Source: Candidatus Woesearchaeota archaeon (lineage in GTDB: Archaea > Nanobdellota > Nanobdellia > Woesearchaeales > SKGA01). Taken from it: DNA of 22,832 bases. Below are positions 1 to 22,832 of this stretch, piece by piece. Within the stretch, counting starts at the first letter, position 1; every line of letters begins with the position of its first letter. A model generated the notes under the pieces. The model worked only from the letters and a program-made list of their open reading frames with translations, did not search any database and was not told where the DNA came from. The translations under genes and the position numbers were made by a program. The DNA is taken from the NCBI GenBank assembly GCA_016926395.1, contig JAFGOT010000026.1, forward strand, positions 1 through 22,832. Direction: 5' to 3'.

Positions 1-98
1 ATGAAAACGCCTAGAAGTAAAAACTTATCTAGAACTAATTTCATGATTTCAAATTCTTCACTTTTTGTTAAATGTTTTTTTGGTTTATTTGTTGCCAT
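1..98 (-). CDS. Small hypothetical protein, probably membrane-associated; 3' end runs off the window (not in the ORF track)
   Basis: Manual translation gives MATNKPKKHLTKSEEFEIMKLVLDKFLLLGVF... with no stop. AGGTGA SD at 105-110 overlaps the pilin stop codon and lies 6 nt before ATG 98 (alternative ATG 101). Confidence 0.7.
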   Translation of the reverse strand, partial: MATNKPKKHLTKSEEFEIMKLVLDKFLLLGVF

Positions 99-108
99 CA
101 TAACTCAC

Positions 109-639
109 CTAAGATTGAACTTTTACAAACGCAGAATCTGAAACTGCTTCTTCCATAACACTAGTAGTTGGATTAGGACACATTATAGAAATTGTACAAC
201 CATAAGTTCCACTTTTACCAGATGGAGTGATAATTGAACCAAGTTTTTTGGATTCACCAGAAGGAACTTTTAATTCAATTGCTTCTTGAGCTAAAGAAAT
301 ATCTGCTGAAGAACAACTAATATTTAACTTAGCATTGACATCACAACCCGTAAAATCTGCATTGTAGAAGCCAACAACTAATTGATTTTCTTTGTTGTTT
401 TTTAACTCAATATTGTTGATGTTGGTAATTGGTTTTTCTGCAGTCGCGGGTTCAGTTAAATCCATTTCTTGTAAAGAACTCATAAGTTTATCTTTACCAG
501 AACCAAGTACGCCTCGAATTAAACCTAAACCTAATCCAAGAACTGCCATTGCCATAACTAAGATAACAATCGCGTTGATAGAAAGCTGCATAGAAGCTGT
601 TCGACTTCTTTTTTTATAAGGACCGAATAATTTAGTCAT
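109..639 (-). CDS. Archaeal type IV pilin-like protein with class III signal peptide
   Basis: Basic N-terminus KKRSRTA, then SMQLSINAIVILVMAMAVLGLGLGLI hydrophobic helix. Four Cys in the globular part. GAGGTGA SD at 650-656. Confidence 0.75.
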   Translation of the reverse strand: MTKLFGPYKKRSRTASMQLSINAIVILVMAMAVLGLGLGLIRGVLGSGKDKLMSSLQEMDLTEPATAEKPITNINNIELKNNKENQLVVGFYNADFTGCDVNAKLNISCSSADISLAQEAIELKVPSGESKKLGSIITPSGKSGTYGCTISIMCPNPTTSVMEEAVSDSAFVKVQS

Positions 640-730
640 TTTAGTACACTCACCTCACACAATAATTTCCAGAAAAACCGCAGAATAACGGTCTGAAATA
701 TAAGTGCAATACAAAAAAATCGGGTTTTTC

Positions 731-745
731 ATTTATATATCTTTC
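731..745 (-). promoter_or_regulatory. BRE/TATA promoter for the pilin operon
   Basis: Minus strand reads GAAAG-ATATATAAAT, about 90 nt upstream of the pilin ATG, implying a leadered mRNA containing the SD. Confidence 0.5.
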
Positions 746-751
746 TATAAA

Positions 752-2266
752 TCAAGATTTTAAAGTCAGAAAAGCCCATTCCTTAAAAGAAGCAAATTTT
801 GGGTTTAAAGGCAAAAATAAATCAAGATCATTAAAAATAGAGGTATCTTTATAGGAAAAATAACAATAAGTCTTTCTTGAAATAAAATAATTTTTTAGTA
901 AAAGATACATTTCCTCAAAACAAGCCTCAAGTTCATCTCTCAAACGACCATCAACTTCTTCAAAATAACAAATATCCTTGATTTTAACACCATATTTAGA
1001 AGGATTTTTGTTCATATCACCAGAAATATAGAACCTAAAGGCATAAACTAAATCAATGAAAGGTAGAGCAATATCGATATTTGAAAATGAATCCGATAAA
1101 GATTTCGCGCTTTGAAAAGGAATCCCATAGATTAAATTTATTTTAGTGATAATTCCTGCATCATGAACATTTTTTAAGGTACTTACAATATCAGAAATTT
1201 TAAATCCTTTATCCATCAAATCAAGATCTTTTTGAGAGAAGCTTTCAACACCAAATGTCAAGGAAACACAACCAGATAGTTTTAGCTTTTCAGCCAAAGA
1301 GGGAGATATTTTTTCTGGACGAGCAGAATCAGACCAACGAATTTTCAATTCAGAAAAAACATCCAAATAAGGAACAATAAAACTTTCAGAAACATTAACA
1401 GTATTATTTAAAAAATAAAAATTATTTGAATTAGTTTGAGATTTTAATAAATCAAGATCTTTTTTTACATCAGCAGGTTTTTTTGCAAAAAAATCTTGAG
1501 ATAAACAAAAACGACAAAAAGAACAGTTGTGAGGACAACCATCCATAAAACGATAAGGAATAAGAATTTCTCCAGATGGATGAATTGATCTATAACTATC
1601 AATATTAAAATTAGAAAAATCAGGGCAAAGCAAAGGAGTTTTTTTTGAAGATTGAATATCTGAAAAAGTAACAACATTATTTTTTCTAAAATAAATTGAA
1701 GGAACAGAAGTTAAGTTGGAACCTGAAGACAACGCAAATAAAAGAGGAGCAACATCACCCATAGAACCAGTTGCAACAACATCTATAAAAGAATACTTTT
1801 CTAATAAAACACCCTTAGAAAATTTAATGTTATCATTAAAAAAAGTACCTCCAAATACAATTTTAACATCAGGATTAAGCTCTTTTAACAATTTTGCAAG
1901 TAACAAAGATGAATTAATATCACAAGAATAAGGAACAGAAAACAAAGCCACATTAGGAACTTGTTTTATATAAGAATTAAATAGAACTTTGATTGAATCA
2001 AAATAAGTGAAAATTAATTTTTCAGGCGTTGAATTTGGAGAGCCACCTGCTAAATAATCCTTAAAAAAGCTTTTTTTTAAAGCAGAATAATTAAAAATAC
2101 CTTTTTTTCTGGCAAGATAAAGCTCAACGTTCAAATCCAAAACAGAAACATCAGGGCTGATAGATTTAGCAACAGAATTTAATTCTCCAAGAAATAAAGG
2201 AAGTAAAGGAACTTCAACGTTATTGCGCAAAGATGAGAAGCCCGCCCCTACAATTAACAAATCCAT
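752..2266 (-). CDS. Cobalamin-binding-domain radical SAM protein (class B-like architecture), substrate unknown
   Basis: CxxxCxxC motif GCPHNCSFC (1514-1537). Upstream segment LAKLLKELNPDVKIVFGG is typical of the B12-binding domain. Downstream LSGCVSLTFGVESFSQ and NLIYGIPFQ are typical radical SAM core motifs. Confidence 0.88.
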   Translation of the reverse strand: MDLLIVGAGFSSLRNNVEVPLLPLFLGELNSVAKSISPDVSVLDLNVELYLARKKGIFNYSALKKSFFKDYLAGGSPNSTPEKLIFTYFDSIKVLFNSYIKQVPNVALFSVPYSCDINSSLLLAKLLKELNPDVKIVFGGTFFNDNIKFSKGVLLEKYSFIDVVATGSMGDVAPLLFALSSGSNLTSVPSIYFRKNNVVTFSDIQSSKKTPLLCPDFSNFNIDSYRSIHPSGEILIPYRFMDGCPHNCSFCRFCLSQDFFAKKPADVKKDLDLLKSQTNSNNFYFLNNTVNVSESFIVPYLDVFSELKIRWSDSARPEKISPSLAEKLKLSGCVSLTFGVESFSQKDLDLMDKGFKISDIVSTLKNVHDAGIITKINLIYGIPFQSAKSLSDSFSNIDIALPFIDLVYAFRFYISGDMNKNPSKYGVKIKDICYFEEVDGRLRDELEACFEEMYLLLKNYFISRKTYCYFSYKDTSIFNDLDLFLPLNPKFASFKEWAFLTLKS

Positions 2267-2289
2267 AATTAAAAAATAAATAAAACTCT

Positions 2290-2357
2290 TTTAAAAACAT
2301 AATGGGTAAAAAGCGTAAAAAATGTCAATTTTTGCAAAAAACAATAAGCTTTAAAAA
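2290..2357. promoter_or_regulatory. Divergent TATA boxes (radical SAM gene and C39-like gene)
   Basis: TTTTTAAA on - at 2290-2297, about 24 nt before ATG 2266. TTTAAAAA on + at about 2350-2357, about 28 nt before ATG 2385. Both fit leaderless transcripts. Confidence 0.45.
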
Positions 2358-2384
2358 GAGACTTAACTGCCATAAATATTGAAA

Positions 2385-2993
2385 ATGGTATTTGAGTCAT
2401 ATAAACAAACAACTAATTATACAGGAGCTTCAAGCGCTCTAATGACCATAATTCACAACTTTGACGAAAAGTACGAACTTAACGAAGACAACGAACTTGA
2501 AATTTGGTTAAAAAGTGCAATATTACCAACAAGAGCATCATCGGTTTTTGGATTGGCATTATTTGCAAAAGAAAAAGGGCTTCAACCAAAAATAATAATT
2601 GAAGATGCAAGCTACACATATCCTGATTACAGATTTAAAAGATACACAAAAAAACAAATAGAACTGGCTGGCAAAATTGCAGACAGATATAAACACAAAT
2701 GTGATGAGCAAGGAATAATAATTGTTGAACGAGATTTTGATGTTAATTATATCGATAGTATGCTTGCAAAAGAAAAACTCCTATTAGTACGACTTAATGC
2801 AGGAAGATTGCGAGGAACAAAAAGTACTTCTAAATACATAGTAATATACAAAAAAAGCAAAACAGATCCAGACAAATATTTTGTTATGGATCCAAGACGA
2901 CGAAGAAAAAAAGTGACTCGAGAAATGCTTGAAGAAGCACTTGAAGAATTGAAGACTAAGAAAAAGCGTGAAAAGTGTATGATTATATTTTAG
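2385..2993 (+). CDS. Peptidase C39-like (DUF3335-like) protein, catalytic Cys and His apparently absent
   Basis: YKQTTNYTGASSALM, ELEIWLKS...FGLALFAKEKG and YIVI...YFVMDP follow the C39-like motif order. ATG 2385 is preferred over the track's TTG 2379. Confidence 0.65.
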   Translation: MVFESYKQTTNYTGASSALMTIIHNFDEKYELNEDNELEIWLKSAILPTRASSVFGLALFAKEKGLQPKIIIEDASYTYPDYRFKRYTKKQIELAGKIADRYKHKCDEQGIIIVERDFDVNYIDSMLAKEKLLLVRLNAGRLRGTKSTSKYIVIYKKSKTDPDKYFVMDPRRRRKKVTREMLEEALEELKTKKKREKCMIIF

Positions 2994-2996
2994 ACT

Positions 2997-3446
2997 ATGA
3001 AAGCTGAAACATTGAAAATAAATGACAAAGTTCAACTATCAGGAATGTTTATCTACAATGAAAAAGATGAACTTTTACTTCTTCATAAAATAAAACATGA
3101 CCACTATGAAACTCCCGGTGGTAAAGTTGATCTGACAGATTGCAAAGATTCAAACAATCCAACAGAACTGGATTTACGAAATGCCGCAATAAGAGAAGTG
3201 TTTGAAGAACTGGGACAAGGATTTATTTTCGAAGAACCAGAATTTGTTAAAGGAATAGATTTCATAAAACCAGATGGTGAAATTGCAACAGCTAACAAAT
3301 TCAAAACAAAAATCCTGTTTGGAAAACCAATAATAAACGAACCAGTTTTTGATGAAATTAAATGGTTTAGTAAAAAAGACCTAAGAAAAGAAGATTCAAA
3401 AATAAGTCCTGATTTGAAGCTATTTCTAAAAGAAAATTTAATTTAA
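2997..3446 (+). CDS. NUDIX hydrolase
   Basis: LLLLHK...YETPGGKVD and AAIREVFEELG form a Nudix box with an insertion between its halves. The gene starts 3 nt after the upstream stop. Confidence 0.85.
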   Translation: MKAETLKINDKVQLSGMFIYNEKDELLLLHKIKHDHYETPGGKVDLTDCKDSNNPTELDLRNAAIREVFEELGQGFIFEEPEFVKGIDFIKPDGEIATANKFKTKILFGKPIINEPVFDEIKWFSKKDLRKEDSKISPDLKLFLKENLI

Positions 3447-3462
3447 AACAAAATAAAAAAAT

Positions 3463-4722
3463 CTAAAGCAAGCTTCTATAGTCAGCTATAACTACGCCTT
3501 GCACCTCATCAGGACTTGAAACGGCATAAAGTTTCCCCTTACTATGATCAACAATTGTAGTTGCCATTTTCTCGCCAAGTTTATCTAAAGCAATTCCCAC
3601 AACGGAAATAGTAATATCTTGAGCAATAGCTTTTCCTATTTCGTCAAGAACAGCTCCTTCGGGATTATTAGAAGTTGTATGAAGACCATCAGTAATAAGA
3701 ACAATGTGTTTTATTCCGGTTTCATTTTCAAGTAAACGAACACCTTGACGAACAGCTAAAGCAATATCTGTTTCTTGACCAGGAGTGCTAAGAGCAAGAG
3801 GTTTCACAAAGGACATGAAGTCTTTAGTTAATCCGACACTTTTTTCAATATCACTTCCAAAAATAACAAGACCAACTTTGTTATTATCACGGATAGCACG
3901 ATGACCTAAAGCAACACCTGAACGTTTTGCAAGACGAAGCTTCTCACCTTTCATACTACCACTTGTATCAAGAGCATAAACAATATTTACTTTTTGACGA
4001 GCTTCCCTATCAAAAGATTTTAAATCATCAACAATTAATTCTTTGTGACCTCGACGAATAGCTTTAGCTACTGATTGACGCACAGCAATATCTCTGTAAG
4101 GATCATGTTTTTTGAAATCACGAATCGTACTTCTTTCACCAGTTTGATCACGAGCTTTATGAACAGGCTCGCCTAATTGAGAGTAACCAGTATTTGTATG
4201 TTCAAATTCTTCTCTAATTAAAAATAATGCTGCAGTATTAAGTGCATCAGGAGAAAACTTACCACTAGCACCAATCATCCCTTTATTCTTAAGTTCGTCA
4301 GCTTTATCTTTTAACTTTTTTTGAAGTTCACGTTGAAACTCAGGAATTTTAGCATTTTTATCAATAAAACGAGGATCATAACCAGAAAGTTCTCTGATTA
4401 AAGTTTCACCATAAAGTTTTTTTGCATTCTTATAATCTTTAACAAGTTCTTTAAACATAACATCAGGCAAGAAAGAACCAATATTTTGATTGAAAGCTTC
4501 TTCAACAACAACGCCATCATCAATATTATCAGTATCGACCTCCATAACAGAATTAGCTAGACGATCCTTATCATCCATGCTATTAGCAAGATGACCATCA
4601 ACTTCTTCGCCTTCTTCGCCCTTCTCAATAGACATGTCAGCCCTGTCTTGAGAAAGTAATTCTTCTTCTAAACCTTCGCCAGGGTTACCGATTTGAGGTT
4701 TGTTAGGGAGAATCTCCGTCAT
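3463..4722 (-). CDS. VWA-domain protein, ChlD-like partner of the adjacent AAA+ ATPase
   Basis: MIDAS residues DTSGS, GQETDI and LITDG. Acidic N-terminal region. RDIAVRQSVAKAIRRG resembles the ChlD pre-VWA segment. Start is uncertain: ATG 4722 overlaps the ATPase gene by 20 nt, while the track's 4773 overlaps by 71 nt. Confidence 0.85.
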   Translation of the reverse strand: MTEILPNKPQIGNPGEGLEEELLSQDRADMSIEKGEEGEEVDGHLANSMDDKDRLANSVMEVDTDNIDDGVVVEEAFNQNIGSFLPDVMFKELVKDYKNAKKLYGETLIRELSGYDPRFIDKNAKIPEFQRELQKKLKDKADELKNKGMIGASGKFSPDALNTAALFLIREEFEHTNTGYSQLGEPVHKARDQTGERSTIRDFKKHDPYRDIAVRQSVAKAIRRGHKELIVDDLKSFDREARQKVNIVYALDTSGSMKGEKLRLAKRSGVALGHRAIRDNNKVGLVIFGSDIEKSVGLTKDFMSFVKPLALSTPGQETDIALAVRQGVRLLENETGIKHIVLITDGLHTTSNNPEGAVLDEIGKAIAQDITISVVGIALDKLGEKMATTIVDHSKGKLYAVSSPDEVQGVVIADYRSLL

Positions 4723-5698
4723 CAAGAGAGACGGACTGCTCATCACAAAACTTACTGAATTCATCCTTAACATATTTCAAAGGATTCTTCACATAAGCAA
4801 CACTAGGTTTAAGTTTTATACGATGACCAATAACAATAGGAAGAGCTTCATAGATATCAATACCTCGAACAGTGTCTTTCCCATTAAGAATAGCAAGAGC
4901 CTGAGCTTGTTCATACAAACCAATAGAGGCACGAACACTAGGGATTTTTTCAAGGTCAGGATTTCGTCTTAAGTCACGAACAAAAGTAATCATTTGAGAA
5001 AATAAAACAGTTGGAAAATCACAAATTTCTTTTCCTCGTTTTCTAACAATAACTTCTTCATCTTTTTGAAGAGTTGGATAATGAACATAAATCAAATCAA
5101 ATCTATCAAGAAGAACATCACTAAGAGGTTCGGTGTTAGTATCCTCAGGATTCATCGTACCAACAAATACAAAGTCAACAGGGATGTCAACATCAAAATT
5201 ACCAATAGTAACTCGACCTTCTTCAAGAACTTGCAGAAGAGCATTCTGTAATCTTTGAGAACAACGATTTAACTCATCAAAAAATAATATACCATTATTA
5301 GCCTTAAAAATTTTACCAGGAGTAAAAGCTTGAGCAGAAAGAGGACCAAATTCCATCGCTTTAATAGGATCAATATCACCAATTAAATCTTCAACAGTAA
5401 GGTCGGGACTTCCTTGTACACGAACAAAAAGTTCATCACCAGTAAACTCTCTTGTTTTAACATTAGGATCTTGAGCAGGACAAATACAATCAGGAGTCGT
5501 ATGAAATTTATCATCAGTTAGAACTTGCGGTTTGATAAAAGAAGCAATATCTTTTACAAGAGTGGTTTTACCCATACCAGGACCACCAACAAGAACAATA
5601 TGACGATGCAACATAAGTGCAGAAACAACTTGTTTTTTGATATCAGCCAACCCTACAATAGAGGGGAAAGGATTTTCGGATAGATTTGTGAATTCCAT
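4703..5698 (-). CDS. AAA+ ATPase, MoxR/ChlI (chelatase subunit I-like) clade
   Basis: Walker A GGPGMGKTT, EDLIGDID...FTPG, Walker B ILFFDELNR, GTMNPED, Arg finger LLDRF, and SVRAS in the helical lid. Confidence 0.9.
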   Translation of the reverse strand: MEFTNLSENPFPSIVGLADIKKQVVSALMLHRHIVLVGGPGMGKTTLVKDIASFIKPQVLTDDKFHTTPDCICPAQDPNVKTREFTGDELFVRVQGSPDLTVEDLIGDIDPIKAMEFGPLSAQAFTPGKIFKANNGILFFDELNRCSQRLQNALLQVLEEGRVTIGNFDVDIPVDFVFVGTMNPEDTNTEPLSDVLLDRFDLIYVHYPTLQKDEEVIVRKRGKEICDFPTVLFSQMITFVRDLRRNPDLEKIPSVRASIGLYEQAQALAILNGKDTVRGIDIYEALPIVIGHRIKLKPSVAYVKNPLKYVKDEFSKFCDEQSVSLDDGDSP

Positions 5699-5723
5699 TA
5701 ACTCAAGTCAGAAGATGAATTTA

Positions 5724-5752
5724 TTTATAAACGTAACCGGAAAGTATTAAAA
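5724..5752. promoter_or_regulatory. Divergent TATA boxes (AAA+ ATPase and P-loop kinase)
   Basis: TTTATAAA at 5724-5731, about 26 nt before ATG 5698 (-). GAAAG-TATTAAAA at 5740-5752, about 24 nt before ATG 5776 (+). Confidence 0.5.
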
Positions 5753-5763
5753 GCAAAGACATC

Positions 5764-6279
5764 ATGCAACCAATTATGCGACCAAGAAAAATCTTGATTA
5801 CAGGCGAAGCTGGTCGCGGTAAAACAACATTAGCAAATGAACTTTCTAAGAAACTTAACATAAAACAATTCTCAACAGATGACTTTTTGTGGAAGAAAAA
5901 ATATAGCGAACAAAACAGTAGAAATGAAGCATGTAAACTCATAAATAAAAAAGTTTATTCGCAAAAACAATGGATTGTTGAAGGAACTTCAAAAGATATT
6001 ATAGCAAAAGGGTTAGAGGATTCCGATATAATAGTGTACATGAAACATAAAACATTAGTTGGTCAATATTATTGGTTAATAAAAAGACACTTTACTCGAG
6101 ACTATGAAACAAAAAAAGAATTAGTAGAAATGTTAATTCATGTTACGAGAAAAAGATATAACATAGGTGCTTATTATAAGAACCCACAAACAAAAGATGT
6201 TGTTAAAAAATATCAAAATAAAATAATAACAATCAAATCTTTAAAAGAAAAAAATAAATTTCTAAAAACTATAAATTAG
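5764..6279 (+). CDS. P-loop NTPase, adenylate-kinase-like / FlaR-like family
   Basis: KILITGEAGRGKTTLANELSKKL, STDDFLW and WIVEG. The true start may be ATG 5776. Confidence 0.8.
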   Translation: MQPIMRPRKILITGEAGRGKTTLANELSKKLNIKQFSTDDFLWKKKYSEQNSRNEACKLINKKVYSQKQWIVEGTSKDIIAKGLEDSDIIVYMKHKTLVGQYYWLIKRHFTRDYETKKELVEMLIHVTRKRYNIGAYYKNPQTKDVVKKYQNKIITIKSLKEKNKFLKTIN

Positions 6280-7129
6280 CTCGTTCTAAAACTAATACAA
6301 CAATAAAGCCTAAAGCGAAGAAAATCCCAGTTAACAAATAATTTGGAATTCCTGAAAGCAAAACTTTTCTAATAGGAATCACAAGTGAACCAACAATCAA
6401 ACCAATAAGAAAGTAAAGCGTGGCAGAGTGATATTTTTTTAGAAGGTAAGCGATGAGTTTTGAAACAAGAACGGCACCAACAAGCATCCCAATCCCAAAA
6501 CCACCAATTGAAATTAAATTACTAAAAGGATCAGAAACTACAGACAACATAAACTCATACACGCCAAGCAACAATAAAATAAGAGAACCAGAAATACCAG
6601 GGAAGAACAGAGCACTTACGCCAAAAAAACCAGCTAAAACAAGATACCAAAAAGGCGGATTTGTCAGATTATGAGGGACAATAAACAAAAAAGACACGCC
6701 CAAAATAATTCCTAAAAGGGTAAAAACAATAGTTGTAGAAAGTTTATGATCTTTAATTTGATGATAAATAAAGAAACCCGAAGCAACAATTAAACCAATA
6801 AAAAAAGAGATAGTATAAGCATAATGAACTTCCAAAAGTTTCAAAATACCAGTAGCTCCAACAAACAACATCGTTAAAGAACCAGAAACAACTGTTAATA
6901 CAAAAGGTAAGTCTAAACTTTTTACATAAGACCTTGACAGTCGTTTCTCTTTTGAGGATTTGTTAAACTTAAAACAAGCAATAGATTTCTTAACAGAAAA
7001 AGACCCTATTGCACTAATTAATCTCTCATAAACTCCAAGAATTAAAGCCATAGTTCCTCCTGAAACACCAGGAATAAGAGAACAAACACCCATTGCAAGT
7101 CCTTTTAGATAATTAAGAAAACCTTTCAT
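6269..7129 (-). CDS. DUF368 family membrane protein (polyprenyl-phosphate transporter family)
   Basis: GLAMGVCSLIPGVSGGTMALILGVYERLI and its internal repeat ALFFPGISGSLILLLLGVYE. Multiple hydrophobic helices. Confidence 0.9.
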   Translation of the reverse strand: MKGFLNYLKGLAMGVCSLIPGVSGGTMALILGVYERLISAIGSFSVKKSIACFKFNKSSKEKRLSRSYVKSLDLPFVLTVVSGSLTMLFVGATGILKLLEVHYAYTISFFIGLIVASGFFIYHQIKDHKLSTTIVFTLLGIILGVSFLFIVPHNLTNPPFWYLVLAGFFGVSALFFPGISGSLILLLLGVYEFMLSVVSDPFSNLISIGGFGIGMLVGAVLVSKLIAYLLKKYHSATLYFLIGLIVGSLVIPIRKVLLSGIPNYLLTGIFFALGFIVVLVLERANL

Positions 7130-7253
7130 TTAGAAATAAAACAATTTCTTTTAGAATATAAAACTTTGTAGAAAAAAATAATTAGCTAAAGCTTAATGGA
7201 ATCAGTAACAACAAATTCTAACAACAAAATCAATCTTTAAAGAATAAGAGTTA

Positions 7254-7298
7254 AGAAAAATAAAGAAAAGAAAAGAAAAATAAAAGGTCTAAAGACCC
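7254..7298 (-). terminator. Probable terminator of the S-layer gene
   Basis: On -, directly after the stop: a GGTC-TTTA-GACC mini hairpin (7286-7297), then a long T-rich tract (TTTTATTTTTCTTTTCTTTTCTTTATTTTTC). Confidence 0.6.
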
Positions 7299-9383
7299 TT
7301 ATTTAGCCATTACGTCAATGTTTTTCAAATCAGTAACAACAACTTCTAGTTCAGAACCTTCGAAGTCATAATCGCTGTAGTCAGCTACAACGTATGATGC
7401 TCCTCGAGTGTCTTGAGCAGACCAACCAGCAACTAACATTGCTTGTTCGTCGTCGAACCATTTAATCATTGCTTTACCATCAGTGAAAGTTTGAGCAATT
7501 TCTTCATCAGTTGGGAAACCTAGAAGTTCTTTAGCTACACTGTTAACGTATGGACCACCAACAACAATCATTGGTTTACTTCCTAGAGTTGCTTCAGAGT
7601 CTAGCATACCTAGTCCTACTTCGATTGGATTAACCATGTAAGCAGAGCCAGTTGCAGCAGCAGCTACACTAGAGCCTTTTGATTTAACAACTAAAGTTGC
7701 ATATTCTCTTTCGCTTGGAACGGAAATTATGAAACTTGCGCCACTACCAAATTGACTATCAGGATCAGCTAATTTGATACCGTAATCAGTTTGGTAATCC
7801 CATTCTTTAGTACCTAGAGAAGTTCCACCATATTTGATGTCTTCTGCATCAGAATCATCTTGAGTACCGAAGTAGTCAAATGCGTCGTCACCAGCGTTGT
7901 AGATTTCAACTGTTAATGCTTCGTCTCCTGGAGCTACAATAGTGAAAGTGTTGTTACCAGCACCATCAAGATCTGCGGAAGGAGTTACTCTAACGAGTTC
8001 AGCATCGATTAAAATATCGAATGAACTAATAACAACTTTGATTTCATCGCCAGCATCTTCGTACCAAATACCACTTAAAGTGTTATCAGTACTATTGTAA
8101 GCTACGTATACAGTTTCAGCAGTTTCAGTTCCAACAGTGAAGATGTCACTATCAGCTTCGAATTTAACAACTTTGTAAGTTCCTTCATCGTTAGGTGCGC
8201 TTTCGCCATCATCTAAGAAGTAACTGTCATCTAAGGAGATTTTTACATCTTCATAGTTAGCTGCTAAACTTGCAAATTGTAGAGCTGCGTAGTCGTTTGG
8301 AAGAACAACTTCATCACCTAAGAATAGAGGTGCTTTTTCTTCAGCTGGAGTGTTGATGTCTAGAGTGTCGTAGTCTTTGTTTAATCTTAGACCAACGTAT
8401 CTGTTACCAGATTCGTTACCAACAGCCCATACCCAATCAGCTTCAGCGTCGTCATCAGGTTGACCGAACATTTCAGCAGGTTGACCATCAGTTGCAGTTT
8501 CTTCTAAGTCTGCACCTAATTTTAAGTTTGCAATGTTGTCGGATGCTCCTTCAATGTAGAATAGAGAATCAACTTCAACTTGGAAATCATCTGCTTCGTC
8601 GAATGATTGGGAATTACCATCATCATTGATAACTTTAGTTTGACCATCAACATCAACAATAACAGAAGTTGAACCAACTCGCACTAATTTAACAGTGTGA
8701 CCTGCAACGTTTACTTCATCACCTTCAATCATGGATTTTTCAACTGATGAAATAACAGTGAAAGAACCAGAACCAATACCTTCAGAGAAGTCAAAGTTGT
8801 ATGCTTCAACATTTTGTCCTAAGAATTTGAATTCAGCAGTATGAGTTGCGTCTGCGTTTAAAACTTCAGCATCTTCGAAATAAACTCTGTATTCAATTCC
8901 GTTTTTAGCAACAGTAACATAATCTTTACCAGCCGCATCTTCGTTTTGAGCAGGGTTAATCATTGTTTGATTAGCGAAGAAAACAATTTCATCGTGGTAA
9001 TCAACAGTGTCGCCATCAACATCAAAGTCAGAATCAACGAAACCATCTAGGTGGTTTTCTTTTAATTCAACATCAGCATTAGGCCATGTGTTGTTTAAGT
9101 AAAGGTTATCATAATCTTTACCGCCTTCAACTACAACTGAGTTGTCGCCAACAGAAACTGCTCTTTTAGCTTCAGCTTGTAAACTAGCTGCAATATCAAT
9201 TGCTCCTAGAACATCTGATGTAGCTGCGTTTGCACCAACTACAATTGCGCCGTTAAAAACGCCGTTATCATCTACAAAAGGTGCTGGATATTTACTTAGA
9301 TCAGCAAGTGCACCAACCATGGTAGTTGCTAATAAAGCCACACTAACACCAAGTGCGAATACTTTTTTTATACTTTTTTTCAC
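7299..9383 (-). CDS. S-layer protein (archaeal S_layer_N / S_layer_C type)
   Basis: Signal peptide MKKSIKKVFALGVSVALLATTMVGALA, N-domain DLSKYPAPFV...IVVGANAATSDVLGAIDIAASL, C-domain MIVVGGPYVNSVAKELL...MLVAGWSAQDT. Very acidic. GTG start with GGAGGTG SD at 9390-9396. Confidence 0.92.
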   Translation of the reverse strand: MKKSIKKVFALGVSVALLATTMVGALADLSKYPAPFVDDNGVFNGAIVVGANAATSDVLGAIDIAASLQAEAKRAVSVGDNSVVVEGGKDYDNLYLNNTWPNADVELKENHLDGFVDSDFDVDGDTVDYHDEIVFFANQTMINPAQNEDAAGKDYVTVAKNGIEYRVYFEDAEVLNADATHTAEFKFLGQNVEAYNFDFSEGIGSGSFTVISSVEKSMIEGDEVNVAGHTVKLVRVGSTSVIVDVDGQTKVINDDGNSQSFDEADDFQVEVDSLFYIEGASDNIANLKLGADLEETATDGQPAEMFGQPDDDAEADWVWAVGNESGNRYVGLRLNKDYDTLDINTPAEEKAPLFLGDEVVLPNDYAALQFASLAANYEDVKISLDDSYFLDDGESAPNDEGTYKVVKFEADSDIFTVGTETAETVYVAYNSTDNTLSGIWYEDAGDEIKVVISSFDILIDAELVRVTPSADLDGAGNNTFTIVAPGDEALTVEIYNAGDDAFDYFGTQDDSDAEDIKYGGTSLGTKEWDYQTDYGIKLADPDSQFGSGASFIISVPSEREYATLVVKSKGSSVAAAATGSAYMVNPIEVGLGMLDSEATLGSKPMIVVGGPYVNSVAKELLGFPTDEEIAQTFTDGKAMIKWFDDEQAMLVAGWSAQDTRGASYVVADYSDYDFEGSELEVVVTDLKNIDVMAK

Positions 9384-9573
9384 CTAAAACACCTCCGAGT
9401 GTTTATACACAAGGATTTTAATTTTTTTTATCAATCTCGTGAAATCCGATTTTTCCCGTGCGTGCATAGAGTTTGCAACAGAACCACGCAATCTTGCTTG
9501 ATTCCTCTTAAGCCTCCACACACACAGTTTTAGTGGAAAACCGAGTATGATGAAGAGAAAGTAACAAGATTGG

Positions 9574-9590
9574 TTTATAAAGTTTTCCCC
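9574..9590 (-). promoter_or_regulatory. BRE/TATA promoter of the S-layer gene, implying a 5' UTR of about 165 nt
   Basis: Minus strand reads GGGGAAAAC-TTTATAAA. The predicted TSS is near 9550. Confidence 0.55.
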
Positions 9591-10126
9591 CTATATTTAT
9601 AGTAAAAAGAGGGTAAATACAATACAGCGTCTATAAACCACGACAACCCTCAAATGGGCTTGTTACCACAACATAGTTACACACAAATTATCGCTTAATA
9701 AAACAAAGTTAAAAACAGAGACAAAACGCCCGTCTTAACAAGGTAAATCGGTAAAAAAACAATAAAAACCAAATCAACTGGACTTAAAGAGGGTCACAAG
9801 CACCAAAAAGGATTTAATTCGACCTTGACTAACGAAAGAAAGGTCAAAAACCCAATCTAAAAAAGTCAAACTTATTTATAAACATAGCTACTTAAGAGAG
9901 TTGAAAAAAATATTGAAAAAATGCAAAAAATGTTAAAAAATGCAAAAAAGTAGAGTTTTGTTAAAAATAACAAACAAATCGAAAACAACAAAATAAACAG
10001 AAATTAAACATAAGAAATTAAGAAAACACAAATTAAAGATGAAAGAAATAAAAGAGAATTTTAACACCAACTAAATTAAAATTTAGAATCAAATCAATAA
10101 AAACATCTCGATTGAATAAAAGAATG

Positions 10127-10170
10127 CGAAGCACAGGCAATGACATTAACATGTCAAGCCTTTAGCCTCG
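10127..10170 (-). other. 44-nt imperfect hairpin B; its 3' arm is the tRNA-derived repeat
   Basis: Minus strand: CGAGGC-TAA-AGGC-T-TGACAT-gtta-ATGTCA-TT-GCCT-GT-GCTTCG followed by CA. About 16 bp, including one G.U pair that only forms on the - strand. Confidence 0.75.
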
Positions 10171-10189
10171 ATTTAACAAAGTTAAATGC

Positions 10190-10233
10190 GAAGCACAGGA
10201 ATTCAATAATTAAAGATTATTGTTCCTTGCTTC
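10190..10233 (-). other. 44-nt imperfect hairpin A; its 3' arm is the tRNA-derived repeat
   Basis: Minus strand: GAAGCA-AGGAA-CAATAAT-cttta-ATTATTG-aa-TTCCT-g-TGCTTC followed by GCA. 18 Watson-Crick pairs with a 2-nt and a 1-nt bulge. Confidence 0.8.
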
Positions 10234-10245
10234 TTGTTAAGAAAC

Positions 10246-10329
10246 TGCGAAGCACAGGATTCGAACCTGCGTAGGCACTAAGCCAACGGGGCCTAAACCC
10301 GTTCCGTTTGACCACTCCGGCAACCTCGC
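10246..10329 (-). tRNA. tRNA-Leu (anticodon UAG), 84 nt, no intron, CCA not encoded
   Basis: Acceptor GCGAGGT/GCTTCGC plus discriminator A; D arm CCG/CGG with GG; anticodon stem ACGGG/CCCGT with loop TTTAGGC; long variable arm GGC-TTAGT-GCC; T arm GCAGG-TTCGAAT-CCTGT. Confidence 0.96.
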
Positions 10330-10362
10330 ATAAGAATTGCAACAACTAGAATAAAAACACCA

Positions 10363-10370
10363 TTTATAAA
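10363..10370 (-). promoter_or_regulatory. TATA box of the tRNA-Leu gene
   Basis: TTTATAAA 34 nt upstream of tRNA position 1. Confidence 0.6.
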
Positions 10371-10386
10371 ACTTACTTTTAAACAA

Positions 10387-10806
10387 TTAAGAAGAATGCT
10401 TTTTTAGAATAATCTTCTTTTTAGGTTGATCAAAAGTTATTTTAAACTCATCAAAAAAACCTTGACGACCTATTAAAATATCTATATCAAAAGAGTCAAG
10501 AATAACCATCACAGGAATATGAAATGAATAATGTTCATGAGAATTGGAAACCTTCACAAACATAGTGCTTCTAACACAATTGGCTTCACCACCAATACCA
10601 AATGTTGGTTCTTGTTCACCAGATAAATCTAAACCCAACAATTCAGCAAATTCCCTAGATATAACAGACAAATCTGCTCCCGAGTCAAGTAAAGCAACAC
10701 AATCCAAAGAATTCTCAGAACCTTCCAAAGTTAAAGGAATAGAAGGAGAAACAGCATCAGTATTATTTCTTCGAGGAACAGATTTATATCTAAAATTTAT
10801 TGCCAT
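10387..10806 (-). CDS. Retropepsin-like (clan AA) aspartic protease
   Basis: CVALLDSGADLSVIS catalytic motif, flap-like FGIGG, and the C-terminal ILIGRQGFF motif. Confidence 0.85.
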   Translation of the reverse strand: MAINFRYKSVPRRNNTDAVSPSIPLTLEGSENSLDCVALLDSGADLSVISREFAELLGLDLSGEQEPTFGIGGEANCVRSTMFVKVSNSHEHYSFHIPVMVILDSFDIDILIGRQGFFDEFKITFDQPKKKIILKKHSS

Positions 10807-10807
10807 T

Positions 10808-11002
10808 TTAAAATATCAAAGTTTTCTCATCAGGAACTTTAGTTATTAAAGGTCTAGAGTTAGGAAGTTTAGCTTTAGCTTCAGAATAGACTGCTTTAAC
10901 ACTTTTACCATGAGATACTACTTTTTTATTAGAAATAGCAACCCACTGTCCTTTAAAAGAAGACAAATCCATAGATAAGAAAGCAGAGTATTTAGTTTTC
11001 AT
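10808..11002 (-). CDS. DUF5678-like small protein
   Basis: FKGQWVAISNKKVVSHGKSVKAVYSEAK signature. TATTTAAA at 11029-11036 lies about 26 nt before ATG 11002, favouring this start over 11029. Its stop is 1 nt from the protease ATG. Confidence 0.75.
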   Translation of the reverse strand: MKTKYSAFLSMDLSSFKGQWVAISNKKVVSHGKSVKAVYSEAKAKLPNSRPLITKVPDEKTLIF

Positions 11003-11090
11003 CGTTATGTAACCTAATGATAAACTCATTTAAATAAGTTGCTAAAGAAAAAACGCAAATCCTACGAAATTAAAAAAAATAAAGAAAAAG

Positions 11091-14000
11091 TTAATTCTTC
11101 TCAAGAGAGATTACAAAAGTCCTGCCCTTAACTTTTTCTTCAGAAGTAAATTCGAAAGAGCCCGAACTCAAGATAGAATCAGTTCCAACTTTATCACAAA
11201 TAAGAGAACTATATTTTTCAATAATATCTCCAAGATCGCCTGTGACGCTAAGTTTTATGGAATCTTCTTTTTGCAAACCAGCAACTTTTCTTAAGTTTTG
11301 AATTCGTCTTGTTAATTCTCTAGCAAAACCTTCTGATTCTAATTCAGAGGTTACGGTCGTATCAAGATATACTTCCCCATTAGTAAAGGGCGCCATCACA
11401 TAAGGTGAAGGAACAACTTTAGTTATTTTGAAAAGGTCTCTATGTAAAACCCATTTGTCAATAACCACACTATCAGATTGGTTAAGAGTTTTTGTAACTA
11501 AATCCATATTCTTCTTAACAGCAGGAATAACATCACCAGTCTCAGTTCCAAACTCACCACCAAGAAGCTTGTAATCAATTTCAAATTCTAATTTAACATC
11601 AAAGCTAGATACAAATTCAATTTCTTTAACATTAGTTTGAGATTTAACTAAATCAAGAATATTTTTTTGTAGAGATGTTATTTTTTCACTTAAAACTTTA
11701 ACATTTGAAAGAGGCCATCTTACTCCCTGTTTAGCTTTTTCTCTTGCCGCTAAAATACCTTGAATAATCGTTTGTGCATCTTCAAATTCTCGTTCTAAAT
11801 CTAAATTTCGATAGCCAACTTTCGGCCAAGAATCAAAATGAACAGACCAAGGAGAATCATCGGTCTTTAAGAAATTTTGATAAATATACTCTGTTACGTA
11901 AGGAGCAAAAGGCGCTAGAACTTTAACAGTAGCATCCAATACAAATCTAAATACATAAGCAAGTTCTTTATCAACATCATTAGTTCGTTCTCTAATTAGT
12001 TTGATATACGTTCTTGAAAAAGTATTATTAACAAAATCCATTAAAGTATTCATCGCATGATTATATTCATGAACGTCAAGATGACTTGTAACAACATCAA
12101 TCATAGAATTAGTTTTTGAAATCATCCATTCATCTTCCAATTCAACAGCATCATGAACTTCAAAACCAGTTAGGTTAAAACGATCCATGTAATTTTGAAC
12201 ATAAAGAAATGAATTCCAAAGTGTTGTAAAAAATGGATTAATTTGTTCTTTGAAAATTGAAGGACCATATTTAATTGCATTACCAAGAGCATAAGAAGTC
12301 ATTGCTAAACGAACACCATCAACCCCAACTTCTGCAAATGTCTCCAAAGGTTTAATCATATTACCTTTACTCTTAGACATTTTTTCTCCATTTTCATCAC
12401 CAATCAAACCTGCAACAGCAACATTCTTGTAAGGAGACTTGTCAAACAAAATAGTGTTAATTACAAGCATAGTATAAAACCATCCTCGAGTTTGATCGAT
12501 TGCTTCGGAGATGAAATCATAAGGAAATGATTGCTCAAACAAATCTTTGTTCTCAAAAGGATAATGAAATTGTGCGAAAGGAGCGCTACCACTGTCAAAC
12601 CAACAATCAATAACTTCACTGGTTCTAGACATTTGACCACCACATTCAGAACATTTGTAATGAACTTTGTTAACAGTACCTAAGTGAAGGTCGTCAACTT
12701 GAACTCCAGATTTTTCCTTAAGCTCTGCAATACTTCCAATAACTTCTTGATGACCACAACCAGTCTGTTCGCCATCTTCAGAATCAGGCCCATTACAAAT
12801 CCAAATAGGAAGTGGAGTTCCCCAAAATTTATTTCGCGATAAAGCCCAATCTCTAGCACCTTCAAGCCAATTACCAAACCGCCCTTGTTTAATGTTATTA
12901 GGGAACCAATTGATAGTTTCATTGTGCTCAAGAAGTTTATCTTTGATTGCACTAACCTTGATGAACCAAGTATCTTTCGCATAATAAATTAAAGGAGTGT
13001 TACATCTCCAACAAAAAGGATATGAATGAACATAAGGAGAGGTTGTAAATAATCGACCAGTAGAATCTAACATCTCAATTATTTTTGAATCAGCATCTTT
13101 TACAAACAATCCTTTGAAATCAGGAACTTCATCAGTAAACTCCCCATTATCATCAACAGGATTTACAAAATCAATATCATTATCCTTACAGACAACATTA
13201 TCATCTTCACCATAAGCAGGAGCTTGATGAACAATACCTGTACCATCTTCAGTAGTTACATAATCAGCAGGAATAACTCTAAAAGAATTAGTTGCAACGT
13301 CTTTGAAATAATCAAACAAAGGAACATACTTTTGTCCAACTAAATCTTTACCAAGAACAGAACCTAAAATTTTTCGATCATCTTCTTCAAAATATTTTGA
13401 AACTAAATCTTCTGCTAGAACATAAATTTCTTTTTCCGATTCAACAAATTGATAGTTAACTTTTGGATGAACAGCTAATGCTAAGTTGCTTGGAAGAGTC
13501 CAAGGAGTAGTTGTCCAAGCTAAGAAAGTAACAGTTTTTTCTGATTTAATGTTAGCAAGTTTCTTAATTGATTCTTGATTAACAACAGGAAAAGTTACAA
13601 CAACAGTAGTATCTTCCACATCTTTGTAACCTTGAGCAACTTCATGACTTGAAAGAGGAGTTCCACAACGTGAACAGTAAGGAACAATTTTATGTCCTAA
13701 ATATAATAAATCTTTTTTATAAATTTCAGACAAAGCCCACCAGATACTTTCCATATAATCAGTATCTAAAGTTCTATAGGGTTTTTGAAGATCAACCCAG
13801 TAAGCGAGTTTTTCTGTTACATGTTCCCAATCTTTGATGAAAGTAAAAACATCATTTTTACATTCTTCGATGAAAGGTTCAACACCATATTTCAAAACAT
13901 CTTTTTTATCTTCTAAACCAAGTTTTTTTTCAACTTGAACTTCAACAGGAAGACCATGACAATCCCATCCACCTTTACGTGAAACTTTGTAACCTTGCAT

Positions 14001-14231
14001 GGTTTTAAAACGAGTAATAAGGTCTTTGTAAACTCTGGCTTCGACATGATGCAAACCAGGGGGCGCGTTCGCTGTTGGAGGACCTTCTAAAAAAGTGTAT
14101 CTTTCTTTATCAGTTGTATTTTCGTCTTTAATAGCAATGTCAATTTCTTTTTTATGAGCTCTCCAGAATGTGAGAACGTCTTCTTCAATTGACTCAAAAC
14201 TGTATTTTTTGCTAAATTCTTTTTTCTCCAT
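11091..14231 (-). CDS. ileS: Isoleucyl-tRNA synthetase, type 2 (archaeal/eukaryote-like)
   Basis: EGPPTAN...GLHH (HIGH variant), GWDCHGLPVE, WTTTPWTLPSN, GTGIVHQAPAYG, DWALSR, EAIDQTRGWF, KMSKSKGN. ATG 14231 is preferred; GTGA lies just upstream. Confidence 0.97.
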   Translation of the reverse strand: MEKKEFSKKYSFESIEEDVLTFWRAHKKEIDIAIKDENTTDKERYTFLEGPPTANAPPGLHHVEARVYKDLITRFKTMQGYKVSRKGGWDCHGLPVEVQVEKKLGLEDKKDVLKYGVEPFIEECKNDVFTFIKDWEHVTEKLAYWVDLQKPYRTLDTDYMESIWWALSEIYKKDLLYLGHKIVPYCSRCGTPLSSHEVAQGYKDVEDTTVVVTFPVVNQESIKKLANIKSEKTVTFLAWTTTPWTLPSNLALAVHPKVNYQFVESEKEIYVLAEDLVSKYFEEDDRKILGSVLGKDLVGQKYVPLFDYFKDVATNSFRVIPADYVTTEDGTGIVHQAPAYGEDDNVVCKDNDIDFVNPVDDNGEFTDEVPDFKGLFVKDADSKIIEMLDSTGRLFTTSPYVHSYPFCWRCNTPLIYYAKDTWFIKVSAIKDKLLEHNETINWFPNNIKQGRFGNWLEGARDWALSRNKFWGTPLPIWICNGPDSEDGEQTGCGHQEVIGSIAELKEKSGVQVDDLHLGTVNKVHYKCSECGGQMSRTSEVIDCWFDSGSAPFAQFHYPFENKDLFEQSFPYDFISEAIDQTRGWFYTMLVINTILFDKSPYKNVAVAGLIGDENGEKMSKSKGNMIKPLETFAEVGVDGVRLAMTSYALGNAIKYGPSIFKEQINPFFTTLWNSFLYVQNYMDRFNLTGFEVHDAVELEDEWMISKTNSMIDVVTSHLDVHEYNHAMNTLMDFVNNTFSRTYIKLIRERTNDVDKELAYVFRFVLDATVKVLAPFAPYVTEYIYQNFLKTDDSPWSVHFDSWPKVGYRNLDLEREFEDAQTIIQGILAAREKAKQGVRWPLSNVKVLSEKITSLQKNILDLVKSQTNVKEIEFVSSFDVKLEFEIDYKLLGGEFGTETGDVIPAVKKNMDLVTKTLNQSDSVVIDKWVLHRDLFKITKVVPSPYVMAPFTNGEVYLDTTVTSELESEGFARELTRRIQNLRKVAGLQKEDSIKLSVTGDLGDIIEKYSSLICDKVGTDSILSSGSFEFTSEEKVKGRTFVISLEKN

Positions 14232-14285
14232 TTTAATCACATTTGCATATAAAGACTATTGTAGAGACAAAAAACTAGGAGGAGA

Positions 14286-14293
14286 TTTATAAA
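14286..14293 (-). promoter_or_regulatory. TATA box upstream of ileS
   Basis: TTTATAAA about 55 nt before the start codon. Confidence 0.5.
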
Positions 14294-14322
14294 TATTGCC
14301 TTGTAGGAAAGAAATTCCCCCA

Positions 14323-14838
14323 TCAAGAAGAAGCGAGCTTTAAAATCAAAAATATGAAAAGCTCATTCGACATGAAAAAAGGTTCTGATTGAGAAAGTAA
14401 GCTAGATGCATTATCTAAAGGGAACCAAACTAAATCACCTTTTTCAGGACCCTTATCTCCAACATCTTTAATATCTGAATTGGATATATCAGCTAAAAAA
14501 ACGAACCCATCTCGGGACACATCACTAGGAGATTTTTTATGAAAAAGAGAGAACATGGAAGTTGGCACCACATAACCTGTTTCTTCTTCCAATTCTCTTT
14601 GAGCACAGAGAACTGGTTCTTCGCCAGAATCGATCTTACCTCCAGGTAGCCAAAAAACATTTTTTTTATATTCTGGACGAAATTCTCGTAACAATAAAAC
14701 AGAATCATCTCGTTTTAGCAAAACAGTAACAACATCAGGACGAATACATTTTTCAACAATATGTGAAACACCTAACTCATCCACTACATCTTCTTGTATA
14801 ATTTTGAATTGTTTTCCGTTAAAAACTTCTCTAATCAT
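14323..14838 (-). CDS. NUDIX hydrolase (ADP-ribose pyrophosphatase-like layout)
   Basis: Complete Nudix box GGKIDSGEEPVLCAQRELEEETGY, preceded by VLLLREFRP...WLP. ATGA overlap with the upstream kinase gene. Confidence 0.9.
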   Translation of the reverse strand: MIREVFNGKQFKIIQEDVVDELGVSHIVEKCIRPDVVTVLLKRDDSVLLLREFRPEYKKNVFWLPGGKIDSGEEPVLCAQRELEEETGYVVPTSMFSLFHKKSPSDVSRDGFVFLADISNSDIKDVGDKGPEKGDLVWFPLDNASSLLSQSEPFFMSNELFIFLILKLASS

Positions 14839-15671
14839 TTTATCAATAAAGCATATGCTTGTTCTTCAATATATTTTAAAGTATCTAATTTTGTTGGATC
14901 ATATCTTTGATAATAAGAATATCTTTCCAAAGCAATCAGTGCAAGATATAATAATTCTCTTTTGGAAACAAAAGGAATTGATTTTTCCTCGCAATCAGCA
15001 AAATAAATTTGTTCATAAATAAACAATTGACAAACATCCCATTCAGGACCAGCCGAACTGACACTTGTTTGAGGGTCAAGTAAATACAATAAACCATCTT
15101 TTATGAAAAAATTTTTCAGCAAATCGTTATGAGTCAAAACACCAGTTTCTCTATTAGCAATAGAATTAATCAAGATAGAATAATCTTTTATTTCAACGCC
15201 TCTGCGTTTGGCTTTATCAACTAAAGAAAATAAAAAATCCGATTCAGTATCAAACTCCAAAATCAAAGGTTTTACAGATTCAATCCCGCCAAAACCAGAA
15301 ATGGAAAACTGTGCAAGTTTTGATATAATTGAAGTTATAGTATTATGAAAAAGTTCTTTATAATCAGAGTATGACAAATCAATAATAGGAGTTAGACCCT
15401 CAAGTAATTCCATTTCATAACCAACATAATGTTCCCCATCACATACAAAAGAATGAACACATAAAACATGCGAAGTTGGGATGTTCAATAATTCTAATTG
15501 TTCTAAAAACCAAGCCTCAATGAAGCCTTTCTTTTTTGGAATTTTAAAAATTGTTTTTTTGTCATCAAAGTCCATCTGATAAATCCAAGAATCTAGTTTT
15601 GAAATCAGTTGAATCTCTTTTGCATTTGGAAATAATAATAACAAAGATTTTCTGAAATCAAGTTCACTCAT
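14835..15671 (-). CDS. Aminoglycoside phosphotransferase / choline kinase-like small-molecule kinase
   Basis: TIFKIP (beta3 Lys), IEAWFL (helix C Glu), Brenner-type HNDLLKN (15111-15131), LLDP (second Asp), EWDV. ATGA overlap with the upstream gene. Confidence 0.8.
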   Translation of the reverse strand: MSELDFRKSLLLLFPNAKEIQLISKLDSWIYQMDFDDKKTIFKIPKKKGFIEAWFLEQLELLNIPTSHVLCVHSFVCDGEHYVGYEMELLEGLTPIIDLSYSDYKELFHNTITSIISKLAQFSISGFGGIESVKPLILEFDTESDFLFSLVDKAKRRGVEIKDYSILINSIANRETGVLTHNDLLKNFFIKDGLLYLLDPQTSVSSAGPEWDVCQLFIYEQIYFADCEEKSIPFVSKRELLYLALIALERYSYYQRYDPTKLDTLKYIEEQAYALLIK

Positions 15672-17641
15672 ATATATGACCTCTCTCGAAGGCTTTTTAG
15701 AGAATTATAAAATCCCTCTTTATCATCAATTTTTTCTAAAGCACGATAATATGAATGCATAAATTCTCTTTGAAGTTTTAAATCAGGAGATAAATTTTTA
15801 ACATACGAATCTATTTTTTTATGAAAATCAAGTTTACAATTTCTTTTGGCAGATTTCCATAAATCAACTAGTTCAGGATTAATTGAATTTAAATAATTAA
15901 AAGTATTTTCCCAAGAAATATAATACATCAGATATTTGACAGTCCATAATAAAATATTTTCTTCAATTGGATGAAATACAGGAGCATTAGAATTTAACCT
16001 AACAGGCCAATTCTCATGAGATAAATTCCTTAAAGTTTCAATAGGAACTAACTGCAAAGAATGAGCACATAAGAACGTATCAGCTACCGTTTTAAAATCT
16101 TTAGGATGATATGCATAGTCCTCAAATCGCATAATCATGCCAGCACCACCATGAACGTATGGCTTTGAGTGAACAAACCTAAGATCAGCTGAAAAACCTT
16201 TAGCAATATTGTGCCATAAAGATACTTGATTTCTTGAATCAACCATATAACCAGAAATTATTTTGTTATTTGGTGAAGATTTTAATAAATTCAAATTGGA
16301 GTTAAACAACGACTCAGGAAAACAAATTAACTCTTCCAACTCATCATCCCAAAAAGAAAAATAATTATTTTTTGAAGCATCAGATGAAATTTTATCAGTT
16401 AAAAATGTGTGACACATATCTAAACTTCCAGATAAAGAAGTAACAACATCTCTAGGACTTTCAATAATAAACATATTAACTTTATTAACTAAATCCCTGT
16501 TTTTATCTATAAAACTTAGAGCAACATCTAAAGTTGAATCAGTAGTGTTGTTTATGTGAAGAACCACCCTAAAGTTTATATTAACAGACTTCTCTATTTC
16601 ATTGAACAAATATTCTAAAGCTTTGTAAATTTTATCATTAGCATTTCTGACTGGAAAAACAAGATTTATCACATCTTCTTCAACAAAATCAATACGAGAG
16701 ATTTGCGAAACTAGCGAAGATATCCCATTAATATCAATTCTGGAAGGATATAAATAATCAAAATCAGACAAAGAAACATCTGAAGAAATTGAATAAGATT
16801 TACTTGAACAAAATTCAGAAAACAAATTATCAATTAAGTCATCATAAAAAAAGTTAACATAATCACTTCCTCTAGATTTAATTACTTCCGAAACTAAATC
16901 TGAACTTTTAGCATCAATAATAGCCTGTTGAACTAAGTCAATCATCTTTTCAGGAATGATCGAAGGAACGTTTCCTTTATCAGAAATAAAAATATAATCA
17001 CCCAATTTATCTGCAGGAACTTTTGTTAAAGAAATCTGTCCTAAAAATTTATTATTATCTCCTGCTGAACCAAAATGAAAAATACATTTTCTGCCAATTG
17101 TTTGTTTAATCGTTTCCATGTCAAATGTTGAATCAACAAAAAAATCAACCACATCTAAAATAGCCAAACGAGTTTCATCGTTTAAATCAACAAAACCTTG
17201 TTTTGATAATGAACAAACTACAGAAATAGGACACTCATTAATTAAAATAGAATCCAAATGACCATCACGCAATCTAGTAGTGGATAAACCCGAATCAATC
17301 AACTCAGATTTAGAGTGAGGAAAAGGAGAAGATAATTTATTTACTGCAAAAAGCAAATCAGTAAAAGGTATATTAAAAGTAATACGCTTGCCATCATATA
17401 GATTTACTAAAGTATCTTTCTCTTCTAGAACATGCTCAAAATTTAAATCATCCTGTTGACTTGTAGAATATTTATGCTTTGTTATTTCTAGAACTATTTG
17501 ATTTGAATTTTTTATGAAAAAATAATTAGCATAGACTCCAACATTAATAACATCATCTTTATTTAACGAAGAAATAAATGACAAAGGTCTTAAATCCATA
17601 ATCCTACCTAGAAATCGAACATCAGTTTTTTCTTTAACCAA
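15668..17641 (-). CDS. Two-domain protein: putative nucleoside phosphorylase/MTAN-like N-domain fused to a GT-A (GT2-like) glycosyltransferase
   Basis: GT2-like motifs: NLVFPVRN, HINNTTDSTLDVA, FWDDE, GGAGMIMR and ADTF. N-domain motifs in PNP_UDP_1 order: DVINVGVYA, DMET, IFISD. Start uncertain: TTG 17641 follows GGTGA at 5 nt; the track gives TTG 17677. The GT call is firmer than the N-domain call. Confidence 0.65.
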   Translation of the reverse strand: MVKEKTDVRFLGRIMDLRPLSFISSLNKDDVINVGVYANYFFIKNSNQIVLEITKHKYSTSQQDDLNFEHVLEEKDTLVNLYDGKRITFNIPFTDLLFAVNKLSSPFPHSKSELIDSGLSTTRLRDGHLDSILINECPISVVCSLSKQGFVDLNDETRLAILDVVDFFVDSTFDMETIKQTIGRKCIFHFGSAGDNNKFLGQISLTKVPADKLGDYIFISDKGNVPSIIPEKMIDLVQQAIIDAKSSDLVSEVIKSRGSDYVNFFYDDLIDNLFSEFCSSKSYSISSDVSLSDFDYLYPSRIDINGISSLVSQISRIDFVEEDVINLVFPVRNANDKIYKALEYLFNEIEKSVNINFRVVLHINNTTDSTLDVALSFIDKNRDLVNKVNMFIIESPRDVVTSLSGSLDMCHTFLTDKISSDASKNNYFSFWDDELEELICFPESLFNSNLNLLKSSPNNKIISGYMVDSRNQVSLWHNIAKGFSADLRFVHSKPYVHGGAGMIMRFEDYAYHPKDFKTVADTFLCAHSLQLVPIETLRNLSHENWPVRLNSNAPVFHPIEENILLWTVKYLMYYISWENTFNYLNSINPELVDLWKSAKRNCKLDFHKKIDSYVKNLSPDLKLQREFMHSYYRALEKIDDKEGFYNSLKSLRERSYI

Positions 17642-17642
17642 A

Positions 17643-18158
17643 CTATTCACCCAATCGCTGTTTAACAAAAGTCTCAAAAAGAGAAAGAGTATTTTTGATT
17701 CTTTTTTCTAAAGGCTCATCAAAATTAGCAGAGTCTGAAATCAAAACATCTTGAACCATCAAAAATTTTGGAAAAACAAAAGCACCATGACCAAAAAGGA
17801 AATAGTTTGAAATGTTCTGTATTGCTAGAGAAGATTTTTCAGTTGCTAAAGTCTCACAAAGTAAAACTGGTTTTAATTTTAATGTTGAAACTAAATCAAA
17901 AAAGTCTTTAATCAGACCTGAAAAAAATTGACCGTAAATAGGAGTACAAATTATTACACCAGAAGCTGATTTTATTTTGTCATTAAAATCTTTGACAACA
18001 TTAGTTTCTAAAGAAGAAAGTTTTGAACCACATCTAGGAACATCAATTAATCTCAAATCCAAATATTCACAAGAAGATAACTGTTTTGCAAGGTAATTGC
18101 AAAGAATATCAGTTTTAGAATTAGGATTTGCGCTTCCATTTATTATAAGGATAGACAT
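17643..18158 (-). CDS. NAD(P)H-dependent FMN reductase (flavodoxin-like fold)
   Basis: ILIINGSANPNSKT and ASGVIICTPIYGQFFSGLIKDFFD...KPV. ATG 18158 lies 23 nt from a TATA box; the track's 18179 abuts the TATA. Confidence 0.88.
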   Translation of the reverse strand: MSILIINGSANPNSKTDILCNYLAKQLSSCEYLDLRLIDVPRCGSKLSSLETNVVKDFNDKIKSASGVIICTPIYGQFFSGLIKDFFDLVSTLKLKPVLLCETLATEKSSLAIQNISNYFLFGHGAFVFPKFLMVQDVLISDSANFDEPLEKRIKNTLSLFETFVKQRLGE

Positions 18159-18180
18159 AATAAAAAAAACAAAAATCATA

Positions 18181-18197
18181 CTTTATATAACTTTCTC
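18181..18197 (-). promoter_or_regulatory. BRE/TATA promoter of the four-gene operon
   Basis: Minus strand reads GAGAAAG-TTATATAAAG. Confidence 0.6.
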
Positions 18198-18203
18198 AAA
18201 AAA

Positions 18204-18587
18204 TTATTCGTTTTGCTCAGATAAAAAAAGGTTCAATGAATCTAAACGCTCACATCGATCTTGAGAACCATAGCAATTAACTTGTATTCTTTCCCCTTTA
18301 CCTTTATCAAATGCACAACCTCTTTGCCAACCACTTGCATAACTTTTCCAAGTTCTATATTTATCACAAATACCAAAAGGAATTCCTTTTTTTGTTTGAA
18401 GTAAATACATTAAGTGATGACTAGTGTTTGGATGTTCAATGTCAATATCCTGTAAAGTACATTTAGTTCTAGAAGAAGATTCAATAAGAGCTTCCAAAAC
18501 ACGATTATTTTCGTTCGGATTATCAGTAAATTTAGCTAAATCTCCAGGATAAAAATCATCAAATAACAAATTGGCATATGTTTTCAT
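18204..18587 (-). CDS. Hypothetical protein (127 aa)
   Basis: Fills the gap between neighbouring genes, ATG start, TTTTAAAA about 25 nt upstream. No family recognised. Confidence 0.6.
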   Translation of the reverse strand: MKTYANLLFDDFYPGDLAKFTDNPNENNRVLEALIESSSRTKCTLQDIDIEHPNTSHHLMYLLQTKKGIPFGICDKYRTWKSYASGWQRGCAFDKGKGERIQVNCYGSQDRCERLDSLNLFLSEQNE

Positions 18588-18685
18588 TACAAAGTAGGAA
18601 TGAAAATATGTTTTTAAAAATTACTAAAAAAAACAACTTGAAAAAAATATAAAAAAATAAGGCAAAAATGCTCTGAAATCATAAA

Positions 18686-19087
18686 CTAAGACCATTTATG
18701 TCTTAAATACTGAAGTGCATGACCCATCTGGTCGTCGGAATATTTTGCAAAAAAATCAGGAAAATTAAGAAACTCCAAGAGTTCTAATTCTCTTGTTTCG
18801 TTAATAGTTGGATTTCCAGTAAATAATCCCTTAAAAAGATAAAGGACCTTTTCTTTTCCACCAATATTAAAATACTGAGCATCGAACAAAGATAAAGACT
18901 CAACACTAATATTATCTAATTCTTCAACAATACACCGACGCGCAGCATTTTCTTTGGACTCCCCTTCTTCAATGGTTTCAGAAGGAAGACTCCAAACACC
19001 AGGCAAATTTTCTCGACTAGAAACACGTTTAGCAAATAGAACTTCACCATCGCCATTTTCCAAAATTAAAAGAGATGCTTGTTTCAT
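18686..19087 (-). CDS. NUDIX-fold protein with a degenerate Nudix box
   Basis: EVLFAKR...GVWSLPSETIEEGESKENAARRCIVEEL. ATGA overlap with the hisS stop. Confidence 0.8.
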   Translation of the reverse strand: MKQASLLILENGDGEVLFAKRVSSRENLPGVWSLPSETIEEGESKENAARRCIVEELDNISVESLSLFDAQYFNIGGKEKVLYLFKGLFTGNPTINETRELELLEFLNFPDFFAKYSDDQMGHALQYLRHKWS

Positions 19088-20397
19088 CCTAATAACCTTT
19101 TAATTGCATCTTCAACGGAAATCTTTTCTTCATTTCGAGTAGCTAATTCTTTTAGAGAAATAACATTGTCACGAAGTTCATCTTCACCAATAACTGCAAC
19201 GAAAGGAATTCCTTGTGAGTCGGCATATTGCATATTTTTTGAAGGACCACGATTCATCAAATCAATATCAACATTAATACCAGCAGAACGTATTTTTTGC
19301 GCAATATCCAATGATTCTTTTTTAGTTCCAAGAGGCACGATAAAAAGTTTTGTTCTGGTTTTTTGTTCTTGCGTTTTATTAAGTTTCTTTAGAACATCAA
19401 CAACCCTATCAAGACCAAAACTAATTCCAACAGCAGGAAAAGAACGTGCATTCGCACTCAGCGATTCAGGGTTCTGGGATCCGGAAAGATAACTACCTAT
19501 CAAATTGTCATATCTACCACCAGCACCAACTGCACCAATGCTTTTATTCTCATTTGCATAAACTTCAAACACGGTTCCAGTATAGTAACCTAGACCTCTT
19601 GCTAAAGTTGGAGTGAAAACAACATTTGAATTTGGAAAATAAGAAAGCAGTTCTTTTAGTTCAATTAAACCCTCATTTCCAGGAAGCATATTTTCAAAAA
19701 TTAGAAGTTTATCATCATTACTTCCTTGAGTGTTTAGAAGATTAAGAATTTTTAGAACAACATCTTCGTTAAATCCTTTTTCTTTAGCATCATTAAGAAC
19801 ACCATCTTGTCCAAGCTTATCAAGTTTATCAATCGACATCATAACACTGGCAGCGTCTTTTTCAGAGACTCCTTCTTTAACCATTAAGTCAATGAAAAAT
19901 TTCCGATTATTAACTTGTATTTGAACATCAACGCCAACACTTTTGTAAGCATCAATTGCAACGTTAATACAAGTAGCATCAGCTAACATGTCAGAACTTC
20001 CAACTATATCAACATCACATTGAGTAAATTCTCTGTAACGACCTTCTTTAATAGGTGCATCTCGATACACTTTTCCAATTTGATATCGTTTGAAAGGCAT
20101 CTTTATCGTTCTATTCATTCCAACATATCTGGACAAAGGAACTGTTAAGTCAAATCTTAAGCCAAGATTCCGACCCCCATTATCAGTCAACCGATACGTT
20201 TCAGACATAGCATCGCTTTCTTCTCCTGCTGCAAACTTCGCAGACAGAACATCATATCGTTCTATGATTGGAGTATTAAGTGGAATAAAGCCATATCTAG
20301 CAAAAATCTTTTTGAAATTGTCAGTAATGTTTTCGCGAAGCATTTCTTCGCTTGGATTTATATCTCGCACTCCTCGTGCAGTTTCAAGTTCAACCAT
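19084..20397 (-). CDS. hisS: Histidyl-tRNA synthetase
   Basis: RGVRD, LRFDLTVP, motif 2 YQIGKVYRD...GRYREFTQCDVD, ARGLGYYTG, GAGGRYD, motif 3 AVGISFGLDR, C-terminal anticodon-binding domain. ATG 20397 is preferred (GAGGA 9 nt upstream). Confidence 0.97.
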   Translation of the reverse strand: MVELETARGVRDINPSEEMLRENITDNFKKIFARYGFIPLNTPIIERYDVLSAKFAAGEESDAMSETYRLTDNGGRNLGLRFDLTVPLSRYVGMNRTIKMPFKRYQIGKVYRDAPIKEGRYREFTQCDVDIVGSSDMLADATCINVAIDAYKSVGVDVQIQVNNRKFFIDLMVKEGVSEKDAASVMMSIDKLDKLGQDGVLNDAKEKGFNEDVVLKILNLLNTQGSNDDKLLIFENMLPGNEGLIELKELLSYFPNSNVVFTPTLARGLGYYTGTVFEVYANENKSIGAVGAGGRYDNLIGSYLSGSQNPESLSANARSFPAVGISFGLDRVVDVLKKLNKTQEQKTRTKLFIVPLGTKKESLDIAQKIRSAGINVDIDLMNRGPSKNMQYADSQGIPFVAVIGEDELRDNVISLKELATRNEEKISVEDAIKRLLG

Positions 20398-20548
20398 TAT
20401 AATCATTCCTCATATTTGTTTATTTAATTGTTTTGTTATTTTAATGTAAAATAAAAGGCGAAACAAAAGTTTCTAGCTTTAGAAAGGTTAAGACTAGCAA
20501 TGGAGAAACATTACAAGAAATATACTTACAAGTAGGTTAAATGTCGAA

Positions 20549-20581
20549 TTACTCGTGATGAATATAACCAACTCGTTTCAT
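20549..20581 (-). other. Candidate upstream ORF MKRVGYIHHE* ahead of hisS
   Basis: ATG AAA CGA GTT GGT TAT ATT CAT CAC GAG TAA, with TTTAAATA (20606-20613) about 25 nt upstream. The ORF is certain; its function is speculative. Confidence 0.25.
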
Positions 20582-20760
20582 AGTAATAAGTTATAGTTAC
20601 GTTCGTATTTAAAAGTTTTTTTAAAAAATAGAAATATCCGTATAAATTTAGTTTATATCACTTAAGTAAAAATAATAGAAAAATCACCCATACATTATTT
20701 GGAGTGTCAGAAATTTACAAAACAATCTATTTGACTAAGGAGTAAAACTCACCTCTTTAT

Positions 20761-20790
20761 CCAAAAGTCTTTTTAGACTTTTGGTTTTTT
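20761..20790 (+). terminator. Perfect 10-bp inverted repeat followed by T6 (terminator-like or operator)
   Basis: CCAAAAGTCT-tttt-AGACTTTTGG then TTTTTT. Confidence 0.5.
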
Positions 20791-20854
20791 ATTTACTACT
20801 CTTGAAAAAATTACAAAAGTTATTTAAACAAAAAATGTTTTTCTTAATGCTAAC

Positions 20855-21406
20855 ATGACATCAGAAGAAATGCCTCAAATGGATATTCTTGAAGGGGAAA
20901 AATGCCCAGTTTGCAGTGAAAACACATTGACACTAACAGAGATGGAAAGAGACATTCCTTTTTTTGGAATGGTTGCAATTTTTTCTATGGATTGTTCTAG
21001 TTGTAATTATCATAAAGCAGACGTTGAAGCTTTAGAAGAAAACGAACCTGCAAAATACACACTTGAAGTAAATAGTGAAGAGGATTTAAAGATTCGAATT
21101 ATTAAATCCAGCATGGCTAAAGTTAAAATTGGGACTATTGGAACTATCGAACCAGGAGAAGCAGCTAATGGATATGTTACAAATGTTGAAGGCGTTCTTA
21201 ACAGAATGAAAAGACAAATTGAACATTTAAAAGAAGTTGTTGACGATCCAGCAGATGCAAAGAAAGCAAAGAATGCACTTAAAAAAATAACTCGAGTTAT
21301 CTGGGGACAAGAACCATTAAAATTAGTCATCGAAGATCCTACTGGAAATTCTGCAATCATTAGCGAAAGAGCAGTTAAGGAAAAAATGAAAGCTAAGAAA
21401 AATTAG
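20855..21406 (+). CDS. ZPR1-family zinc finger protein
   Basis: CPVC and CSSC Zn ligands; DIPFFG, IRIIKSS, IEPG...GYVTNVEGVL and LVIEDPTGNSAII. Confidence 0.93.
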   Translation: MTSEEMPQMDILEGEKCPVCSENTLTLTEMERDIPFFGMVAIFSMDCSSCNYHKADVEALEENEPAKYTLEVNSEEDLKIRIIKSSMAKVKIGTIGTIEPGEAANGYVTNVEGVLNRMKRQIEHLKEVVDDPADAKKAKNALKKITRVIWGQEPLKLVIEDPTGNSAIISERAVKEKMKAKKN

Positions 21407-21439
21407 TAGCTTTTTTATTTTTTTAATTCTAATAAATAA

Positions 21440-22003
21440 TTAAGAAGTAGCCTTAATAGGTTTTTTTGCTTTGATAATTTTTTCTTGTTCTTTAACAAAT
21501 TGTTCTTGTTCTTTTTCAAGTTCTTCAATTCGTGACTTTAAGAAATCTACTGTTCTAGAATTATCCTGTTGATTCATCAATTCACCACATTCAGGACATT
21601 TAAAATCATATTCAAAAGCTTCATCAAATCCAAGCCGAGCGTGCGCAAAACGACACATGTAAAAAAACCCACCATCTTCATTTGATAAACGTTCTTTGAG
21701 GCGATTAATTGTTTCTAAACGAAGTTTTTCCTCAAGGTGAGCGATTGCGTCTTGGTTGAAATCCCAATAACAAATATACCAACCCTTAATTTTGTCTTTC
21801 TTTCTTTTGAAAGTTACAATGTTTTGATCAAGAAGTTTGTAAAGTAAATTTCGAGTTTTGTGAATTTCCAAATCCAATTCTTCAGCGATGATAAACTCAG
21901 AAATGTTAGATTTACCAATCAGGTATTCAACAATACTTAGAGCATCAGGTTCAGGCACAAGCTGTTTTAGGACATTCTCAATTTTATCTTTATTTACCTT
22001 CAT
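21440..22003 (-). CDS. tfe: Archaeal transcription factor E (TFIIE alpha homologue)
   Basis: Winged helix ISEFIIAEELDLEIHKTRNLLYKL...GWYICYW, Zn ribbon FYMCRFAH...FDEAFEYDFKCPECG, C-terminal coiled coil. Confidence 0.92.
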   Translation of the reverse strand: MKVNKDKIENVLKQLVPEPDALSIVEYLIGKSNISEFIIAEELDLEIHKTRNLLYKLLDQNIVTFKRKKDKIKGWYICYWDFNQDAIAHLEEKLRLETINRLKERLSNEDGGFFYMCRFAHARLGFDEAFEYDFKCPECGELMNQQDNSRTVDFLKSRIEELEKEQEQFVKEQEKIIKAKKPIKATS

Positions 22004-22089
22004 ATTAATTGGACTCCACTAGGATAGAATTCATACCAGGACAAGTACGAATCAATTTCACCCCTATAAGTGATTTCTGGAAAAGGAAA

Positions 22090-22104
22090 TATATAAATCT
22101 TTCG
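22090..22104 (-). promoter_or_regulatory. BRE/TATA promoter of tfe (5' UTR of about 60 nt)
   Basis: Minus strand reads CGAAAGA-TTTATATA. Confidence 0.55.
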
Positions 22105-22243
22105 ATTTATCACCACTATTGAGTGATTAATTTTTCCAAACCACAATTTTGGGATACAAAGAAGAAAAATGATTTAGGGGTTTATATATTTTTTGCATCA
22201 AAACAAGTCAAATAACAAGATAATCAAGTCACTAAACAATATT

Positions 22244-22832
22244 TTAAAGGTCAAATTTCGCCCTATTTAGAAAATAAACCAGATCAGAAGTAATTTTTGA
22301 TTGAAAACAGACCGTTTTTAGCGACTTTGGATGCTTAAATGAAAGAGAACTACAATGAAGCAGATGTCTTGGTGCTAACCACAAATCCAATATCTCTTGA
22401 GAGGATAAAACACCCAAAAAATAATCATTTAATTTTTCAGGATAAAAACCATACTGTTTGTCTCCCACAATGGGAAAACCAGCAGTTGAGAGATGAACTC
22501 TAATTTGATGTTTTTTACCAGAAATAGGATTTAACTTAAGCAAAGAAAACTTTTTATCAAAAGAAGAAGAAACCAACTCATATTCCGTTTTAGTAAGTTT
22601 TCCAACACTAACAGGAAGAACAGAATCACGAATATTACCAAAAGAAGTTTCGACAAGAGGAGAAGAAAAAAAACCAAAAGAATTAGGAATTCCATGAACA
22701 ATAGCAAAATATGTTTTTTTTACAAATTTAGATTTAAATTCATTAAAAAGAAATTGTGAAACATCTTTTGATTTAGCAAACACAATAAGACCTGAAGTCT
22801 CTCTATCTAAACGATGAACAGTAAATAAATTC
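22244..22832 (-). CDS. RluA-family pseudouridine synthase, 5' end outside the window
   Basis: The frame stays open to the window edge and reads ...TVHRLDRETSGLIVFAK (catalytic Asp at about 22805-22807). Also KTYFAIVHG, GKKHQIRVHL, PIVGDKQYG and LLHCSSLSFKHP. Confidence 0.92.
   Translation of the reverse strand, partial: NLFTVHRLDRETSGLIVFAKSKDVSQFLFNEFKSKFVKKTYFAIVHGIPNSFGFFSSPLVETSFGNIRDSVLPVSVGKLTKTEYELVSSSFDKKFSLLKLNPISGKKHQIRVHLSTAGFPIVGDKQYGFYPEKLNDYFLGVLSSQEILDLWLAPRHLLHCSSLSFKHPKSLKTVCFQSKITSDLVYFLNRAKFDL

Follow-up and report, generated by a model that had tools for sequence, protein, structure and literature searches.

The tyrT locus of Escherichia coli, which encodes tRNA-Tyr, carries tandem 178-bp repeats (the rtT region), each of which starts with the 3'-terminal segment of the tRNA. 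The attC sites of integrons and the attP site of CTX phage (XerCD) are folded, single-stranded imperfect palindromes with bulged bases. MITEs, REP/BIME elements, and the NIME and dRS3 elements of Neisseria are small, noncoding, multicopy hairpin repeats of intergenic regions; MITEs are bounded by terminal inverted repeats and by target duplications that are short and constant in length, and NIME arrays alternate repeats with variable blocks. We know of no MITE, REP/BIME, or NIME/dRS3 element that has both an inverted and a direct copy tailored to the adjacent gene end. Archaeal tyrosine-integrase elements found at tRNA genes include the SSV, pTN3, pT26-2, and PYG1 types (review PMC8371274), and in Pyrococcus yayanosii 21.4 kb lie between 44-bp repeats (PMC9897764). 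The casposon of Aciduliprofundum boonei, which uses a Cas1 casposase, targets the T-loop/3' end of a tRNA gene and is flanked by a 15-bp duplication that overlaps the tRNA by 5 bp only (PMC5137440).

The window analyzed here, a stretch of 22,832 nucleotides, is an entire 22.8-kb contig from the assembly of a Candidatus Woesearchaeota archaeon (1,016,835 bases [1.02 Mb], 32% G+C, 82.5% complete), and it contains a tRNA-Leu(UAG) gene followed by two short units that end in exact copies of the tRNA 3' end. As in integrase att duplications, the direct repeat is the 3' part of a tRNA gene, the intact tRNA lies on the promoter side, and what would be the old end is displaced downstream; the left edge of the repeat likewise falls in a tRNA stem-loop, and several elements are stacked at one tRNA. 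Exact tRNA-end repeats of 13 to 14 nt and a full-length tRNA are both present, whereas an integrase or cargo between the repeats is absent. Integrase elements comprise kilobases of DNA and an integrase, in contrast to the gene-less spacers of 46 and 49 nt seen here, in which a hairpin core accompanies an inverted copy of the target; protein gene ends and starts are also hit by inserts of this kind. The likeness to tyrT is that each window unit starts with a tRNA 3'-terminal segment, and the arrays of two related genomes (G008 and G009) have exactly that layout. However, tyrT is one locus with near-identical units, whereas the units described here are unlike each other, form hairpins, and have counterparts at about 40% of the detected tRNA genes as well as at protein genes. 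Each of the nearest known systems fails at least one of the defining features that were tested, and our literature searches found no description of such gene-end hairpin inserts.

The tRNA-Leu(UAG) locus and its two units

ARAGORN and Rfam place the tRNA-Leu(UAG) gene at 10245/6 to 10329/30 on the minus strand, with a full-length Rfam match (RF00005, 47.6 bits, positions 1 to 71). The 13-mer CCTGTGCTTCGCA, which forms the end of this gene, is present in three exact copies in the window, every one of them on the minus strand. The features of the locus, given in the direction of the gene, are as follows.

10363 to 10370, minus strand: putative promoter of tRNA-Leu(UAG), a TATA-like box (TTTATAAA) about 35 nt 5' of the tRNA start, predicted from the sequence
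10246 to 10329, minus strand: tRNA-Leu(UAG), intact, class II, with a long variable arm (ARAGORN and Rfam)
10246 to 10258, minus strand: copy 1 of the 13-mer, the tRNA-Leu(UAG) gene's own 3' end (3' strand of the T-stem, 3' strand of the acceptor stem, and discriminator A)
10234 to 10245, minus strand: trailer of unit 1, 12 nt
10223 to 10233, minus strand: inverted copy of the tRNA end in unit 1, predicted by RNAfold to form 11 bp with copy 2, with one bulged G
10204 to 10222, no strand: hairpin core of unit 1, a 19-nt palindrome of the CAATAATC..GATTATTG family, common to other loci
10187 to 10199, minus strand: copy 2 of the 13-mer, closing the hairpin of unit 1; 14 nt are common with the tRNA when position 10200 is counted
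10171 to 10186, minus strand: trailer of unit 2, 16 nt, with a small hairpin of its own and similar to the flank after copy 3
10158 to 10170, minus strand: inverted copy in unit 2, 13 nt, predicted to pair with copy 3 over 6 bp (one G.U) and then 4 bp
10141 to 10156, no strand: hairpin core of unit 2, a 6-bp stem with a 4-nt loop, unrelated in sequence to the core of unit 1
10125 to 10137, minus strand: copy 3 of the 13-mer, closing the hairpin of unit 2
10099 to 10124, minus strand: flank after copy 3, the first 18 nt of which resemble the start of unit 2, i.e., its trailer and the beginning of its inverted copy (12/14)

The original prediction, that the 13-mer recurs exactly twice downstream with start-to-start steps of 59 and 62 nt and spacers of 46 and 49 nt, agrees with the sequence search, and both spacers are devoid of ORFs. 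Copies 2 and 3 match each other over 15 nt, which include two extra downstream bases. The genome search that had been proposed for the 13-mer found the three copies of the array to be the only ones in the whole 1,016,835-base assembly, and no fourth, decayed copy was detected near the array at up to 4 mismatches. When the window was shuffled and up to 2 mismatches were allowed, the mean number of 13-mer matches was 0.14, and three or more matches were seen in 0 of 100 shuffles.

Both units have the same layout: a short trailer comes first and leads into an inverted, imperfect copy of the tRNA end, after which come the hairpin core and, last, the direct copy. RNAfold predicts that the inverted and direct copies pair as the outer stem of one long hairpin per unit with the core at its tip, at -16.8 kcal/mol for unit 1 (z = -4.44) and -22.8 kcal/mol for unit 2 (z = -4.72; 200 dinucleotide shuffles in each case). 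In unit 1, where 3 nt separate the 19-nt palindrome from copy 2, the cognate duplex of the inverted copy has a predicted energy of -13.4 kcal/mol versus -8.4 kcal/mol for noncognate pairings. The two units align poorly outside the 13-mer. Their inverted copies are composed of different letters, both complementary to the tRNA end, and that of unit 2 includes CGAGG, which is identical to positions 2 to 6 of the tRNA. Part of the array could stem from local duplication, as judged by the resemblance between the beginning of unit 2 and the flank that follows copy 3. The first T5 run 3' of tRNA-Leu(UAG) lies at 10099 to 10103. An Rfam 15 search of positions 9000 to 11200 at E values up to 1 matched the tRNA only, and a search of 12 related or viral loci at a permissive threshold gave no Rfam match at the hairpins.

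Recurrence in the genome and in related genomes

The scan 3' of all tRNA genes suggested by the original prediction found an exact 13- to 25-nt copy of the gene's own 3' end 43 to 126 nt downstream of 9 of the 25 tRNA genes and upstream of none. Eight of these nine copies reach the discriminator base, and the copy at Ser-GCU ends two bases short of it; the left edge of the repeat lies in the T-loop in every tRNA case. The copy at tRNA-Leu(UAA) is shifted into the trailer, and decayed copies lie past a spacer of the same type at tRNA-Met and at a second, intron-bearing tRNA-Leu. About 40% of the detected tRNA genes (about 11 of 26) are followed by such an insert, and no tRNA-end copy was found between 130 nt and 8 kb downstream of any tRNA. 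A census that was blind to the elements, covering all exact direct repeats 13 nt or more in length that recur at a period of 35 to 200 nt and excluding low-complexity sequence, returned 64 short-range repeat pairs, including 11 at tRNA 3' ends, about 10 at the stop codon of an ORF with 100 or more codons, and 2 on gene starts. Pfam confirmed PCNA, the 3' end of which is duplicated, and GAPDH, the start of which is duplicated. The duplications span 13 to 82 nt, and the pieces within one insert family are of unequal length. Six inserts of 40 to 49 nt have the same internal order, and the short units each fold as a single hairpin (z = -3.3 to -4.7). A T5 to T7 run opens the insert directly after the tRNA at Gly-GCC, Asn, and Ser-CGA. 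The same architecture occurs on at least 10 other contigs and in other genomes; the original prediction had allowed for decayed duplications with no parallel at other loci or genomes, and parallels were found at many of both. We assign the window units, with moderate confidence, to a genome- and lineage-wide class of 40- to 130-nt inserts at gene ends, chiefly at the T-loop-to-3'-end segment of tRNA genes.

Hairpin cores are common to inserts at unrelated targets. A palindrome of the CAATAATC..GATTATTG type, positioned 2 to 9 nt before the distal copy, is found at Gly-UCC, Gly-GCC, Asn, unit 1 of Leu-UAG, PCNA, and an unnamed ORF. A core variant with a compensating A/T exchange, CAAAAATC..GATTTTTG, is present in the inserts at three other tRNAs, which have about 55 more conserved bases, giving a conserved module of about 75 nt in all. 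The sequences flanking the palindrome often lengthen its helix, with compensating changes, and the palindrome also occurs within larger multihairpin modules in many families of the order. Altogether, the palindrome family was found in 19 of 31 genomes of the order, and a reversed control gave 0 matches. Additional spacer families are present in this genome. Since the same sequence adjoins unrelated targets, the cores must have been copied between loci. The unit 1-type palindrome had 0 matches in viral contigs, and a search of metagenome contigs for strain variants using the 3' half of tRNA-Leu(UAG) also returned 0 matches.

The inverted copy is matched to its own target. Among 22 elements from this genome and its relatives, spacer-repeat pairing was -9.6 kcal/mol with the cognate repeat and -7.9 kcal/mol with the other repeats (permutation P = 0.0004). 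The trailers of insert-free tRNAs had no such complementarity (P = 0.17), which gives no support to the view that every tRNA trailer natively contains an inverted copy. The inverted copy is target specific even among inserts that have one core in common, and at Gly-UCC it equals tRNA positions 1 to 9 in 8 of 9 bases. Inverted copies are imperfect and direct copies are exact; the perfect tandem arrays found in relatives point to unequal recombination with the tRNA end, which is under selection, as the process that maintains the likeness of the direct copies. In a test for selection at the RNA level, no consistent bias between sense and antisense folding and no excess of G.U pairs were found over the 22 elements.

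The sequences that follow the two copies give the inserts a polarity. Gly-UCC, Gly-GCC, and Ser-CGA have the genomic CCA and a trailer similar to that of uninterrupted tRNAs after the distal copy, and insert sequence after the proximal one; the opposite arrangement was never seen. This polarity is the attL/attR topology of a putative insertion that would supply a new gene end. In the window array, CCA follows none of the copies, so that this reading is inapplicable at tRNA-Leu(UAG).

Comparison with relatives points to gain and loss of inserts. The PCNA genes of G000 and G005 carry unlike inserts, the repeats of which start within 1 to 2 nt of each other, and the PCNA end is plain, with the palindrome absent, in the eleven other relatives with a readable end. 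As read from these gene ends, putative insertion at PCNA is both derived and recurrent. The two PCNA copies in G005 have 4 differences, all at synonymous third positions, a pattern for which we estimate a chance of about 0.002 under random change of a dead copy. Because the copies differ solely at synonymous sites, both look like once-working gene ends, and one of the two is probably foreign. Among 11 orthologous tRNA-Leu(UAG) loci in relatives, a downstream copy is absent in 6 and one or more units are present in 5, the number of units being none, one, or two. G008 and G009 each contain two identical units of about 104 nt, which differ between the two genomes; the identity of the units within each array indicates that unit number changes by tandem duplication. 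In an element-blind sample from 13 other genomes of the genus, 3 of 26 tRNAs had a copy, versus about 11 of 26 in this genome.

Origin of the inserts

Among systems that act on folded DNA, integrons and CTX phage resemble the inserts in several ways. Like an attC site, each window unit forms a single hairpin that is interrupted by a bulge or by internal loops (z = -4.4 and -4.7); an imperfect palindrome closes each cassette, with one arm like the target and the other its inverted copy; and cassettes are stacked beside one fixed site and exist in gene-bearing and empty forms. In contrast to integrons, the window array has no IntI, no attI/Pc platform, and no GTTRRRY core, the repeat common to insert and target measures 13 to 30 nt instead of 7, and there are many targets instead of one. 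Duplications of 14 to 15 nt at four tRNA cases match the 15-bp duplication of the A. boonei casposon. The differences are that no Cas1 was found here, that terminal inverted repeats are lacking, that duplications range from 13 to 82 nt, and that the duplication covers the tRNA from T-loop to discriminator. A MITE or other transposon with terminal inverted repeats was rejected, as the insert ends are not inverted repeats and the duplications of 13 to 82 nt are not of fixed length. Elements of the PATE/REP kind derived from IS200/IS605, which insert with no duplication, were likewise rejected given the lack of a Y1 match, a TnpB match that was below threshold, and the duplications that flank the inserts. 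A CRISPR array, with its cas genes and repeats of 24 to 48 nt, does not fit a 13- to 15-nt repeat that is part of a tRNA and a genome without a Cas1 match, nor does it fit a 30-nt repeat pair on contig C24, which consists of two copies only and corresponds to the last codons of an ORF.

On balance, we consider it somewhat probable that the two-unit array is made of small noncoding hairpin inserts that enter and duplicate gene ends and the number of which is then altered by recombination. This reading draws on the observed architecture, its recurrence, the sharing of cores, gain and loss between species, and the growth of arrays by tandem duplication. The route of insertion is inferred from topology alone, since no candidate enzyme could be linked to the inserts. 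An insert would arrive through recombination of the gene end with a copy of that end carried by the insert itself; the copy nearer the promoter would then mark the new junction, and the original gene end would be the one lying distally. With two copies of its end, the gene remains intact. The direct repeats would then let units duplicate, homogenize, or vanish by unequal recombination. By analogy with the attC site of integrons and the folded attP site of CTX phage, the probable recombining site would be the folded hairpin formed by the inverted copy, the core, and the direct copy. A double-stranded circle of 45 to 60 bp cannot recombine like a normal episome, and the insert would therefore have to move as single-stranded or hairpin DNA or within something larger. 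More tentatively, hairpin DNA may use the inverted target copy as a built-in guide or att mimic and enter many gene ends in DPANN archaea in this way. It is a similarly speculative idea that such a guide or att mimic amounts to integron-like or guide-directed single-strand recombination and thus to an undescribed insertion system. Three points count against hairpin inserts: no enzyme is linked to them, a target-specific inverted copy is not predicted by a simple cut-and-paste element or one with a fixed att site, and the variable duplications of 13 to 82 nt are also compatible with template switching during replication.

We regard it as rather unlikely that the array arose by local replication errors with no mobile element, with replication forks stalling at the ends of genes and with subsequent template switching, fold-back synthesis, and tandem duplication; that the cores were templated from other loci or from preexisting terminator hairpins, as this explanation would have it, seems just as doubtful. 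The direct-inverted-direct layout does resemble products of template switching, which are known from FoSTeS/MMBIR-type rearrangements, and the wide range of duplication lengths (13 to 82 nt), the pieces of unequal length within one insert family, the perfect tandem repeats in G008 and G009, and the 12/14 likeness between the beginning of unit 2 and the flank that follows copy 3 all fit replication errors. Such errors do not readily account for identical core sequences at unrelated targets on different contigs or for the constant T-loop edge in all tRNA cases. At PCNA, the palindrome is absent in the relatives examined, which argues against a preexisting terminator, the gene was struck independently within 1 to 2 nt in two species, and the solely synonymous differences between the G005 copies indicate that they were not identical at birth. 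Integration at tRNA 3' ends by the tyrosine integrases of ordinary plasmids or viruses, with later deletion of the cargo leaving attL and attR close together, is an unlikely source of the inserts. It would agree with the CCA polarity, with the presence of tyrosine recombinases in the genome, and with the existence of cargo-bearing cassettes between tRNA-end repeats, and partial tRNA copies with an intact tRNA on the promoter side are the standard form of archaeal att repeats (PMC8371274; PMC9897764). However, random deletion would be expected to leave a broad range of sizes, whereas six inserts measure 40 to 49 nt and have the same order; no tRNA-end copy lies 130 nt to 8 kb downstream, the repeats enclose no remnant of an integrase, known att sites have no target-specific inverted copy, and gene starts are targeted as well. 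Of the serial integration scars or mini-cassette array originally proposed, the picture of discrete inserts closed by a copy of the target end is retained, but ordinary integrase scars are disfavored by the lack of cargo, the 40- to 49-nt size cluster, and the inverted copy with its core. The companion proposal of att decoys found no support.

It is improbable that the units are functional RNAs that are cotranscribed with the tRNA and fold as minihelices resembling the acceptor/T-arm, and we give equally little credence to roles for them as substrates of RNase P, RNase Z, or the CCA enzyme or as 3'-end processing signals or terminators. The two units of the window have stable folds that leave 2 to 3 unpaired 3' bases like a discriminator end; their unlike 5' arms pair with the same 3' arm, one of them via a G.U pair found in the tRNA itself; the Gly-UCC inverted copy matches tRNA positions 1 to 9 in 8 of 9 bases; and the lack of a T5 run before 10103 makes read-through plausible in the window. 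Against an RNA function stand the same design at stop and start codons of protein genes, the T5 to T7 runs that immediately follow the Gly-GCC, Asn, and Ser-CGA tRNAs, the finding that among 22 elements neither is the sense strand consistently favored nor are G.U pairs in excess, the units missing at the orthologous tRNA in six relatives, and the lack of an Rfam family match. Repeated RNA-processing sites, another of the earlier suggestions, are weakened by the protein stop- and start-codon cases and by the T5 to T7 runs, which are expected to end transcription before the hairpin. A chance repeat or an assembly artifact can practically be discounted, given three matches in 0 of 100 shuffles, spacers that are unique and structured, and an architecture found on many contigs and in many genomes. 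Small hairpin inserts remain the reading that we prefer.

Candidate enzymes and implications

The window contains no integrase, as had been predicted, nor any other recombinase, and the genome encodes four tyrosine recombinases (PF00589) elsewhere, two on contig C30 and one each on contigs C18 and C6, two of which consist of the catalytic domain only. None of the four is linked to the inserts, as neither the hairpin core nor the gene-end repeat was found near them. A topoisomerase IB-like gene and an IS91-type Y2 transposase are also present, likewise with neither a hairpin core nor a gene-end repeat in their vicinity; the ends of contig C18, which is IS91-like, contained no hairpin cores or gene-end repeats. 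Cas1 (PF01867), Y1 transposase (PF01797), and reverse transcriptase had no match in this 82.5%-complete genome, in which the absence of a gene family is weak evidence, and TnpB was represented by a subthreshold match to PF07282 only.

If the inserts are mobile, tiny noncoding elements could colonize very compact genomes without killing genes, by way of the spare gene end. This would bear on the splitting and interruption of tRNA genes and on the spread of short terminator-like hairpins, and it may indicate that recombination can be programmed through base pairing. Gene-end copies of this kind can be misread as tRNA fragments or as the att sites of islands since lost, and the variable number of units could serve as a strain marker. 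The inserts may also bear on the route by which small gene cassettes reach tRNA sites. At tRNA-Gln, a 1.15-kb Fic cassette lies between repeats of about 75 nt, and in G014 a cassette of about 0.9 kb with the same borders is found at a tRNA-Leu.

Surroundings of the tRNA-Leu(UAG) array

The array in the window, consisting of the minus-strand tRNA-Leu(UAG) gene and two hairpin units ending in copies of the tRNA 3' end (10125-10329), lies among the following features.

7299-9383, minus strand: S-layer-like gene
9384-10124: very A+T-rich stretch of 740 nt without an ORF, separating the array from the S-layer-like gene
10387-10806, minus strand: ORF of 139 aa, directly upstream of tRNA-Leu(UAG)

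The 139-aa ORF matched retroviral-type aspartyl protease domains (PF13650; E value, 2.5e-07). The ORF-free stretch, which carries repeated GCATTTTTT-type motifs at 9895-9985, is probably the upstream region of the S-layer gene.

Duplicated ends and starts of protein-coding genes

Hairpin spacers closed by a duplicate of the target were also found at protein-coding genes. On contig C2 of the same genome (22596-22675; L119), a 40-nt hairpin spacer lies between two copies of the last 7 codons of the PCNA gene. The related genome G005 (L130) has an insert at the same spot, but it is a different one of 35 nt. The two PCNA copies in G005 differ at four positions, all of them synonymous sites, and the gene end in a second relative, G003, is identical to the distal G005 copy. 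Gene starts were duplicated at C11:3143-3260 (L133) and C29:1853-1976, where the first 6 codons of GAPDH are present twice and the start of a second ORF is likewise doubled. Both spacers contain a palindrome of the CAATAATC or CAAAAATC type, and in both cases the real start is the downstream copy.

Larger cassettes and additional spacer families

Longer cassette-like segments were present at tRNA genes. At C36:13812-15110, tRNA-Gln is followed by a 1.15-kb cassette flanked on both sides by repeats of approximately 75 nt, which are composed of the last 7 nt of the tRNA and 68 nt of its trailer. In the related genome G014 (L011:730-1760), tRNA-Leu(AAG) and tRNA-Leu(UAG) have a 12-nt end in common, copies of which enclose an ORF together with an entire tRNA-Leu(UAG) gene; the arrangement suggests insertion of a cassette at the end of tRNA-Leu(AAG).

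The Woesearchaeota genome contained two more families of short hairpin spacers (C38:2965, C29:9514, C19:24227, and C17:39127; C38:7514 and C33:3784), flanked by duplications of 22 to 82 nt, several of which are at stop codons; in one family, the pieces differ in length between members. Contig C18 (2,599 bp; L005) consists entirely of an IS91-type Y2 (HUH) transposase gene and an overlapping gene for a 290-aa tyrosine recombinase; its G+C content is that of the genome, and no link between this contig and the hairpin inserts was found.

Palindromes and modules in other genomes

The exact 19-nt palindrome CAAAAATCTTTGATTTTTG, which is covered by no Rfam family, occurred in phage-like IMG/VR contigs of 51 to 65% G+C (L054 to L082), always flanked by TGG/TGT and GAC as well as by variable G+C-rich hairpins. 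In many genomes and families of the order, intergenic DNA contains copies of a conserved multihairpin module of approximately 90 nt (L087 to L112). The module comprises a CAGAAATCGC..GCGATTTCTG hairpin, then GAGCATGCTC, and then the CAAAAATC palindrome, with closure by ATGTC..GACAT, and the majority of its copies do not adjoin tRNAs.

Follow-up and report, generated by a model that had tools for sequence, protein, structure and literature searches.

The question raised by this locus is why the last bases of a leucine tRNA gene recur twice behind it, each time as the closing arm of a hairpin. The window (the whole stretch of DNA that was analysed, 22,832 nt) is contig C32 of an archaeal metagenome-assembled genome assigned to Candidatus Woesearchaeota. 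This source genome, labelled G000 here, comprises 1.02 Mb in 40 contigs with 32% GC and is estimated to be 82.5% complete. The original prediction, made from the letters of the window, saw in the two hairpins either minihelix RNAs linked to the tRNA or attC-like recombination sites. The genome-wide comparison favours another answer. The two units are probably footprints of a class of small non-autonomous hairpin insertion elements and would thus represent mobile DNA, not functional RNAs.

The repeated end of tRNA-Leu(UAG)

The tRNA gene is located on the minus strand, and the repeats follow downstream of it at lower coordinates. In the direction of the tRNA, the following features were identified:

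10246 to 10330, minus strand: complete tRNA-Leu(UAG) gene with no encoded CCA (ARAGORN; Rfam RF00005, 47.6 bits)
10246 to 10259, minus strand: copy 1 of the tRNA 3' end, located inside the functional tRNA, 14 nt that begin with the last base of the T-loop and end with A73
10201 to 10245, minus strand: unit A insert, 45 nt, consisting of a T-rich linker, an arm complementary to the tRNA 3' end, the family-1 core palindrome and a 3-nt linker
10204 to 10222, no strand assigned: family-1 core palindrome in unit A with an 8-bp stem and a 3-nt loop, one mismatch to the 19-nt consensus
10190 to 10233, minus strand: hairpin A, 44 nt, as delimited in the original prediction and folded against shuffles
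10187 to 10200, minus strand: copy 2 of the tRNA 3' end, 14 nt in common with copy 1 and 15 nt with copy 3 including the trailer
10171 to 10187, no strand assigned: 17-nt mini-palindrome between units A and B, the sole local match to the attC R''/R' motifs and too short for an attC site
10138 to 10186, minus strand: unit B insert, 49 nt, consisting of the 17-nt mini-palindrome, an arm complementary to the tRNA 3' end and an inner hairpin that has no relation to the core of unit A
10141 to 10156, no strand assigned: inner hairpin of unit B with a 6-bp stem and a 4-nt loop
10127 to 10170, minus strand: hairpin B, 44 nt, delimited and folded in the same way as hairpin A
10125 to 10137, minus strand: copy 3 of the tRNA 3' end (13 nt), with a native-looking T-rich trailer behind it
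10099 to 10121, minus strand: first T4 and T5 runs past the tRNA on the tRNA strand, a possible terminator of the tRNA and the units

The repeated 13-mer, TGCGAAGCACAGG on the plus strand, occurs at positions 10125, 10187 and 10246, against a mean of 0.09 matches in shuffled sequences. On the tRNA strand it corresponds to the 3' strand of the T-stem, the 3' strand of the acceptor stem and the discriminator base (A73) of tRNA-Leu(UAG). Copies 1 and 2 agree in one additional base on the T-loop side, and copies 2 and 3 in two additional bases of the trailer. Further copies, for example a distant att partner, were not found in the rest of the 1.02-Mb assembly. The array is present in assembled contigs of two samples from one study, one of which is the likely source, and these contigs are identical from position 9000 to 10275. 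Since the contigs of both samples agree over this region, an assembly artefact could be ruled out. Neither a variant lacking a unit nor a joint was detected among the assembled contigs of the two samples. In the one RNA run of the study no contig covered this region, which does not indicate that it is silent.

In a search of units A and B against Rfam only the tRNA itself was matched. The 45 and 49 nt between the copies of the tRNA end contain no ORF, and no recombinase, integrase or cargo gene was identified in the window. The site is surrounded by a gene for an S-layer domain protein and by archaeal-type genes. The start of the S-layer-domain gene (7299 to 9383, minus strand) is separated from the unit array by an ORF-free region of 740 nt (9384 to 10124), which is strongly A-rich on the plus strand, contains several imperfect internal repeats and is presumably the promoter and leader region of this gene. 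Immediately upstream of tRNA-Leu(UAG), between 10387 and 11029, an ORF for a small retropepsin-like aspartyl protease (PF13650) and a DUF5678 ORF are found, which are odd neighbours for a tRNA gene.

For evaluation of the hairpins, both strands were folded and compared with dinucleotide shuffles (n=200). As RNA, the hairpin at 10190 to 10233 reaches -15.3 kcal/mol in the sense orientation (z -4.9) and -16.2 kcal/mol in antisense (z -5.2), and the hairpin at 10127 to 10170 reaches -21.4 kcal/mol (z -5.0) and -13.9 kcal/mol (z -4.3), respectively. None of the shuffled sequences was as stable in any of these four cases. With DNA parameters, z values between -4.2 and -6.1 were obtained for both hairpins and both strands, with bulges and internal loops in the folds. 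The inserts of units A and B fold with -16.8 kcal/mol (z -5.2) and -22.8 kcal/mol (z -5.3). The outer helices of the hairpins consist of 6 bp and end with the tRNA's own last bases. Coordinates and folds thus confirm two hairpins of equal length (44 nt) that use the tRNA 13-mer as 3' arm and are far better than shuffled sequences, as had been predicted. The strand-specific G.U pairing proposed for unit B was also found, and because of these pairs its tRNA-sense strand is 7.5 kcal/mol more stable than the antisense strand. The sense strand is the more stable one in 5 of the 6 short units of the genome, a bias that could be a hint of selection acting either on an RNA or on a single strand of the DNA.

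The two hairpins had further been described as structure conserved without sequence. This applies only to the inner stems together with the one or two pairs next to them. The outer 5' arms of units A and B are necessarily similar, since both pair with the identical 13-mer, and the supposed compensation is therefore reduced to the inner stems and these adjoining pairs. The left parts of both units can be aligned to one another as well as to the native trailer behind copy 3 (p 0.02 to 0.04). Therefore, judged from these alignments, A and B may be tandem duplicates with an exchanged inner hairpin instead of two independent insertions. The 13-nt copies are identical, whereas the adjoining trailer-like parts have diverged, so the copies could be maintained.

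Gene-end duplications around structured inserts

Repetition of the tRNA 3' tail is frequent in this genome. A tail of at least 13 nt is repeated downstream within 260 nt for 8 of the 28 tRNAs, namely Asn, Ser(GCU), Ser(CGA), Gly(GCC), Gly(UCC), Val, Ile(UAU) and Leu(UAG), and with a threshold of at least 11 nt tRNA-Leu(UAA) is added (9 of 28). Degenerate copies of the tail are located downstream of the tRNAs for Leu(CAA) and Met. Upstream of the tRNAs, repeats of the tail were not found (0 of 28), and the few repeats of tRNA heads are accounted for by neighbouring paralogous tRNAs. The left edge of the repeat lies within the T-loop (positions 56 to 60) in most cases, and its right edge falls on position 73 or 74 in 5 of 8. 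The downstream copy is directly followed by CCA in tRNA-Gly(GCC), tRNA-Gly(UCC) and tRNA-Ser(CGA). At tRNA-Gly(GCC), a run of six T follows directly after copy 1, ahead of the unit.

Several of these units have a core in common. The family-1 palindrome of 19 nt, with the consensus CAATAATCTTTGATTATTG, has 8 copies in the genome at no more than one mismatch. It is part of the units behind tRNA-Gly(GCC), tRNA-Gly(UCC), tRNA-Leu(UAG) and tRNA-Asn and behind two protein genes. Relative to the tRNA, the unit behind tRNA-Met carries the exact core in reversed orientation, and the units of tRNA-Ile(UAU) and tRNA-Ser(GCU) a close variant, likewise reversed.

Two further tRNA loci of the genome showed particular features. 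On contig C2 (20164 to 20299), an intron-containing class II tRNA with anticodon CAA and an intron of 49 nt was identified, which ARAGORN mis-called as tRNA-Val(CAC). The old unit that follows it is homologous to the unit behind tRNA-Leu(UAA) on contig C20. On contig C36, about 50 to 110 nt downstream of tRNA-Gln (13812 to 13884), a dyad consists of a 13-nt arm, an AT-rich spacer and the inverted 13-nt arm.

The same arrangement was found at the ends of protein genes. On contigs C24 and C2, the family-1 palindrome separates two copies of an ORF end, which comprise the last 32 nt of the ORF on C24 and the last 20 nt on C2. An unbiased scan for short-range direct repeats of at least 12 nt revealed 90 in the genome, compared with 5 in a shuffled copy. 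At nine protein genes, similar inserts are flanked by duplications of the final 12 to 86 nt of the gene. The beginning of copy 1 falls within the ORF in all nine, and its end is found between -7 and +5 nt of the stop codon in seven. The junction is located within the final codons or the stop codon itself in four cases, where the insert provides a new stop. At least two additional insert families with 2 to 5 copies each were identified, nearly all copies of which are flanked by duplications of 22 to 84 nt. These are structured inserts of 30 to 105 nt with exact flanking duplications of 22 to 82 nt at protein-gene ends, located in the source genome at C17 39127, C19 24227, C29 9514, C38 2965 and C40 11218 as well as at C33 3784 and C38 7514. 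Several of them also interrupt the stop codon and provide a new one.

The source of the hairpin stem became apparent from the comparison of the six short units (both Gly tRNAs, Leu A, Leu B and the protein genes on C24 and C2). In all of them, an imperfect inverted copy of the first 9 to 14 nt of the downstream duplicate is located immediately left of the core hairpin, and arm, core and duplicate fold as one long bulged hairpin or palindrome. The 44-nt hairpins at tRNA-Leu(UAG) thus exist because each short insert has, beside its core, an inverted copy of the start of the duplicate that follows. The arms pair with their own duplicate at a mean of -13.5 kcal/mol and with those of other units at -8.1 kcal/mol (permutation p 0.00015). 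Family-1 cores of this genome that lack flanking repeats are extended by merely 3 to 5 bp, and strong arms occur only in the repeat-flanked copies. The larger units of two relatives, G008 and G009, likewise contain an inverted copy of the T-loop and T-stem region. Across the genome, cores are common to several loci and arms are site-specific; at tRNA-Leu(UAG) this is reversed, with common arms in A and B and different cores.

The distribution of the units is patchy. At no more than one mismatch, the family-1 core is present in 4 of 41 related genomes: the source genome, a genome from one other family of the order, and two congeners with single copies. A few further low-GC metagenome-assembled genomes of archaea contain the exact 19-mer as well; a search of the genome collection yielded mostly chance bacterial matches and seven low-GC archaeal loci. 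Three of the exact copies elsewhere are located between duplicated sequences, and two of these adjoin tRNA genes, with the core in the opposite orientation relative to the tRNA. No copy of the family cores was found in 2.9 million viral contigs, and a metagenome scan with a 16-nt tRNA tail gave only chance matches in unrelated genes. In 12 congeners, the orthologues of tRNA-Leu(UAG) are followed by 0, 1 or 2 units. The end of each of these units is a copy of the tRNA tail of its own genome, and the interiors are unrelated. In G008 and G009, units are present at about half of the examined tRNAs, several of them as perfect tandem pairs. Such patchiness and fast turnover is the behaviour of selfish or neutral DNA and not that of a conserved RNA gene.

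Next to tRNA-Asn in G008 (G008:C2:38219-41290), the T-loop of tRNA-Ile(GAT) is split by a hairpin-forming insert of 46 nt, without duplication of the tail. The orthologue in G009 is uninterrupted. The insert is either a non-canonical T-loop intron or a gene-disrupting unit, and the units may be linked to tRNA introns.

Explanations for the origin of the units

One architecture recurs at the ends of tRNA genes and protein genes, its cores are common to several loci and its arms are site-specific, and it is patchily distributed and turns over fast. From these comparisons we infer that the units are not functional RNAs but mobile DNA, or else that they stem from a process dedicated to insertion or duplication. 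According to the preferred explanation as insertion elements, the tRNA-Leu 3' end would have been struck twice (10125 to 10259) by non-coding, hairpin-forming units of about 40 to 130 nt, which would belong to a class that is common in this Woesearchaeota-type (DPANN) lineage. Each insertion would keep the gene intact and leave the order gene end, insert, displaced second copy (last 13 to 30 nt) and original trailer. Since the overlaps between the copies place B before A, unit B would have been inserted first with a 15-nt duplication including two trailer bases, followed by unit A, which would have entered the tRNA-proximal copy with a 14-nt duplication. Alternatively, A could have arisen from B by tandem duplication, with exchange of the inner hairpin of A. 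Two routes to the arm appear plausible. The unit may pass through a folded single-stranded intermediate, the stem of which would mimic the target duplex and be acted on by a host recombinase; or an ordinary insertion may be followed by hairpin-templated strand switching, which would lengthen the palindrome. Several findings argue against an insertion element. The units lack terminal inverted repeats and have duplications of variable length (13 to 84 nt), and the edge of the duplication coincides with the gene end, unlike that of a simple staggered-cut transposon. Neither a transposase nor an integrase could be linked to the units, and the greater stability of the sense strand in most short units and the identity of the 13-nt copies beside diverged trailer-like parts likewise count against it.

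A more far-reaching version of the first route is speculative, and we consider it rather improbable. The units would then be a new class of archaeal mobile DNA that enters essential genes as a folded single strand, its stem of arm and target copy imitating the duplex target, with the help of a Xer-type or other host recombinase. They would be handled as phage CTX or attC sites are by tyrosine recombinases. The tRNA and protein genes would survive the insertion because the element brings or regenerates the gene tail, and no dedicated transposase would be found because a host recombinase does the work.

Several enzymes were considered as candidates. Four tyrosine recombinases are encoded in the source genome, none of them near the window but on other contigs (C6, C18 and C30). 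In the first 7 kb of contig C30, two genes for tyrosine recombinases are clustered with a gene that resembles topoisomerase IB and weakly matches an integrase; this cluster may be an integrated element or a recombination hotspot. One IS91-type Y2 transposase was found on contig C18. This contig (2599 nt) carries the IS91-family rolling-circle transposase (PF04986 and PF14319) beside a tyrosine recombinase with a SAM-like N-terminal domain. The target of IS91, GTTC, is present in every T-loop, and the enzyme was considered for this reason. It was rejected because the family is rare in the order, with 3 of 41 genomes including the source genome. Of the 40 relatives only 2 encode it, and the 12 unit-carrying congeners are not among these. 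Y1 transposase, reverse transcriptase, Cas1, TnpB and DDE_Tnp_1 were not found in the source genome at its completeness of 82.5%; PF01797, PF07282 and PF01609 gave no match at their thresholds, and PF01867 (Cas1) was also not found. Reverse transcriptase is present in 8 of 40 relatives and absent from G008 and G009 despite their fresh tandem units, and Cas1 was detected in only 2 of 40 relatives, with a distribution different from that of the units; both were rejected. Copying of a mature tRNA from its 3' end was rejected as well, as the arms at protein genes copy the start of the duplicate and not its end.

An origin as decayed attL/attR scars was taken into account, given that the genome encodes four tyrosine recombinases and that elements with a tyrosine integrase are known to occur in tandem arrays. 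Virus or plasmid elements of this type would have integrated repeatedly into the tRNA-Leu 3' end and would have been deleted down to 45 to 49 nt each. Direct repeats that run from the T-loop to the end of the gene and stop there are a hallmark of att sites and restore the target gene (PMC9897764, PMC8371274). However, the published cases span 9 to 23 kb with repeats of about 44 bp, and neither an integrase nor cargo is located between or near the repeats in the window. The viral contigs contain no copy of the core. Independent decay to 40 to 130 nt with the same core and site-specific arms, at no fewer than 8 tRNAs and at 9 protein genes of a 1-Mb genome, is implausible, and we regard this origin as unlikely.

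The units could also be by-products of repair or replication, with no mobile element involved. Palindromes would stall or break replication forks, and template switching would copy the gene end in direct and inverted orientation. The direct-inverted-direct arrangement of gene ends is as expected from serial template switches, and the arm is always an inverted copy of the part of the duplicate that is closest to the hairpin, which fits fold-back priming at a palindrome. It also fits that the tested enzymes are not co-distributed with the units. Such a process leaves unexplained why identical cores are present at unrelated loci and in different genomes, why nearly all copies in three insert families are flanked by repeats and why the outer edge of the duplication lies at the gene end. 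It is quite unlikely to account for the units.

We consider it very unlikely that the units are RNAs co-transcribed with tRNA-Leu, which would form acceptor-like minihelices and be processed by RNase Z, the CCA-adding enzyme or LeuRS to RNAs of about 46 nt. Several features of the locus are in line with such a tRNA-linked RNA system. Both hairpins terminate with the 3' strand of the tRNA acceptor stem and the discriminator, unit B is more stable in sense by the 7.5 kcal/mol given above, as are 5 of 6 short units in general, and no run of four or more T is located between the tRNA end and copy 3, so that the units may be transcribed by read-through. A system of this kind, kept by selection on its structure, is not supported by the genome-wide results. 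The hairpin design is shared with protein-gene ends, where a mimic of the acceptor makes no sense, and the T-loop, which is used by RNase Z, the CCA-adding enzyme and LeuRS, is replaced by an unrelated palindrome. The core occurs in either orientation, the interiors differ between orthologous loci of congeners, and no Rfam family is matched. At tRNA-Gly(GCC), the T6 run after copy 1 precedes the unit. The CCA behind the downstream copies of tRNA-Gly(GCC), tRNA-Gly(UCC) and tRNA-Ser(CGA) is in line with processing of an RNA, but it could equally be the original encoded CCA displaced by the insert. An archaeal bulge-helix-bulge intron was rejected on inspection of the folds. Such introns have two 3-nt bulges, each on the 3' side of the 4-bp central helix in its strand. 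On the 5' strand of the units the 3-nt loops precede the 4-bp helix, so that the handedness is wrong, and tRNA-Leu(UAG) is complete without splicing.

The main result is a DNA-level explanation for the striking signal of structure without sequence. In a search of the full-text literature, no published description of such mini-inserts was found. If the units are mobile, up to half of the tRNA genes in some 1-Mb genomes and several protein genes would have been invaded with their function kept, by an element that has neither terminal repeats nor a fixed duplication length nor a recognisable enzyme. This would be a new lifestyle of selfish DNA in extremely reduced genomes. For annotation, the displaced gene tails would be a source of error, since they resemble tRNA fragments, split tRNAs, att sites or novel RNAs.

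Comparison with known systems

With minihelix RNAs that resemble tRNAs, the units have the acceptor-like helix ending in the discriminator in common. Placed behind a gene, such a helix could attract RNase Z or RNase P as well as the CCA-adding enzyme. Plant mitochondrial t-elements and mascRNA-type minihelices retain T-arm features and are conserved as RNAs. In the units described here, T-loop features and conservation across orthologous loci are absent: the T-loop is replaced, the interiors turn over fast and the same design follows protein genes.

REP and REPIN sequences with their RAYT proteins and the palindromes derived from IS200/IS605 are tiny non-coding hairpin repeats at gene ends, which are mobilised in trans and depend on Y1 HUH transposases. 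To our knowledge, neither group duplicates its target. In contrast, the target is duplicated here, and Y1 transposase and TnpB were not found in the source genome. MITEs differ from the units, which lack terminal inverted repeats and have duplications of variable length.

Elements of the SSV, pNOB8 and pTN3 type and the PYG1 island produce direct repeats over the 3' part of a tRNA, which often start in a loop; the gene is restored, and 3' ends of protein genes are used as well (PMC9897764, PMC8371274). The repeats of 13 to 15 nt from the edge of the T-loop to A73 are similar in this respect. However, integrase elements are of kilobase size (9 to 23 kb) and carry an integrase, whereas here the whole 'element' is 40 to 130 nt of hairpin DNA, a single core is found together with many kinds of target copy, and the target also occurs in inverted form.

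As an analogy, the Cas1 casposase is the closest biochemical system. The enzyme of Aciduliprofundum boonei targets sites beside the palindrome of a tRNA T-loop, and its staggered cut results in a 15-bp duplication overlapping the tRNA 3' end (PMC5137440). In vitro, short oligonucleotides can be inserted as substrates (PMC5137440). Casposon duplications comprise 14 to 15 bp, close to the 13 to 15 nt at tRNA-Leu; other loci described here have 17 to 84 nt, the termini of the inserts are not inverted repeats and the duplications end at the gene end. Without Cas1 in the source genome and without terminal repeats, the units do not belong to the casposons.

The similarity to attC sites, which had also been proposed, is restricted to a bulged hairpin that can fold as single-stranded DNA; core sites and cassette ORFs are missing, and the target duplication does not fit. 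Between 10100 and 10260, the motifs R'' (RYYYAAC) and R' (GTTRRRY) are matched solely by the arms of the mini-palindrome at 10171 to 10187 and not by the bases of the 44-nt hairpins. Unlike in an integron array, no ORF lies between the copies and no recombinase is encoded in the window, and we know of no target duplication in attC insertion. The attP site of phage CTX is a folded single strand, the stem of which mimics the duplex target. This folded-stem mimicry is paralleled here by the stem that arm and duplicate form together.
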